Below are positions 1 to 64,000 of a DNA stretch of 64,000 bases, one piece after another (within the stretch, counting starts at the first letter, position 1; each line of letters begins with the position of its first letter). Under the pieces are notes generated by a model, which did not search any database, had not been told where the DNA came from, and saw only the letters and a program-made list of their open reading frames with translations. Made by a program: the position numbers and the translations under genes. Source of the DNA: Dehalococcoidia bacterium (GTDB lineage Bacteria > Chloroflexota > Dehalococcoidia > Plut-88900); NCBI GenBank assembly GCA_965197645.1, contig OZ240219.1, forward strand, positions 64,001 to 128,000, given 5' to 3'.

Positions 1-34
1 CTCTGGTCTCGACGATTATCTGTTCATGGCTCAT
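1..34 (-). CDS. 5' end of a gene running off the window, probably enoyl-CoA hydratase/crotonase family (MSHEQIIVETR...)
   Basis: ATG at 34 with AGGAGAGG RBS upstream; N-terminus typical of crotonases; only 11 codons visible. Confidence 0.4.
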   Translation of the reverse strand, partial: MSHEQIIVETR

Positions 35-79
35 GGTTCGACCCTCTCCTTATGTCCCGAAACAGATTAGTCCCGGTGG

Positions 80-592
80 TTACAGGGGTGTCCCATAGGT
101 CTCCGAGAAGGTAATGTCTGATAGCTCCTTGCGACGTTTTCCTCGGCCGTCCCCCTCATCCAGCCTGTAACCGAAGGGCACGACGGTAATCAGCTCCGCC
201 TCGGCTGGTACATTGAGAATCTCCTTCACCTTGCGCATCTCCTCGTCGGTGAACAGGGTGACGAAACAGGTGCCCATGCCTTCCGCCCAGGCGACCAGCT
301 CCATCTGCTGCAGAGCTCTTCCCGCGTCCAGTCCGGGGCTGTCGGCGTTCACCATGACGATGGCGATTGCCAGGGGAGCATCGGCAAGAAAGGACCCGGT
401 GTTCGCCGCTTCCCCCAGCTTGCGCAGGGTCTCACGGTCTCGTATGACGATGAATTTCCAGGGCTGCTGGTTCCGCGAGCTGGGCGTCCAGCGTGCGGCG
501 TTCAGCAGTTTGGTTACAAGGTGATCGGGCACCGGGTCCGGCTTGAACCGCCTTACGGTGAGGCGGGAACGAACGCATTCGTAAATTTCCAT
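80..592 (-). CDS. Nitroreductase family protein
   Basis: R-x-T-V-R-R-F, PSSRNQQPWKF and GMGTC motifs. Confidence 0.9.
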   Translation of the reverse strand: MEIYECVRSRLTVRRFKPDPVPDHLVTKLLNAARWTPSSRNQQPWKFIVIRDRETLRKLGEAANTGSFLADAPLAIAIVMVNADSPGLDAGRALQQMELVAWAEGMGTCFVTLFTDEEMRKVKEILNVPAEAELITVVPFGYRLDEGDGRGKRRKELSDITFSETYGTPL

Positions 593-613
593 AGCAGGCT
601 CCTCGGTGATTCC

Positions 614-1237
614 CTAGTTCTCCTCGTCCGTGAATCCCGCCTTGGCGTGGGTCCCGTCGCAGAAGGGCTTGTTCTTGGACTGGCCGCAACGGCACAGGGT
701 GTAATGCTCGGCTGAGGCGCCCTCCATCTTCGGAACGTCCCTCAGCTCGACGCCGCCGGTAACGTGGTAAGGGCCGTTGCTGGATACGTCGATGGCGGGG
801 CCTCGTTGCTCCTCGTTGTATCTCACATCGTCTATGGAGTAGCTGATGGCGCCCGATGGACAGTCCTGCACAGCCTTGACTATGGCATCGAAGTCCGCCC
901 GGTCGGCATCGACACCCTCCTTGAACCTGAATGCAAGGCAATGACCGGCGTGGGAGCACAGCCCCCGATTGTCGTGGATCGTTATCTTCTTGCCGGCAAA
1001 GGTGTCCAGGCGGTCCCGGCTCTTGGCGCTGAGATTCTCGCCCGAAAAGCCGATGCTGGCGTGGGTCCCATCGCAATAGGGCTTGTTGGCGGACCCGCCG
1101 CAGCGACAAAGAGCTATGGTGCGCTGGCATTCCATGCTCTCGCCTCTGGAGTTGTGCAGCGTTTCCAGATACCGGACGATGTATGGGCCGTTCTCTGAAC
1201 ACTCTATGGAAGGGTTCTTGCTCTTTGATTCGGACAC
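614..1237 (-). CDS. CDGSH iron-sulfur domain protein (two CDGSH-type domains flanking a divergent ferredoxin-like domain)
   Basis: LCRCGGSANKPYCDGTH and LCRCGQSKNKPFCDGTH, central CSHAGHC...CPSGAI; probable GTG start at 1237 after GAGGAGG. Confidence 0.85.
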   Translation of the reverse strand: MSESKSKNPSIECSENGPYIVRYLETLHNSRGESMECQRTIALCRCGGSANKPYCDGTHASIGFSGENLSAKSRDRLDTFAGKKITIHDNRGLCSHAGHCLAFRFKEGVDADRADFDAIVKAVQDCPSGAISYSIDDVRYNEEQRGPAIDVSSNGPYHVTGGVELRDVPKMEGASAEHYTLCRCGQSKNKPFCDGTHAKAGFTDEEN

Positions 1238-1315
1238 TTTCTCCGCCTCCTCTGGTGGGTTGAAGTCCCGCGGGAAACGCGGCCATGATAGCACAACGGC
1301 AGCCGGACTCGACGG

Positions 1316-2572
1316 TCAAGCTTTAGCAGGCGATGGTCCGGTCACTACCAGGTCCCATCGCCTCGGCAGCAGGAGGGCTCCGACGGTCATGGCAACGGTT
1401 GCGAGGCTGGTGACCGTAAGGGCGGTCCTCAGATCGCCGGTGGACTGGTGCAGACCACCGGCGATGATCGGTCCCAGAAAAGCTCCCAGCCAGACCAGGG
1501 TCTGTTGAAAAGTGACGGCCACCACCACCTCTCTGGCTTTGATGCCCTTCAGCTCGAAGGGGATGGTCATGGTGATGGGGAAAAAGGTCCACCCCAGGGC
1601 GTTGGCCAGCTCAATCAGCGCCAGCAATGGATAAGACCCTGTCAGCAGCAACCCGACGGAGGACGCCGCCAGGAGGACCCCGGTAATGGCCAGAACCTGC
1701 CGTTTCCGGCCTATCTTCCTCACGAGCAGACCCATGCCTATCCCGGCGACGGCTGAGACGCCACCCCCCAGCGCCGACAGTGTAGCGGTTGTCTTTAGGG
1801 ACATTCCATACTCTTCCAGCATGTAGGTGGGCCAGAATGTCCCGATGGCCGAGAAGTTGATGCCGATCCCGAACATCCCGAGGCCTAGGAGCCACAGCTC
1901 TCGGTACCTCAAGATGGTCTTCAGAGGATTGGGGCCTTGGGACTGTAGCTCCGCTTCGTACTCCGGCGTTCTTCGCTCTCGACCCATTATCTGCCACAGG
2001 ATGGCCAAGGTCAGAGACACCCCGCCGAATATGAAGTAGGTGTTTCGCCAGTTGCCATCCATCAGATCCAGGACCAGGGGTGTAAGGACGTACCCCAGGG
2101 CCACTATGCCGAACATCAGGTTGCTGAGGGCGTTTACCACCACTATCTCTCTGGTCTGCACCCACTGCCGGATCAAGAGGACCCTCGCCGGCTCCCTGGC
2201 GATGGAGGCGACGCCGTAGGCAAACCTCCCGAACACCAGCACCGCAAAGACGGGGGACCATCCCTGGAAGAAGACCAGGCCGGCAGCGATGAAAAGACAT
2301 ACGGAGGTCAGCAGCTTGGGCCGGAATCTGGACAGGAGCCATCCAGCCGGAATCGCCAGGAGGATATTGCCGATGCGGGGCGCGGAGCCGAGGAATCCCG
2401 CCTTGAGGGGTGAGAGGCCAAACTCCTCTGTAATGCTGGGAAGCAGGAATCCCAGGCTCTCCAGGATGACGAAACCCCAGACGTGAGCGGTCATCCACAT
2501 CAACATGACCGCCCATCGGTATCCCGTAGGCGCTTCAGTAGTAGGACCGGTTGTCATAGCCTGTGGCATCAT
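1316..2572 (-). CDS. MFS transporter
   Basis: 418 aa, about 12 hydrophobic helices, GWLLSRFRPK and GLLVRKIGRK loop motifs. Confidence 0.85.
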   Translation of the reverse strand: MMPQAMTTGPTTEAPTGYRWAVMLMWMTAHVWGFVILESLGFLLPSITEEFGLSPLKAGFLGSAPRIGNILLAIPAGWLLSRFRPKLLTSVCLFIAAGLVFFQGWSPVFAVLVFGRFAYGVASIAREPARVLLIRQWVQTREIVVVNALSNLMFGIVALGYVLTPLVLDLMDGNWRNTYFIFGGVSLTLAILWQIMGRERRTPEYEAELQSQGPNPLKTILRYRELWLLGLGMFGIGINFSAIGTFWPTYMLEEYGMSLKTTATLSALGGGVSAVAGIGMGLLVRKIGRKRQVLAITGVLLAASSVGLLLTGSYPLLALIELANALGWTFFPITMTIPFELKGIKAREVVVAVTFQQTLVWLGAFLGPIIAGGLHQSTGDLRTALTVTSLATVAMTVGALLLPRRWDLVVTGPSPAKA

Positions 2573-2702
2573 ACTCCGTAGGCCGCGGAAAAAGAACGAG
2601 CGGCGCAGGTTCGAGTTGACAAATCCGAGGGCCGCTATCTAGTATCATCCCGTCGTCTTCAATGCATCTCGTTTGCTAGAACGGCCGGGAGGAGAAAAGC
2701 CG

Positions 2703-3842
2703 ATGAAATACGAGATCATCTCCAGCGATTCCCACATAGACTTGACCTGGCTTCCCGCAGACCTATTCGTTTCCGACGCGCCGCAAGAGTGGAAGGAGAA
2801 GGTGCCGCACGTGGTGGAGACCGATGCCGGCAAGTCCTGGCTAGCGGACGGCGCCGACCTCGGCGGTGTGGGAGGATCGGGCTTCACCGGCAACAAGGTG
2901 AAGGCCGGTTACTCCAAGCACGAAGACCGGATGATCGAAACGGGGTTCTACTCGGACGGAGCAAAAGGGATATTTCGGCCCACCACTCCCGAGCTTCGGA
3001 TTAAGGACCAGGAGATGGACGGCATCCATGCCGAGGTCATCTACGGAATACTGGGAGTGGGACAGCGCCTGGGAGAGCCGGATCTGACAAACTACGTGTT
3101 CAAGACCTACAACACTTGGGTGGCGGATTTCGCCAAGTCCAACCCGGACCGGTTCGCCGCGCTGGCATGCATTCCCAATCACTCGCCCGAGATAGCGGCA
3201 GAGGAGCTGAAACGGGCCGCCGGTCTGGGGCTCAGGGGAGCGGACTTCTGGGTCGCCTCAACCCTGAAGCCGGTCTACTATCGAGACTGGGACCCCCTGT
3301 GGGCCGCCGCGGCGGAAAGCCACATGCCCATCTCCTTCCACACCCTCGGCCTGTCTCCCCGGGAGCCGGACCAGGCCGAGGCCCAGACCTATGACCTCAC
3401 CTACAGGGCTATCCGCATCACCATGTTCCAGCTATCGGGCATCGAGTACATGGCAAGCGTCATATTCTCCGGCGCCTGCGACCGGCATCCCGACCTCAAG
3501 TTCGTGCTGGGCGAAGCCGGGATAAGCTGGATACCCTACGTGCTGGACCGGATGGACCACGAGTACGACGACCGCTACTACCAGCTCAACCTGAGCATGA
3601 GGCCCAGTGAGTTCTGGGCCCGCCAGGGCTATTCCACGTACCAGAAGGAAGGGATAGCCGGCGAGATAGTGTCGCTCATCGGCGAGGACAACGTCCTGTG
3701 GGGGTCCGACTATCCCCACCCCGACGGTGTGTGGCCCGACTCCCTCAAGGTGATCGAGGACAACCTGGGAGGCCTGGACGAAGGGACGAAGCGCAAGATC
3801 ACACGGGACAACGCCGGCAAGCTGTACGGGTTTTTCAACTAG
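2703..3842 (+). CDS. Amidohydrolase_2 family protein
   Basis: SSDSH, ISFH and WGSDYPH motifs; ATG 2703 after GGAGGAG. Confidence 0.9.
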   Translation: MKYEIISSDSHIDLTWLPADLFVSDAPQEWKEKVPHVVETDAGKSWLADGADLGGVGGSGFTGNKVKAGYSKHEDRMIETGFYSDGAKGIFRPTTPELRIKDQEMDGIHAEVIYGILGVGQRLGEPDLTNYVFKTYNTWVADFAKSNPDRFAALACIPNHSPEIAAEELKRAAGLGLRGADFWVASTLKPVYYRDWDPLWAAAAESHMPISFHTLGLSPREPDQAEAQTYDLTYRAIRITMFQLSGIEYMASVIFSGACDRHPDLKFVLGEAGISWIPYVLDRMDHEYDDRYYQLNLSMRPSEFWARQGYSTYQKEGIAGEIVSLIGEDNVLWGSDYPHPDGVWPDSLKVIEDNLGGLDEGTKRKITRDNAGKLYGFFN

Positions 3843-3861
3843 ACCTTAGACCATCCGCATC

Positions 3862-4356
3862 ATGAATTTCGAAGCTTCGATCTTCATACACACGCTGTCG
3901 GCCATAGTTTGGGCAGGCGGAGTCATCTTCCTAGCGGTGGTGATGGTACCGCTCTCCAGGCAGCTTCAGGACCCGCCAGGTATCGGCATACGCATCCTCC
4001 AATCTACGGCACGCCGGTTCAGGCTGGTGGCGTGGGTCTCCCTGCTGATCCTCATCGTCTCAGGGATCTGGGTGCTGGAGGAGCGAGGCATCAGCTTTCC
4101 CGACGTGTTCACCGGTGACGGCCCCTTCTTCGATGCCTTGCGCATCAAGGTGATCCTGGTGCTGGTGCTGATTGTTCTCAGCATACTGCACGATTTCATC
4201 CTGGGGCCGAGGCTGGCGCGCAAGATGGAGGGGACAAACCTATCAATCGAAACGGCTGCCGCGGTCCAGCGACAAAGGATGGCAGTCTCCTGGCTGGCGC
4301 GGCTGAACCTGCTGCTGGCGCTGGCCATCGTAGCTTTTGGGACCATCCTGTCCTAG
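3862..4356 (+). CDS. CopD/DUF4149-like 4-TM membrane protein
   Basis: HTLSAIVWAGG, K..LV...LS..HDF.LGP pattern. Confidence 0.7.
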   Translation: MNFEASIFIHTLSAIVWAGGVIFLAVVMVPLSRQLQDPPGIGIRILQSTARRFRLVAWVSLLILIVSGIWVLEERGISFPDVFTGDGPFFDALRIKVILVLVLIVLSILHDFILGPRLARKMEGTNLSIETAAAVQRQRMAVSWLARLNLLLALAIVAFGTILS

Positions 4357-4481
4357 CGCCCGCCGGACCAAGGTGGGCATTACAGGGCCAGGTGAGTTAG
4401 GGCGAGTCATTATTCTCTTTGACACCGTCAGACCGCGTCGGTAACATGTTGGCCTAACCCCACCATCGGAGCCGGTCCTCT

Positions 4482-6008
4482 ATGGCAACTTCAATCATTC
4501 GCGGCAGATACCTGGTCACCCGGGCAGGCGACGATTCTTCCCAGGTCATTTCGGACGGCGCTCTGTACCAGCGGGACGGGGTGATAGAGGACGTCGGCGA
4601 CTACAATGGGATCAAGGACAGGCATCAGGCGGACGTCGAGATCGGCGGTGACAAATTCCTGGTTATTCCCGGCCTCGTGAACTCCCATCACCACGGAAAG
4701 GGGGTCACCGGATTCCAGCTGGGGAGCCTGGACGACCAGCTGGAGTACTGGATAATCGATGCCTGGGCCCACAAAGGCAGAGACCATTACCTGGACACGG
4801 TCTACTCGTGCATGAACCTGGTGCGCTCGGGTACGACTACCGTAATGTTCAACCACACGCCCGGCGTCGCGGAGACGTTGGACGAAGACTGCCGGCGGAT
4901 CCTCGAAGGGATAAGAAGCGTTGGTGTTAGGGCTGCATACTCCACCTACCTTGAGAACCAGTACCGGATAGTGGCCGAAGAAGACCAATCGTTCCTCTCC
5001 CAATTGCCTTCAGAACTCGCGGGCCGGGTGAAGAAGCACCTCTCCAGCACGTACGTCTCCGACGATCAGTACCTGGACTCCTTTAGTAGCATGCATGAGG
5101 AGTGGGACGACGGCGCCAAGCTGCGTATCTTTCTAGCGCCGGCCAATGCCCACTGGGTTTCGGACGAAATGCTCCAGAGGATGAAGGAGTATGCCGGCCG
5201 GTTGGATACCGGTATCCATATTCATCTGGTGGAGAACGTCTACGAGAAGCTGATCGGTATCAAGAGGTTCGGAGAGACTCCCATGGAGCACCTGGATAGG
5301 TTGGGCTTCCTGGGAAACGAGGTGTCCCTTGCCCATGGCGTGTGGCTCACCGACAGAGACATGGAGTTGGCAGCGGAGCACGGTGTCTCCGTATGCCATA
5401 ACCCCAGCTCCAATCTGCGCCTGAAGTCGGGAATCGCTCCGGTGCCGGTGATGCTGGCCAAGGGCGTGAACGTGGGCATCGGCACCGACGGCTACTCGAT
5501 AAACGACGACGAGGACATCCTGCAGGAGATGCGGCTGGCCCATATGCTTCACAATCCTCCGGGCGCCGCCTCGCCGTCTCTCACTTCCCACCAGATGCTG
5601 AAGATGACTACGGTGAACGGCGCCAAGACGACCTCGTTCCCTGACGTCGGGGCGTTGGAAAAGGGCATGAGGGCCGACGCCGTGCTTGTCCGGCTGGACA
5701 GACTGACGGAGCCCTACCTGGACCCAGACGCAAGCATCGTGGACGCGCTGGTGTACCGGGGCAGGGCGCAGGACGTGGATACGGTGGTCATCGACGGTGA
5801 GGTGGTGCTGCGCGATGGCCGATTCGTCAACATAGACGAAGAGGACGTGAAGGCCCGTCTGAAGGAGGGCCTCGAACGGCCTCCAACGGAGAATGAAGTT
5901 GCCACTGCTCGGACTGTCCGTGACATGATGCCCTACGTGAAGCGGTTCTACGAGAGCTGGGACATCGGCGAGCAGGTCCCCTACTTCAAGTATCACAGCT
6001 CTCGGTAG
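4482..6008 (+). CDS. Amidohydrolase_1 family deaminase (SsnA/AtzA/MTA-SAH deaminase-like)
   Basis: PGLVNSHHH, HIHLVE, AHGVW, HNPSSNLRLKSG, GTDG, G.LE.G.RAD. Confidence 0.88.
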   Translation: MATSIIRGRYLVTRAGDDSSQVISDGALYQRDGVIEDVGDYNGIKDRHQADVEIGGDKFLVIPGLVNSHHHGKGVTGFQLGSLDDQLEYWIIDAWAHKGRDHYLDTVYSCMNLVRSGTTTVMFNHTPGVAETLDEDCRRILEGIRSVGVRAAYSTYLENQYRIVAEEDQSFLSQLPSELAGRVKKHLSSTYVSDDQYLDSFSSMHEEWDDGAKLRIFLAPANAHWVSDEMLQRMKEYAGRLDTGIHIHLVENVYEKLIGIKRFGETPMEHLDRLGFLGNEVSLAHGVWLTDRDMELAAEHGVSVCHNPSSNLRLKSGIAPVPVMLAKGVNVGIGTDGYSINDDEDILQEMRLAHMLHNPPGAASPSLTSHQMLKMTTVNGAKTTSFPDVGALEKGMRADAVLVRLDRLTEPYLDPDASIVDALVYRGRAQDVDTVVIDGEVVLRDGRFVNIDEEDVKARLKEGLERPPTENEVATARTVRDMMPYVKRFYESWDIGEQVPYFKYHSSR

Positions 6009-6025
6009 CTGCTCTTCGATACCAC

Positions 6026-6826
6026 ATGCCCGACAATATACTGGCCCTGGACTTCGACGGTGTAATCTGCGATAGCGCCGGGGAGTGCCTGGTGTCGTCC
6101 TACGCCGCTTTCGCCGCTGCCAAGGGGCTGGAGTTCGTTCCGGAGCTGGCCCATGTCCCCGAGCATTTCCGCCTGGAGTTCTTCCGCATCAGGCCGTTCG
6201 TGCGGGACGGCGAGGACTACCTCAAGTCCCTGTACCTCATCGATAAGGGAGTGTCTGTACAGTCTCAGGAGGACTTCGATGGAGGAGCCTCGGAGTTGCT
6301 GGCGGAGATATCGGCGTTCTACGGGGTGGAGGGAGACTGGGGGCTGGAGGCCCACTTCCAGCGCAGCCGAGCCCTGGTGAGGGAGAGGGACGAAGGCGCA
6401 TGGATGGACATGAACCCGTTGTACAGAGGTATGGCGGATGCGCTAGCCGTACGACGGGGCGATCTGGACTCGGTCTACGTGACCACGTCAAAGCCAACGG
6501 GTCCCGCCTCTATGATCTTGAAACACAATGGGGCCGGCATCCCGGAGGAACGGGTCCTGGGCAAGGACAAAGTGACCAGGACCACCGGCAAGAACGGGCA
6601 CATGGCCCTTGTGCATGAGCTTACGTCGGTCGCCTGGGAGAGGATACACCTGGTGGACGACCAGGTATCCCATCTGAAGGCGGCCTCGGCGTTGGGCGTT
6701 AGGTGCTACCTGGCCTCGTGGGGGTACAACACCCCGCAGCAGCGGCGGGAAGCAAAGGCCGAAGGCATAGAGGTGCTGCAGCAGAATGAATTGTCTTCCT
6801 GGATGGAGCGGTTGGTGGGGCGCTGA
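6026..6826 (+). CDS. HAD-superfamily hydrolase
   Basis: LDFDGVICDS motif I, TTSK, LVDD, ASWGYN. Confidence 0.85.
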   Translation: MPDNILALDFDGVICDSAGECLVSSYAAFAAAKGLEFVPELAHVPEHFRLEFFRIRPFVRDGEDYLKSLYLIDKGVSVQSQEDFDGGASELLAEISAFYGVEGDWGLEAHFQRSRALVRERDEGAWMDMNPLYRGMADALAVRRGDLDSVYVTTSKPTGPASMILKHNGAGIPEERVLGKDKVTRTTGKNGHMALVHELTSVAWERIHLVDDQVSHLKAASALGVRCYLASWGYNTPQQRREAKAEGIEVLQQNELSSWMERLVGR

Positions 6827-6920
6827 GGCCCAGATCCGAGGTTACCGGAAAAAGGCAGCTATCTCCCGCTAGCCTACAAACCAAGTGCCGTATGGGGCAG
6901 GAGGGATGAGGAGGAGTACT

Positions 6921-7646
6921 ATGACCTCGATTCAAGATTTCGTTGACCACCGTTGGGCGGATGCCAAGGAAGAATTGAGGAAGGTAGACCCAGACTTCGT
7001 TAGCAAGTTGGAAAACGCAGTCCGTCTGCAGAACATCGGGCTAGAGCCCCCGTGGATAATTGACAGCAAGCGCAAATCTCGGAGATCGCTCCCCGCAGGG
7101 TGGCACCGCCTGTTAGAAGCCTGTGTTGAGTTGTTAACACAGGCGACGTACTTACACGTTGCGGCGGCCAGCCTAACTGCTGAAGCTAGCGCAGGATTGC
7201 AGAGCTACGAAGCCGGACCACGGATTGACTATCACATTCGCTCATGGTTCATTCACGGAGTTGCATTGGCTGAGCGTACGAACGATGCAATCAGGAAGAC
7301 CACAAACGTGTATTTGCCTGGTAAGGCCGGTAATGAGATTGGAAAACGCTATCAAGAACGTGTGCAGGAGTGCGTCAGCAAGCCGCTCGAAGAAAATCGA
7401 CACACGTTCGTTCACCCGAGAAGGTCTTGGGCCAGGGCTATCACAAACGATGAATCCTGGGAGGGTATGGTCGCCACTGGCATGACTGCTGCGAAATTCC
7501 TCGAGGAATTCTATTACCCAAGATCGCAAGACAGGGTGATGGAGGGTAGATACGAGGTCTTCGCCACCGAAACCGAGGAGAAACTCGCCCGTATCGGAGC
7601 GATTCTGCAGGAGTGTGAAACAGAGCTGACGAGTGGTGAGCAGTGA
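6921..7646 (+). CDS. Hypothetical protein, putative HEPN-like (Rx4H motif)
   Basis: ATG 6921 after GAGGAGG; helical-looking sequence with ENRHTFVH; visibly more AT-rich than neighbours. Confidence 0.5.
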   Translation: MTSIQDFVDHRWADAKEELRKVDPDFVSKLENAVRLQNIGLEPPWIIDSKRKSRRSLPAGWHRLLEACVELLTQATYLHVAAASLTAEASAGLQSYEAGPRIDYHIRSWFIHGVALAERTNDAIRKTTNVYLPGKAGNEIGKRYQERVQECVSKPLEENRHTFVHPRRSWARAITNDESWEGMVATGMTAAKFLEEFYYPRSQDRVMEGRYEVFATETEEKLARIGAILQECETELTSGEQ

Positions 7647-7746
7647 GGAACATAGCCGTCAGATGATCCAGCTTATGAGGGAATAACGAATCATGCGAAC
7701 GGCGCTACACATCAATGCGCGCGAAACCGGGGTCCCAACGCCAGGG

Positions 7747-8964
7747 TTACAGGATGGCGCCCGCGTCTTTCAGCTTGCCGATGTCATTCCAGTCGTAGCC
7801 CAGCTCCAACAGCACCTCCTCGGTGTGCTGGCCGGTCTCGGGTGCAGGGCCCCGGGGTTGGACCTGGCTTTGACCGAACACCACTGGCATTTTCAGCGTC
7901 TCGTATGGGCCATGCGTGGGGTGTTCCAGCGTGGCGAAGAGCTCGTTGGCGCCGGTCTGGGGATCGTTTATAGCTTCGGTAACCGTCTGCACCGGGGCCC
8001 AGTGACGAGCGTTGGCATCGAGGATGGGAACGATCTCTTCCATGGTCAACGCCCCTATTGACCTGTCCAACTCTCGGATGAGCAGTTCCGAGTGGTTTTT
8101 CCGCTTTTCGAAGGTGTCGTAGGCGGGATCGGTTGCCAGGTCGGCCCGTCCGAGGGCCGTACAGAAGCCCGCCCATGCTTCGTTGTCGTCCGAGGCCTCA
8201 CTGAGGATGATATTGAACCATTTTCCGTCTTTGGTGCGGTAGTAGTTCATCTCGGGCACGAGCTTGTTAGTCCGAGTCCACAGCTTGGGGTCTGCGTTGG
8301 CTTGGACGGCCTCGGCCACATCGGTGCCGATGACCCAGAGACCCACGTTGAAAAGGGACGCCGACAGCTGTTGTCCTCTGCCGGTGCGCTCCTTTTCGAT
8401 CAGCGCCGCCAGTATGCCCGACAGGACCACGGGCGATGAGACGTGATCCCCGAAGCCGGACCGCAGCTCCACGGGCGGCGCTCCCGGCTCCCTCATAATC
8501 GAACACATGCCCGAGCGGGCCCAGAAGGCGTTCAGGTCGAAGCCGGTGCGGTCCTTATCGGGGCCGCGCTGGCCGTAGGCATTAAACGCCAGGTAGATGA
8601 TCTGCGGATTGACCTTCGATAGCTCCTCGTAGGTCAGGTGAAACCGCTCCAGCCTGGCGGGGACGAGATTGGTCAGGAAAACATCGGCTTCTTCGGTCAG
8701 CTTCCACACCACCCGGGTCGCCTCATCTTTGGACAGGTCGAGGGCGATGCCCCGCTTGCCCCTGTTGTCCATCTCGAAGGGATAGCTGACGGGGAACTCA
8801 AAGTCGAACATATCGTCGGCGCCCGTTTGCCGCCATGGGTCTCCCTGCAACGGCTCCACCTTGACGACACTGGCGCCCATATCGGCCATCATCGCCGCCG
8901 CGGAGGGCACGGCGAGAAAGTTTGCTATTTCGAGTACCCTGATACCTTCGAGGGGGCCTGACAT
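7747..8964 (-). CDS. CaiB/BaiF family III CoA-transferase
   Basis: PLEGIRVLE, VVKVEP..GDPWR, NRGKR, GD catalytic Asp, GQHTEEVL. Confidence 0.92.
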   Translation of the reverse strand: MSGPLEGIRVLEIANFLAVPSAAAMMADMGASVVKVEPLQGDPWRQTGADDMFDFEFPVSYPFEMDNRGKRGIALDLSKDEATRVVWKLTEEADVFLTNLVPARLERFHLTYEELSKVNPQIIYLAFNAYGQRGPDKDRTGFDLNAFWARSGMCSIMREPGAPPVELRSGFGDHVSSPVVLSGILAALIEKERTGRGQQLSASLFNVGLWVIGTDVAEAVQANADPKLWTRTNKLVPEMNYYRTKDGKWFNIILSEASDDNEAWAGFCTALGRADLATDPAYDTFEKRKNHSELLIRELDRSIGALTMEEIVPILDANARHWAPVQTVTEAINDPQTGANELFATLEHPTHGPYETLKMPVVFGQSQVQPRGPAPETGQHTEEVLLELGYDWNDIGKLKDAGAIL

Positions 8965-9056
8965 CGGTTACCTTCCTCGGGACCTGTTTTGCCTGTACAG
9001 CCGTCTCGCGCCGTCATATGATAGCCCCGGTGTCCACGAATACAAGGGGGAGCGTC

Positions 9057-10625
9057 ATGCTGGACCTATTGATTACTGGCGGCGTCATCATCGATGGCAC
9101 GGGAAGCGCGGGCTATTACGGCTCGGTGGGCGTTGAGGGCGAAAAGGTCAGGATAATCCGAGGCGATGTATCCGCAATACAGGCCGGCAAGGTCATAGAC
9201 GCCACCGGCTGCATAGTCTGTCCCGGGTTCATCGATCTCCACTCACACGCCGGCCTGGTTATGCTGGCGGAGCCCCGGCACGAGCCTAAAGTGCGGCAGG
9301 GCGTCACCACCGAGCTCATCGGCATCGACGGACTCTCCTACGCTCCGGTCCAGCACCGGAAGGACTTCGACGATCTGGTGGAGATGAACTCGGGGCTCGA
9401 TGGCGCCCCGGAGCTGCCGGAGAGCTGGGACTCGGTGGCGGAGTACCTCTCGATGTTCGATCGCAAGGTGGCCATTAATGTGGCCTACATCATCGGCAAC
9501 TCGCCGTTGAGGGTCATGGGCGTGGGCTGGGACGACCGCGAGGCCACCGGCGCGGAGCTGGAGAGGATGAAATCGCTGCTGAGGGAGGGGATGGAGGAGG
9601 GCGCCTTCGGACTGTCGACGGGCCTGGACTATCCGCCGGGAAGCTACGCCAACACCGAGGAGCTCATCGAGCTGAGCAAGGAGGCGGCGAGGTGGGGAGG
9701 GATCTACCACACCCACGTCCGCTACGGCCTGGGCGACCGGTTTCTGGACCCCTTCCGAGAGGCGCTGGAGATAGGTCGCAAGGCGGAGCTGCCCTGCCAC
9801 CTGACCCACTTCTATCAGGGCATCGCCAAACAGGGTCCGGCTTCCGACCTGATAGGGCTGGTAGAGGCCTCTCGAAACGAGGGGCTGGACGTTACATTCG
9901 ATTGCTACCCCTATGTCTACAGCAGCACCCGGCTGCTGATCTTCATTCCCCAGTGGGCCCACGATGGGGGCGTCGACAAGATGAAACGAGTGCTGGCATC
10001 GGCGGAAGGCCGGGAGCGAATCAAGAAAGAGATATCCGAGTCCGGCGGTTACGACGACGTCTACCTGACCTACTTCAAAAAGCCCCACAACCAACGTTAC
10101 GAGGGCCGAACGCTGGCCCAAGTGGCAGACTCGATGGGCATGGACCCCGTAGACGCCATGTGTGACCTGCTGCTGGATGAGGACCTGCAGACCTCCTTTG
10201 TGAGCCCGGGAGTCAACGCCAACACCCTAGCCAAGTTCGTGGCCCACCCGATGTCGATGGTCGGGACCGATGCCCTGCTGCTGGGCGACTATCCCAGTCC
10301 CAGGTCCTATGGGGCGTTCCCCAAGCTCCTTTCGGAGTTTGTTCGCGACGAACAGTTTCTGCCGTTGCCCCAGGCAATACGGAAGATGACCTCTTTCCCG
10401 GCGCAGCGGCTGGGACTCAAGGACCGGGGCATCCTGCGGGACGGGATGCACGCCGATATAGTGGTCTTCAACAACGAGACCATCGACGCTCCGGGAACGA
10501 GGGACGATCCGAAGCAGTATCCCAAGGGAATCGAGTACGTGATAGTGAACGGCAGGACCGTGGTGGAGAGAGGGCAGCACACGGGAGCACTGCCCGGCCG
10601 GGGGTTACGGCGGGGAATAGACTAG
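9057..10625 (+). CDS. N-acyl-D-amino-acid deacylase (D-aminoacylase) family
   Basis: CPGFIDLHSH, GLSTGLDYPPG, HTHVR, DCYPY, PRSYGAFP, KMTSFPA. Confidence 0.9.
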   Translation: MLDLLITGGVIIDGTGSAGYYGSVGVEGEKVRIIRGDVSAIQAGKVIDATGCIVCPGFIDLHSHAGLVMLAEPRHEPKVRQGVTTELIGIDGLSYAPVQHRKDFDDLVEMNSGLDGAPELPESWDSVAEYLSMFDRKVAINVAYIIGNSPLRVMGVGWDDREATGAELERMKSLLREGMEEGAFGLSTGLDYPPGSYANTEELIELSKEAARWGGIYHTHVRYGLGDRFLDPFREALEIGRKAELPCHLTHFYQGIAKQGPASDLIGLVEASRNEGLDVTFDCYPYVYSSTRLLIFIPQWAHDGGVDKMKRVLASAEGRERIKKEISESGGYDDVYLTYFKKPHNQRYEGRTLAQVADSMGMDPVDAMCDLLLDEDLQTSFVSPGVNANTLAKFVAHPMSMVGTDALLLGDYPSPRSYGAFPKLLSEFVRDEQFLPLPQAIRKMTSFPAQRLGLKDRGILRDGMHADIVVFNNETIDAPGTRDDPKQYPKGIEYVIVNGRTVVERGQHTGALPGRGLRRGID

Positions 10626-10681
10626 CGTAGAATGGCGGCCATCCTGCGGTCGAGACAGGCATAGAGCAAAGGGGGAAGACA

Positions 10682-11719
10682 ATGGCAACCGACGACCCGA
10701 ACGAAGGAAGAATGTTCGGCTCCCAGTTCAACGTCGTGCCGGGAGGCGCCGGGGGCTACCCCTTCGTGGGAATCCCCAGCTTCATGAGCGTCCCCATATG
10801 CACGGACCTCGACAAGCTGGATGCGGACATCGCCATCATGGGAGCGCCAACGGACGAGGGTTCACCCTTCCTGCCCGGCGCTCGACTCGGGACACGGTCC
10901 ATCCGCGAGCACTCAATGCGGTTCGGCAACGCCGGCTACTACGACCACAACGTGCAGAAGGAGTTTCTGGCCGACGAGTTGCAGGGACGGCGGATAGTGG
11001 ACGTGGGCGATGCCAATGTTCAGGTTACCCAGCCGGACGTCACCTTCGACAACATCACTGCTCTAACCAAGGCCGTGGTGGACAGGGGCGCCATGCCGGT
11101 GGTCATCGGCGGGGACCACGCCATCAGCTTCCCCATCGCCAGGGCCTTCAACGAGCCGTTTCACGTCGTCCACTTCGACGCCCACATCGATTACGTGCCC
11201 TTCTGGCACGGGTTTCAGTACACCAACGGCCACGCCTTCCGGCTGATTCGCACCCTGGACAACTGCCGGAGCATGACCCAGGTGGGAATCCGGAGCCTTC
11301 GGAATGCGAAGTCCTGGATAGAGGACGCGCTGGCGGACGGCAACCGGGTCATCAACATGCAGCAGTTCCGGGACGAGAAGCCCAGCGGGATAGTGGGTGG
11401 GATACCCCGGGACTCCAAGATCTACGTAAGCATAGACGTGGATGTGCTCGACAATACCCTGGTGCCGGGCTGCGTCTCGGCCGAGCCGGATGGGATGATG
11501 TACAACGAGCTCCGGGACACCCTTTTCGCACTGGCGGAGCACACGGAGATCATCGGGTTCGATCTGTGCGAGGTGAACCCGCAGCTGGACGTACGGACCG
11601 GGGTAACCTCCTACCTGGCGGCCCACACGATTATCGAGTTCCTCTCGCGCATCTGCGATCAGCCTCGGTGGGCGAAGCGCAAAGAGGCTAGGCAGTCTGC
11701 AAAGGAAAGCAGCGGCTAA
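10682..11719 (+). CDS. Ureohydrolase (agmatinase/guanidino-hydrolase family)
   Basis: GGDHAIS, HFDAHID, SIDVDVLD, EVNP metal-binding motifs. Confidence 0.9.
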   Translation: MATDDPNEGRMFGSQFNVVPGGAGGYPFVGIPSFMSVPICTDLDKLDADIAIMGAPTDEGSPFLPGARLGTRSIREHSMRFGNAGYYDHNVQKEFLADELQGRRIVDVGDANVQVTQPDVTFDNITALTKAVVDRGAMPVVIGGDHAISFPIARAFNEPFHVVHFDAHIDYVPFWHGFQYTNGHAFRLIRTLDNCRSMTQVGIRSLRNAKSWIEDALADGNRVINMQQFRDEKPSGIVGGIPRDSKIYVSIDVDVLDNTLVPGCVSAEPDGMMYNELRDTLFALAEHTEIIGFDLCEVNPQLDVRTGVTSYLAAHTIIEFLSRICDQPRWAKRKEARQSAKESSG

Positions 11720-11779
11720 GCCGCAGCGACAAGCAAGGGGCGTGCCAACGAACCTGTCTCAAGACTTGGCACCGAGGAA

Positions 11780-11829
11780 GTCCAGAGGGAAACTTCCCTC
11801 TGGCAGGGGGCCTGGGGGATGTTCCCCCA
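11780..11829 (+). repeat. Intergenic palindromic repeat family B, copy 1
   Basis: GTCCAGAGGGAAACTTCCCTCTGGCAGGGGGCCTGGGGGATGTTCCCCCA; related to reverse complement of 16041-16120. Confidence 0.7.
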
Positions 11830-11990
11830 TTAACAAAACCATCCGCTGGCAGGTGGAACACATTTGCCCCCCTCATTCACGGCCGGGGTAAGACTGAAAA
11901 TTGATGAGATTGTGGGCCCGTGGCTTCCGATCTCCCGGATCGTGTGATTGATCGTATTACCTCATGGGCAGAGGCACTCTTAGGTGATAG

Positions 11991-12734
11991 TTGGTTACGA
12001 GAGGAATAGGAGGCGGAGACGAACCGCTTTTTTCACATTACCGCCGTTGGGCACTGAGTCTGGCCGTCGTCGCCATGGCTGTCGGCGGCGGGCTGACATG
12101 GTGGTCGCTCACTGGCCAGGACGACTACACGGAGGTCAGTGGAGCGCTGGAGCAGGCCTGTCGTGCATCGCAGACGATCCAGGACTTCGACATACTCTGG
12201 TACGGCGAGTTCCATGAAGACGGCAAAAGGATCGAAGAGGCCAGCGGGTACTCCAACTTCTACGTCTCCGGGGAGTCCTATCACCTGGTGGCCACGTCGG
12301 CGATAGGGGGAATCAAGATCGAGCGTCTGTACTATGACGGGGACCTGTACTTCATGGACCTCAACCAAGAGGGCAAATGGGACAAGAAGTTTTCCAACAC
12401 CCAGGGCTTGGGCTGGCCCTTCAACGCGGACTCCATCTGCCCTAACCTCGCTCACTTCACCTACGAGGGCAGGTCCAAGGTGGAGGACGAGAACACCAGG
12501 TACTTCACGTCTCCCACAGTCGATGGGGAACCCTACGGGGAAGCGCCGGTGGGTCCTGACGCGTTTTCCGAGGTACGAGACTGGGGGATCTGGATCAACG
12601 AGGAAGGGTACATAGTGAAGGTGGTCTACTCGGTGGTGTTCCCCAAGATCGAGGGCGAACCGGTCAAGACGGGCAGCGTCCTGGCCGTAGTCTCCGGCCA
12701 CGGTGAGCCAAATAATCTGCCAATCCCCAGATAG
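11991..12734 (+). CDS. Hypothetical membrane-anchored/secreted protein (beta-rich, possibly LppX/LolA-like)
   Basis: N-terminal TM segment then soluble domain; C-terminal pattern IWINEEGYIVKV...SGHGEPN.LP.P; start uncertain. Confidence 0.55.
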   Translation: MVTRGIGGGDEPLFSHYRRWALSLAVVAMAVGGGLTWWSLTGQDDYTEVSGALEQACRASQTIQDFDILWYGEFHEDGKRIEEASGYSNFYVSGESYHLVATSAIGGIKIERLYYDGDLYFMDLNQEGKWDKKFSNTQGLGWPFNADSICPNLAHFTYEGRSKVEDENTRYFTSPTVDGEPYGEAPVGPDAFSEVRDWGIWINEEGYIVKVVYSVVFPKIEGEPVKTGSVLAVVSGHGEPNNLPIPR

Positions 12735-12744
12735 GAGGGCAGAG

Positions 12745-12915
12745 ATGACCACAGATAGCGCACTATCGGCGGATGAGCGCCGAGAGATACTCAAGGAGAC
12801 GGTGGCCAACTGGATAGCCCAGGGCTGGCGGCTGGAAGTTCTAGGTCTCTGCCCTTGTGCTTACACCAGAGAGCCGGATGACAAGAAAGCGCCACACCCG
12901 GTTCGCAGAGGCTGA
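12745..12915 (+). pseudogene. Truncated hypothetical gene (MTTDSALSADERREILKETVANWIAQGWRLEV...)
   Basis: AGGAGG RBS and ATG; protein-like for about 32 codons, then abruptly atypical after about 12840. Confidence 0.4.
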
Positions 12916-12978
12916 CAGAAAAACGTTTCTGTAACTCGGACCAACTCTCCGACGGCTAACCGGGGAGTTGCCGCCCGG

Positions 12979-14079
12979 CTAGTTGTGGCAGCCCCGGGCG
13001 GGGATGTCACCGACGTACTCGACCATCCCGTTCCTGACGGCGACGTACTGGTCCCAGCGATTCATCAGCATGTCCTGCTGACCGTTGACCAGTTGGAACT
13101 TGTCCCCAATCGAAACACCCGAGGATTCGGGTAGCTGGAAGACGATCTGCTCCTCGTGGAGGGCCGTTACGGTCGCACCGTCAATACCTTCGACTTCTGG
13201 AAGAACGCCGCCCGGCGACGCCATGGCCCTGCTCCCGACGTCACCTATGGCCACACCAGGCCTGGGCGTGCTGATTACGGTGCCCAGGACCTTGCCGGCG
13301 ATGCGGAACTCGTCCATGTAGTCGTAGGTGTGGGACATGAGCATGTAGGTACCGCCCTCGACCTCTGTGACGCCGGCAATGTCAGCGGCGATGTCATAGC
13401 TCCAACTCTCCCCCGTGGAGACGATCTCCACAGGGATGTCGGCGGCCTCGATGGCGCTTTTGGCGTCCAGGCAGATCTGGAAGTACTTGCGAGCGCCAAT
13501 CAGTCGGGTCTCCTTGTCCGGTTTGCCGGGTAGCGTCTGGTGGCTCATCACCCCACGGAAGGCGATGCCCGGAAGCTCGGTGGCCAGCTTGGCAAGCTCG
13601 ACGCCCTGATGGAACTCCCGGGTGCCGGCCCTGCCCATGGAGGTGTCGACCTCGATGAGCACGCCAATTGTAGCGCCGCGCCGTGAGGCGATCTCGGAGA
13701 GCTTGGCCAGGTTTCGGGGGTCATCGATGGCTACCTTGACGTCCGCCTGTTGTGCAAGAGAGCATATCCGATCGATCTTGTCCTCGGTTACCACCTGGTT
13801 CGGGATGAGGATATCGTGGATACCGCCCTCCACCATGACCTCAGCCTCGGCGACCTTGGCAGTACACACGCCGCCGTGGGTGCCGCCGGCCCTGATCTGC
13901 ATGTGGGCCAGCAGGGGGCTCTTGGTGTTCTTGGTGTGGTGGCGCATCTTGACCTGGGTATCGGCGTAGGTATCGGCGATGATGGACAGGTTGTGCTCCA
14001 GGTCATCGAGATCGATGAGTAGTACGGGGGTGTCCAGGTCTTCTACCGGAGTTCCCATTGCAGGTCGATAGCGTTCCAT
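12979..14079 (-). CDS. DSD1/D-threonine aldolase family PLP enzyme (alanine racemase fold III)
   Basis: LDTPVLLIDLD, RHHTKNTKS (PLP Lys), CTAKVAEAE, IEVDTSMGRAG, ARGC C-terminus. Confidence 0.88.
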   Translation of the reverse strand: MERYRPAMGTPVEDLDTPVLLIDLDDLEHNLSIIADTYADTQVKMRHHTKNTKSPLLAHMQIRAGGTHGGVCTAKVAEAEVMVEGGIHDILIPNQVVTEDKIDRICSLAQQADVKVAIDDPRNLAKLSEIASRRGATIGVLIEVDTSMGRAGTREFHQGVELAKLATELPGIAFRGVMSHQTLPGKPDKETRLIGARKYFQICLDAKSAIEAADIPVEIVSTGESWSYDIAADIAGVTEVEGGTYMLMSHTYDYMDEFRIAGKVLGTVISTPRPGVAIGDVGSRAMASPGGVLPEVEGIDGATVTALHEEQIVFQLPESSGVSIGDKFQLVNGQQDMLMNRWDQYVAVRNGMVEYVGDIPARGCHN

Positions 14080-14318
14080 GGTGGCCTCTAGTCCAGTATG
14101 AGCGCTTCAAGTCTGAAGCGGATGTACGTGGTGGCCCTAGTATAGGGCAGATGAACGAACAGTGGTAAGGGGAACGATGGGGGTGTGCTACAATCCGGCT
14201 GCCCCTCCGCCACTCACCTCTTGATCAGAGCTCTCCCGTGAGCGAGGTTGGAAGATTGGGTACCGGAGCGGCCCCGGCTGATCCAGGATTTTGAAACGTG
14301 GAGAAGGGAGCTTAGACG

Positions 14319-14678
14319 ATGGATACGAAGGGAAGTTACCTTTTCGTAGCGGCGATGGACGTGAACCCGGACAAGGAGCCTCTATTCAACGAGATATATG
14401 ACACCGAGCACGTACCCTTTGTAAGCGAGGTCCCCGGGGTAATTTCGGCGGCCCGATACGAGAGGCAGGAGCTGACGATGCTCATCGGCGGCGAGAGGCG
14501 GACCATCCGCATAGAAGATGCCCCGAAGTACGCGGCCCTGTACGAAATCGAGTCGCCGGACGTCCTGACAAGCGAGGCCTGGGGGTCGGCTGTGGAGCGG
14601 GGCCGTTGGCCGGAACACGCCAGGCCCCACACTAGGAACCGCCGGCACACACTGTGGCGGCTGCTGCCCCGCGAGTGA
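14319..14678 (+). CDS. Dimeric alpha-beta barrel hypothetical protein (EthD/DUF4286-like)
   Basis: FNEIYDTEHVP...VPGVISAARY, KYAALYEIES. Confidence 0.7.
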   Translation: MDTKGSYLFVAAMDVNPDKEPLFNEIYDTEHVPFVSEVPGVISAARYERQELTMLIGGERRTIRIEDAPKYAALYEIESPDVLTSEAWGSAVERGRWPEHARPHTRNRRHTLWRLLPRE

Positions 14679-14693
14679 TTTTGGGAGATGGTT

Positions 14694-14899
14694 TAGGGTC
14701 TGTTCACACCCTCGCTTGCAACGTCATTCCGAAACGGAGCGCAGCGTAGTGAGGAATCTATGGCCCATGTTCCCAGACCATCTTGCGCAAGTGGGCCTAT
14801 CGGCTCATATGCGCAATCCCGCGATAATGGAGACCGGTGGGGGAATCGGGTCGCTACTCCCGACAACCCTTTTAGATTCCTCACTGCGTTCGGAATGAC
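14694..14899. repeat. MITE/REP-like palindromic element family A, copy 1 (right outer end degenerate)
   Basis: Outer TAGGGTCTGTTCACA; inner inverted repeat GTCATTCCGAA...GTGAGGAATCTA / TAGATTCCTCACTGCGTTCGGAATGAC; homologous to 57890-58142. Confidence 0.8.
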
Positions 14900-14979
14900 A
14901 ACTAAGCTGCGTAGACATCCAGGTTGGATGTAGTATGCTCACTTCGTGCCGATATCATAGCTAGAGGAGGGAACCGGAT

Positions 14980-15993
14980 ATGGCGATAGTAAGGACGGTT
15001 CTGGGTGACGTATCACCCGACGACATCGGCGTCGTCCTGCCCCATGAACACGCCTTCATGGGCTGGCAGGGAGCGGAAGCCGACCCCCTCAGTCGGTACG
15101 ACGAGGAGGAAACGCTGGACAAGGTCGTGAAGGAGCTGACCACGGCCAAGGAGCGTCACGGGCTGTCCTGCTTCGTCGACGTGACCACGTCGAACAACGG
15201 GCGCAACACGGATTTCCTGGCGGAAGCTTCCCGGCGAAGCGGAGTCCACGTCGTGGCGGCCAGCGGTTTTTACACTGAAAGCATGGGCATACCTTTCTAC
15301 TGGGCCACCAAGTCCACCGACGTCATCGAGGACTACTTTACTAGGGAAATCACCGAGGGAGTCGTCAACACCAATGTCCGATGCGGAATCATAAAGCTGG
15401 CCAGCGGCCCGGCATTCCCGGCGCCCGTACCGGAGTGGGGCTCGGAGCTGGCGCCATATGCCCTCGGACCCACAGCCGTGGAGGAAAAGGGGTTCCGGGC
15501 GGCGGCCCGGGTCCAGAAGAAGCTGGGAGTAGCCATCACCACCCACACCGACGAGAACGATTGGGCGGTCTGCAACATCGGGCTGCGCCAGCTGGACATA
15601 CTGCTGGATGAAGGGGCGGGACCGTCGAAGTGCATCATCGGCCACGCCGACTGGTGCTCAAACATCAGATATCTGGCCGAGATAATGGAACGGGGCGCCA
15701 ACGTAGGTCTCGATACCTTCGCCTATCCCTGGGGCCCGCCGGGCGACATTGGCAGGATAGGGCTGGTGAGTGCGCTGGTGGGCATGGGGTACGCATCGCA
15801 GATGGTGCTGTCCCACGATGTGGTCCTCCACGAATTGAGGCGACCCGGCACCGAAGATGATCCCTCCCTGGAGGGCAAGAACCTGTGCAAGCTCTTCGAG
15901 GAGGCGGTGCCCGCCCTGCTGCAGGCAGGCATCAGCGAGGAGACCATCCATCAGATAACGGTGGAGAACCCTCGCCGGATTCTCGCATTCTAG
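14980..15993 (+). CDS. Phosphotriesterase-related (PTE/PHP) metallohydrolase
   Basis: VRTVLG, PHEH, IKLASG, TTHT, IGHAD, LSHD, NPRRIL. Confidence 0.9.
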   Translation: MAIVRTVLGDVSPDDIGVVLPHEHAFMGWQGAEADPLSRYDEEETLDKVVKELTTAKERHGLSCFVDVTTSNNGRNTDFLAEASRRSGVHVVAASGFYTESMGIPFYWATKSTDVIEDYFTREITEGVVNTNVRCGIIKLASGPAFPAPVPEWGSELAPYALGPTAVEEKGFRAAARVQKKLGVAITTHTDENDWAVCNIGLRQLDILLDEGAGPSKCIIGHADWCSNIRYLAEIMERGANVGLDTFAYPWGPPGDIGRIGLVSALVGMGYASQMVLSHDVVLHELRRPGTEDDPSLEGKNLCKLFEEAVPALLQAGISEETIHQITVENPRRILAF

Positions 15994-16040
15994 CACGTAG
16001 GTGTGGACCGGTTTGGCCCGCCCCAGGTAGGTTTTCCCAA

Positions 16041-16120
16041 CCACCCGCCCTGGGACGTTATTCTGTATTTTGGGGGGCACATCCCCCATATCCCCTGCCA
16101 GAGGGAAGCCCTCTGGACTC
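16041..16120 (-). repeat. Intergenic palindromic repeat family B, copy 2
   Basis: Reverse complement GAGTCCAGAGGGCTTCCCTCTGGCAGGGGATATGGGGGATGTGCCCCCCA...AGGGCGGGTGG; between convergent genes. Confidence 0.75.
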
Positions 16121-16146
16121 CCCGAAGTTCGTCTGCAGGCTCTGGT

Positions 16147-16956
16147 CTACAGGGCTTTCCAGTAGCGCTTGCCCTCGGTGCGGATGAAGTGACCGAAGCT
16201 GGGTGAGACGGCGTGGCCCATGCCCACCAGAGAGCCATCCTTCTCCAAACGTTCGAGTACCGCTTCCCGGGTCTCGCGGGCCTGGTCGTGGAAGGTGTCG
16301 TAGACGATCTGCCAGGCGGTCTCCTCGGCCTGGGCCGGGAAGTTGATGACATCGCCCAGCACGAAGCCTTTCTCGCCCTGTGACTGGATGGCGATGCTCA
16401 TGTGGCCCGGGGTGTGGCCGGGCGTGGGGACCATGGTGACCTCGCCGGTGAGGTTGGTCTCGCCTTCGGCCAACTCCAGCGCTCCCAGGTCCTCCAGGGG
16501 GACGGCCTGCTCGGAGACGTGGGGGTTGCTGGCGATGTCCTTCTTGTAGTAGTCCATGTCGCCCTTGGGGAGCCAGTAGCGGGCGTTGGGAAAGGTGAGC
16601 CTCGGTTGGCCGTTATCGTCGGTTATGTTCCACCCGATGTGGTCGGGGTGCAGGTGGGTGATGGCCACGTGGGTGACGTCGTCGACCGGTACGCCCTTTG
16701 ACTTGAGCTCTTCGAGGAGCTTACCCGGATATCCTGGGCCCAGGCCGGTATCGATCAGTATGGTCTGGCCTTCGGAGCGGACGGCGAAGCAGCCGAAGTT
16801 GACGTTCAGGTTCCCCTCGGCGGTGAGAGAGCCCGGATACTGGTCCCACTGGGCCCTGGTAACCTGGGGGAAAACGTCGCCGTGGGGCACCTCGGCAGCT
16901 TCGTCGGATAGCGAGATGAGCTGGGCGCTGCCTATGGATACCTGATAGTCGGGCAT
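16147..16956 (-). CDS. MBL-fold metallo-hydrolase
   Basis: IDTGLG, THLHPDHIG, TPGHTPGH, LGD. Confidence 0.9.
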   Translation of the reverse strand: MPDYQVSIGSAQLISLSDEAAEVPHGDVFPQVTRAQWDQYPGSLTAEGNLNVNFGCFAVRSEGQTILIDTGLGPGYPGKLLEELKSKGVPVDDVTHVAITHLHPDHIGWNITDDNGQPRLTFPNARYWLPKGDMDYYKKDIASNPHVSEQAVPLEDLGALELAEGETNLTGEVTMVPTPGHTPGHMSIAIQSQGEKGFVLGDVINFPAQAEETAWQIVYDTFHDQARETREAVLERLEKDGSLVGMGHAVSPSFGHFIRTEGKRYWKAL

Positions 16957-17071
16957 GGTGTCCTCCTATTAGCTTTTTGCGGTGGCCTGCCAGAGCCTAA
17001 TTTTACCGGTATGTCAACTGAGGTATTCCCGCCGTCCTGGCGAAAGGTCTGTCCTCCTTGACGCTCCCCAT

Positions 17072-17842
17072 TCAAGCCCAGGCGTCCAGCGAGAACCTAC
17101 TCACCGCGGCCTCGTCCAACTCTACTCCGAGGCCGGGAGCCTCGGGAAGGTCAAGCCGTACCTTGAAGTGCCTGACGGAGGCGTTATCGTCCCCTATAAT
17201 GGTTGTCTGGAGGTACTGGACTCAGACTCTGATTCTGATCTCTTTCTCCTTACCTGGGGTCACGGGCAGAACGCGTAGACTTTATCGGTGGCGTCAACCG
17301 CGCGGGCGCCCAGCTGCAGCATCAAGTTGGCGCCCTCCCCTAGGCGTGCTTCATCCAGGTTGTCCACCCCGTCGGTGATAGCCGACACGGTTTGACGCAA
17401 TAGTCGCGCTACAGCTCGCATGTCGACATGGATCGCCGCGGTCTTACTAGTAGGTGCACTAATCTCATCGATCCTGTCCGCCGAGGCGTTGAGTGTGACG
17501 AGTTCAACAGCGACGTCAAGAATCCACGCCTCATCCAGTATGAGCAGGGGATTTTCGCTGGCGGCCGTGGAGCAGGGTCTCGCGATACATAGCGTCCCAG
17601 ATAGCCTCGGTCTGGTGGGGATCTCGTCCCACCACCACGTCGGCGAGAAGCTCTCGTACCGCGAGGGTCACCAGCACGCCGGCCTTGTGGCCGCAGTAGC
17701 AGAAGCCGATGCCTTCTGCGCCGGTATCGGTGCGGATGCGGACCAGGGTGAAATGCCGCTCGGCGACGGCCCTGGTGGAAAAAGCTATGCCTACGTCCAG
17801 CGGAACGACACAGGTGGCGGCCTCTACGGAAACGACTTTCAT
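17072..17842 (-). pseudogene. Mandelate racemase/muconate lactonizing enzyme pseudogene, central barrel replaced by foreign DNA
   Basis: N-term 17842-~17560 (MKVVSVE...LVRIRTDTGAEGIG...GRDPHQTEAIWDAMY); C-term ~17157-17072 (RLDLPEAPGLGVELDEAAVSRF...); unrelated ORF fragment between. Confidence 0.75.
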
Positions 17843-18183
17843 TCTACGAAGGTCTCCACTTCCAGCAGCAACACTGCATCGCCCCACTGGTTTGGATCGT
17901 CGAGACTCCATTCCTCGGAGGAATTATCCGGTCGAAGCCGAACACCCTCGCTACCGCCGTAGACCAGGAGGGCGGTCCCATCGCCGGAGTCTTCGACTAT
18001 TGCGGCGTAGGCCGGAACGGGCCTGTCTTGGGACCAGCCGGTGACCTCGTAGATGTTCTCGGCCCCGTCAGGACCGAGGGCCTTGACGCGGGACACGGGT
18101 CTCGGTTCCTCTCGGGCATCGAACCCCCGCATGAGGGAGTATGGGCAGTTATCGGATGCCTCGACCTCTACGGTGATTATCAT
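17839..18183 (-). CDS. Hypothetical protein
   Basis: 114-aa ORF with typical codon usage; ATGA overlap with downstream racemase start. Confidence 0.65.
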   Translation of the reverse strand: MIITVEVEASDNCPYSLMRGFDAREEPRPVSRVKALGPDGAENIYEVTGWSQDRPVPAYAAIVEDSGDGTALLVYGGSEGVRLRPDNSSEEWSLDDPNQWGDAVLLLEVETFVE

Positions 18184-18326
18184 GAGTACTAGCTCGGCCA
18201 GCTACGGGGAGTCTACCACATGGCCCTTCTTACGACGGACTTGGGTTAGGTCTGTGGTAGCTGTGATACAATTTCACCACGGGTTGATTCAATCGCGCCG
18301 AAGGGTGCTGGCTCGGAGGGTAAAGG

Positions 18327-18674
18327 ATGCCGATCTACGAGTTTCGCTGTCTCAACTGCTCCAACATTACCGGCGTATTCAAGAGGGAATACGTGGTGCC
18401 GGACAGTGCCCAGTGCGAGCACTGCGGCAGCAACGATACGGTAAAAGCCGTATCGCTGACCAACCACAAGGTGGCCTTCAAGTCCAAGTACAGCGAGGAC
18501 TTCATGGAAAAGTCGTTGCCGTTCCTGAAGAGCCGGAAAGAGCTCAAGGGCGAATTCAACAAGAACCCGCGGGAATCGGATGAAGCGAAAGCGTTCAGGA
18601 TCAACGAGAAGATCGGCGAGCAGATGGACCGGGTGATCACCAAGCAGCTTGACGATATGGGGAAGGGAAAGTAG
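18327..18674 (+). CDS. FmdB-family zinc-ribbon protein
   Basis: MPIYEFRCLNC...CEHCGS. Confidence 0.85.
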   Translation: MPIYEFRCLNCSNITGVFKREYVVPDSAQCEHCGSNDTVKAVSLTNHKVAFKSKYSEDFMEKSLPFLKSRKELKGEFNKNPRESDEAKAFRINEKIGEQMDRVITKQLDDMGKGK

Positions 18675-18771
18675 GCACGGCCTTCACTGGTCCCACCCAA
18701 TAAAGCCAGCCCTTCCCTGTAACTAACGTTCCCCCTCCCAACCCCTTCGCGTTCCAGATTTCGTAGCCGCC

Positions 18772-19479
18772 TTATGCCTTCCTGCTCAGCTCTCGGAGGA
18801 TGGGTATCTCCTCCAGCTTGTCGCCGATCTGGTCCCAGTAGATGCCCTCGGGTCGCGGGTAGGCGGCGTCGCTGGCTATCAGCAGATCGGGGGTGGCGAT
18901 GTAGTCCAGCACGACGTCATGGGAGGTCATCGCGATCTCATTATCCACTATCTGGATGGGATGAACGGTGGTCACCACCGGTGTTTCGACGGAGATCAGG
19001 CCCAAGCTTGCAACCAGTGCGTACTCAAGATCGGAGTAGCCACCGCCCTTGCCCAGCCGAGCCCCATCGGCCTGGACGGCGACTGAACCGCACACGATCA
19101 GATCTATAGCACGCATCTCGTCGGGACGGACAGGCCTGCCCACCTTGAAGGCCCCTTTGATGGAGCTGGCCGCGTTGTGATCTTCTATCCGGTCAGGGTC
19201 CAGCTCCAGGAAGCACTTTTCTGACGTGAGCCGGGGAACGGCCATGTAGACGGTCTTGCCCTCTTGCAGGGCCCGTTTGCGCAGGGGTCTTTGTGGGAGG
19301 TCTGGATTGCTCTTGATCGTCTCGGCCTGTTTCCAGACGTCGGTCTCGAAGACCTTTTCGGCGGCTAGGCCGGCGCCCACGAAGTTGGGAATGCGGCCCC
19401 TGGCGCCGGGGAAGGCGGCTACCTTAGCATCGATCATGGCCTGCCAGATGCGGTCTCGAATCTCTTGTTTGGAGCTCAT
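18772..19479 (-). CDS. 5-formyltetrahydrofolate cyclo-ligase family (MTHFSD-like)
   Basis: GRIPNFVGA, NPDLPQ, VPRL, GSVAV...GARLGKGGGYSDLEY, TTVHP.Q, HD. Confidence 0.88.
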   Translation of the reverse strand: MSSKQEIRDRIWQAMIDAKVAAFPGARGRIPNFVGAGLAAEKVFETDVWKQAETIKSNPDLPQRPLRKRALQEGKTVYMAVPRLTSEKCFLELDPDRIEDHNAASSIKGAFKVGRPVRPDEMRAIDLIVCGSVAVQADGARLGKGGGYSDLEYALVASLGLISVETPVVTTVHPIQIVDNEIAMTSHDVVLDYIATPDLLIASDAAYPRPEGIYWDQIGDKLEEIPILRELSRKA

Positions 19480-19599
19480 GGTTGAGAAGAGATTATAGTG
19501 GAGCAGCAGGTTAGAAAGTAACCGGTACCGGATAGAAGAACCGGGAGTAAGAGACGCTTCGTATTTTTTCGGTCAGGTGTTCTACATCGGTCTCGATTA

Positions 19600-19608
19600 T
19601 GCTAGAAT
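19600..19608 (+). promoter_or_regulatory. Extended -10 promoter (TGcTAGAAT) 6 nt upstream of lhr ATG
   Basis: TGCTAGAAT-AGCCCC-ATG; no Shine-Dalgarno. Confidence 0.5.
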
Positions 19609-19614
19609 AGCCCC

Positions 19615-22600
19615 ATGTCTCTAGAGCTTTTTCATCCGGTGGTGCAGGCCTGGTTTAGGAAGAAGTTCCGGCGTCCAACCGAGGCACAAGCCCAAGGTTG
19701 GCCCTCCATCGCAAAGGGCAGGCACACCCTGATCTCCGCCCCAACCGGGTCGGGTAAGACCCTCGCCGCTTTTTTGAAGTGCATCGACGATCTGTTTCAG
19801 AAGGGACTGCGGGAAGACGGGCTGCCCGACTCCACCCAGGTGGTCTACGTATCGCCGCTGAAGGCCCTCTCCAACGACATCGAGCGGAACCTGGCGCAGC
19901 CGCTGGCGGAGATAGCGGAGCTGGCCGGAGAGATGGGCGTGGAGCTGCCGGAGATACGGGTAGCCGTCCGAACGGGAGACACGCCGGCCAAGGACCGTCA
20001 GGCCATGGCCAAACGACCTCCCCACATTCTCATAACCACTCCCGAGTCGCTGTACCTGCTGTTGACCTCCAAGAGCGGTCGGAACGGATTGCGGGGCGCC
20101 AGGAGACTGATCCTGGACGAAATCCACGCCATCGCCGACGATAAGCGAGGCTCCCACCTCAGCATATCGGCGGAGCGGCTGTGCTCGCTGGCGGAGGGAC
20201 CGATAACCAGGATCGGTCTGTCGGCAACACAGCGTCCCATCGAGGAGGTGGCCCGGTTCCTGGTGGGGACATCGAACATCGATAAAAGCGGGAACCCTGA
20301 CTGCTCGATAGTGGACGCGGGCCACGCTCGAAACATCGACCTCGCCATCGAGATGCCGCAACAGGACGAGCTGGGGCCCATCGCAACCCACGAGCTGTGG
20401 GCGGAGACCTTGGACAGGATAGCGGAGCTGGTGAAGGCCCACCGCACCACCCTGCTGTTCGTGAACACCCGCCGGTTGGCGGAGAGGGTGGCGCACCAGC
20501 TATCGGAGAGAATGGGCGAGGAGGCGGTGGCCGCTCATCACGGAAGCCTTTCCCGAGAGACCCGGCTCAAGGCGGAGCAGAACCTGAAAGCCGGGCGCGT
20601 CAAGGTGTGCGTGGCCACGGCATCGCTGGAGCTGGGGATCGACGTAGGAAACGTGGACCTGGTGTGCCAGATCGGGTCGCCCAGGTCCATTGGGCTGCTG
20701 CTGCAGAGGGTGGGCAGATCGGGACACTCGCTGGGCAGGACTCCCAAGGGCCGGCTTTTCCCGCTGACCCGGGACGAGCTGGTGGAATGCACGTCGCTGA
20801 TGCGGGCCGTGCGCCGGAACAACCTGGACACGCTGGGCATCCCCTCGTGGCCGCTGGACGTGCTGGCCCAGCAGATAGTGGCGGCATGCTCCAGCGAGGA
20901 GTGGGATGAAGACGATCTGTTCTGCCTAGTACGAGGAGCCTATCCGTATCGAGAGCTGACCCGGCAGAAGTTCGACCAGGTGGTCGAGATGCTCTCCAAG
21001 GGAGTCGCGCCAAGGGGAGGGCGGTCCGGCGCGTACCTGCATCGAGACGGGGTGAACGGCAAGCTCCGGGGACGGCGAGGCGCCCGTCTCGCAGCCCTAA
21101 CCAGCGGTGGAGCGATACCGGACAACACCGACTACGATGTCATCGCCGACCCGGAGGCGGTGTTCGTGGGAACGGTCAACGAGGACTTCGCCATCGAGAG
21201 CATGGCCGGAGACGTGTTCTTGCTGGGCAACACTCCGTGGAAGATTCGGCGGGTGGAGAGCGGCCGGGTGCGGGTCGAGGACGCCTCCGGGAATGCGCCC
21301 ACCATACCCTTCTGGCTTGGTGAAGCGCCGGGCAGGACTCGGGAGCTGGCTGATGAGATATCGGACCTGCGGTTCGAGCTGGACCAGAGGTTGGACCGGC
21401 CCGAGGAGGCCAAGGAGTGGCTCGTGGAGGCCACGGGCGTAGTGGAGCTGGCAGCCCGGCAGGTGGTCGACTATTTGATCGAAGGGAAGCGGGTGCTGGG
21501 AACTGTGCCCACGGCGCGCAAGATCATAGCGGAGCGGTTCTTCGACGAGAGCGGCGGCACGCAGGTGGTGATTCACTCGCCCCTTGGTGCCCGTGTAAAC
21601 CGGGCCTGGGGCATGGCGCTGCGGAAGCAGATCTGCCGTAGCACGGACTTCGAGCTTCAGGCTGCGGCCACCGACGACGGGATAAACTTCTCCCTGGGCC
21701 CAACACTGTCATTCCCATTGAACGAGGTGTTTCGGCTTCTATCCTCGAAAACGGCGGAGCGTACACTGACCCAGGCGGCTCTGCCTGCGCCTCTTTTCCA
21801 GACCAGGTGGCGCTGGAACTCGACCAGGGCGCTGGCGATACTCAGGCACAATGGCGGGCGCAAGGTGCCGCCCCCGCTGCAGCGGATGCGCGCGGATGAC
21901 CTGCTGGCGGCGGTGTTTCCCGCCCAGGTCGCCTGCCAGGACAACATGCCTCGCGGGGACATCGAGATACCGGACCACCCCCTGGTCTTCGAGACCGTGC
22001 GAGACTGCCTGACCGAGGCAATGGACTTGGAGGGTTTGAAGGAGGTGCTGCAGGGGATAGAGAACGGCGAGATCGAGGTGTACGCCCGGGACACGCCCCA
22101 GCCCTCAGTGTTCAGCCATCAGCTGCTCAACGCCATGCCCTACGCCTTTCTGGACGATGCACCGCTGGAGGAACGGCGCTCCCGGGCGGTGACCCTACGA
22201 CGAGCACTGCCCGAGAACTCGCAAGACCTGGGCTCTCTGGACGTGGAGGCTATCGATGCGGCGGCAAACGACGCCTGGCCGACGATCAGGAACGCGGACG
22301 AACTTCACGATGCCCTGCTGACGCTGGGCCTGATGAACGCTCAGGATATCCAAACTCCCAGGGGGGATGCGACCGGCGAAATGCTGTCCGGCTGGTTCGA
22401 GGAGCTGATGAAGCAAGGTAGGGTGTCCAGCGTAATCAGAGAGGGCCGGGACAACGCCTGGACCGCCACCGAGTCCGCGGCCACCATCGTATCGGCGTTT
22501 CCCAATGCCCGGCTGGAGCCGGAGCCACCTCGACGGTTCCTCGATGGCCTGGAAGCGGCCCAAGAGGACGCTGTGCTGGGCCTCGTGAGGGGACGGGTCG

Positions 22601-23925
22601 AGTGCTCGGGGCCGTTCACCGACGGAGAGATGGCGCATGCCCTGGGCCTCCCCATGGGCGCGGTGACGATAGCACTAGCCAATCTGGAAAACGATGGTCT
22701 CTTGCTCAGGGGCTCATTCAGACCGGGAGCGGAGACGGAAGAGTACTGCGACCGACGGATTCTCGCTAGGATTCACCGGGCGACTATATCTCGACTGAGA
22801 CGTGAGATAGAGCCGGTGTCGGCGGCCGCATTCACACGGTTCCTGATACGATGGCAGCACGTCGAACCTTCTTCCAAGCTGCGCGGAGAGGCGGGCCTGC
22901 TGGAGGCGATAGAGGGCCTTCAGGGGTTCGAGGCAGCGGCCGGGGCATGGGAACAGCACCTGCTGAGGGCCCGGCTGACGGACTACAATCCCGCCTACAT
23001 GGACAACCTTTGCTTTGGCGGAGAGGTCGTGTGGGGGAGGATGGCCCATCGAAAGCCATCGCCGGAGCCTGCGGTCAGCAAATCAAGCCTGTCGAAGAGC
23101 GGGCCGGTGACCCTGGGGCTTCGAAAGGACTTGGACTGGCTCCTGGACGGCGACGCCATAGAGGACGAGAAGCTATCGGGGACCGCCCGGGACGTGCTTA
23201 AGGTCCTGGCCAACCGCGGCGCATCCTTCGTTCCGGACATAGTGAGAGAGTCGAAAAGGCTGCCGTCGGAGGTGGAGGACGCGCTGTGGCAGCTGGTGGC
23301 CGTGGGCAGAGCGACCGCGGACGGGTTCACGCCGCTGAGGAGACTGGCCACCGGTACGCCGGCCGCCATAAAGAGGAACGGCCGCATGAGAAGACGGGCC
23401 CGCAACCGGAGGTCCACCACCCGGTGGTCCCTGCTGCATGTTGAAGGCCGGGCCGAGGACATGATGGAGAAAAGGGCCTTCCAGTTCCTCCACAGGTACG
23501 GCGTGGTCATGCCGGAGCTGCTTGCCAGGGAATCGATGGCGCCGCCGTGGCGAGAGCTGGTGCGCATATACCGCCGAGCCGAGGCTAGAGGCGAGATAAG
23601 AGGTGGACGGTTCGTGGCGGGATTCGTAGGGGAGCAGTTCGCCCTGCCCGAGGCTGTGGAGACTCTGCGGGCCATGAGGAAGACCGATCCCAAGGGCGAG
23701 CTGATCACCATCTCCGCCTGCGACCCGTTGAACGTGGTCGGGATTCTAACGCCCGGAAGCAGGGTGCCGGCGGTGGTGGGAAACTCGATAGTGTACCGGG
23801 ACGGGGTACCTATCTGCTCGATGGAGGGTGGCGAGCTGGTGGAGCGGTCCGCCCTGGATGAGACCGCCAGGGAGTCGCTCCGGTTTCTGAAACGAGGCCC
23901 CGCGGCGGTCGCTCGGTCCCGCTAG
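19615..23925 (+). CDS. lhr: Lhr-family ATP-dependent DEAD/DEAH helicase (long form)
   Basis: APTGSGKT, YVSPLKALSND, TTPESL, DEIH, SAT, HHGSLS, SLELGID, QRVGRSGH; C-terminal GEIRGGRFVAGF.GEQFALP. Confidence 0.93.
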   Translation: MSLELFHPVVQAWFRKKFRRPTEAQAQGWPSIAKGRHTLISAPTGSGKTLAAFLKCIDDLFQKGLREDGLPDSTQVVYVSPLKALSNDIERNLAQPLAEIAELAGEMGVELPEIRVAVRTGDTPAKDRQAMAKRPPHILITTPESLYLLLTSKSGRNGLRGARRLILDEIHAIADDKRGSHLSISAERLCSLAEGPITRIGLSATQRPIEEVARFLVGTSNIDKSGNPDCSIVDAGHARNIDLAIEMPQQDELGPIATHELWAETLDRIAELVKAHRTTLLFVNTRRLAERVAHQLSERMGEEAVAAHHGSLSRETRLKAEQNLKAGRVKVCVATASLELGIDVGNVDLVCQIGSPRSIGLLLQRVGRSGHSLGRTPKGRLFPLTRDELVECTSLMRAVRRNNLDTLGIPSWPLDVLAQQIVAACSSEEWDEDDLFCLVRGAYPYRELTRQKFDQVVEMLSKGVAPRGGRSGAYLHRDGVNGKLRGRRGARLAALTSGGAIPDNTDYDVIADPEAVFVGTVNEDFAIESMAGDVFLLGNTPWKIRRVESGRVRVEDASGNAPTIPFWLGEAPGRTRELADEISDLRFELDQRLDRPEEAKEWLVEATGVVELAARQVVDYLIEGKRVLGTVPTARKIIAERFFDESGGTQVVIHSPLGARVNRAWGMALRKQICRSTDFELQAAATDDGINFSLGPTLSFPLNEVFRLLSSKTAERTLTQAALPAPLFQTRWRWNSTRALAILRHNGGRKVPPPLQRMRADDLLAAVFPAQVACQDNMPRGDIEIPDHPLVFETVRDCLTEAMDLEGLKEVLQGIENGEIEVYARDTPQPSVFSHQLLNAMPYAFLDDAPLEERRSRAVTLRRALPENSQDLGSLDVEAIDAAANDAWPTIRNADELHDALLTLGLMNAQDIQTPRGDATGEMLSGWFEELMKQGRVSSVIREGRDNAWTATESAATIVSAFPNARLEPEPPRRFLDGLEAAQEDAVLGLVRGRVECSGPFTDGEMAHALGLPMGAVTIALANLENDGLLLRGSFRPGAETEEYCDRRILARIHRATISRLRREIEPVSAAAFTRFLIRWQHVEPSSKLRGEAGLLEAIEGLQGFEAAAGAWEQHLLRARLTDYNPAYMDNLCFGGEVVWGRMAHRKPSPEPAVSKSSLSKSGPVTLGLRKDLDWLLDGDAIEDEKLSGTARDVLKVLANRGASFVPDIVRESKRLPSEVEDALWQLVAVGRATADGFTPLRRLATGTPAAIKRNGRMRRRARNRRSTTRWSLLHVEGRAEDMMEKRAFQFLHRYGVVMPELLARESMAPPWRELVRIYRRAEARGEIRGGRFVAGFVGEQFALPEAVETLRAMRKTDPKGELITISACDPLNVVGILTPGSRVPAVVGNSIVYRDGVPICSMEGGELVERSALDETARESLRFLKRGPAAVARSR

Positions 23926-24054
23926 GCCCTGGCAGGATTGCCTCGACCTGACTTCTTCGGGTATCGCCGTGACGAGGCCGTCGTTGCAAGCGACCGGGGA
24001 GTTGGTCCCGAGAGGGGTCGAAGGGAGCGAAGCGGTCCTGGGCGGGACAGGTCG

Positions 24055-24762
24055 CTACTCCACGCGGAGGACCGGGGCTTCCTTCCCTTCACCGAGCTGG
24101 TAGACCGCCGAGTACATGTTCCACCACATGTTCCTGCCCTCGAGGGCGGCGCGGCGTATGCTCCGGCGCTGGTCTTCGGAGGTGGAGTGTTGCTTCACGG
24201 TGTTCCATCCGGTCTCGGCGTGGGCCTCGTCCGCGCCGACGTGTACCGAGAAATAGGCCGCCTCGGCGGCGTCGTAACCGTAGTGACGCTTGAGACCCTC
24301 GGTCACGCCATCGCAGAACTCGGTGAACATATCCTCGATACCCAAGGATACGAAGCTCAGGGCCTCCTGCCACTTGCCGCGTACGGCGTACGCGGAAACG
24401 GTGTCGGGGTAGACTTTGGTCTCGGGTAGCATGGGACGGGAATCGATTTCATCCTCGGAGTAGCCAGCCGCCGCTCCGGACTTCAGCGCCAGCTCCCAGT
24501 GAGAGGGCACCTCCGGGGTGCCGGAGAGCTCGCCAAAGAGGTTCTCGGCAAGCTCCTTCTTTATGTCCCGGGGGGCCTGGGGGATGATGAGGGATAGACA
24601 GGAGATCCCTTCGAGAACGGTGAATTTAAGCTGGGCACATAGCTCCGCAATGGTATTGCGGTTAACCTGGCCGGCGATGAGGCCCCGATAGAGGGGATGG
24701 TTGACCACCGACTGGCTTTGAATCTCTTCCCGAAGATCGTCCCAAAAGCCGTTCTGTTCCAT
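24055..24762 (-). CDS. Heme-oxygenase-like diiron/TenA/PqqC/CADD family protein
   Basis: HPLY, ENL.GE......SH, IE, YFSVHVGADEAH. Confidence 0.8.
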   Translation of the reverse strand: MEQNGFWDDLREEIQSQSVVNHPLYRGLIAGQVNRNTIAELCAQLKFTVLEGISCLSLIIPQAPRDIKKELAENLFGELSGTPEVPSHWELALKSGAAAGYSEDEIDSRPMLPETKVYPDTVSAYAVRGKWQEALSFVSLGIEDMFTEFCDGVTEGLKRHYGYDAAEAAYFSVHVGADEAHAETGWNTVKQHSTSEDQRRSIRRAALEGRNMWWNMYSAVYQLGEGKEAPVLRVE

Positions 24763-24857
24763 CGTCTATCCACCTCCGTGATATCCGAAATAGCGCCTCT
24801 GTTACCAGGTCATGTTAATACGAGTAAAGGAGGGCGGCAAGACCGGGGTCGACATCG

Positions 24858-26114
24858 TCAGGCGGCCGGCGCCGTCTGGGGTTTGGGCACCCGCAGGGCC
24901 GCAAGGAGTAGGGCGGTAGCCACCACCACAGCTCCGGCGAACAGGAAGGTGGCCTTGACACCGTAGGCATCCGCCAAGATGCCACCTATCACGGGCCCTA
25001 TGGCGCCCACGGCGAAGGAGCTGGAGTAGGTGAGGGCTATCGTCGTCCCGTGTACCGTGTGGGTGGTAAGGTCCATGGACGTGGCCACGAATATGGAGTG
25101 GAGGGAGAAAATGAATGCACCTATGGCGGCGACGACCAGGGTCAGCTGCCATCCGGGATCGGCGAAGACCAGCGCTGTACACAGAAGGCCGAAGGCCACC
25201 ATGCTCGGGACCAGTATCGTCTTGCGGCTGAACCTATCCGACAGGAGTCCCATCAACGGCTGCGTAAATATGCCCGCCAGCTGCAAGAGGGACGCGTACA
25301 GTCCGACGATGAAGGTGGTGTACTCCAGGTCTTCTCGGAGGTAGATGGGTATGAATATGGCGACGGTGTGGTGGCTGAGGCTCCGGGTCCCGGACAACGT
25401 GAGAACCGCCAGCAGGGTCCTGTTTCGGAAGAGTTGCTTGGTAGCGGCAATGTAGTTGCCGACATTGGAGACGGCCCGTTCCACCTTCATGCCCCTGATC
25501 ATGATCCAGGTCAGCACGGCAGCCACGACGATGGGAATCATGCTTAGCTGGAACAGACGCTCCCAGGAGAGGACCAGCAGCAGAGCGCCGGCAATCAACG
25601 GCCCCGTAACTTCGCCGACGTTGCCGCCCGAACCATGCATCGATAGGGCGAACCCTCTGCGGCTCGGGAACAGGCTGGACATGGAGGCGATGGCCGATGG
25701 ATGCCACATGGAGGTGCCGATTCCCGCCAGGACCAGGGTTATCATTATGATCCAGTAGTTGGGGAAGCTGCCGGCTAGGAGATACCCGGCTCCGATCAGT
25801 ATCAGCGCTACGGTGAGGATCTGGGCCCGGTAGTTACTGTATCTATCGGCGACGAAACCGGCCGGAATGTTGACGGCCCCGCCGAGAATGCTTTCAACGG
25901 TGAAGAGGGCCCCAACGGCGGTGTTGCTGAGGCCCAGGCCGGCCTTGATCTCCGGCAGTACGACGGTGAGGGCCGAGTGGTAAAGGTGCTTTAGCCCGTG
26001 GCCCGACACCAGGGTGGACGCAACGACCATTCTGCCGGGCACGATGTTGTCTGGAGGCTTCTCCCTTAACCCGGCCGAGGTTGGGGGAACGGCGCCCTCT
26101 TCAGTGCTGTCCAT
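24858..26114 (-). CDS. MFS transporter (Fsr-like)
   Basis: GFVADRY, WHPSA, GLLSDRFSRK, GGILADAYG; about 12 TM. Confidence 0.88.
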   Translation of the reverse strand: MDSTEEGAVPPTSAGLREKPPDNIVPGRMVVASTLVSGHGLKHLYHSALTVVLPEIKAGLGLSNTAVGALFTVESILGGAVNIPAGFVADRYSNYRAQILTVALILIGAGYLLAGSFPNYWIIMITLVLAGIGTSMWHPSAIASMSSLFPSRRGFALSMHGSGGNVGEVTGPLIAGALLLVLSWERLFQLSMIPIVVAAVLTWIMIRGMKVERAVSNVGNYIAATKQLFRNRTLLAVLTLSGTRSLSHHTVAIFIPIYLREDLEYTTFIVGLYASLLQLAGIFTQPLMGLLSDRFSRKTILVPSMVAFGLLCTALVFADPGWQLTLVVAAIGAFIFSLHSIFVATSMDLTTHTVHGTTIALTYSSSFAVGAIGPVIGGILADAYGVKATFLFAGAVVVATALLLAALRVPKPQTAPAA

Positions 26115-26216
26115 CTAGCTTGTGCGATCCGATCCGGCGGTGGGAAGCTGCCTGTGTGCGAGTAACGGGGCACGCGGTGGTTACTCTAGCACCGGACGTG
26201 GGGATGTACAAGTAAA

Positions 26217-27285
26217 TGTACTTGTTCGGTAGATCAGTGACACATGAGGCCTTTGTTTGACTTGTATTGATGATGGAGGAACTGAAGGGGAGTGAGGTAG
26301 CCGAGGGACTGGTGAGGGCGTACGGTATTGTAGACCTCCTCCCAGTTCCGAAGGGCCTGGTTGAGAGGGCCCATATCCAGGTCGCCGTCGTAGACCTCAT
26401 AGAACTCCTCCGTGTGGGTGCGCTGGGCCATTTCCACATGGCCGTTAAGCTTGGGAGAGCGGGGAGGAAGTACGAAGAGACGTATCCCCAGCTCCTTGCA
26501 GGCATCTTCGAACTGAGCACAGAACTCACTCCCTCCATCCACCTGTATGGCGCTGACCTTGAAGGGCATCCTATCAATCAACTGATCGAGGAACGAGGTG
26601 GCCGTCACGGCGGTGGCCCGGGTGTACACCCCTACCACATCCCACCGGCTGCTCAGGTCCCTGGCGGTGAAGTGCTTTAGTATCACCCCAGGCAGAGGCC
26701 TCAGGTCCAGGGTGTCCACTTCTACCAGGTCCCCCGGCTCTGCCACCTGATACCCTTTAGGCTTACGCACCGCATAGGGGCGTCGGCGCATCCTCTTGCG
26801 AGCCGATACTCCATTGACTGGCAGCTCCCTCAGCTCTCCCCGGTCCTTCAACGCCTTCAGTATCCGTCCCACCATGGAAGTGGACACTCTCCATCCCTTT
26901 TCCCTCAACAGCACAACCAGCTTGTCCTTACCCCACCTCGGCCTTTCCTCCCTCATCTCCAGCACCGCCTGGGCCAGCTCCCTGCTCCACGTGGGCTGTC
27001 TCACTCTCCGGGGCCGGTGAGACCTCTCTTCCAGGCTTTCCAGCCGCCTCGGATCATACCTGCCCTTCCACTTGTAGAAGGTCTGCCGGCTTATCCCATA
27101 GTAACGACAGGTCAGCGATGCATTCAGACCGTGCCCTTTGTAATGGTCGAACCATGCCAACCTCCTCTTCCCCTCCCTGGACAACTCCCTGTACTTACCT
27201 AATGCTTTCGCTCTGCTTACTGTACCGTTTACTATCCTCATCATGACACCATTCTAGGTGTCACTCATCTTTCTGAACGAGATCA
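26217..27285 (-). mobile_element. IS481-family insertion sequence
   Basis: Imperfect ~27-bp TIRs TGTACTTGTTCGGTAGATCAGTGACAC / TGATCTCGTTCAGAAAGATGAGTGACAC; flanks GTAAA / GCAAA. Confidence 0.8.
26234..27244 (-). CDS. IS481-family DDE transposase (HTH + rve)
   Basis: CRYYGISRQTFYKW HTH, VEVDT, IQVDGGSEF, PKLNGHVE, YNTVRPHQSLGYLTP. Confidence 0.92.
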   Translation of the reverse strand: MMRIVNGTVSRAKALGKYRELSREGKRRLAWFDHYKGHGLNASLTCRYYGISRQTFYKWKGRYDPRRLESLEERSHRPRRVRQPTWSRELAQAVLEMREERPRWGKDKLVVLLREKGWRVSTSMVGRILKALKDRGELRELPVNGVSARKRMRRRPYAVRKPKGYQVAEPGDLVEVDTLDLRPLPGVILKHFTARDLSSRWDVVGVYTRATAVTATSFLDQLIDRMPFKVSAIQVDGGSEFCAQFEDACKELGIRLFVLPPRSPKLNGHVEMAQRTHTEEFYEVYDGDLDMGPLNQALRNWEEVYNTVRPHQSLGYLTPLQFLHHQYKSNKGLMCH

Positions 27286-27399
27286 GCAAAAGGGGCCCTG
27301 CGAACTTCCCATCAGAAGAAAGGCCGGGCGGCCGGAGGTGTATGCTACAATTTTAGCCAGGAAAGACCGGCTCAATGCCAGACGGGAAAGACCCGAATT

Positions 27400-28764
27400 A
27401 TGACCCAGAGCGATTACCGCAGCCTACCTAGCGTGGACGCGGTCCTGTCCCACCCAACCACCCGGGAGCTGGTGAAGACCTATTCGCACCAGGCATTGGC
27501 AGACCTGGCCCGCGACCAGTTGACCGACGCTCGAAAGGCGATAGGGGCAGGAGGAACGTGTCCTTCTCTGGAGACCGTGGTGGACACCATATACAACAAG
27601 GCCGTTGAACGGTGGCAGCTTAGACCCTCGAAGGTGATCAACGCCACCGGGGTGATCATCCACACCAACATGGGCCGAGCACCGCTCAGCGTCGAGGCCT
27701 GCCGGGCAATGCAGCTAGCGGCGGAAGGCTATTCCGACCTGGAGCTGGACATGAGGTCCGGGGAGCGTGGCTCCCGGTCCGGGACGATAGAGACGATGGT
27801 CTGCCAGCTGACCGGAGCAGAGGCGGCCCTGCCCGTCAACAACAACGCCTCGGCGCTGCTTCTAACCCTTAACGAGATGGCACAGAACAGAGATGTTGTG
27901 GTGAGCCGGGGGGAGGCGGTGGAGATCGGAGGTGGGTTCCGCATCCCGGACGTGTTGAAGGCCAGTGGAGCGGACCTGGTGGAGGTGGGCACCACCAATC
28001 GCACCTACGTCTCAGACTATGAAAACGCCATCTCCGACAGGACCGCCGCGTTTCTGAGCGTCCACACCAGTAATTTCAAGGTCGTGGGGTTCACCGAGAG
28101 TCCGAGCCTGGGCGAACTCGTAGAGCTTGGGGAGCGCCACGGAGTTCCCGTGCTGCACGACGTCGGTAGCGGGTGTCTGCTGGACACGACACGGTTCGGA
28201 CTGTCGCCGGAACCCACGCCTCAGCAAGGGATCGACGCCGGAGTGGACCTGGTGCTGTTCTCGACGGACAAACTGCTGGGCGGACCCCAGGCGGGGATAG
28301 TCGCGGGCAAGAAGAAGCTGGTCGACAGGATCAGGAAACACCCGATAGCCCGAGCCGTAAGGTGCGACAAGCTTACCCTGGCATCGTTGAGCGCCACGTT
28401 GCTGCATTATGTCAGGGAAGAGGCCTTGGAGAAGGTGCCGGTCTGGATGATGATATCGATGCCGCTGGAGGAGATAGAAGCCAGGGCCGGGAAGTGGGCG
28501 GAGGGGATCGAAGGAGCAAGGGTGGTCGAGGGATTCTCTACCATCGGAGGAGGGAGCCTTCCCGGTGACACACTGCCAACCAAAGTGGTTGCCGTCACAC
28601 CTAAGAGAGGCCACGCGGTGAATGAGCTGGCCAAGAAGCTGCGCACCGGTGAAACGCCGGTCATGGGCCGGATAGAGGACGACCTACTGCTGCTGGACCC
28701 TCGCACTGTCATGCCCGATGAGGACGAGGCCCTGTCGCGGGTTCTCGGGCAGGCCCTCGCTTAA
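27400..28764 (+). CDS. selA: L-seryl-tRNA(Sec) selenium transferase
   Basis: LPSVD, VINATGVIIHTNMGRAP, VNNNA, SRGEAVEIGGGFRIPDV, EVGTTNRT, HTSNF, DKLLGGPQAG. Confidence 0.96.
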   Translation: MTQSDYRSLPSVDAVLSHPTTRELVKTYSHQALADLARDQLTDARKAIGAGGTCPSLETVVDTIYNKAVERWQLRPSKVINATGVIIHTNMGRAPLSVEACRAMQLAAEGYSDLELDMRSGERGSRSGTIETMVCQLTGAEAALPVNNNASALLLTLNEMAQNRDVVVSRGEAVEIGGGFRIPDVLKASGADLVEVGTTNRTYVSDYENAISDRTAAFLSVHTSNFKVVGFTESPSLGELVELGERHGVPVLHDVGSGCLLDTTRFGLSPEPTPQQGIDAGVDLVLFSTDKLLGGPQAGIVAGKKKLVDRIRKHPIARAVRCDKLTLASLSATLLHYVREEALEKVPVWMMISMPLEEIEARAGKWAEGIEGARVVEGFSTIGGGSLPGDTLPTKVVAVTPKRGHAVNELAKKLRTGETPVMGRIEDDLLLLDPRTVMPDEDEALSRVLGQALA

Positions 28765-28770
28765 GGTAGT

Positions 28771-30078
28771 ATGTCAGGCATAACATACGGCTGCATCGCT
28801 CCCCACCCTCCCATCATGTTGCCCCAGATCGGTAAAGGGAGAGAGGCCCGCGTTGCCGATAGCATCGCCGGGATGGAGCGGATACGAAAGGACCTGGAGG
28901 AGAGCAGGCCGGAGGTTGGGGTGATCGTCAGCCCTCACGGGACGGTGCAACCCGACGCCATGGGCGTGGTGACCGCGCCCCGGAGCCGGGGATCCATGGC
29001 CCAGTGGGGAGCAGAAGGCCTGGAATACGGCTTCGATAACGACCCAGAGCTTGTCGATCTGCTCATCGAAGAGGCGGATGTTCCCATCAGGCCCATTGGG
29101 CAAGATGGCTACGTGCTGGACCACGGCGTGATGGTGCCGGCCTTCTTCCTCTCCTCCGTGCTCTCCAGGATTCCGCTGGTGGTCATCTCGTTCTCGATGC
29201 TGTCGCTGGAGAACCATCTGGCCTTCGGGAGAGGGATATGCCGGGCGGCGGCAAGGAGGGGAAAGCGGGTTGCCTTCATCGCCAGCGGCGACCTGTCGCA
29301 CAGGCTTCTGCCGGAGGCGCCTGCTGGGTTCGACCCGATGGGCCGAGTCTTCGACAGCAACGTGAAGGAGGCCGTGGAGTCCCTGGACGGCCGCGCCCTC
29401 GTGGAGACGGGCCCCGACCTGATCACCCGGGCCGGCGAGTGCGGATTGAGGTCGGTCATCATACTAATGGGAGCGCTGGAGGGACTGGGAGCAACGCCCC
29501 GAGTGCTGGCATACGAGGGGCCCTTCGGGGTGGGATACTTGACTGCTTCCTTTCAGACCGCCGAACACGTGCTGTTGAAGCTGGCCAGAGATGCCGTCGA
29601 GGGTTACGTTCGGTTGAACACGATTAAAGAGCCGCCACCGGTCCTACCGAAGGAGCTTCGAAAGTCAGCGGGGGCCTTCGTGACCATCATGCGTCGGGGT
29701 GAGCTTCGGGGCTGCATCGGGACGACGTATCCTCGGAAGGAGACCGTCGCCAAGGAGGTTATCGCCAACGCGATAAAGTCCGCCACCAAGGACACCCGGT
29801 TCCCTCCCGTTGCCATCGAAGAGCTGGACGAGCTGGAGTACTCTGTGGACGTGCTGACCACTCCCGAGCCGGTGGACGGACCGGGCCAGCTTGACCCCAA
29901 GACCTACGGCCTCCTGGTGCAAAACGGCAGCAAGATAGGGGTCCTTCTGCCAGGCATCGAGCAGGTGCAAACTGCCGAACAGCAGGTATCGATCTGCAAG
30001 TCTAAGGCGGGGCTATCATCGGACGACGAGGTGGCCCTGTTCCGGTTTCGCGTACAGCGTTTCGGTGCAAAGGTATAG
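28771..30078 (+). CDS. amrA: AmmeMemoRadiSam protein A with N-terminal Memo/LigB-like domain
   Basis: PHPP, SPH, LDHG, ASGDLSHRL, AGECG, YEGPFGVGY plus AMMECR1 GAFVT...LRGCIG, DTRFPPV, GVLLP. Confidence 0.88.
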   Translation: MSGITYGCIAPHPPIMLPQIGKGREARVADSIAGMERIRKDLEESRPEVGVIVSPHGTVQPDAMGVVTAPRSRGSMAQWGAEGLEYGFDNDPELVDLLIEEADVPIRPIGQDGYVLDHGVMVPAFFLSSVLSRIPLVVISFSMLSLENHLAFGRGICRAAARRGKRVAFIASGDLSHRLLPEAPAGFDPMGRVFDSNVKEAVESLDGRALVETGPDLITRAGECGLRSVIILMGALEGLGATPRVLAYEGPFGVGYLTASFQTAEHVLLKLARDAVEGYVRLNTIKEPPPVLPKELRKSAGAFVTIMRRGELRGCIGTTYPRKETVAKEVIANAIKSATKDTRFPPVAIEELDELEYSVDVLTTPEPVDGPGQLDPKTYGLLVQNGSKIGVLLPGIEQVQTAEQQVSICKSKAGLSSDDEVALFRFRVQRFGAKV

Positions 30079-30447
30079 GTGAGCCGTCTGAAGACATACC
30101 TCTGCCTCACCTGTGGGATGGAGGCGGACGGAAGGGGTCAGGGCTTCAGCTGCGAGGGTTGCGGGGGAGCGGCCTTCCTTGTCGGGCCGCTGGACCCACC
30201 TTCGGTGGAGGTGCACCTGAGGAGGATGAGGGTGGATGAAGCGATGCCCAAGCTGGACCGGTACCTGAACACCGCCTTCCTGGCGGGGTTGGCCCAGGTG
30301 CGCATAGTGCACGGAAAGGGGACCGGGACCCTACGGAACGCCGTTGTCGAGGTGCTGGAGAGCAACCCCCTGATCAGGTCGCATAGAGGGGCGGAATTAG
30401 CGGAGGGAGGAGCCGGCGTGACCGTGGCCGAGCTGGCACTGTATTGA
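30079..30447 (+). CDS. Stand-alone Smr domain protein with N-terminal CxxC-CxxC
   Basis: CLTC...CEGC; VRIVHGKGTGTLR; EGGAGVTVAEL. Confidence 0.85.
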   Translation: MSRLKTYLCLTCGMEADGRGQGFSCEGCGGAAFLVGPLDPPSVEVHLRRMRVDEAMPKLDRYLNTAFLAGLAQVRIVHGKGTGTLRNAVVEVLESNPLIRSHRGAELAEGGAGVTVAELALY

Positions 30448-31814
30448 TGGACAGTCCGGACCTATTTGAACACACCTCGAAGGAGCTGAGCAAGCGGAGC
30501 GCGCCGCTAGCGGCGCGGATGCGCCCGCGCACCTTCGATGAGTACGTCGGCCAAGAGCACATAGTCGGTCCGGGACGGGTGCTGAGGACCAGCATCGAGT
30601 CGGACCAGCTGCCTTCGATGATCCTGTGGGGGCCTCCGGGCAGCGGGAAGACGACGCTCGCCCGGATAATCGCCAACGCCACCAGGTCGGACTTCCACCA
30701 GGTCAGTGCTGTAACCTCCGGGGTGGCCGACCTTCGAAAGGTGGTGGCGAAGGCGCGGGACCAGCTGGGGATGTACCAGCGGCGGACGGTATTGTTCATC
30801 GACGAGATTCACCGATTCAACAAGGCGCAGCAGGACGTGATACTGCCGGTGGTGGAGGACGGCACGATCACCCTGATAGGGGCGACTACGGAGAACCCAT
30901 CCTTCGAGGTGATCGCTCCCCTGCTTTCCCGGTCACGGGTGTACTCGTTGGACCCGCTGGACGACGGCCAGACCAGGTCGATTGTGGAGAGGGCGATGGT
31001 CGATGAGGAGCAGGGCATTGGCAGCTGGAAGGTCTCCATCGAGGAAGAGGCGCTGGAGCACCTGGTTATCAGCGCCAACGGGGACGCCCGTATCGCTCTG
31101 AACGGGTTGGAGCTGGCGTCCTCGGCGACCAAGCCCAACGAACAGGGTGAACGTCACGTAGAGCTGCAGACCGTCGAGGAGGCGTTGCAACAACGCTCCT
31201 TCCTCTACGACAAGGCCGGAGACCAACATTTCGACATCATCTCGGCCTTCATCAAGTCGCTTCGAGCCTCAGACCCGGATGCCTCGTTGTATTGGATGGC
31301 AAGGATGCTGGAGGCGGGCGAGGACCCGTTGTACATAGTCCGCCGCATGGTGATACTGGCCGCCGAGGACGTGGGCATGGCCGACCCCCAAGCGCTGGTG
31401 GTCGCTGTGGCGGCGCAGCAGGCGGTCCACTTCGTCGGGATGCCTGAAGGTTTCTTACCTCTGGCCGAAGCGGCTATCTACCTCGCCACAGCGCCCAAGA
31501 GCAACTCGGCGCTTACCAGCTACGGCAGGGCGAAAGAGGACGTGGAGAAGACACGCAATGATCCAGTGCCTATGCACCTGCGAAACCCTGTGACGGGGTT
31601 GATGCAGAAGATGGGGTACGGCAAGGGATACAAGTACGCCCACAGCTACGAAGGCCACCTGGCGGACCAGGTCAACCTGCCGGATAGGCTGGCGGACCGG
31701 CGATACTACCAGCCAACCGATCAGGGCTACGAGGCGCAGGTCGCGGAGCGGATGCGTCGGTGGGAAGAGGAGCGAAGGAAGCAGCGGGGTGGGGACGAAA
31801 AGCCCGGGCTATAG
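30444..31814 (+). CDS. rarA: Replication-associated recombination protein A (RarA/MgsA)
   Basis: PLAARMRP, GPPGSGKT, DEIHRFNKAQQD, GATTENPSFE, SAFIKS, EDVG, PKSN. Confidence 0.95.
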   Translation: MMDSPDLFEHTSKELSKRSAPLAARMRPRTFDEYVGQEHIVGPGRVLRTSIESDQLPSMILWGPPGSGKTTLARIIANATRSDFHQVSAVTSGVADLRKVVAKARDQLGMYQRRTVLFIDEIHRFNKAQQDVILPVVEDGTITLIGATTENPSFEVIAPLLSRSRVYSLDPLDDGQTRSIVERAMVDEEQGIGSWKVSIEEEALEHLVISANGDARIALNGLELASSATKPNEQGERHVELQTVEEALQQRSFLYDKAGDQHFDIISAFIKSLRASDPDASLYWMARMLEAGEDPLYIVRRMVILAAEDVGMADPQALVVAVAAQQAVHFVGMPEGFLPLAEAAIYLATAPKSNSALTSYGRAKEDVEKTRNDPVPMHLRNPVTGLMQKMGYGKGYKYAHSYEGHLADQVNLPDRLADRRYYQPTDQGYEAQVAERMRRWEEERRKQRGGDEKPGL

Positions 31815-31830
31815 CTGGGCGCCGAACGGG

Positions 31831-32796
31831 TTAGCCCCGGTCTACGTGAGGCATGATGTCCTCGGCTATGATGTCCAGCACGTCCATATCGTCGTAGTCG
31901 AATAGCTGTAGCATGAACCGCTCGCAGCCGGCCTCCTCGTACTGCTGCAGCTTCTCAACGACCTGAGCAGGGGTGCCGACGAGCCTGCCCTGCTCGGTTA
32001 GAGATTCGGGGGTGGCACCAGCCATGCGGGGACTCTTTGTCATTATCCCAGCCACCTTCTCGATGCGGGACTTGAGCTCTCCATCGGTACGGCCGGTGAA
32101 CAGTGTGATCATCAGAGAGCAACGAACGGAGTCCGGGTCCCTGCCATAGCTCTGGCAGAGGTCGCGCAGCAGCTGTCGTCTCTCCTTGAACTCGTCCGGT
32201 GTCTGAGATGTGCCGTTCCATTCATTTCCGTACTTGGCGGCCAGGGGTATGGTACGTTTCTTGCCATTTCCGCCAACGACTATGGGAGGGTAGGGGTCCT
32301 GCGCGGGCTTGGGATAGGAGGTTATGTCCTCCAACTGGTAATGCTTGCCATTGTAGTTGACGTTGTCCTCGGTCCAGGTGGCGATGGTGAGCTGCAGGGA
32401 CTCCTCCAGCCGTTCGAAGCGTTCGGCCATGTTGGGATAGGGAACGCCGAAGGCGGCGTGCTCTCCATCGTGCCAGCCTGCGCCCAGACCAAACTCCAAA
32501 CGGCCGTTGGAGAGCTGGTCTATACAGGCGGCCATCTTGGCCAGGACGGCGGGGTGCCGGAAGGTGATGGGTGTTACCAGGGGGCCGAAACGAAGCCTGG
32601 AGGTACGGTCGGCGAGGGTGGCCAGGGATATCCACGCTTCCGAGGCTTCGGAGGTGTCGTCGCTGACGTCCGGTATGAGGTGATCGGACCTCCAGATGGA
32701 CTCGAAGCCGAGGGCTTCAGTGCGCTCGGCCACGCGATGCCAGCGTTCCCAGGTGAGGTCCTCCTGGCCTTCGATCATGATGCCCAGTTTAGCCAT
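31831..32796 (-). CDS. LLM class (probably F420-dependent) oxidoreductase
   Basis: IEGQE, WRSDH, FRHPAVLAKMA..IDQLSNGRLEFGLGAGW; ATG 32796 after GGAGGAG. Confidence 0.9.
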   Translation of the reverse strand: MAKLGIMIEGQEDLTWERWHRVAERTEALGFESIWRSDHLIPDVSDDTSEASEAWISLATLADRTSRLRFGPLVTPITFRHPAVLAKMAACIDQLSNGRLEFGLGAGWHDGEHAAFGVPYPNMAERFERLEESLQLTIATWTEDNVNYNGKHYQLEDITSYPKPAQDPYPPIVVGGNGKKRTIPLAAKYGNEWNGTSQTPDEFKERRQLLRDLCQSYGRDPDSVRCSLMITLFTGRTDGELKSRIEKVAGIMTKSPRMAGATPESLTEQGRLVGTPAQVVEKLQQYEEAGCERFMLQLFDYDDMDVLDIIAEDIMPHVDRG

Positions 32797-32881
32797 GGTT
32801 TGCTCCTCCCTTACCAAGAGGGTGTGAATAGCAGGATGACAGAAGTGCGGGCGCTCAACGGTTGGACGCTGCCGGCTGGGC

Positions 32882-33928
32882 CTATTCCATGACGTCTCGG
32901 AAGGCCTCGATGGAGCGGTGAATGTCGTCCTCTTCGATGCCGTAGTGGGTCACCAATCGAAGGTTGCCGCCGCCCCTGTCCATGGTCTTGACGTTGTGTC
33001 CTGCCAGGGCCTCGACAATTCCGTTGGAGGGTTGCCTCTCCACCTCGACCATGACCATGTTCGAGTGCACCTTCTCCAGCTCGATATTGAGGCCCGGTAT
33101 CTCGGCCAGCCCGTCGGCCAGGCTGCGGGCGTTGGAGTGGTCCTCGGCCATCCTATCGATCATCGTCTCCAGGGCTACCACCCCAGCGGCGGCGATGACT
33201 CCTGCCTGCCGCATGCTTCCACCCAGCCCCTTTCTGATCCGGCGGGCCTTCTCTATGAACTCTTCACTGCCACAAACCACCGATCCGACGGGGCAGGACA
33301 GGCCTTTGGATAGGCAGAAGGTGACGGAGTCGAAGTGACTGGCGATCTCCTTGACATCGGTGTTGGTAGCTACGGCGGCGTTGAAGATTCGAGCCCCATC
33401 CAGATGCATGGGTAGGTCGTGTCGCTTGGCCACCTGGGAAACGGGGGCGATGTCTTCGGGGGTCAGCGCAGCGCCGCCGCATAGATTATGGGTGTTCTCC
33501 ATGCAGATCAGCGCAGTGTGGGGGAAGTGGACGTTGCCGGGGCGGATCGCCTCCTCCACGTCTGCCGGGTCCAGCCGGCCCTGCTCGTCGTTGGGGACGG
33601 TGAATACGTGAACACCACCATAGACCGAAACGGAGCCGGCCTCGTACCGAAAGCTGTGGGCCTTGTTGCCCAGTATCACCTCGTCTCCCCGCTGGCAGTG
33701 GGCAAGGACGCTCACCAGGTTGCCCTGGGTGCCGCTGGAGACCATTACGGCAGCCTCTTTGCCCAGCTTCTCGGCAGCCATGGCCTCCAGCTTGTTGACG
33801 GTGGGGTCCTCGCCGAAGACATCGTCGCCCAGCTCGGCCGACATCATCGCCTCCCGCATCTCGGGAGTGGGAAGGGTAACGGTATCACTTCGAAAGTCGA
33901 TGACTTTGTCGCTGCTGTTGGCGGGCAT
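32882..33928 (-). CDS. ltaE: Low-specificity L-threonine aldolase
   Basis: DFRSDTVT, GDDVFGEDPTV, ENTHN, HLDGARIFNA, CLSKGL. Confidence 0.95.
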   Translation of the reverse strand: MPANSSDKVIDFRSDTVTLPTPEMREAMMSAELGDDVFGEDPTVNKLEAMAAEKLGKEAAVMVSSGTQGNLVSVLAHCQRGDEVILGNKAHSFRYEAGSVSVYGGVHVFTVPNDEQGRLDPADVEEAIRPGNVHFPHTALICMENTHNLCGGAALTPEDIAPVSQVAKRHDLPMHLDGARIFNAAVATNTDVKEIASHFDSVTFCLSKGLSCPVGSVVCGSEEFIEKARRIRKGLGGSMRQAGVIAAAGVVALETMIDRMAEDHSNARSLADGLAEIPGLNIELEKVHSNMVMVEVERQPSNGIVEALAGHNVKTMDRGGGNLRLVTHYGIEEDDIHRSIEAFRDVME

Positions 33929-34074
33929 AGGAGCGCCTCCTGCCGGAAAGTGGGTTCATTCTAGCATCGGGCGTTGCCAAAGGCTAGAAGAGGCACTATG
34001 ATGCGCGGCGCCGCTGAGCTAACGAGGCCCCTGGGGCATGGGAGTATCTATATGCCGGACAAGGCAGGAATGAG

Positions 34075-34713
34075 ATGAAATTTGTACGAACCCGGGTAAC
34101 GTTTCAGAGCAACGAGCTGGTTCTGGAGGGAATCGTGACCCACGGGGAGGTCCCCTGTCCGGGCGTGGTGGTGTGCCATCCCCATCCCCTCTATGGGGGC
34201 GACATGGACAACCTGGTGGTGACAACGGTCTGCAGCGAGCTCGAGAAGAGGGGTATCGCCAGTCTGAGGTTTAACTTTCGGGGGGTGGGGCGAAGCCAGG
34301 GGGACTACGACGAAGGCATCGGTGAGACCGATGACCTGCGGGCGGCCGTCTCCTTTCTCGCCGGCAGCGATGGGATTACGCCGGAGTGTATCGGAGTGGC
34401 CGGCTACTCCTTCGGAGCTACGGTGGCGATGGACGCGGCGGCCACGGATGAGAGGGTCAAGGCACAGGCGGCGATTTCGATACCGCTGATCGGCGAGGAA
34501 CCGAGTCCCCCAACCGACTTATCGGGGCCCAGCCTGCTGATCGCGGGGAACAGGGACCAGTTCGCGCCCGTCGAGAGGCTGGAGAAGCTGGCCGGCGGCA
34601 TGACGGGCCCGGCCGAATGCCGGATCGTCGAAGGGGCGGACCACTTCTGGGGGCCTCTACTGGGTGAGATGGGCGAGGCGGTCGGCGAGTTTTTCTCAAA
34701 GCACCTGGGGTGA
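34075..34713 (+). CDS. Alpha/beta hydrolase (KANSL3/COG2945-like)
   Basis: CHPHPLYGGDMDN, RFNFRGVGRS, GYSFG, GADHF. Confidence 0.88.
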   Translation: MKFVRTRVTFQSNELVLEGIVTHGEVPCPGVVVCHPHPLYGGDMDNLVVTTVCSELEKRGIASLRFNFRGVGRSQGDYDEGIGETDDLRAAVSFLAGSDGITPECIGVAGYSFGATVAMDAAATDERVKAQAAISIPLIGEEPSPPTDLSGPSLLIAGNRDQFAPVERLEKLAGGMTGPAECRIVEGADHFWGPLLGEMGEAVGEFFSKHLG

Positions 34714-34885
34714 TTTGCGGGCCTAGACGAAGGGGAATCCACTAACCAACCGCACTTCGATGGGCCCAATGGGAACGGCACCGGGTGCTCCGTCCCGACT
34801 TTTTCGCTCTGCAGGCCAGATTCGGAATGACGGAGGATACCGCAGCCTGTCTTAGACAAGGATTGTTACCTCGTTTTCGCTGGCA

Positions 34886-35284
34886 CTAAGGTTTCTTAGC
34901 GACCCGGAAATGCAGTGTGTGAACTTCAGTGCCGTCAACGAGCCAGCTTACCTGGTAGTCGCCGAATTTCTCTAACTGTATACCATACAAACCGTTGATG
35001 ATTCGATGAGTTCGGTAGTTCATCCCCTCGGCGGGTTCCTTGATATTTATCTTATCGGCTAACGGCGGAATGATATCGTTGGCGTCAGCATCTTGCACAT
35101 GCAGCTCCAGCGTTCTTTCCTTTTGAGTTTCGTTGGGAGCGAACTTCAAGGCGAGAACAGTAAAGAGCTGTGGGTGAACTGCTGGCACAGCTGTGGCATA
35201 GATGGAGTCAATCCCGATTCCTACTGCCGTGAGCTTGTTACCAGAGTCTGCATAGTCGCAGAGGAATGCATATTCTACGTTCAT
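34886..35284 (-). CDS. Hypothetical beta-rich protein (DUF6941-like), third gene of the hicAB module
   Basis: AFLCDYA..NKL...GI.ID, G.Y.V...VDG C-terminus; starts 5 nt after hicB stop; family call from memory. Confidence 0.6.
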   Translation of the reverse strand: MNVEYAFLCDYADSGNKLTAVGIGIDSIYATAVPAVHPQLFTVLALKFAPNETQKERTLELHVQDADANDIIPPLADKINIKEPAEGMNYRTHRIINGLYGIQLEKFGDYQVSWLVDGTEVHTLHFRVAKKP

Positions 35285-35289
35285 GGACG

Positions 35290-35559
35290 TTAAGCTGTGC
35301 CGGTCCCTGCTGAAGGCCAGATGGTGACTTGGGAGGGAGCATTTGGAATGCTGGTTCTGGAGTTGTCACGGATTGCCTCCATCGCCTCGTGCATATTTGC
35401 TCGCAGTTCAGCAAGCGTCTCGCCCTGTGAGACACAACCGGGCATCTCAACTACTTCACCCCAGTAGCCAGTTTCTCCTTCCCCACTTTCGTGTACCAGA
35501 ATGGTGAATCCCAACAAGTTGACCCTGGTTTCTGATTCATCTCGCAAGGTAGTGGCCAT
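35290..35559 (-). CDS. hicB: HicB-like antitoxin (short, with C-terminal tail)
   Basis: GYWGEVVEMPGCVSQGETLAELRANMHEA; AGGAGG RBS. Confidence 0.85.
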   Translation of the reverse strand: MATTLRDESETRVNLLGFTILVHESGEGETGYWGEVVEMPGCVSQGETLAELRANMHEAMEAIRDNSRTSIPNAPSQVTIWPSAGTGTA

Positions 35560-35584
35560 CGTCCTCCTCCTAATCGGGCTGTGT

Positions 35585-35800
35585 CTAAACGTTCTCTAAG
35601 AATTCGCGCTCATTTCTACCTGATAAATGAATGAGCCTCTTGAGCAGTCCGATCTTTAGAACGCCGGCAGGCACCGAGAGATTGTATCCGTTCAAGTTTA
35701 CAACGCGGTGGCTACCTTTGCCTTTACGCTCTTCGCCGCCCAACCGAACTAAGGCTTTCACCGCGTCTTTCTGACGTATGTTTCTCAGCGATGGCGTCAC
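35585..35800 (-). CDS. hicA: HicA-family toxin
   Basis: KDAVKAL.RLG....GKGSH...SVP...LKIGLLK.LI..SG....EF; probable GTG start 35800. Confidence 0.8.
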   Translation of the reverse strand: MTPSLRNIRQKDAVKALVRLGGEERKGKGSHRVVNLNGYNLSVPAGVLKIGLLKRLIHLSGRNEREFLENV

Positions 35801-35969
35801 AAGGATCAATGTCCAGTGAGTTGGAGCATTATACGCAGACGCTGAATACACCCACAATAGCTCGTTACACTTACAATTCCAGGGTTTCTAACCGCCGCAC
35901 TACCGGATACTCCCTCGTTGGCCGCCGAATCGGCGCCATGCTAGACTAGATTTATCGAGCCGAAACGAT

Positions 35970-36476
35970 ATGCAGATGGACGCAATATCAACGCCGAACT
36001 GGCCCAGGGACCTCCTGCTGCTCTTCCTATCCCTATCGGTCCTGGGCTTGGACCAGCTTACCAAATACCTGGTTCGTACCTACATGTACGTCGGCCAGTC
36101 GATACCCGAGGATGCTCCGGTCCAACTCACTTACATACGTAACAGCGGAAGTGCGTTCGGGTTGTTTACGGGCCAGACCTTCGTGTTGACCATAGTGGCC
36201 TTTCTGGGGGTAGGGATCATCGGCTATTTTCTGCTGAGGGGAGGCAGGTCCAGTTTGCCGTTGAGCATCAGCCTGTCGCTCCAGCTGGGAGGGGCCATCG
36301 GCAATATCATAGACCGGATAGCTTACGGTTATGTCATCGATTTCATAGACGTCAACGTGTGGCCTATCTTCAACGTAGCCGACTCCTCGATCACTCTAGG
36401 ATTCATCCTGTTGGCCTGGACCCTGCTGTTCCACAAGGACAGGAAAGTGAAGCCGAAAGATGCTTCGGCAAGCTAG
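35970..36476 (+). CDS. lspA: Lipoprotein signal peptidase II
   Basis: DQLTK, NSGSAFG, GAIGNIIDR, VIDF, WPIFNVADS. Confidence 0.95.
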   Translation: MQMDAISTPNWPRDLLLLFLSLSVLGLDQLTKYLVRTYMYVGQSIPEDAPVQLTYIRNSGSAFGLFTGQTFVLTIVAFLGVGIIGYFLLRGGRSSLPLSISLSLQLGGAIGNIIDRIAYGYVIDFIDVNVWPIFNVADSSITLGFILLAWTLLFHKDRKVKPKDASAS

Positions 36477-37368
36477 CCCGACCCGCTGGAGTATTGTGGC
36501 CGAGGAGCCGGGCAGCCGTCTCGACCGATACCTGTCGAAGCTGCACCCGGACCGGTCCCGATCATACATCCAAAAGCTGATCATCGATGGATACGTCAGG
36601 GTGAACGGTGGATTGAGCCGGGCAAACGCGAAGGTCAAGCAGGGCGATCGGATAGAGGTTGCCTTTCCACGCGATTCCGTCGAGAGCCTGAAGCCTGCAT
36701 CGATACCACTATCGGTCGTCTACGAGGACGAGGATGTCCTCGTCGTGGACAAGCCCCCCGGCATATCGACCCATCCGGGGTCGGGAAGCCAAAACGGTAC
36801 CCTGGCCAACGGCCTGCTGGCTCGCTATCCGGACCTGGGGGGAGTAGGCAACCCGCAACGTCCCGGCATAGTCCACCGGCTGGACAAAGACACCTCGGGG
36901 TTGTTGATAGTGGCCAAATCGAACGCAGCGTTGGAAGGTCTGTCTCGACAGTTCAAGGCCCGCTCCGTGACCAAAAGGTACATCACCCTAGTGAAGGGTA
37001 GAGTGGAGTCTGATGAGGGCGTGATCGAGGCGCCCATCGGCAGAAGCGCGAAACACAGGAAGCGGATGGCCGTGGTGACCGAGGGCCGGCAGTCGGTCAC
37101 CCGGTACAAGGTGTTGAAGAGGCTGGAAGAGCACACGCTGCTGGAGGTATCGCCCAAGACGGGACGGACGCACCAGGTAAGGGTACACCTGGCCGCGATA
37201 GGCCACCCGGTCGCCGGGGACACCACCTACGGATCCCGACACCCGGCCCTGGAGAGGCAGTTCCTTCACGCCTCGTTTCTGGGGTTTCAGCATCCGGTGA
37301 CAGATGAGCGGATAGAGCTGACTTCAGAGCTCCCGGACGACCTGAATCCGGCGCTGTCCCCGTGTTAG
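36460..37368 (+). CDS. rluD: RluD-like 23S rRNA pseudouridine synthase
   Basis: S4 domain RLDRYL...SRS, VDKPPG, GIVHRLDKDTSG, TGRTHQVRVH, QFLHA. Confidence 0.9.
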   Translation: MLRQASPTRWSIVAEEPGSRLDRYLSKLHPDRSRSYIQKLIIDGYVRVNGGLSRANAKVKQGDRIEVAFPRDSVESLKPASIPLSVVYEDEDVLVVDKPPGISTHPGSGSQNGTLANGLLARYPDLGGVGNPQRPGIVHRLDKDTSGLLIVAKSNAALEGLSRQFKARSVTKRYITLVKGRVESDEGVIEAPIGRSAKHRKRMAVVTEGRQSVTRYKVLKRLEEHTLLEVSPKTGRTHQVRVHLAAIGHPVAGDTTYGSRHPALERQFLHASFLGFQHPVTDERIELTSELPDDLNPALSPC

Positions 37369-37386
37369 AATGCTTCGGTTAACGCT

Positions 37387-38865
37387 ATGACATCTCCGGT
37401 AAGAGTCAGATACGCACCAAGTCCGACAGGGCTGCCCCATGTGGGCAACATTCGTACCGCCCTGTTCAACTGGCTGTTTGCTCGCCACAATGACGGTGTG
37501 TTCGTGGTCCGGATCGAGGACACGGATGCAACCAGAAAGGTGGATGGGGCGGTCGAAGCGACTCTTGACGGTCTTCGATGGCTGAAGCTGGACTGGGACG
37601 AAGGGCCTGAGGTGGGGGGCGAGTACGGCCCGTATTTTCAGTCGGAGCGGCTGGACCTGTACCACAGATACTCGGAGCAGCTAACTGGACAGGGCTTGGC
37701 CTACACCTGCTATTGCTCTTCACAGCGGCTGGCAGAGATGCGGAAAGAGCAGCAGCGCAGGAAGGAACCTCCCCGGTACGACCGGAAGTGCCGGGGTCTG
37801 AACGAGGCCGAGAAGCGGGCCGCCGGGGACGTGAGCACCCCCGTGGTCAGGTTCAAGGTGCCCCTGGGAGAGTCGGTTACCTTTACCGACCTGGTCCGAG
37901 AGGAGGTCACCTTCGAGACCGACGTGCTGGACGACTTCGTGATAATGAAATCGGACGGGTACCCGACCTACCACCTGGCCAACGTGGTGGACGACCATTT
38001 CATGGAGATATCCCACGTGATGAGGGCCGAGGAGTGGCTTTCCAGCACCCCCAGGCATCTTCTGCTGTACCACGCTTTGGGGTTCCAGCCGCCCGAGTTC
38101 GCGCACCTGCCCATGATCCTGGGGCCGGATAGGTCCAAGATGAGCAAGAGGCACGGCTCCACGGCGCTGCCCGAGTACGAGGAGCAGGGCTATCTGATCG
38201 AGGCGATGATCAACTTTCTATCGTTGCTGGGCTGGGCGCTGGACGATAGGACGGAGCTGCTCAACCTGGACCAGCTGATCGAGCATTTCACCATAGAGCG
38301 GGTGGGGAAGACGGGGGCTATCTTCGACGCCGACAAACTGAACTGGATGAACGGTGTCTACATTCGAAAGCTGTCGGTGGACGAGCTGGTGGAAAGGGGG
38401 CTTCCTTTTCTCGAAAGAGACCTGTCCCCCAAAGTGCCTAGGCTTCTGGACCGGGAATACGTGGCCAGGATAGTGCCGCTGGTGCAGGACCGCGCCAGGA
38501 CCCTGGGAGAGCTGGCAGACCTGATGGAGTTCTTCTTCCTTGAGCTGGAGTACGATCCGGCTCTGCTGGTGCCGAAGAAGATGGACGGCGCCGGGGCGTT
38601 GCAAGCCCTGCTAACGGCGGAGGAAAGGCTCGGGGGTTTGGCGTCCTTCGACCAGGGAAGTTTGGAAGATTTGCTGAGGCCGTTGGCCGAGGAGCTGGGG
38701 GTGAAGACGGGACAGCTGTTCGGCGCGCTAAGGGTGGCTACAACCGGCCGGACGGCCGCTCCACCCCTTTTCGAGACGATGGAGGTACTCGGAAAGACGC
38801 GATGCATGGAACGGATAGAGAGGGCCATACGACTGTTGAAGGGGTCCGCTCCCAGTGGGGCTTAG
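37387..38865 (+). CDS. gltX: Glutamate--tRNA ligase
   Basis: RYAPSPTG.PHVGN, RIEDTD, PTYHLANVVDDH, KMSKR. Confidence 0.97.
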   Translation: MTSPVRVRYAPSPTGLPHVGNIRTALFNWLFARHNDGVFVVRIEDTDATRKVDGAVEATLDGLRWLKLDWDEGPEVGGEYGPYFQSERLDLYHRYSEQLTGQGLAYTCYCSSQRLAEMRKEQQRRKEPPRYDRKCRGLNEAEKRAAGDVSTPVVRFKVPLGESVTFTDLVREEVTFETDVLDDFVIMKSDGYPTYHLANVVDDHFMEISHVMRAEEWLSSTPRHLLLYHALGFQPPEFAHLPMILGPDRSKMSKRHGSTALPEYEEQGYLIEAMINFLSLLGWALDDRTELLNLDQLIEHFTIERVGKTGAIFDADKLNWMNGVYIRKLSVDELVERGLPFLERDLSPKVPRLLDREYVARIVPLVQDRARTLGELADLMEFFFLELEYDPALLVPKKMDGAGALQALLTAEERLGGLASFDQGSLEDLLRPLAEELGVKTGQLFGALRVATTGRTAAPPLFETMEVLGKTRCMERIERAIRLLKGSAPSGA

Positions 38866-38881
38866 AAACGGAGAAGCGTCA

Positions 38882-39346
38882 ATGGCGGCAGCAACCATGT
38901 GCGGCGTGCACAAGCTGATCTCGGATGTGTCGGTGTTGGCGGAGAGCAAGGTGCTGATGGTCAGGTACGCCGACACCGAAAAGCACGATAACCAGCAGGG
39001 TTGGTTCCTGCCGGACACTCTGCTCTCGGACCTGGAGCATCCTGATGAGGCGGCCCGGAGAGTGCTGACGGATGATCTCGGGCTGGCCGAGCCTTCGGCT
39101 GAGCTAGGCGATATCGAGTCGTTCAAGGGAAACGATGGCACGTGGCACCTGGCCTTCCACTACACGGCAAAGCTGTACGGGCCAATCGAGCTACCGCCTA
39201 AGGACAAGGTAAGGGAGAGTAAGTGGTTCCCCCTGGACCGGCTACCGCCCAGATCGGAGGTGGCGCACCACGGATGGGCGCTGGGGGTGCTGAAGAGGAT
39301 CACCTCGGACTCGCTTGCGCTTGACGGGCGCGTTCTGGCAGAATAG
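38882..39346 (+). CDS. NUDIX hydrolase (degenerate Nudix box)
   Basis: GWFLPD...LEHPDEAARRVLTDDLG, WFPLDRLP. Confidence 0.7.
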   Translation: MAAATMCGVHKLISDVSVLAESKVLMVRYADTEKHDNQQGWFLPDTLLSDLEHPDEAARRVLTDDLGLAEPSAELGDIESFKGNDGTWHLAFHYTAKLYGPIELPPKDKVRESKWFPLDRLPPRSEVAHHGWALGVLKRITSDSLALDGRVLAE

Positions 39347-39356
39347 TCGGTAGAGT

Positions 39357-39430
39357 TGGGGAATCGTCTAGTGGTAGGACAACGGACTCTGGATCCGTAA
39401 GCCCTGGTTCGAATCCAGGTTCCCCAGCCA
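39357..39430 (+). tRNA. tRNA-Gln(CTG)
   Basis: Acceptor TGGGGAA/TTCCCCA, anticodon arm ACGGA-CTCTGGA-TCCGT, GGTTCGAATCC, encoded CCA. Confidence 0.96.
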
Positions 39431-39548
39431 ACTTTTTCTCAGATTTTTCAACTTACAAAGAGCCAGTAGCAATAGGAGTCAGCACTCGGTGACCAAGCTG
39501 TTTCGGCGCCTTGAGGCAACCGAGTCGAAAAGTACCTAGATCAGAGCT

Positions 39549-40826
39549 ATGACCAGCATGGAGACATCTCCCCGGAACCGGCTGGAGCGGTTCCTCCCGG
39601 CCCTGTTCCAACGGGACTACCGCGTGATGTGGTATGGGCACCTCTCCGGAGAATCGGCATCCTGGGCCATGGGCGCCGCCGAAGGCTGGCTCATCTTCAA
39701 TCTCACCGGCAGCAGCACCTGGGTGGGGGCCATATTCCTGGTGGCTATGCTTCCCTGGTTCGTGGTGCCGGTGATCGCCGGTTATCTGATCGATCGGTTC
39801 GTCCGGCGGGACATACTGGCATGGGCGTACGTGGTAAGCCTCCTGCACAGCTTTACCCTCGCATTTCTGGTCCTCACCGGTGCGATCCAGCCGTGGCACA
39901 TACTTCTCCTGGCCTTCATCAACGGCAGCTCCAGGGCCGTTCACATGGGCGCTATGGAAGCGCTGGCCGCCAATCTGGTGCCGGAGAAAACCCTGCCCAA
40001 CGCTTACATCCTGGTCAACGCTGGCTACTACGCCACCCGCCTGATCGGCCCCGGACTGATTGCGCCGATTGTGGACGAGATCGGCCTTGAGTGGATCTTC
40101 TTCGGCTGCACCGCCTTCTACGGGGTAGGCGTGTCCATGATCCTTATGATCCGCACCCGATCGACCGGAGTCGTTGAACACGGGAAGGGACTGCGTCACA
40201 ACGTGTTTACCGGTTTCGCGTACGTCTACGGGCACCCGGTGTTGCGCAGCATCATCCTCGTGGTGATGTTCCACTGAATACTGATAATGTCATTTGAATC
40301 GCTCGTGCCAGCGATTTCGGAAAACCAGCTAGACGCCGGGGGCGGCGGAGTGGCGTACATCAACATGATGGTCGGCCTGGGGGCCCTGTTGCTTTCCATC
40401 GCAGTACTCCCGATAAGAAGCCAAGCATTGATAGGACGGCTCTTCTTGATCTCTGCCGTAGTCAGCATCGTCGGCAATGTGATTCTTGCGCTGGCGCCCA
40501 CTCTTCTCATCGCCATGCTGGGAACAGTGGTGATAGGGATCTCCCATACCGGTTTTATGACTATGGCCACTATCATGATCCAGGTGATAGCTCCCGATAG
40601 CATGCGCGGGCGCATCACAGCCATCTATCTGATTCATGCCGGAGGCATCATGGGTTTTTCCTACTTCGCCAACGGGGTTCTCGCCGATATCTTCGACCCC
40701 AGCTGGGTACTCCTGGTGGGGAGCATGGCCTTTTTGGTTGTACTCATGGCCAGTGCCTTCATACGCACCCCGAGGCGTCTGTACCACGCCGGCATTTCCA
40801 CACAGGCGGGCATGGTTCCCAGCTAG
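39549..40826 (+). CDS. MFS transporter (DHA3/EntS-like) with in-frame TGA at codon 243; candidate selenoprotein, alternatively a nonsense pseudogene
   Basis: ORFs 39549-40277 and 40287-40826 are in the same frame; read-through gives 425 aa colinear with 427-aa paralog; TGA aligns to paralog Cys. Confidence 0.65.
40293..40321 (+). promoter_or_regulatory. Putative bacterial SECIS hairpin
   Basis: Stem AATCGCT/AGCGATT, loop CGTGCC, extendable with a bulged T; loop begins after a 26-nt spacer from the TGA. Confidence 0.55.
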
Positions 40827-41121
40827 GCGGTCGTACTCGGTAACTTCGGGACGGCGTCCGGAGCCCGGCGGCGTCTCTCAGATACGATTTTACCCTCCCG
40901 CTCAGAAAGGGCCCCCCACCCCAAGCGGTTTTATCCTCCCACCCCGGATTCCATCCGACAGCTCCCCACCCCTGGAAAGAGATCCTGGGAGATGGGTGAA
41001 GGAGGTATCCGCGCCGAGGTAACAATCCTGGAATATCGCTGCGGTCAGGCGTATAGTGTGAAGCGTTGTTCCTCCATGGGACCTATGGGCAAGGCAAATT
41101 AGACGGCTGCAACCTACCGGC

Positions 41122-42405
41122 ATGGCCTCAATAGCAGGAGCGAAAGAGCTAGCCCGGGGAAGGCTTTTCCCCGCCCTGACCCACTCCGATTTTCGGCGGA
41201 TGTGGTTTGCCGAAATCTCGGCGAACTCGGCATCGTGGGCGCTCATCACAGCGAAGGCGGTGCTGGTCCACGGACTGGCCGAGAACAATCCCAACGCCTG
41301 GACCGGGTTCGTGATCTTCGCGTCGATGATTCCCTACGTGTTCGTGCCGGTGCTGGGCGGACTGCTGGCGGACCGGTTCGTTAGAAAGAACCTGCTGGCG
41401 GTGGCCTATGCGGCCAACATACTGATCAACCTGCTTCTTGCCTTCCTGGTGCTCACCGATATGGTGCAGATCTGGCAGGTGGTGTTGATCTCCTTCGCCA
41501 CCGGAAGCGCCACAGCCATACAGTACGCGGCCGCTGAATCCCTTACGGCGAACCTGGTGCCCAAGAAGTACCTGATCAACGCCTACGCCCTGATCAATGC
41601 GGTGTTTCACTCGACGAGACTGATGGGGCCCGGGGCGATCGCGCCGCTGGTCGATCGGATGGAACCGGGCTGGATATTCCTGATGTGCGCCGGCGCCTTC
41701 ATGGTAGCGCTGCCTCTGGCGTTGAGCATAAAGACAATCTCGACCGGTGAGGTGGAGGAGGCTAAGAGCGTCCTCTACAACCTGGCCGCCGGGTTCAAGT
41801 ACACCTATTCGCACCCGATCATATGCAGCATCATCCTGCTGGTGCTGTTCCACTGCGCCCTCACCATGTCATTCGAATCGATGTTGCCTGCGATCTCCAA
41901 ATTCAGATTGGATGCCGGAGACAGCGGCGTATTCTACATGAGCATGATGGTGGGTGCTGGGGCGCTCGTGATCTCGTTGGGGATCGCTCCACTGCGGGGC
42001 GAGGGCCTTCGCGGACGGCTTTTCCTGTTGCTCGCATTGGGCAGCTCCCTCAGCCCCCTGATGCTGGCAGTTGCCCCCAACCTCGCCTTAGCCATGATAG
42101 GGACAACTGTAATGGGCGCCACCCAGGCCGGGTTCATGGTGATTTCGTCGACGATGATCCAGTCGGTGGTGTCGGATGCTGTACGGGGCCGGGTGACCAG
42201 CATCTACGTGATCCACGCCGGAGGAATCATGTCGTTTGCCATGCTCGGCTACGGACGTCTGACTGACTCCATCGATCCAGGATGGATTCTGAGCGTGGGC
42301 GGCCTGGCTTTCATGGCAATAATCCTGGGGAGCGTGTTAGTGACGACAATCCGGCGGCTGTACTGGGTTGGGGTGCCTATGCCCGTTGGCGGCGGCTCCG
42401 AGTAG
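41122..42405 (+). CDS. MFS transporter (DHA3/EntS-like), Cys-containing paralog
   Basis: GGLLADRF, ANLVP, TRLMGP, FHCALTMSFES, RGRVTSIY; about 12 TM. Confidence 0.9.
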   Translation: MASIAGAKELARGRLFPALTHSDFRRMWFAEISANSASWALITAKAVLVHGLAENNPNAWTGFVIFASMIPYVFVPVLGGLLADRFVRKNLLAVAYAANILINLLLAFLVLTDMVQIWQVVLISFATGSATAIQYAAAESLTANLVPKKYLINAYALINAVFHSTRLMGPGAIAPLVDRMEPGWIFLMCAGAFMVALPLALSIKTISTGEVEEAKSVLYNLAAGFKYTYSHPIICSIILLVLFHCALTMSFESMLPAISKFRLDAGDSGVFYMSMMVGAGALVISLGIAPLRGEGLRGRLFLLLALGSSLSPLMLAVAPNLALAMIGTTVMGATQAGFMVISSTMIQSVVSDAVRGRVTSIYVIHAGGIMSFAMLGYGRLTDSIDPGWILSVGGLAFMAIILGSVLVTTIRRLYWVGVPMPVGGGSE

Positions 42406-42425
42406 TCTCTCTCGACGGTCTACTC

Positions 42426-42938
42426 TCAACCCTTCGAAGGGGTCATCTCCCGGCTGAGCTGGTCGAGCACCAGTTGATCGGTGGGGAAGGCCAGGGGCTC
42501 GGGTGGATTATCCGGCCGGAAATAGTCCACCAGGTCCAAATCGTCGCCGGCCTGAAGTGTCCCTCCGACTACCGTCCCACTGAACCAGATGCCGACGGTC
42601 AGGGAGTCGGGATCGTGGAAGTTGGAGTGTACGGTGTACACAGGCCCCACCTCGACCTGCAGACCTGTCTCCTCCAGAAGCTCCCGATAGGCGGCTTCGC
42701 GCACGTCTTCACCCCACTCGACGTAGCCGCAGGGGATGCACCATGCGCCTCGATAGCGCCCCCGTGCCCTTCGACCGAGCAATACGCGGCCGTCATCGAT
42801 GAGGATCACTGCCACACCGGTGACGGGATTTCGGTAGAGGACGTAGGAGCAACTGGAACAGACCAGCCGGTCTCGGTCGCCCTTGCGCCGGCTTTCGAGC
42901 CCGCTCCCGCATTTCGGACAGTAGCTGAATTCGGTCAT
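42426..42938 (-). CDS. NUDIX hydrolase with N-terminal zinc ribbon
   Basis: YCPKCG...VCSSC, YRNP, GYVEWGE....AAYRELLEETGL. Confidence 0.9.
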   Translation of the reverse strand: MTEFSYCPKCGSGLESRRKGDRDRLVCSSCSYVLYRNPVTGVAVILIDDGRVLLGRRARGRYRGAWCIPCGYVEWGEDVREAAYRELLEETGLQVEVGPVYTVHSNFHDPDSLTVGIWFSGTVVGGTLQAGDDLDLVDYFRPDNPPEPLAFPTDQLVLDQLSREMTPSKG

Positions 42939-43043
42939 GGCGTAGTGCGGGTATTAGAGCACAAAAGGGGCGCATTAACTACGGCATCCGGGGCAGACCG
43001 TTGACGTTGTAATCTTCGAACGAAAGGCAGCAAGGAGGAAGCT

Positions 43044-43223
43044 ATGACCAATCCTGTAGTCCATTTCGAGGTGGGAGTTAAGGACGGCAAAGCCGGGCAG
43101 GAGTTCTATTCAAACCTGTTCGAGTGGAGCATCAACGCCGAGCACGTAGCGGTCGGAAAGATGCTCTACGATGCCATCAAGTATCCGAAGCACAGTCGAC
43201 CGGCTCGAAGCGCTCGGCGATGA
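43044..43223 (+). pseudogene. Truncated VOC/glyoxalase gene fused to unrelated sequence
   Basis: AAGGAGG RBS; MTNPVVHFEV...QEFYSNLFEWSI then resemblance to VOC proteins lost; 59 aa. Confidence 0.65.
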
Positions 43224-43605
43224 TGAGGAGGTTAGGTGGGAGATGTATCGCGAAGCCGGTAACGACGGCGACGAGGTAGACGAGAAGCCGTTTTACGAAA
43301 CTATAGCGATCGTTGACGATGAAGACGATACGCCAGCTACCTTCGTCTATTTCCCTCAGGGCGCGCTCTATCGCCCTGCCTTGAGTCTCGCCTTTGAGAA
43401 CGTGCCACCATCCGCCCCGGAAGACTACGCGAATCTGCCTGTGAACCCGTTTTTGGCCCGGTGGCGGCTGCATATGACCGATTATACGCCTTCAAAGCCA
43501 GCGTCCAGGATTGTGTCATCCCCGAAAGATCAACCCAAAACGATGTCGTTCTCCTTGGGGAAGCAGTCAGACCGCCGTTTATCGCCAAGGTATTTTGCGC
43601 CCTGA
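43171..43605 (+). CDS. Hypothetical protein or gene fragment
   Basis: 144-aa ORF, no clear RBS, acidic; likely 3' remnant of a foreign gene. Confidence 0.3.
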   Translation: MPSSIRSTVDRLEALGDDEEVRWEMYREAGNDGDEVDEKPFYETIAIVDDEDDTPATFVYFPQGALYRPALSLAFENVPPSAPEDYANLPVNPFLARWRLHMTDYTPSKPASRIVSSPKDQPKTMSFSLGKQSDRRLSPRYFAP

Positions 43606-43714
43606 AACCTCCCGAGAATTGTTAACACCCTCTTAAATACGGGTCGTCCTTCCGGTGCTGGAAGGACGACCCGTATATGTCTTGAGGAATTGTATACTTA
43701 CCCTTGATCCTGAT

Positions 43715-44554
43715 ATGTCGACTGCTTCGGATCGGATAGAAACGGCACGGGCCGCCTACGAGGAGCTGAGGAGCTTCCTGGATGGGATGCCGCCTCTCCG
43801 CTGGAGCAAGACGAGCATGTGCAAAGGCTGGGAGGTGCGGGACGTAGTCGCTCATCTGGTACACGCCCTGAAATATCAGGCCAAGATGGTGCAGCTCGGT
43901 GTGAAGGGCGTGCCGAGACCGGCGGACATCTTCGAGGGGGTCACCCAGGAGATGAGGACCCGGGCCATCGCCCGGGAAGCTCGCCTCCAGAGTGAGAAGC
44001 TGGCAGACCAGCTGCTGCCGGCCTTCACCAACGGGTATCGCGAGATTTTCGATCTGTTCTCGTCGCTGACGGATGAGGAGCTGAACAAGAGGACCTTCCA
44101 TGCCATCGGGCCGGGAGGCGTGGTGAAGGTGAGAACTTATATCGATCTGGTCATCCTGGAGACGACCCTGCATAGCTGGGATATCCGGTACGCGCTGGAC
44201 CCATCGGCTAGGTTGACGCCGCCGAGTGTGCCCGTGCTTATGGGATATGCCTCGGCTTGGCTGCGGCGGACCCTACACCCGGCCGCGAGGAACGGGGAAG
44301 CGCTTAGATACCGGCTCAGGGTTGGTGATTGGCCGGAGACGATATCGGACATCCTGGTCCAGGGAGATGACTTCAGTCGCGTGGAGCCGGTCAGTCCGGA
44401 GGTCACGGCCACCCTTACATGTGACGTGGACAGCTTCCTGTTGCTCCACTTCGGGAGATTCGGGTTTCTACAGGCCATCGAGTCGGGTCGATTGGAGGCG
44501 GAAGGCGACGTCGAAGCCGTTGGGTTGCTGGACGCCTGGACACGGCCGGTCTGA
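43715..44554 (+). CDS. MDMPI/DinB-like (maleylpyruvate isomerase family) protein
   Basis: CKGWEVRDVVAHL, ETTLHSWDIR, SCP2-like C-terminus (GRLEAEGD). Confidence 0.85.
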   Translation: MSTASDRIETARAAYEELRSFLDGMPPLRWSKTSMCKGWEVRDVVAHLVHALKYQAKMVQLGVKGVPRPADIFEGVTQEMRTRAIAREARLQSEKLADQLLPAFTNGYREIFDLFSSLTDEELNKRTFHAIGPGGVVKVRTYIDLVILETTLHSWDIRYALDPSARLTPPSVPVLMGYASAWLRRTLHPAARNGEALRYRLRVGDWPETISDILVQGDDFSRVEPVSPEVTATLTCDVDSFLLLHFGRFGFLQAIESGRLEAEGDVEAVGLLDAWTRPV

Positions 44555-44568
44555 GGGCACCGAACCGT

Positions 44569-44597
44569 TTGCTAGGGCCGAGAGGAACGGATATAAT
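44569..44597 (+). promoter_or_regulatory. Sigma70 promoter for tRNA-Glu
   Basis: TTGCTA-17 nt-TATAAT. Confidence 0.7.
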
Positions 44598-44640
44598 CGA
44601 TAGGCCACGGCTGGGAGCCGTGGCTACCTGATTAACAAGG

Positions 44641-44717
44641 GGCGCGTTCGTCTAGCGGCCCAGGACACCGCCCTCTCAAGGCGGAGATCGCGGGTTCGAA
44701 TCCCGCACGCGCTACCA
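44641..44717 (+). tRNA. tRNA-Glu(CTC)
   Basis: Acceptor GGCGCGT/ACGCGCT, anticodon arm CCGCC-CTCTCAA-GGCGG, GGTTCGAATCC, CCA. Confidence 0.96.
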
Positions 44718-44727
44718 GAGACAAACA

Positions 44728-44767
44728 AGGCCCAGGCCCTCTTCGGAGAACCTGGGCCTCAGGTTTT
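44728..44767 (+). terminator. Hairpin after tRNA-Glu, possible terminator
   Basis: AGGCCCAGG...CCTGGGCCT then short T tract. Confidence 0.45.
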
Positions 44768-44827
44768 ACTATCCCCCACGCTGTCCTATAATGGGGCTGC
44801 TTGAGCTTTACTACGCTAGGAGGAGAT

Positions 44828-45628
44828 ATGGCTACTACCCACGAGCGGATGCAAAAGGGCGAAGAGACGATGGAGGAGCTGAGTGGCGGCACTCGAAAGG
44901 CGGCGGGGTTGCCTCAATACGAGGTGGCGCCCGACATGGGCCAGTGGGTCACCGCCAGTCTATTCGGCGACATATGGGGTCGGCCCGACCTTCCCAAGAA
45001 GATCAGAAGTTTCGCCAGCATGTCCGTGCTAACGGTTACGGGCAAGGAGGCGCAACTCAAGGGCCACGTGAACTTCGCGCTGAACATCGGCTGGAGCAAG
45101 GAGGAGATATCGGAGCTGTTCTACCACCTGGTGCTCTACGGAGGACTTCCCTCGGCGCTCAACGCACTGGGAGTGGCCAGGGATGTGTTCAAAGACAGGG
45201 GACTCCTCGATCAGCCCATGGAGCCGACGGAAGGTACCGAGGCGACCTTCGAGGAGAGATACGCCAAGGGCATCAAGGTGATAGCCGAGATGTCGGCTAC
45301 GGATGCTACGGAATTCTCCATGGGCGACGACGTGGCGATGGTACACGGCATGGAGGACCACATCATATCGAGCCTTTTCGGCGACGTATGGAGTCGGGAC
45401 GTGCTGCCGAAGAAGGTCCGGAGTATCGCCACCATGTCGGCGTTGACAGCGCTGGGAAAGGAACCTCAGCTGGAGGCCCACCTCAACTGGGGGCTGAACA
45501 TCGGCTGGACCAAAGAGGAGATATCGGAGCTGTTCTTCCACCTGGCGTTCTACTGTGGTCTGCCGGCCGTGCTCAACGGACTGAGGGTAGCCAGAGGAGT
45601 GTTCAAGGACCGGGGGCTGGTCTCCTGA
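44828..45628 (+). CDS. Carboxymuconolactone decarboxylase family protein with two tandem CMD domains
   Basis: Repeated FGD.W.R..LPKK.RS...H.N..LNIGW.KEEISELF.HL..Y.GLP; ATG after AGGAGG. Confidence 0.88.
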   Translation: MATTHERMQKGEETMEELSGGTRKAAGLPQYEVAPDMGQWVTASLFGDIWGRPDLPKKIRSFASMSVLTVTGKEAQLKGHVNFALNIGWSKEEISELFYHLVLYGGLPSALNALGVARDVFKDRGLLDQPMEPTEGTEATFEERYAKGIKVIAEMSATDATEFSMGDDVAMVHGMEDHIISSLFGDVWSRDVLPKKVRSIATMSALTALGKEPQLEAHLNWGLNIGWTKEEISELFFHLAFYCGLPAVLNGLRVARGVFKDRGLVS

Positions 45629-45660
45629 GGGCCTGCGCCCCACGATATAGGAGGGGAGAG

Positions 45661-47256
45661 ATGCAGTATTTCAAGCGCCGGCCGCCGGTATATGGTCGGA
45701 ACGGGATGGTGGCCACCAGCGAGACCCAGGCCGCTATGGCCGGACTCCAGGTCCTGAGGGATGGAGGCAATGCCGTGGATGCGGCGGTAGCCACCTCGGC
45801 CGCGCTCAGCGTTACGGAACCGATGTCGACGGGGATTGGCGGCGACCTTTTCGCCCTGGTGTGGTCGGCCAAGGACCGGAAGGTCTACGCCCTGAACGGC
45901 AGCGGCCGAGCTCCCAAGGGGGCATCTCTGGAGGAGCTGCGCTCCAAAGGGCATAGCCAGATTCCCGGCCACAGCGCCTACGCCGTATCGGTCCCTGGCG
46001 TAGTGGACGGCTGGCGGACCCTGTTGAAGGGCCACGGCTCGAAACGGCTCTCCGAGCTGATGAAACCGGCAATAAAGTACGCCGAAGAGGGGTTCGTGGT
46101 CTCGGAGCAGATAGGCCGCTATTGGGCCAACACCGAGGCGAAGCTGGCCCAGTATCCATCGGGTTCCGAACTGCTGCTAAACGGCCGGGCGCCAAGGGCC
46201 GGCGAGGTGATGAAGCTGCCCGAGCTGGCAGCCACGTTAAAGGCTATAGCCCGCAGCGGGCCCAAGGCGTTCTACCAGGGCAAGCTGGCCAAGAAGATAG
46301 CCGGGTACGTACAAGAGCACGGCGGGTGGCTGGACACCTCGGACCTGTCTCGGCACACTTCCACCTGGGACGAACCGATCTCGACGGACTACCGTGGGGT
46401 CACCTGCTGGCAGTGCCCGCCCAACGGTCAGGGGATCGCTGCCCTGATGGCCCTCAACATCGCCGAAGGGTTCGATATTCGAGGAATGGGATTTCAGAGC
46501 GTCGATACCTACCACCATCTCATCGAGTCTATGCAGCTGGCATTCCAAGACGCCCTCGACCACGTAGCCGACCCGAGCAAAGCCGAGGTCCCCATCCGAC
46601 GGCTGCTGTCCCAGGAACATTCCGCCGAGAGGCGTAGCGCCGTCGGCTACGATCGGGTGCTATCCAGGTCGGACGCAGGCAGGGTGATGGTCCGGGCCGA
46701 TACCGCTTACCTGACGTGCGTCGACGGCAAGGGCAACGCCTGCTCTTTCATCAACAGCCTGTACGAGTCCTTCGGCACAGGCCTGGTGGTACCGGGGACG
46801 GGGATTGCGCTGCAGAACCGGGCATCGCTGTTCTCGTTGGACCCGGACCATCCCAACGCCCTGGCCCCGGACAAGAGGCCCTTTCACACGATAATTCCGG
46901 GCATGGCCACTAGAGGCAACGAGCTGTGGCTATCCTACGGAGTGATGGGCGGTTTCCAGCAACCCCAGGGCCACCTCCAGGTGCTGGCGAACATGGTGGA
47001 CTTCGATCTAGACCCACAGGCCGCACTGGACGCCCTGCGGTTCAGCATTCAGCTTGGGGACGGCGTAGCAATAGAGGCCGAAGTGCCATCGTCTACGATG
47101 GAGGAGCTGCGAAGACGGGGCCACGCCATCATCCCGGTGGACGACCCAACGAGAGGACTGTTCGGCGGAGGCCAGATCATCGAGAGAGATGCGGACTCAG
47201 GAGTCCTACGCGGGGGCACGGAACCTCGCAAGGACGGCCTGGCGGTAGGGTGGTAG
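45661..47256 (+). CDS. ggt: Gamma-glutamyltransferase family protein
   Basis: GGNAVDAAVA, EPMSTGIGGD, PPNGQG, DTAY (catalytic Thr), KRPFHTIIPG, GVMGG, PRKDG; ATG 45661 after AGGAGG. Confidence 0.92.
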   Translation: MQYFKRRPPVYGRNGMVATSETQAAMAGLQVLRDGGNAVDAAVATSAALSVTEPMSTGIGGDLFALVWSAKDRKVYALNGSGRAPKGASLEELRSKGHSQIPGHSAYAVSVPGVVDGWRTLLKGHGSKRLSELMKPAIKYAEEGFVVSEQIGRYWANTEAKLAQYPSGSELLLNGRAPRAGEVMKLPELAATLKAIARSGPKAFYQGKLAKKIAGYVQEHGGWLDTSDLSRHTSTWDEPISTDYRGVTCWQCPPNGQGIAALMALNIAEGFDIRGMGFQSVDTYHHLIESMQLAFQDALDHVADPSKAEVPIRRLLSQEHSAERRSAVGYDRVLSRSDAGRVMVRADTAYLTCVDGKGNACSFINSLYESFGTGLVVPGTGIALQNRASLFSLDPDHPNALAPDKRPFHTIIPGMATRGNELWLSYGVMGGFQQPQGHLQVLANMVDFDLDPQAALDALRFSIQLGDGVAIEAEVPSSTMEELRRRGHAIIPVDDPTRGLFGGGQIIERDADSGVLRGGTEPRKDGLAVGW

Positions 47257-47273
47257 GAAAGAACGTCTAGGGC

Positions 47274-47804
47274 GTGAGCACCTACTACGGGATGGTCCAC
47301 GGGAGGTTTCAACCGTTCCACAACGACCATCTGGACTACGCCAAGAAGGCGCTGGCCAGGTGCGAGCACTTGATAATCGGGATAACCAACCCGGACCCCG
47401 AAACGATCCGGGAGGAGGGTACCAGCTCTCACCGGCATCGGGACGAATCGAACCCGTACACCTTCTTCCAGAGAATGTCGATGATCCGAGGCGCATTGGT
47501 GGACGAGGACGTGCCATTGGAGAGGTTCAGCTTCGTTCCATTCCCCATTCACCATCCGCAAAAGTGGCGGTTCTACCTCCCTCGAAGGGAAGATGTAACA
47601 CTGTTCATCCGGGTGTTCTCCGACTGGGAGCAGACCAAGGTGGATAGGTTCCAAGAGAACGGCTGGACTGTGGAGATACTGGACCCAGGGGAGTCCAAGG
47701 GGATAGAGGCGACGAACGTGCGGGAGAGGTTCGGGCACAACGGAAACTGGGAAGAGCTGGTCCCGAAGGCGGTGGCCGAGGTGATCAAGGAGATACGGAG
47801 CTAA
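47274..47804 (+). CDS. NadM-like nicotinamide/nicotinate-nucleotide adenylyltransferase
   Basis: HGRFQPFHNDH, NPYTFFQR, ATNVRE...WEELVP.AV. Confidence 0.8.
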   Translation: MSTYYGMVHGRFQPFHNDHLDYAKKALARCEHLIIGITNPDPETIREEGTSSHRHRDESNPYTFFQRMSMIRGALVDEDVPLERFSFVPFPIHHPQKWRFYLPRREDVTLFIRVFSDWEQTKVDRFQENGWTVEILDPGESKGIEATNVRERFGHNGNWEELVPKAVAEVIKEIRS

Positions 47805-47857
47805 CCGCTAAAGCCGCGTCTGTATAATAGTCCAGAGTAACCGAAGGAGAAGGTCAC

Positions 47858-48772
47858 GTGGAGGTATTCCTAGCCACGCCAAGGGGATTTTGCGCCGGGG
47901 TAGTGCGGGCCGTAGATGTAGTAGAGGTGGCGTTGAAGAAGTATGGCCGTCCCGTCTACGTCAAGCACGAGATAGTCCACAACCCGTATGTAGTGGAGTC
48001 GCTGGAGGCGAAGGGAGCGATTACGGTGGAGGACGTCGAGGAGATACCCCCAGGCTCCACCGTGGTCTTCTCGGCTCACGGGTCGCCTCCGGAAGACTTT
48101 CAGAAGGCCTCCGCCAGGGACCTACACGTAATCGATGCGACCTGTCCCCTGGTGACCAAGGTACACAACGAGGCTCGCAAGTATTCCAGGGATGACCGTA
48201 AGATAATTCTGGTGGGGCACCGTGGTCACCAGGAGGTGATCGGGACCATGGGCCAGGCGTCGATGGAGCTGGTCGACGAGAGGGAGGAGGTCCGGCTGCC
48301 GGAGTGGGACCCCACTACGCAGGTGACGGTGCTGACCCAGACCACCCTATCCGTCCACGATACCGATAGGGCCGTCCAGCAGATCAAGTCCAGATTCCCC
48401 AAAGCGATGATACGTAACGACATCTGCTACGCCACGACGAACCGGCAGGCGGCGGTAACTGAGTTGGCCTCCAAATGCGATGTGCTGTTGGTGATCGGCG
48501 CCAAGAACAGCTCCAACTGCAACCGCCTTCGGGACGTTGCCCAGGACAATGGGGTCGGAGCCTACCTGCTGAACGGCCCTGAGGGACTGCGGGACATCGA
48601 TTTGAGCGGTGTGAAACGGATAGGGATCATCTCCGGCGCCTCGACACCCGAGTCCCTAGTGGAGCAGGTAGTACAACGCCTTCAGCCTGACAAGGTCTCT
48701 ACGGTGGAGGGTGCCGAAGAAGACATCACCTTCGTGATGCCGCGTGAGTTCCGGGACGAAGTCCATACCTAG
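47858..48772 (+). CDS. ispH: 4-hydroxy-3-methylbut-2-enyl diphosphate reductase
   Basis: PRGFCAGV, IVHN, SAHG, DATCPLV, QTTLS, ICYAT.NRQ, SSN, GASTP. Confidence 0.96.
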   Translation: MEVFLATPRGFCAGVVRAVDVVEVALKKYGRPVYVKHEIVHNPYVVESLEAKGAITVEDVEEIPPGSTVVFSAHGSPPEDFQKASARDLHVIDATCPLVTKVHNEARKYSRDDRKIILVGHRGHQEVIGTMGQASMELVDEREEVRLPEWDPTTQVTVLTQTTLSVHDTDRAVQQIKSRFPKAMIRNDICYATTNRQAAVTELASKCDVLLVIGAKNSSNCNRLRDVAQDNGVGAYLLNGPEGLRDIDLSGVKRIGIISGASTPESLVEQVVQRLQPDKVSTVEGAEEDITFVMPREFRDEVHT

Positions 48773-48870
48773 ACCTCGCCCAATCTGGACACCCTGATCG
48801 AGCGGTTTGCGCCCGTCGTTGATGTATACTTGAGCCTGGACTGACCTGTAGCGCTCTAAGGAGCATCCAT

Positions 48871-50244
48871 ATTATCGGCGCCACCATATTCCGTGCTCTG
48901 ATCAGCATCCTACTGGGTCTCATTGTCTTCGCCGCCATACTGACATGGCTTCTCGGGGGCAGCCTGAAGTCCCACTTCCTCTCCGAGGATTTCTACAAGG
49001 CTCACCTCGTGGAGAACGACGCCTATAACCGTCTGTTGGATGCGGTCCTTATCCCGCGAATTGAAGAGAATCTGCTGGAAGAGGGACGCGCCGACTTCAT
49101 CGGAGGTCTACGGATCGACGAGGAGGACGTAGCCCCTCTCGCCAAGGGCATTCTGCCTCCACCGGAGGTCAGGAACCAGGTGGAAGAAGCGATAGACGGG
49201 GCGGTGTCCTACCTGGACAAGCAGGAGGACCCGGTCAGCGGTGACGTCATAGAGGTACCGGACGTCTACATCCGCTTCGGGCCGATTCTTGGCAACCAAG
49301 CGGACCGGGGAACGGCCAAACGGGCGATTTTCGCTTTTTTGAGGTCGGAGCTGCGTAACAACTCGGAAATACTGCCCGCGGTCGGCGGCACCACCCAGGA
49401 GCGGATAACGACGGTGTCCCGGCAGCTGGTCGCGACCCTGGTCAGCCTGCAGGACCCCGAGTTCCCGATTCAGATACCGTCGCTGGAAGCAGTGCCCGAC
49501 GAGTTTCGGGCCGAGGTGTACGACACCGCCGTTGCCCTGTTGCCTGCCGCCGGTATCCCTGCACCGGTGATGGAGAGTCTCGCCGAAGCCGACGCTGAGA
49601 TAAAAACCGAGCTTCAGCAGCCCGATCCGGACGAAGCGCTGACAGGGGCGCTGAGCATCGCCATGGAGGTCATGGTGGAGCCGCTGATAGACGCCTCCTT
49701 CGATAGGTTCAGAGAGGACCAGCTGGACGAGGAGGACAGGTTCGATCCGATCGACCGGCTGGCCCAGAACCGGGGAGAGCCCAAGGAGCGGGTGCTGGAC
49801 AGGCTGGACATGGCACGGGACTGGCTGGGCCGTGCCAAGACCATGGGATCATGGGTGGCGCTGCTGATCTTCGCCCTGGCGAGTGTCCTGATGGGGTCCA
49901 TCCACCTGCCCCGGGTTGGTTCATTCCTGGGCTGGCCGGGCCTCACGCTGTTCCTTGCGGGTGGGGTGTTCCTCGGGATGGCGGCGGTGCTTAGGTCCCA
50001 GCTTCCCAACAGGCTGGAATCCTTCGTGGAGGGGAGGGGAGCGGGCTGTATGGCGGTGGCCGGCTCCGAGTCCTCCTTCTCGCCCGAGTTCTGCTCTCTG
50101 GCGGTGGACGTCACCCGGTCCATGGCGGGGGAAGTCGCCGGAGATTTCATAGTGCCATCGGCAATCATCCTGATCATCGGGTTAGCGCTGGTGATGGCAT
50201 CGGTGATTGTAGGAAGAGCAACTCGCGGGAGTGACTTCAGGTAA
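48871..50244 (+). CDS. Large membrane protein; probable non-canonical ATT start
   Basis: Frame open upstream of listed GTG 49009, encoding a TM helix; AAGGAG 7 nt before ATT; three C-terminal TM helices. Confidence 0.6.
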   Translation: MIGATIFRALISILLGLIVFAAILTWLLGGSLKSHFLSEDFYKAHLVENDAYNRLLDAVLIPRIEENLLEEGRADFIGGLRIDEEDVAPLAKGILPPPEVRNQVEEAIDGAVSYLDKQEDPVSGDVIEVPDVYIRFGPILGNQADRGTAKRAIFAFLRSELRNNSEILPAVGGTTQERITTVSRQLVATLVSLQDPEFPIQIPSLEAVPDEFRAEVYDTAVALLPAAGIPAPVMESLAEADAEIKTELQQPDPDEALTGALSIAMEVMVEPLIDASFDRFREDQLDEEDRFDPIDRLAQNRGEPKERVLDRLDMARDWLGRAKTMGSWVALLIFALASVLMGSIHLPRVGSFLGWPGLTLFLAGGVFLGMAAVLRSQLPNRLESFVEGRGAGCMAVAGSESSFSPEFCSLAVDVTRSMAGEVAGDFIVPSAIILIIGLALVMASVIVGRATRGSDFR

Positions 50245-50319
50245 TCCTGGGACCCACGCAGCGGAAGCTTTGGTGTGAGAGCAGGCCAGCTCGTGGCCAA
50301 TCGCGAAAAAGCTGCGGCC

Positions 50320-50868
50320 TTACAGGGGCAGCAGAGGTTTGACCCCAGGTTCCGGCTCCACCTCCATGGCGTTTAGTACGCAGGCTAGCATGGCGTAGTA
50401 GCCCACCGTAGCCGTAAGCTCGGTTATGCCCTGGTCTCCCAAGCGTCGGTGGGCTTGCTGGAAAGTTTCTGCTGACACCCGCTTGGTTCGCATGAGTTCC
50501 CGGCAGTACCGTGCCGGAATCGCCTCATCGTCGCTGAGACCATCGATGTCCCCTTTGTCCCGGATGGTCGTGATGGCGGCGTCGGACACACCGGCCCCTC
50601 TCGCCTCGGGCTCGTGATAGGTCCACTCGAACTGGCAATCGGACTCCCGGGCAACGACGAGAATGGCGATCTCCCGCGTCGCAGGTGGGAGGGTCGATTC
50701 GAACCGGATGTAGGCCCCCAGGTGGGCGATCCTTCGAGCCGCCTCCGGGCTGTTCAACAGCACGCCGAAGGGGCCCACGATCGATCCCCTGCTTCCTACG
50801 ATTTCGTCGTAGACCTCTCGCTGTGCTTCGGGCAGCTCCTGCCTATCGGGTGTGGGCACTCTGGGCAT
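50320..50868 (-). CDS. CMD/AhpD-like family protein
   Basis: GPFGVLLNSP, REIAIL.VAR...CQFEWTYH, ELTATVGYY. Confidence 0.85.
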   Translation of the reverse strand: MPRVPTPDRQELPEAQREVYDEIVGSRGSIVGPFGVLLNSPEAARRIAHLGAYIRFESTLPPATREIAILVVARESDCQFEWTYHEPEARGAGVSDAAITTIRDKGDIDGLSDDEAIPARYCRELMRTKRVSAETFQQAHRRLGDQGITELTATVGYYAMLACVLNAMEVEPEPGVKPLLPL

Positions 50869-50952
50869 GGTTAGTAACCTCCGTAAGCTGTTGCTAGTAT
50901 GATTTGCCGTCTATTATACTCACTCGATACCTACACGCTTCGGAGGACTCAT

Positions 50953-52158
50953 ATGGGTGGACCCCTAGAAGGAATCAAGGTGCTGGAGATTGCCAACTGG
51001 CTCGCCGCGCCGGCGACTGCAGCCCTTCTAGCAGATATGGGGGCCACTGTGGTCAAGGTGGAACCGCCCGATGGAGACCCCTGGCGGCAGTTCAGACCCA
51101 GCACGATGGGGTACTCCATCGAACCCGACGTCAACTACGCCTACGAGCTCGACAACCGGGGAAAGAGGTCTCTCACCCTGGACCTGACCAAGAACGAAGC
51201 GCGAGAGGTGGTCCTGAAGCTGTTGGAAACGTCGGACGTGTTCATCACCAACCTGGTCCCCGGCCGGCTGGACCGTTTTCGTCTCAAGTACGAGGACCTA
51301 TCACCCGGCAACCCTGGACTGATCTACCTATCCCTCTCGGGGTATGGTGATCAGGGCCCGGACAAGGACAGGCTTGGCTTCGACTACACTGCGTTCTGGG
51401 CCCGGTCCGGCATCATGTCGTTGATTGGCGATCCGGAGGGGCCGCCGATGCTTCAAAGGGGAGGTATGGGGGACCACACCTCCTGCCTGGCGATGGCGGC
51501 CGGAGTCCTGGCAGCCCTGTTCGAACGGGAGAGGACCGGCAGGGGGCAGGAGATAGCCGGATCACTGCTGAACGTGGCCCTCTGGGTCCTGGGGTCCGAC
51601 GTTCAGACGGCGTTGATAGCGAGGGACAAACCCGTCCTGAAGCCTCGCACGGACCGGATGGCCATGTGGAACAGCTACCGGGCCAAGGACGACAAGTGGC
51701 TCATGCTGGTCAACCCCAACCGGGACGTGTATTGGCCCAGGGTTTGCGCTGCGCTCGGCCGGACAGACCTCGTCGACGATCCCCGGTTCCAGTCCATCGA
51801 GGGGATGACTGAACACGCCAACGAACTGGTGGACATCTTCGATGAGATCATCGCCACCAGGCCGAGGGACGAATGGGGTCGCATCCTGGACGAACACCAG
51901 GTTATATGGGCGCCGGTACAGGACCTAAACGAGGTGATGAAAGACCCGCAGGTGAAGGCCAACGGCTACCTCACCACGCTGGACCACCCCGTTTTGGGCC
52001 AGTACGAGACCATAGACACGCCGATCAGATTCAAGACGTCGGAAGTGCGGGCCAGAGGGCCGGCGCCGGAGATTGGGCAGCACACCGAGGAGGTCTTGCT
52101 GGAGAGCGGCTACAGCTGGGAGCAGATCAACGAGTTCCGCGACCAGGGAGTCGTATGA
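50953..52158 (+). CDS. CaiB/BaiF family III CoA-transferase (paralog of 7747-8964)
   Basis: PLEGIKVLE, VKVEPP.GDPWR, NRGKR, GD, GQHTEEVL. Confidence 0.92.
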   Translation: MGGPLEGIKVLEIANWLAAPATAALLADMGATVVKVEPPDGDPWRQFRPSTMGYSIEPDVNYAYELDNRGKRSLTLDLTKNEAREVVLKLLETSDVFITNLVPGRLDRFRLKYEDLSPGNPGLIYLSLSGYGDQGPDKDRLGFDYTAFWARSGIMSLIGDPEGPPMLQRGGMGDHTSCLAMAAGVLAALFERERTGRGQEIAGSLLNVALWVLGSDVQTALIARDKPVLKPRTDRMAMWNSYRAKDDKWLMLVNPNRDVYWPRVCAALGRTDLVDDPRFQSIEGMTEHANELVDIFDEIIATRPRDEWGRILDEHQVIWAPVQDLNEVMKDPQVKANGYLTTLDHPVLGQYETIDTPIRFKTSEVRARGPAPEIGQHTEEVLLESGYSWEQINEFRDQGVV

Positions 52159-52226
52159 GTCCAACCTCCTCATCTATGTAATTTCATACTGGTTGTCGAT
52201 AGTTATCAGGAGTTAAAGGAGAGTAA

Positions 52227-53306
52227 GTGTTCACACCACCGCCACTTCGCAGCGCTCACCCATACTACATGCACGACTGTATTCACGACCAGCCGGAGGC
52301 CATTGCCCAGGTGCTGGATAGCCAGGCCGGGGCCGCCCGAGCGCTGGCCGAGCGGATAGCATCGAGGAGCCGGGTACATGTGGTCGGGATAGGTACGTCG
52401 TGGCATGCGTCGCTGGTCGGAGAATACCTGTTTCGGGAGATCGGGCGTCGGAGCGATGCCCGGGCGTGGAACTCCTTTGAGTTCGCAGCATCGCTTCCGA
52501 AGTTGGACGGAGAGGACGTGGTCATAGTAATGAGCCATCGAGGTACCAAACAGGCATCTCGAGAGGCGCTGGCCGCGGCCAAGGGGGCCGGCGCCGCTAC
52601 CGCACTGGTAACGGGGCAGGGCTCGGAAGCGGAGGTAGGACTGGCAGACACGGTGCTGTACACCAGTTACCAGGACCTGTCGTCGGCATTTACGATCAGC
52701 CACACGACAGCTATGACGGCCCTGGCTATGGTTGCGGTTGAGCTGGGAGGCGGCGCCGAGGGTCCAGCCCTGGCCGCGCTTCCGGAGGCGGTCGAGAAGG
52801 CGCTGCAGCTGGAGCCCCAGATCCAGGAGATGGCCCGCCGGTACCGGGACCAGCGATGGTACGCCTTCGCCGGGTGGGGACCCAACGCATCGACGGCCTA
52901 CGAGGTGGCGTTGAAGATCAACGAGGCAGCCTACTCGGTCACCACGGCATTCCAGTTGGAGCAGTTCCTCCACGGCCCCTTCGTGGCTACGGAGACCGGA
53001 TGCCTGGTCACCCTCGTAACGCCTCCCGGTTTCGGCTACGAACGGTCGGTCTCCATCGCCAAGGCGGTCAAGGAGACGGGCGCCGACGTGGCAGCGTTGG
53101 TGCAGCAAGGGGATGCGGGAATCACCGGCGTAGCGGACCTCTCGCTGGCCCTGCCCCCTGTGCCCGAGTTCCTCACCCCGACGGTCTACCTGGCGCCACT
53201 GCAGCTACTGACCTATTGGCTGGCGTTGGAGGCGGGACAGAACCCGGACACCTTCCGGCTAAACGACCCGAAACACAAGGCGGCCAGGAACCACTACTCC
53301 CTTTAG
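52227..53306 (+). CDS. Double SIS-domain protein (GlmS C-terminal-like sugar-phosphate isomerase/deaminase)
   Basis: I.DQP, GIGTSWHA, SHRGT, EVALKINE, EQFLHGP, NPD. Confidence 0.88.
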   Translation: MFTPPPLRSAHPYYMHDCIHDQPEAIAQVLDSQAGAARALAERIASRSRVHVVGIGTSWHASLVGEYLFREIGRRSDARAWNSFEFAASLPKLDGEDVVIVMSHRGTKQASREALAAAKGAGAATALVTGQGSEAEVGLADTVLYTSYQDLSSAFTISHTTAMTALAMVAVELGGGAEGPALAALPEAVEKALQLEPQIQEMARRYRDQRWYAFAGWGPNASTAYEVALKINEAAYSVTTAFQLEQFLHGPFVATETGCLVTLVTPPGFGYERSVSIAKAVKETGADVAALVQQGDAGITGVADLSLALPPVPEFLTPTVYLAPLQLLTYWLALEAGQNPDTFRLNDPKHKAARNHYSL

Positions 53307-53308
53307 TG

Positions 53309-54181
53309 CTATCGTTCCGGGCTGATGAGGAAATCGGTGACCTCCTCGCCGCCGTGTTCCGCCCAACGGCTCTCCTCGACCGCGGTCAGGAACCTCTGGA
53401 CGGTCTCGTTGAACAGCTCCGGCTCCTCCAGATTGAGGGTGTGGCCGGTCTGGGGAAAAACGACCAGTCCCGAGGTGGTGATGTGCCGCTTCATGAACAG
53501 GGCCGGCTCAATGCAGGGATAGTCCTCATCGCCGGTAATGACCAGGGTGGGGACCTTGAGGGCCTGCAGCTTCGGCTCCAGCTCGAAGATGGTGGGACGG
53601 CGGGCCAGGCATCTACGCAGTATCATCGCCGAACCGAAGGCCGAGTGGTCCGAGAACTGTTGGGCAAAGGCCCCCCAATCATCCTTCCTCTTACGCAACA
53701 GCTGCACACGGGTCGGTGACTGAACGTACTCGTCGAGGCCCTGCATCCCTTCGGACTCCAGCCGGTCGGCCTCAATGGCGGTCTCTTCGCGGAACCGTTC
53801 CGGGTCGGTGCTGCCCGATCCTGTGCCGGCCACCACCAGTGACGTGGCCATCTCAGGATGCGCAATGCCGAAGTTGAGAGCCACGTTGCCGCCCATGGAC
53901 AGCCCGGCGACGTGGGCCTGTCCCATCTCCAGGTGAATCAGGAGCTGGCGCAGGTCTTCAATCGCGATGTCCTGGGAGTAGGACTCCGGGTCCTGGGGAA
54001 CGTCGCTGGGAGGATAGCCCCGGGCGTTGTAGGTAATCACCTTGTACCGCTTGGAGAAGAACTCGACCTGACCGCTCCAGCTCTCGTAGCTGCCCGCGAA
54101 CTCGTGGGAGAAGACCAAGGGTGACCCTTCGCCGGTCACCTCGTAGTAGATGTTCACGCCGTTGACCAGTGCTGTGGGCAT
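53309..54181 (-). CDS. Alpha/beta hydrolase
   Basis: HEFAG, YNARGYPPS, GLSMGG, GDED, GHTLNLEEP; ATG 54181 after AAGGAG. Confidence 0.9.
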   Translation of the reverse strand: MPTALVNGVNIYYEVTGEGSPLVFSHEFAGSYESWSGQVEFFSKRYKVITYNARGYPPSDVPQDPESYSQDIAIEDLRQLLIHLEMGQAHVAGLSMGGNVALNFGIAHPEMATSLVVAGTGSGSTDPERFREETAIEADRLESEGMQGLDEYVQSPTRVQLLRKRKDDWGAFAQQFSDHSAFGSAMILRRCLARRPTIFELEPKLQALKVPTLVITGDEDYPCIEPALFMKRHITTSGLVVFPQTGHTLNLEEPELFNETVQRFLTAVEESRWAEHGGEEVTDFLISPER

Positions 54182-54263
54182 GACTCTCTCCTTTGGGAAC
54201 GGGGACATGGTACCCGTGAAGCGGGTCGTTAGCAAGGTGGGTTAGCCGAGTGTAGAATATGGG

Positions 54264-54315
54264 CCGCCCGCCCTGAGATATTATAGTTTGGGGGGGCACA
54301 TCTCCCAAACCCCTC
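54264..54315 (-). repeat. Repeat family B, partial copy 3
   Basis: CCGCCCGCCCTGAGATATTATAGTTTGGGGGGGCACATCTCCCAAACCCCTC matches 16041-16096. Confidence 0.65.
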
Positions 54316-54452
54316 AGTTGAAATGGAGGGTATCGATGTTCGCAGTCCTTAGTGTACCCGGACGCGTACCTGCCATTAAGGGACAAAAACTCTGCACTCC
54401 CTGGACGCGCAGTCTGAGGGCAGGCTCAGCCGCTAGAATGGAGAACTGATCG

Positions 54453-54932
54453 ATGGTCAATATAGACATCAAGACCGAGTTCTTGTTCGAGGTCAAGATA
54501 CCGCAGAAGCCGTATCACTCCATAGGCGAGACACCTATGGGCTATCGGATGATCACCACACCGGACAAGGGGGCTACAGTGACCGGCCCCAAGCTCAACG
54601 GCACGGTGTTGGAGGGGGGCGGGGACCCCTACCTGCTCAGGAAGGATGGCGTTGGACTGGTGGATGCTCGGATCACCATTCAGGCCGATGATGGCGACCT
54701 GATCGGGATGAGCTACCTGGGTATTTCCAAGTATCCGGAGGAGACGCGAAAAGCCCTGGGCCGGGGCGAAAAGGTGCCCATTGACGACTATTATTTCTAC
54801 GTCGGCGTGCTGTTCGAGACCGCCTCGAAGAGGTACCGGTGGATGAATGAGACCTTTGCTATCGCCAAGGGGTTCCATCCCCACGAGTTCCTTGGAAGAG
54901 GGATCGGGTACAAGGTATACAAGATACTGTAG
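54453..54932 (+). CDS. DUF3237 family protein
   Basis: IGETP.G.R, GPKLNGTVL.GGGD, DAR.TI..DDG, FETA...Y.WMN. Confidence 0.85.
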   Translation: MVNIDIKTEFLFEVKIPQKPYHSIGETPMGYRMITTPDKGATVTGPKLNGTVLEGGGDPYLLRKDGVGLVDARITIQADDGDLIGMSYLGISKYPEETRKALGRGEKVPIDDYYFYVGVLFETASKRYRWMNETFAIAKGFHPHEFLGRGIGYKVYKIL

Positions 54933-55065
54933 GAGGGATTAGAACCCTCGACCGCGAGCCGGAGAGCTTAGCGTAGAGCCATTCTCCACTCGCCTGACCT
55001 CAACCTAGTGTCGAGGCCCACCGAGTGGCGGAAGCCTTCGCTGGTACCGGACAGTAGTATTCGGC

Positions 55066-56715
55066 CTAACCGACGGTCGGGGCTTGTTCTCTGCTCTTGG
55101 ACCCCAGGATGAAGCCCTCGTAACCATTGGCCGCGATCTCGTTACACTTCTTGCGGTATGTCCCGACTCCGCCGGCATAGGGCATGAACACCCTGGGCTT
55201 TCCGGGGATGTTGGCTCCCAGGTACCAGGAATCCGCCAGCATGAACATGGTCGGTTCGGCGACCTCCTGGAGGTGGACTCCCCATTCCTTCTCTGCATCT
55301 GCGTCCGCCTCAGACGTCTCAATGCCATGTTCGGTCATGTAGGCGATGAAGTCGGCAATCCACTCGATGTGCTGCTCGATGGATACCGGCATGTTGCTGA
55401 GGACGTTGGGGCTGCCGGGTCCCGTTATCATGAACATGTTGGGGAATCCGGCTACCTGCAGGCCGAGGTAGTCCTTCGGCCCCTCGGCCCACCTGTCTTT
55501 CAGCGATACGTCGTCCCTGCCCCGGATATCCATCTTCAGGTAGGTGCCGGTCATCGCGTCGAAGCCGGTGGCGAAAACGATGACGTCGAACTCGTACTCC
55601 TCGTCCTCGGTGCGGATCCCCTTCGGAGTGATCTCCTGGATCGGAGCGTGGCGAATATCGACCAGCTCGATGTTATCGCGGTTGTAGGTCTCGTAGTAAT
55701 TTGTGTCGATCAGAGCGCGCTTCGCTCCGTAGGGGTGGTCGGTGGGCAGGAGCTTCTCGGCGGTCTCGGAGTCCTTCACTGTCTCGCGGATCTTGCTCCG
55801 GACGAACTCGGCGACGATGTCATTTGCCCTTCTGTCGACGGCTACGTCATGGTACATCTCGTACAGGAACTGGTTAGCGCCCTCCGTCCAGCCGGCCTCT
55901 AAAAACTCCAGTCGCTCTTCCGGGCTGACCTCAAGGGCTGATCGCGTATCGGGGTTGCGAGGAGTCCCGGCTTCGGACCACTTCATCGTTTCCAGGATCT
56001 CATCGTAGTTGGGTTTCACCTCTTCCTCGATGAACTTGCGGTCCACCGAGGCGTGATGAGCGGGAGCGGTGAACTGGGGTGTCCGCTGGAACACGGTCAC
56101 GTGCTCGGCCTCCCCGGCGATTACCGGGATCGCCTGTACACCGCTGGAGCCGGTGCCGATGACAGCCACGCGCTTCCCTTCGAAGTCCACCTTTTCGTGG
56201 GGCCAGGCTCCCGTGTGATACCAGTCTCCCTCGAAGGTGTCCAAGCCTTTTATCTTCGGGATGTTGCCCGTAGAGATACACCCGATACCAGTAATCAGGT
56301 ATTGGGCTGTGACATGGTCACCCTGGTCTGTTTCGATCTCCCAATGGTTGGCGTCCTCGATAAACTTCGCAGAGGTGACTCGAGTCTTGAACTGGATGTT
56401 AGGACGAAGATCGAAGCGGTCCGCAACGTGGTTCAGGTAGGATAGGATCTCCGGCTGCTCCGGGTACTTGCCGCTCCAACTCCACTCTTGAAGCAGCTCT
56501 TTTGAGAAGGAGAAGCAGTACGAGTAGCTCTCGGAGTCACACCGTGCGCCCGGGTAGCGGTTCCAATACCAGGTGCCTCCGACTCCTGTGCCCGCCTCGT
56601 ACACCTGGGCGGACATCCCGAGCTCCTCCCTCAGTCGCCACAGCATGCCCAGTCCAGAAAAGCCGGCCCCTATTACAACGGCGTCGAAATCCGGGGATTT
56701 TTCCGAGTTGACCAT
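55066..56715 (-). CDS. Type I Baeyer-Villiger monooxygenase
   Basis: GAGFSG, GGTWYWNRYPGARCD, FEGDWYHTGAWP fingerprint, GTGSSG, ATGFD. Confidence 0.93.
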   Translation of the reverse strand: MVNSEKSPDFDAVVIGAGFSGLGMLWRLREELGMSAQVYEAGTGVGGTWYWNRYPGARCDSESYSYCFSFSKELLQEWSWSGKYPEQPEILSYLNHVADRFDLRPNIQFKTRVTSAKFIEDANHWEIETDQGDHVTAQYLITGIGCISTGNIPKIKGLDTFEGDWYHTGAWPHEKVDFEGKRVAVIGTGSSGVQAIPVIAGEAEHVTVFQRTPQFTAPAHHASVDRKFIEEEVKPNYDEILETMKWSEAGTPRNPDTRSALEVSPEERLEFLEAGWTEGANQFLYEMYHDVAVDRRANDIVAEFVRSKIRETVKDSETAEKLLPTDHPYGAKRALIDTNYYETYNRDNIELVDIRHAPIQEITPKGIRTEDEEYEFDVIVFATGFDAMTGTYLKMDIRGRDDVSLKDRWAEGPKDYLGLQVAGFPNMFMITGPGSPNVLSNMPVSIEQHIEWIADFIAYMTEHGIETSEADADAEKEWGVHLQEVAEPTMFMLADSWYLGANIPGKPRVFMPYAGGVGTYRKKCNEIAANGYEGFILGSKSREQAPTVG

Positions 56716-56773
56716 CTTGTCCTCCTGGTGGTTTCAGTTCAGCTATCGAGACCTGCCGGAGTTAGGGTACGTT

Positions 56774-57724
56774 CTATCCTACCGAATGGGCTTTGCGCGC
56801 CTTTACTATACACGCTTTGACCGCCTTTACAACCTGTTGGAAAGCGAGCTCGCAACCGGGCAGCATCAGCATGGTGAAGAACCCGTGCATCTGGCCTGGA
56901 TATCTCTTGAGGTCCGTCGCTACGTTGGCTTCCTGCAGACGAGCTGCGTAAGCCTCGCCTTCATCGAGCAAAACGTCATGCTCCGCAGTCAGTATAACGG
57001 CAGGCGGAAGCCCGGATAGGTCCTCGGTGTGCAACGGAGACGCGTCCGGCTCAGTGCGGCGAGAGGCCTCCGGAAGGTAGTGGTCCCAGAACCAGACCAT
57101 CCCCTCGCGGGTTAGCAGCAGTTCATTTTCGGGATCGGTATAGGAGGGCCGGTCGAAATCGGCATCGGTGACGGGATAGATGAGCACCTGTAGGTCTACG
57201 GGCGGGCCGCCCCGGTCCCGAGCGCGTACGGCCATTATCGCAGAGAGGTTTCCACCTGCGCTGTCTCCGGCCACGACCAGTGGCGCCCCCGGGCCGGCGA
57301 TATCACTCAGGTGTTCCCCCACCCACTCCAGCGCTGCATACGAGTCATCCACAGCCGTTGGGTATCGATGCTCTGGCGCAAGCCGGTACTCCACCATGAC
57401 GACTGCGCTGGACGTCCGCTCCGCCAGCTTACGCCCTACGGTGTCATAATCGTCGATCGAGCCTACAACCCATCCGCCTCCGTGGTAGTAGACTACAACG
57501 CCCCTAGGTGGTTCGATGGGAACGAGGACGCGAAGGGTGATCTCGCCATCCGGTCTCTCTATGGTGTGCTCCTCTACACGGGCCATCTCAGGCGCGGGCC
57601 CATTGAGCTCCGCGAGTCCGGACTCCAGGGCACGCACCTCTTCAGGTGTGGATTCGTGTAGAGGCTTGTCATCGCCTTCTGAAAACTGTTCTAGTAATCG
57701 CTTGGTAGCGGTATCAAGTGCCAT
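56774..57724 (-). CDS. HSL-family esterase/lactonase
   Basis: HGGGW, YRLAPEH, GDSAGG, HDVL.DEG, HGF. Confidence 0.92.
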   Translation of the reverse strand: MALDTATKRLLEQFSEGDDKPLHESTPEEVRALESGLAELNGPAPEMARVEEHTIERPDGEITLRVLVPIEPPRGVVVYYHGGGWVVGSIDDYDTVGRKLAERTSSAVVMVEYRLAPEHRYPTAVDDSYAALEWVGEHLSDIAGPGAPLVVAGDSAGGNLSAIMAVRARDRGGPPVDLQVLIYPVTDADFDRPSYTDPENELLLTREGMVWFWDHYLPEASRRTEPDASPLHTEDLSGLPPAVILTAEHDVLLDEGEAYAARLQEANVATDLKRYPGQMHGFFTMLMLPGCELAFQQVVKAVKACIVKARKAHSVG

Positions 57725-57889
57725 ATCTCCCCCTGATGTGTCTGTTGGACCCTATGTCCCTGTCTGGTGTTCCTGTCCGTTTCGATACATTGCTACGATC
57801 ACCTATGTATCGGCGTGGCCTCGCTAGACTTTACTTGAGATGAATGATGATATCAACAGCTAAGACGTATGCAGGAGTCTGGTGTGGCC

Positions 57890-58142
57890 TAGTGTCTGTT
57901 CACACTCCCGCCCTCCAATGTCGTTCCGAAACGGAGCACGGCTTAGTGAGGAATCTATAGCCCATCTCCCCAGCCCACTCTGCACGGGCGGGCCCATCCG
58001 GCTCGTATGTGCAATCCCGCGATTACCGGGGCCGACGACGGAATCGGCACGAAACTCTCAACAAACCCCTTAGATTCTTCACTGCGTTCGGAATGACATC
58101 CAAGCTGTTTAGGCGGCATGGTCTTAATGTGAACAGGCCCTA
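57890..58142. mobile_element. MITE-like element family A, copy 2 (complete, about 253 bp)
   Basis: TIRs TAGTGTCTGTTCACA / TGTGAACAGGCCCTA; inner inverted repeat as in 14694-14899; no convincing coding capacity. Confidence 0.75.
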
Positions 58143-58622
58143 ATCTTGATGCCGATCAGGGAGCTGCTTGAGTAGATTGGCCATCTCTATGGCGTTGATG
58201 GCGGCTTCATAGCCCTTGTTGCCCAGCCTGACACCGGACCGCCGCCTGGCCTGCTCCCGGTTGTCGGTTGTGAGAACGCCAAAGAGTATGGGAACCTCGG
58301 TGTCCAGGTTGGCCCTGACCACGCCCTGAGTAGCGCCGCTGGAGACGTAGTCGAAGTGGGCGGTCTCGCCTCGGATGACAGCTCCCAGGCAGATGACGGC
58401 CGCATATAGACCGGAGGCCGCCATCTTCTTGGCCGCCAAGGGGAGCTCCATGGCGCCGGGTACCCAGGCCGTATCGATATCGGTGGCTGCGACGCCGTGG
58501 TCACCGAGGCCTTCCATGGCACCGTTCAACAGGCGGGTGGTGATATCGTCGTTGAAACGGGACACGGCAATCCCGATGCGCATCCCCTCGCCCGCAAGCT
58601 GGCCCTTGTAGCTCTCGCCCAA
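58140..58622 (-). CDS. ribH: 6,7-dimethyl-8-ribityllumazine synthase
   Basis: SRFN, WVPGA.ELP, LGAVIRGETAHFDYV, FGVLTT, NKG. Confidence 0.96.
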   Translation of the reverse strand: MGESYKGQLAGEGMRIGIAVSRFNDDITTRLLNGAMEGLGDHGVAATDIDTAWVPGAMELPLAAKKMAASGLYAAVICLGAVIRGETAHFDYVSSGATQGVVRANLDTEVPILFGVLTTDNREQARRRSGVRLGNKGYEAAINAIEMANLLKQLPDRHQD

Positions 58623-58633
58623 GGCGGCCTCCC

Positions 58634-59830
58634 TTAGATGATGTGGCCGAGCTTTTTCTTCTTGGTGTCGAGGTAGCGCTTGTTATGCTCGTTCACAGTG
58701 GGCATGATGGGGACCCGCTCGACTACCTTCAGATTGTAGCCTTCCAGGCCAGCCCGTTTCATGGGATTGTTGGTCAGGAGGCGCATCTCCTTGACCCCTA
58801 GGTCGACGAGGATCTGCATGCCGATGCCGTAGTCCCGCCTGTCGGCGGGAAAGCCCAGGGCCTCGTTGGCTTCGACGGTATCCAGCCCGTTGTCCTGCAG
58901 AGCGTAGGCCTTCAGCTTGTTGTGCAAGCCGATGCCCCGGCCCTCCTGGCGCATATACAGGAATACGCCCCGGCCCTCGTCGGCAATGGCTTGCAGGGCG
59001 AGGTTCTTCTGCTCCTCGCAGTCGCACCGGCGGCTGGAGAAGACATCGCCTGTAACGCATTGGCTGTGAACGCGTACCAGGACGGGTTCATCCGGGCTGC
59101 CGACATCCCCCTTCACCAGGGCGACGTGCTCGTCGGGATCGATCATGCTCTGATAGGCGATGGTCTGGAAATCGCCGTACTTGGTGGGCAGCTTGGCCTC
59201 GGCGACTCGCTGGACCAGCTTATCGTTACGCATTCGATAGGAGATGATGTCGGCGACGGTGACTATCTTGAGACCGTGCTCGGCGGCCAGGGCCTCCAGC
59301 TCGGGGAACCGGGCCATTGTGCCATCGTCGGTCATGATTTCACAGATAACCCCAGCGGGATACAGCTCGGCGAGGTTGGCAAGGTCTACGGCCGCCTCGG
59401 TCTGGCCGGCTCTAACCAAAACACCGCCGTCCCTGGTGCGCAGGGGAAAGATGTGGCCGGGACGGGTGAGGTCATCCGGCTTGGTGTTGGGACCTATAAG
59501 TGCCTGGACGGTCTTGTCCCTATCGAAGGCGGAGATGCCGGTGGTGACCCCGTATCGAGCCTCGACGGAGACGGTGAAGGCGGTGCCCAGTGGCGCCGTG
59601 TTCTCCTGCACCATCATCGGAATCCGCAGTTCCTGCAGCCGGTCTCCCCTCATGGGCACGCAGATGAGACCTCGACCATACTTGGTCATGAAGTTGATGA
59701 TCTCTGGGGTACACTTCTCCGCGGCGATGGCAAGATCGCCCTCGTTCTCCCGGTCCTCATCATCCACGATGACGACCATGTGACCGGCCTTGATCTCCTC
59801 GATGGCTTCTTCGACGGTGCTAAGCGGCAT
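58634..59830 (-). CDS. ribBA: Bifunctional DHBP synthase / GTP cyclohydrolase II
   Basis: [53 protein letters not shown]. Confidence 0.96.
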
Positions 59831-59865
59831 TCGGATCCTCCAGCACAACGTAAGCTCTCTCCATA

Positions 59866-60498
59866 CTACGTTTTACTCTTCCCGCCTTCCAGCGCTAACG
59901 ATTCGAGATAGACGGGAGAATTGTCGCCCTTCACCAGCTGCTCCACGTATTTGGCCAGTATGTCCACTTCCAGGTTGATGGGAGAGCCGGGCCCCTTCAC
60001 GCTCAGATTGGTGTGCTGCCAGGTGAAGTTCACAAGTGAGACGGTGAAGGACGAAGCTTTTCGCTCCACAACGGTGAGGCTGATGCCATCGAGTCCGATG
60101 AACCCTTTGGTGACGATGTAGGGCATCAGTTCCGGCGGGGCTTCCACCTCCATGATCATGGCGTCGCCTTCCGCCTCGACGGACACCATCGTCCCCCGGC
60201 CATCTATGTGTCCCTGCATGATGTGTCCACCCAGCCGTGAGCCAAGAGCTAGGGGCCGCTCCAGGTTGACCGGGTCTCCCTCTTTCAGGCTCGCCAGGTT
60301 GGTCTTGCGAAGGGTTTCAGGCATCACGTCCGCAGTGAACTCCCTCTCGTTCAGCGAGGTGACTGTCAGGCACGCACCGTTGACGGCGATGCTGTCCCCG
60401 ATGGCGACCCCTTCCAAGGCAACGTCGCCGGCGAAAGAGAACCCGTTCTCCCGGACCTCACTGATGGACCCCACTTCCTCAATTATGCCTGTGAACAA
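59866..60498 (-). CDS. ribE: Riboflavin synthase alpha chain
   Basis: [36 protein letters not shown]. Confidence 0.96.
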
Positions 60499-60509
60499 AT
60501 GAATGACTC

Positions 60510-61589
60510 CTAAGGGTACCCGGTAATCATAATATCATCACCCAACCGCTTCACCTCCAGGTCCTTCAGACGGAGTACATCGCTCATACGCTGAGCGCCG
60601 GCGCCTCCCACCGCTGCCGGCGATTCAGCACCACCTATTATAGCCGACGCCACAAACGTAACAACTTTGTCCACCAGCTTCCTGTCAAAGAAGGAGCCGA
60701 GGAGGGCGCTTCCCCCCTCCACCAGGACGTGGGTGCACTCTCTCTGGCCCAGCCATACCAGCAGAGTGTCTATGTCTACCAGGCCGTCTTCCGAAGGGAA
60801 CTCGGCTACCTGGGCACCCTGAGCCTCCAGGCCGGTCCGGGTCTCGTGGTCGATGCCTGAGACGGCTATTACCGTGTCTCCGGGTTGTACGAAGAGCGCG
60901 GACTCGGTTGGCGTCCTCCCACGGCTATCGACGACCACTCTGAGGGGCTGGGGATAGTCGCTTTCTGGAGGGCCGGTGCGGACGGTCAGCCTGGGATCGT
61001 CCTCCAAGACGGTGTTGACACCTACCATTACGGCGTCTGCAATGCCGCGTAGATGGTGGGCACACATACGAGCTTCTTCACCCGTGATCCACTGCGACTC
61101 GCCGGACCGGGTAGCGATCTTGCCGTCCAGGCTGGCTGCGAACTTGGCGGTGACGAAGGGCCAGCCGGTGGTGATGTACTTGGCATACGCCTCGTTTAGC
61201 TGCAACGACTCCTTTTCCAGCTCTCCGACGTGAACGGCAAGTCCGGCTTGCTCCAGCTGGTCCCTGCCCCGGCCTGAGACCCTGAGGTTGGGGTCCAGGG
61301 CCGCTATGCGGACCTCGGCTAGCTCGGCATCGATAAGAGCTCCGGTGCAAGGGGGCGTGCGGCCCTGAAAGCAGCAGGGTTCCAGGGTGACGTACATGGT
61401 GGCGTCTTTGGCGGCACCGCCGGCCTGCTCCAGGGCGACGGCCTCGGCGTGCGCCTGGCCCGCGGGCCGGGTGCTCCCTTCACCCACCACCACCCCATCC
61501 TTCACTATCACGGCGCCCACGGCCGGATTGGGGCTGGTCCGACCCAGGATGCACTGGGCCAGCGAGAGGGCGCGGTTCATGTAGTCCAT
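60510..61589 (-). CDS. ribD: Bifunctional riboflavin deaminase/reductase
   Basis: PNPAVG, HAE, TLEPC...GRTPPC, SLDGKIA, WIT, VEGG. Confidence 0.96.
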   Translation of the reverse strand: MDYMNRALSLAQCILGRTSPNPAVGAVIVKDGVVVGEGSTRPAGQAHAEAVALEQAGGAAKDATMYVTLEPCCFQGRTPPCTGALIDAELAEVRIAALDPNLRVSGRGRDQLEQAGLAVHVGELEKESLQLNEAYAKYITTGWPFVTAKFAASLDGKIATRSGESQWITGEEARMCAHHLRGIADAVMVGVNTVLEDDPRLTVRTGPPESDYPQPLRVVVDSRGRTPTESALFVQPGDTVIAVSGIDHETRTGLEAQGAQVAEFPSEDGLVDIDTLLVWLGQRECTHVLVEGGSALLGSFFDRKLVDKVVTFVASAIIGGAESPAAVGGAGAQRMSDVLRLKDLEVKRLGDDIMITGYP

Positions 61590-61616
61590 AGACGAAGACC
61601 AAAGAACGCCGAAGGG

Positions 61617-62207
61617 CTAGTCGGCTCCCCCGGCTACTGCCGATTTCCGGAAGTCCTGATGGGCGCGGCTGGCGGTGGGTGAGGCTTGTCCCTGGTACTT
61701 GCTCCCCAGGGCCTTGGAGCCGTACAGATTGTCCGCCCGGGTGGTGAGTCGTAGAAACGATATCTGACCGATCTTCATGCCGCCGTAAAGCGTGAGGGGC
61801 AGAGTAGCCACGTTGCTGAGCTCCAGGGTGAGCTTGCCCTTCCAACCCGGATCAACGTAGCCGGCGGTGGAGTGAATCAGCAGGCCGATTCTACCCAGCG
61901 AGCTTTTCCCATCCAGCCTGGCGACCAAATCATCGGGTACTTCGATGTGCTCCAGGGTACCGCCCAGTACGAACTCGCCGGGGTGGAGGATAAAGGGCAC
62001 GTCGTCCTCGATCATGACGCTTTCGGTAAGGTCCTCCACGTCCTGTCTGACATCGATGTACGGCCGGCGGGAGTTGCGAAAGACCAGTATCTGGCGGTCC
62101 AGGTGAACGTCGACGCTGGCCGGTTGGATATCGCCGGCGTCCAGGGGCCGGATGACAATACGCTCCTTGTCGATCTCTTCCCTTATGGACCTATCGCTTA
62201 AGACCAA
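61617..62207 (-). CDS. dcd: dCTP deaminase
   Basis: LSDR, QPASVD, LHPGEF, GKSSLGR, HSTAGYVDPG, KIGQ, SKYQGQ. Confidence 0.95.
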   Translation of the reverse strand: MVLSDRSIREEIDKERIVIRPLDAGDIQPASVDVHLDRQILVFRNSRRPYIDVRQDVEDLTESVMIEDDVPFILHPGEFVLGGTLEHIEVPDDLVARLDGKSSLGRIGLLIHSTAGYVDPGWKGKLTLELSNVATLPLTLYGGMKIGQISFLRLTTRADNLYGSKALGSKYQGQASPTASRAHQDFRKSAVAGGAD

Positions 62208-62328
62208 CGCGACACCTGCCTATCCGGGTCGTGAATTGGGTTTCTGTTCCGGCAATTCTAGCAATGTGAACATGGCTGTATCAATACGAATCCAAGACCA
62301 TTTAGAGCCAGTATCGACCGTGGACAAA

Positions 62329-62366
62329 CCAAAGGGGGCGGCCCGAATTCGGGACGCCCCCTTTGG
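62329..62366 (-). terminator. Rho-independent terminator of the SIMPL gene
   Basis: CCAAAGGGGGCG...CGCCCCCTTTGG perfect 12-bp inverted repeat; T-rich 3' side on minus strand. Confidence 0.7.
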
Positions 62367-62383
62367 AAAGCTCGACCAGTTGC

Positions 62384-63211
62384 CTACTCGATGGCGAAGG
62401 CCATGCTAACCGTAAGCCTGAGCTCCGTTTGGCCCGCACTTATGGGCGTATCAAATGCTGTCGCTTCCTCCATGGTCATGGCGCTGTCGGTGAACACACC
62501 CTGCGGTATCGGCGCCACTCTCCCACCCTCTCTGATGGCAATGGCGGGCCCCAGGGTCACACCGGCCAGGGTAGCCAGGTGCTGCGCCTTAGCCGTGGCA
62601 TCCGCGACTGCTTTCTCCCGCAGCTCGGCCTGGAAGGGACTGGAGTCATCGATGGTGAAGTTGATGTCGTGGATGCGGGTGAGGTCGCCACCCGCTCCTG
62701 CAACGCCATCGATGATATCGCCAACGGAGTCCAGATTACGGACGATGACGCTGACGCTGTTGGCAACCTCGAAGCCGGTTAGCTCCGGGCGATCTTCCCG
62801 GTAGTCATAGACCGGGTTGATTCTCAACGATCGGGTCCTTATGTCGTTCTGCTCAACTTTCTGGCTCCGCAGAACGTCGACGATGGCCGTCATGGCCTCC
62901 GCAGCGTCACTACGGGCTTCGGCCACCGTGTCTCCGCGGGCCTGAACGCCCAGGGACAAGATGGCGGTATCGGGGGATACGCTGACGCTGCCCGTGCCCG
63001 AAACGAAGATGCCTCCATCCTGGCTGCCGGACACCAGCTGTACGGTGGAAACCCCGCCTGACATAGCGCTCTCGTCGCCGGAGGTCTCAGCGGAGGAGAC
63101 GGCCGGGGACTGAGCATCGTCATCGTTGGCATCAGAGCTCTGGCAGGCTGTAAAGGTGACCAGCGCAGCAATTAACATGATAGCCAGGAAGAGTCTTTTA
63201 CGCGTTATCAT
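62384..63211 (-). CDS. SIMPL (DUF541) domain lipoprotein
   Basis: Lipobox FTAC; VSGTG.V...PD.A, I.P.YDY, A..DA..KA..LA, PI..G; ATG 63211 after AGGAGG. Confidence 0.9.
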   Translation of the reverse strand: MITRKRLFLAIMLIAALVTFTACQSSDANDDDAQSPAVSSAETSGDESAMSGGVSTVQLVSGSQDGGIFVSGTGSVSVSPDTAILSLGVQARGDTVAEARSDAAEAMTAIVDVLRSQKVEQNDIRTRSLRINPVYDYREDRPELTGFEVANSVSVIVRNLDSVGDIIDGVAGAGGDLTRIHDINFTIDDSSPFQAELREKAVADATAKAQHLATLAGVTLGPAIAIREGGRVAPIPQGVFTDSAMTMEEATAFDTPISAGQTELRLTVSMAFAIE

Positions 63212-63418
63212 TGAGTATCGCCTCCTGTATAGTCTCTTTTCCGCTCGATCGCCATCGTTCCAAAAGTAAGAACAAAGAAGTTGCCAAAAGGTTGCATCGG
63301 ACATTCCGAAAGCCGGAAGTCTTGGTGTGTTGTGGTCCCTCGGCGTATGGAGCCGCCTCGTCCGACCATCATGACATCGAAAACGTCAGTCAAGTATAAT
63401 CGATTGAGCGGCGATTAG

Positions 63419-64000
63419 ATGAAATCAGCGGTAACGGACATCGTCAAGACCCTGGCTCTGGCCGCGGCATTGTTCTTCATGGTGCAGGCGATAGTACAGA
63501 ACTACGAGGTGTTCGGCGCCAGCATGGAGCCTACCATCCATACGGGGGACCACATAATAGTAAACAAAGCCGCCTACGCTTCCCTGGACCTGCACAAGAT
63601 GTCCAAGTTTGTCCCCTTCTATGAGGCCGAGAAGGGGGAGGGTCTCGAAATATTCGGCGTGCCGGCCCGCGGCGATGTGGTGATTATCAACTCCCTAAGC
63701 CCTCCACCGAAACAGCTTATCAAACGCATCGTGGGGGTACCCGGCGATACTGTGGAGACACGAGACGGCGAGCTGTTCATCAACGGTGAGCGTGTCGAGG
63801 AGGTCTACACCCGGGGTTCGGCGCCCGTGATTGATCCGGTGGTCATTCCCCGAGACCACTACTATGTGTTGGGTGATAATCGGGCGCACAGCAACGATTC
63901 CAGATTCTTCGGTCCGATCCATCGGGACGCCATAGTGGGCAAGGCGTGGCTGTCCTACTGGCCGTTGGACGGCTTCGGCATCATCGACGATCACCACCTG
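63419..64000 (+). CDS. lepB: Signal peptidase I (runs off window end)
   Basis: GASMEPT...GD.IIVNK, RGDVV, LIKRIVGVPGD, YYVLGDNR.HSNDSR.FG; not in ORF track because it has no stop in the window. Confidence 0.92.
   Translation, partial: MKSAVTDIVKTLALAAALFFMVQAIVQNYEVFGASMEPTIHTGDHIIVNKAAYASLDLHKMSKFVPFYEAEKGEGLEIFGVPARGDVVIINSLSPPPKQLIKRIVGVPGDTVETRDGELFINGERVEEVYTRGSAPVIDPVVIPRDHYYVLGDNRAHSNDSRFFGPIHRDAIVGKAWLSYWPLDGFGIIDDHHL

What the first reader, a model, noticed from the sequence alone, without database searches (positions are those of the whole stretch)
39549..40826. Candidate selenocysteine-containing MFS transporter (in-frame UGA aligned to a paralog Cys; selA nearby)
Seen in sequence: the two half-MFS ORFs share a frame and are separated only by TGA 40275-40277. 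Read-through gives 425 aa, IILVVMFH-U-ILIMSFES, colinear with the neighbouring paralog IILLVLFH-C-ALTMSFES (Cys245). I see no other stop or frameshift in either half, and selA is about 11 kb upstream. Established: UGA/Cys pairing in a Sec-encoding genome is the standard criterion for selenoprotein discovery, and known bacterial selenoproteins are mostly redox enzymes. Inference: Sec would sit next to a His in the first helix of the C-terminal MFS bundle (TM7, cavity-lining), suggesting a metal- or thiol-reactive or redox-gated transporter. I do not know of an MFS selenoprotein family. The alternative is a single TGC/TGT-to-TGA nonsense mutation or a sequencing error.
Basis: partly seen in the sequence, partly recalled or inferred. 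Interest (0 to 1): 0.9.

Follow-up and report, generated by a model that had tools for sequence, protein, structure and literature searches.

The report
Selenocysteine-containing MFS membrane transporter
An apparently broken membrane-transporter gene in a marine Dehalococcoidia bacterium is most likely intact and reads its internal UGA stop codon as selenocysteine, which would put selenium inside a major-facilitator transporter, a protein family in which I found no earlier report of it.

Summary
Window 39549-40826 (+) is one frame, broken only by TGA 40275-40277 (codon 243). Read through, it gives a 425-aa, 12-helix MFS transporter.

The Sec reading is well supported, at about 0.87.
- Five orthologs from other species (72-74% identical) carry TGA in the same alignment column.
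- dN/dS is 0.13-0.17 on both sides of the TGA, with dS above 1.
- The longest nucleotide-invariant run in the gene (35 nt) starts 7 nt after the TGA. It covers a hairpin that meets all four published bacterial SECIS criteria.
- 120 of 120 full-length database homologs and 21 of 21 paralogs have His-Cys at this position.
- tRNA-Sec, selA, selB and selD are all present.

The Sec forms sit as one clade inside the Cys forms, and one probable Sec-to-Cys revertant is nested among them. The stop lies in the middle of TM7, which argues against a split gene.

Function is inferred only. I read it as an H+-coupled efflux-type MFS with a His242-Sec243 dyad seven residues before Glu250, which aligns weakly with NorA's Glu222.

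I found no MFS selenoprotein in the papers I searched. No selenium, protein or firm expression data exist.

The parts
39549..40826 (+). Full selenoprotein gene: a 425-aa MFS transporter (Pfam MFS_3/MFS_1) read through one UGA; stop codon TAG at 40824-40826
   Evidence: AlphaFold2 model with pLDDT 90.9 and pTM 0.89, 12 TM helices. Best PDB fold matches are the MFS transporters VMAT2, NorA and MdfA.
40275..40277 (+). In-frame UGA, the proposed Sec codon 243, directly after His242 (CAC, 40272-40274)
   Evidence: TGA sits in the same alignment column in 6 of 6 orthologs. Cys is aligned there in the paralog and in 120 of 120 database homologs.
40293..40321 (+). Putative bacterial SECIS hairpin: 6-bp lower stem, a bulged U, a 5-bp upper stem (UCGCU/AGCGA) and the apical loop CGUGCC (40304-40309). 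26 nt lie between the UGA and the loop.
   Evidence: Folds (-8.3 kcal/mol for the hairpin alone). It meets the four criteria quoted from PMC13188914.
40285..40319 (+). 35-nt block that is nucleotide-invariant in all six Sec-form orthologs, synonymous sites included
   Evidence: the longest invariant run is 35 nt, the next is 12 nt (it contains the TGA), and all others are 9 nt or less; a run of 11 codon-identical columns is reached in 4 of 20000 shuffles. Cys orthologs vary at every third codon position of these codons except ATG and GAA.
40305..40307 (+). Val253 codon GUG, which supplies the G-U of the apical loop; apparently a residue imposed by the SECIS
   Evidence: Val in 6 of 6 Sec forms. 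Leu in 118 of 120 Cys database homologs and 21 of 21 paralogs. The only Cys form with Val is P0003, which nests inside the Sec clade.
40296..40298 (+). Glu250 (GAA) in the SFES motif of TM7, the candidate proton-coupling carboxylate
   Evidence: Conserved in 6 of 6 Sec forms, 119 of 120 database homologs and 21 of 21 paralogs. It aligns with Glu222 of NorA in a profile-to-PDB alignment, at low per-residue confidence.
41122..42405 (+). Tandem Cys-containing paralog (427 aa, Cys245)
27400..28764 (+). selA (selenocysteine synthase), part of the Sec machinery. The other parts lie outside the window: tRNA-Sec at G000:C1:214537-214631(-), selB at 1725995-1727848(+), selD at 941844-942767(+).
   Evidence: TIGR00474, 547.7 bits against a cut-off of 267.9.

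Best explanation
The two half-ORFs are one gene for a 12-helix MFS transporter whose codon 243 (UGA) is decoded as selenocysteine. SelB bound to Sec-tRNA(Sec) would be recruited by the SECIS hairpin that begins 15 nt after the UGA, inside the coding sequence. Sec replaces a Cys that is invariant in this MFS subfamily (motif F-H-C-x-L-x-M-S-F-E-S) and lies mid-membrane in TM7, just before a helix break. The Sec form arose once from a Cys ancestor within one Dehalococcoidia order. The local peptide ESLLPAIS already encoded half of the hairpin, and a Leu-to-Val change (GUG) supplied the loop G-U. One sampled lineage (P0003) apparently reverted to Cys. For function, which is inferred, I commit to an H+-coupled antiporter (efflux) of the DHA/EntS-like kind. 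In this reading Glu250 is the TM7 protonation site, as Glu222 is in NorA (its role in NorA is recalled). The His242-Sec243 dyad, two helical turns away, would form a selenolate/imidazole site that binds a thiophilic substrate such as a soft metal ion, a metalloid or a thiol-reactive compound. What is shown: the conserved TGA, selection on both halves, the SECIS-like hairpin under synonymous constraint, the Sec/Cys pairing, the machinery and the fold. What is inferred: actual Sec insertion, transport direction, substrate and the role of the dyad.
For: 1. Conserved TGA. Of 41 genomes searched, six hold a 72-100% identical ortholog, and all six have exactly one TGA. It falls in the same column (245 of 427) in 6 of 6. 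Among 401 genomes of the class, the only six hits at E<=1e-120 are the same six, all with one TGA. Four database protein clusters (P0123, P0124, P0125 with 109 member sequences, P0126; 74-98% identical) are N-halves that end exactly at ...FH.
2. Selection. Nei-Gojobori dN/dS of the window's gene against the five others is 0.13-0.17 for the N-half and 0.15-0.17 for the C-half, with dS 1.1-1.6.
3. SECIS. A 35-nt invariant block lies right after the TGA. A codon-identical run as long as the observed one occurs in 4 of 20000 shuffles. The hairpin has spacing 26, a 6-nt loop CGUGCC with G then U at loop positions 2 and 3, a 5-bp upper stem and -8.3 kcal/mol, which meets the four published criteria (PMC13188914, Fig. 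2 legend). The selD control passes the same script. 142 of 3000 random TGA triplets pass.
4. Sec/Cys pair. His-Cys is present in 120 of 120 full-length database homologs, 21 of 21 paralogs and 6 of 20 distant homologs. Marine Cys orthologs at 60-68% identity use TGC or TGT, vary at synonymous sites and mostly lack the hairpin.
5. Machinery. tRNA-Sec with anticodon TCA, selB, selD, which itself contains a TGA, and selA. selB is above cut-off in 12 of 12 genomes of the order and tRNA-Sec is found in 10 of 12.
6. Phylogeny. The Sec forms plus P0003 form one clade (support 0.965) nested within Cys forms.
7. Structure. The stop lies in the middle of TM7, not in the TM6-TM7 linker where a split would be expected.
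8. Glu250 aligns with NorA Glu222.
Against: There is no direct evidence of selenium, of the full-length protein or of read-through. The hairpin is invariant, so there is no covariation to prove the structure. The 66-nt stretch after the UGA folds no better than shuffles (z = -0.01). My SECIS script also passes 4.7% of random TGAs, and it fails three other candidate selenoprotein genes of this genome (one rhodanese-like, two Prx-like). Its sensitivity and specificity are therefore modest. All Sec forms belong to one family-level clade with a single origin, so the six genomes amount to about three to five independent lineages. An ATG (Met247) is conserved 12 nt after the TGA, so separate translation of a C-half cannot be formally excluded. 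The RNA evidence is one 163-nt contig over 40664-40826 in a metatranscriptome, and that could be carried-over DNA. Gene neighbourhood is not conserved among the three genera and says nothing about the substrate. NCBIfam hits to EntS and DHA models are far below cut-off.
Confidence: 0.87

Rival explanations
1. A split MFS gene. The UGA terminates a 242-aa N-terminal half, and a 179-aa C-terminal half starts separately at the conserved ATG (Met247, 40287) or at TTG in the other genera. The two polypeptides then assemble into one transporter.
For: ATG 40287 is conserved in 6 of 6 orthologs. Both halves are under purifying selection, which a split gene would also predict. Gene callers did predict N-halves ending at FH as separate proteins.
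Against: The break falls inside TM7 (helix 230-245, break at 246, helix 247-260) rather than in the inter-domain linker (residues 200-214). The stop codon aligns exactly with an invariant Cys. It is TGA in 6 of 6 and never TAA or TAG. The 35-nt synonymous freeze and the SECIS-compliant hairpin have no role in this model. The three codons between the TGA and the ATG keep frame and hydrophobic character (ILI, TLI, TLV). No GGAGG-like motif precedes ATG 40287, but the same is true of the gene's own start, so that point does not discriminate.
Confidence: 0.06
2. UGA read-through without selenium. The hairpin or its context promotes near-cognate decoding of the UGA (Trp or Cys), either always or when selenium is scarce.
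For: It would explain the conserved TGA, selection on both halves and a conserved downstream structure. That near-cognate suppression of UGA occurs in bacteria is recalled, not tested here.
Against: The full Sec machinery is present in all holders tested: selB in 12 of 12 genomes of the order. The hairpin fits the SelB-type SECIS geometry as selD's does. The aligned residue in homologs is Cys, the standard Sec partner.
Confidence: 0.04
3. A nonsense mutation (pseudogene) or a sequencing or assembly error.
For: A single TGC/TGT-to-TGA change would produce it.
Against: TGA is present in six species' assemblies and implied in four protein clusters, one with 109 member sequences. dN/dS is about 0.15 downstream of the stop at dS above 1. 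No other stop or frameshift occurs in any of the six.
Confidence: 0.02

Closest known systems
Predicted transport-related bacterial selenoproteins: YeeE/YedE thiosulfate transporter family, SaoP ABC permease, SO_0444 Cu/Zn efflux family, mercuric transport protein, E1-E2 cation ATPase (listed in PMC13188914; passages read)
   Same: They are membrane transport proteins in which Sec replaces a Cys, all predicted computationally from Sec/Cys pairs plus a SECIS. The review says most are implicated in metal or metalloid handling.
   Different: There is no sequence relationship: Pfam finds only MFS_3, MFS_1 and Sugar_tr in this protein. None of the listed families is a major-facilitator secondary transporter. 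'MFS', 'major facilitator', PF07690 and PF05977 each occur 0 times in that review's main text.
NorA, MdfA and VMAT2: 12-TM drug:H+ antiporter MFS transporters with solved structures
   Same: The same 12-helix fold: TM-score 0.74 (normalised to the query) to VMAT2 8jtc, with NorA and MdfA among the top 50. The profile hits NorA at E 1e-10, and the TM7 motif SFES aligns with NorA's AFET, which contains Glu222.
   Different: Only 11-18% sequence identity. NorA has Leu-Ser where this family has His-Cys/Sec. The substrate of this family is unknown.
EntS and the DHA3-type MFS_3 family (Pfam PF05977; NCBIfam TIGR00900 and NF007792)
   Same: It is the best Pfam family, MFS_3 at 114.6 bits against a cut-off of 27. 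These are efflux-type H+ antiporters.
   Different: The NCBIfam scores are far below cut-off: TIGR00900 110.6 against 319.6, EntS 70.9 against 324. More distant MFS_3 relatives have Pro-[Val/Ser/Thr] in place of His-Cys.
Cys-containing orthologs named 'MFS transporter [SAR202 cluster bacterium / Dehalococcoidia bacterium]' in public databases
   Same: 57-80% identical, the same length and the same FHCxLxMSFES motif.
   Different: They use TGC or TGT, lack the frozen 35-nt block, and have Leu253 instead of Val253.

Membership tests
Bacterial selenoprotein (UGA recoded as Sec through a SECIS and SelB) | An in-frame UGA with the open frame continuing downstream | tested here: met
   a single TGA at codon 243 and no other stop in 425 codons.
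Bacterial selenoprotein (UGA recoded as Sec through a SECIS and SelB) | The genome encodes tRNA-Sec, SelA, SelB and SelD | tested here: met
   tRNA-Sec, anticodon TCA; selB, 346.8 bits against 242.25; selD, 379.7 against 125, with its own TGA; selA, 547.7 against 267.9.
Bacterial selenoprotein (UGA recoded as Sec through a SECIS and SelB) | A bSECIS hairpin after the UGA: loop of 3-9 nt, upper stem of 4-16 bp, G in the first two loop positions, 16-37 nt spacing, MFE <= -7.5 kcal/mol (criteria quoted) | tested here: met
   6-nt loop CGUGCC, 5-bp upper stem, spacing 26, -8.3 kcal/mol. Background is 142 of 3000 random TGAs. The selD control passes; three other candidate genes fail my script.
Bacterial selenoprotein (UGA recoded as Sec through a SECIS and SelB) | Cys-containing homologs with Cys aligned to the UGA | tested here: met
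   (120 of 120 database homologs, 21 of 21 paralogs).
Bacterial selenoprotein (UGA recoded as Sec through a SECIS and SelB) | TGA-containing orthologs in other Sec-utilising organisms, with selection on the downstream part | tested here: met
Bacterial selenoprotein (UGA recoded as Sec through a SECIS and SelB) | Selenium actually incorporated at the UGA position | not testable with these tools
   This needs 75Se labelling or mass spectrometry. The organism is known only from metagenome-assembled genomes (record titles).
Bacterial selenoprotein (UGA recoded as Sec through a SECIS and SelB) | Covariation supporting the SECIS helix | tested here: inconclusive
   The hairpin is invariant in all six sequences, so no compensatory change can be seen.
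Major facilitator superfamily (Pfam MFS_3 PF05977, MFS_1 PF07690) | Profile match above the gathering threshold | tested here: met
   MFS_3 114.6 bits (cut-off 27) and MFS_1 83.5 bits (cut-off 33.4).
Major facilitator superfamily (Pfam MFS_3 PF05977, MFS_1 PF07690) | A 12-TM fold made of two six-helix bundles | tested here: met
   (pLDDT 90.9; 12 long helices plus a linker helix at 215-228). (456 PDB matches at E<=0.001; all 50 listed are MFS transporters).
EntS and DHA3 equivalogs (NCBIfam NF007792, TIGR00900) | Score above the curated cut-off | tested here: not met
   70.9 against 324, and 110.6 against 319.6.
Known Sec-containing transport families (YeeE/YedE PF04143, SaoP, SO_0444, MerT-like, E1-E2 ATPase) | Sequence homology to one of these families | tested here: not met
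   Searches return only MFS-type families for this protein.

The most novel reading that the evidence does not exclude
Sec243, paired with His242 in the middle of TM7 and two turns from the proton-coupling Glu250, is a working part of the translocation pathway. In this reading a permanently ionised selenolate binds and hands over a thiophilic substrate (a soft metal, a metalloid or a reactive sulfur or selenium species), or it takes part in proton coupling itself. That would make this the first secondary-active (MFS) transporter whose transport cycle depends on selenium chemistry. It would also mark the invariant His-Cys dyad of the much larger SAR202/Dehalococcoidia subfamily as an unrecognised substrate site.
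Probability: 0.3. Interest if true: 0.8.

Novelty: new member of a known kind. Interest (0 to 1): 0.62.

Why it matters
Known bacterial selenoproteins are overwhelmingly soluble redox enzymes. The few predicted transport-related ones are ABC components, P-type ATPases, YeeE or MerT-like proteins (PMC13188914, passages read). A Sec inside a transmembrane helix of an MFS carrier would extend selenium use to the largest family of secondary transporters.

It also points to a conserved His-Cys/Sec-Glu constellation in TM7 as the functional centre of an abundant, uncharacterised marine Dehalococcoidia/SAR202 transporter subfamily (503 database proteins at E<=1e-20).

Practically, the gene is mis-annotated as two truncated proteins. 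N-halves ending at FH are in the databases as separate proteins.

The locus is also a compact example of how a SECIS evolves inside a coding sequence. The ancestral peptide already encoded half of the hairpin (L070). A Leu-to-Val change supplied the loop G-U, and the probable Cys revertant still carries that Val.

Tried and rejected
- Rfam scan of the window at gathering thresholds: only two tRNAs. No family matched the hairpin.
- Fold of the 66 nt after the UGA: z = -0.01 against shuffles, so thermodynamic stability alone does not single out the hairpin.
- Genome-wide Sec/Cys paralog screen. 4592 TGA windows were compared by BLAST with 14868 ORFs. 51 had Cys aligned at E<=1e-10, but most look like off-frame matches between repeated genes (Arg/Gly/Ser-rich). 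Only a handful look like proteins: the MFS, two Prx-like and one rhodanese-like. I did not derive a selenoproteome size from this.
- Use of those candidates as extra SECIS controls: three of them fail my strict script, so they give no organism-specific consensus.
- Gene neighbourhood. In the window the neighbours are lspA, rluD-like, gltX, a NUDIX gene and tRNA-Gln upstream, and the Cys paralog, a DinB/MDMPI_N gene and gamma-glutamyltranspeptidase downstream. In genus g4 they are Peptidase_S49 and ABC_transp_aux. In genus g3 they are an amidohydrolase and an integrase. The context is not conserved, so I drew no functional inference from it.
- Read laying. X3 and X4 contigs cover the TGA region, but only 40 of 68 difference rows were printed, ending at 40166. 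I therefore cannot state the base at 40275-40277 in those runs. Parts without RNA cover carry no weight.
- Supplementary tables of BSepDB, deep-Sep and the review are closed. An MFS entry there would change the novelty call.
- Two weaker hits with one TGA (G033:C61 and G031:C11). For G033:C61 (L048), one search found an uninterrupted 441-aa ORF, so I take its TGA to lie outside the gene, and I did not check this further. G031:C11 was not examined.
Full report
OBSERVATION

The sequence at 40269-40286 reads TTC CAC TGA ATA CTG ATA. Two ORFs share one frame, 39549..40277 and 40287..40826. Read with TGA=U, the frame gives 425 residues with U243 in IILVVMFH-U-ILIMSFES and no other stop. The downstream paralog (41122-42405, 427 aa) is 47% identical over 410 residues, and its Cys245 is opposite U243. 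Both proteins are MFS transporters; for the read-through protein Pfam gives MFS_3 at 114.6 bits and MFS_1 at 83.5 bits.

IS THE GENOME ABLE TO DECODE SEC?

The window lies in a single 3.21-Mb contig. That contig carries:
- a tRNA-Sec with anticodon TCA;
- selB at 346.8 bits against a cut-off of 242.25;
- selD at 379.7 bits, itself with one in-frame TGA in the context HCAG-U-ASK;
- selA at 547.7 bits.

In the whole order (12 genomes held), selB is above cut-off in 12 of 12. tRNA-Sec was found in 10 of 12; the two misses are 80% and 87% complete, and the second of them is one of the holders of the TGA gene. Every holder therefore belongs to a Sec-using lineage. Because the whole order is Sec-positive, this test does not discriminate within the order.

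IS THE TGA CONSERVED?

A six-frame search that reads through stops found a close ortholog in 6 of 41 related genomes, the window's own among them. The five from other species are 72-74% identical, and each of the six has exactly one internal TGA. The same six are the only holders among the 12 genomes of the order. They are also the only hits at E<=1e-120 among 401 sampled genomes of the class.

After extraction and alignment, the TGA is in column 245 of 427 in 6 of 6, and no sequence has any other stop or frameshift.

A database search with the N-half alone found four protein clusters of 231-268 aa that end exactly at ...FH: P0123 (98% identical), P0124 (86%), P0125 (74%, 109 member sequences) and P0126 (75%). 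These are the same kind of gene, cut at the same codon by gene callers.

IS THE DOWNSTREAM HALF TRANSLATED?

Nei-Gojobori estimates between the window's gene and the five others give the following:
- N-half: dN/dS 0.13-0.17.
- C-half: dN/dS 0.15-0.17.
- C-half without the 16 codons after the UGA: dN/dS 0.13-0.16.
- dS is 1.1-1.9 throughout.

The closer pairs give 0.08-0.25 for the C-half. This rules out a pseudogene.

IS THERE A SECIS?

In the six-sequence codon alignment the longest run of nucleotide-invariant columns is 35 nt (window 40285-40319), starting 7 nt after the TGA. The next longest is 12 nt and contains the TGA itself. All the rest are 9 nt or less.

As codons, 11 consecutive columns (249-259) are identical, against 117 of 427 overall. 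A run that long arises in 4 of 20000 column shuffles. With only three deep lineages the corresponding figure is 1 of 5000.

The same peptide (MSFESLLPAIS) in seven Cys orthologs varies at every third codon position except in ATG and GAA. Amino-acid constraint therefore does not explain the freeze.

The frozen block contains a hairpin at 40293-40321, with a 5-bp upper stem UCGCU/AGCGA, the loop CGUGCC, a bulged U and a 6-bp lower stem.

The published consensus model requires four things: a 3-9 nt loop, a 4-16 bp upper stem, a G in the first two loop positions (usually followed by G or U), and 16-37 nt between the UGA and the loop with MFE <= -7.5 kcal/mol (PMC13188914, Fig. 2 legend, passage read). 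My script finds spacing 26, a loop with G then U at positions 2 and 3, a 5-bp stem and -8.3 kcal/mol. All four criteria are met. The selD TGA passes too (spacing 27, loop GUA, 8 bp, -11.6 kcal/mol). 142 of 3000 random TGA triplets of the genome pass.

Points against:
- The hairpin is invariant, so no covariation is available.
- The 66-nt stretch is no more stable than shuffles.
- Three other candidate selenoprotein genes from my paralog screen fail the script.

In metagenome contig sets from three studies, contigs end or begin at 40297-40311, and summed depth jumps about 7- to 20-fold in the bin 40276-40336. The loose ends there continue with the sequence of the other genus' ortholog. The block is therefore shared word-for-word by co-occurring species.

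SEC/CYS PAIRING AND HISTORY

His-Cys occupies the aligned positions in 120 of 120 full-length database homologs (57-80% identical), in 21 of 21 paralogs of the order (41-52%) and in 6 of 20 distant homologs (23-38%). The other 14 distant homologs mostly have Pro-[Val/Ser/Thr]. Marine metagenome and MAG orthologs at 60-68% identity read FHC[T/V]LVMS with TGC or TGT.

A maximum-likelihood tree places the six Sec forms together with one Cys protein, P0003 (80% identical to the window's protein), in one clade with support 0.965, nested within Cys forms.

Residue 253 is Val (GUG, which supplies the loop G-U) in 6 of 6 Sec forms. It is Leu in 118 of 120 Cys homologs and in 21 of 21 paralogs. The single Cys homolog with Val is P0003.

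I infer one Cys-to-Sec gain, then a Sec-to-Cys reversion in the P0003 lineage that kept the SECIS-imposed Val.

The closest outgroup with DNA in hand (L070) already forms part of the hairpin (UCGCUG...CGGCGA), because Ser-Leu and Ala-Ile codons are complementary. The site was therefore predisposed to evolve a SECIS.

STRUCTURE AND LIKELY MECHANISM

AlphaFold2 with a 50-sequence alignment gives pLDDT 90.9 and pTM 0.89. The model has twelve long helices plus a linker helix at 215-228. TM7 is 230-245 and 247-260 with a break at 246, so U243 is mid-membrane.

The best PDB matches are 12-TM antiporter-type MFS proteins (VMAT2, NorA, MdfA, YajR) at 11-18% identity.

A profile search of PDB sequences hits NorA at E 1e-10 and aligns ...lfhcvlvmSFESll... 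with ...VLSFGLSAFETLY.... This places Glu250 opposite NorA Glu222, though at low per-residue confidence. That Glu222 and Asp307 are NorA's protonation sites I take from the PDB entry titles (E222Q, D307N, 'protonated state') and from recall.

Glu250 is conserved in 119 of 120 database homologs and 21 of 21 paralogs.

From this I propose an H+-coupled antiporter (efflux) in which His242-Sec243, seven residues before Glu250 on TM7, forms a site for a thiophilic substrate. That TM1, 4, 7 and 10 line the MFS cavity is textbook knowledge.

The neighbourhood gives no help, because it differs in all three genera.

RIVALS

- Split gene. It fits the conserved ATG 12 nt downstream and the selection on both halves. 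It does not explain a break in mid-TM7, the exact alignment with an invariant Cys, the exclusive use of TGA, or the frozen SECIS-like hairpin.
- Selenium-free read-through. It is possible but unparsimonious, given a complete SelB system and a selD-like hairpin geometry.
- Nonsense mutation or sequencing error. This is refuted.

NOVELTY

The following searches and reads found no MFS selenoprotein:
- Full-text searches: 'selenoprotein', 'major facilitator superfamily', 'selenocysteine' and 'SECIS' (4 papers, none about an MFS selenoprotein judging by title and abstract).
- 'selenoprotein', 'MFS transporter' and 'in-frame UGA'.
- 'selenoprotein', 'selenocysteine' and 'major facilitator' (22 papers; listing only).
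- 'selenoproteome' and 'MFS' (3 papers, all unrelated).
- The 2026 review PMC13188914, whose main text tabulates the prokaryotic selenoprotein families with their Pfam and NCBIfam ids. It has 0 occurrences of 'MFS', 'major facilitator', PF07690 and PF05977. As transport-related families it lists only mercuric transport protein, E1-E2 ATPase, YeeE/YedE, SaoX, SaoB, SaoP, SaoC and SO_0444 (passages).
- BSepDB (PMC13326102) and deep-Sep (PMC12013277), whose main texts also lack these terms (passages).

BSepDB's text notes that two Dehalococcoidia MAGs are among the ten most selenoprotein-rich bacteria. Frequent Cys-to-Sec replacement in this lineage is therefore not surprising in itself.

The recoding mechanism here is canonical. 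What is new is the host family and the mid-membrane position, so I rate it a new member of a known kind.

VERDICT

The Sec interpretation is supported at about 0.87. The function is inferred only. Interest is 0.62.

Noticed in passing
G000:C1:941874 (outside the window; selD match at 941844-942767): selD is itself a selenoprotein gene (context HCAG-U-ASK). Its hairpin has the loop GUA 27 nt after the UGA.
   Followed up: partly
G000:C1 + strand 284208; - strand TGAs at about + coordinates 1309157 and 423119 (outside the window): The paralog-based Sec/Cys screen turned up further plausible selenoprotein genes: one rhodanese-like (...VATY-U-QAGIR...) and two peroxiredoxin-like (...DFTYG-U-TRE......DFTSG-U-TNE...). 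Other hits are of unclear quality. BSepDB's text lists Dehalococcoidia MAGs among the most selenoprotein-rich bacteria.
   Followed up: partly
window 40276-40336: Logan contigs of three studies break at 40297-40311 and summed depth spikes there. The 35-nt SECIS block is shared verbatim by co-occurring species, and the loose ends continue with the other genus' sequence. A frozen SECIS can fragment metagenome assemblies.
   Followed up: partly
window 39357-39430: A tRNA-Gln (CTG) sits 118 nt upstream of the gene. Depth there is 50- to 150-fold higher than in the flanks, because many organisms share the tRNA sequence. The ortholog in genus g3 lies 0.8 kb upstream of a phage-type integrase and an AlpA-like gene (L073 5034-6194 and 6254-7159). 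Together with the unconserved context, this suggests the gene sits in variable regions.
   Followed up: no
G008:C1:1340438-1340833: A genome of genus g4 that lacks the full Sec-form gene has a 132-residue fragment, 58% identical to residues 293-424, with an internal TAG. It may be a remnant of gene loss.
   Followed up: no
window 40664-40826: A 163-nt contig from a metatranscriptome library labelled 'sponge metagenome' (coded run X10) is identical to the 3' end of the gene. Two further RNA runs of the same study hold small shares of the gene's sampled words. This is a weak hint of expression and of a sponge-associated habitat.
   Followed up: partly
window 43655-44554 and 44791-47256: A DinB/MDMPI_N-family protein and an 821-aa gamma-glutamyltranspeptidase lie downstream of the two MFS genes, with a tRNA-Glu at 44641-44717 between them. 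Both relate to low-molecular-weight thiol metabolism, but the linkage is not conserved in the other genera.
   Followed up: partly
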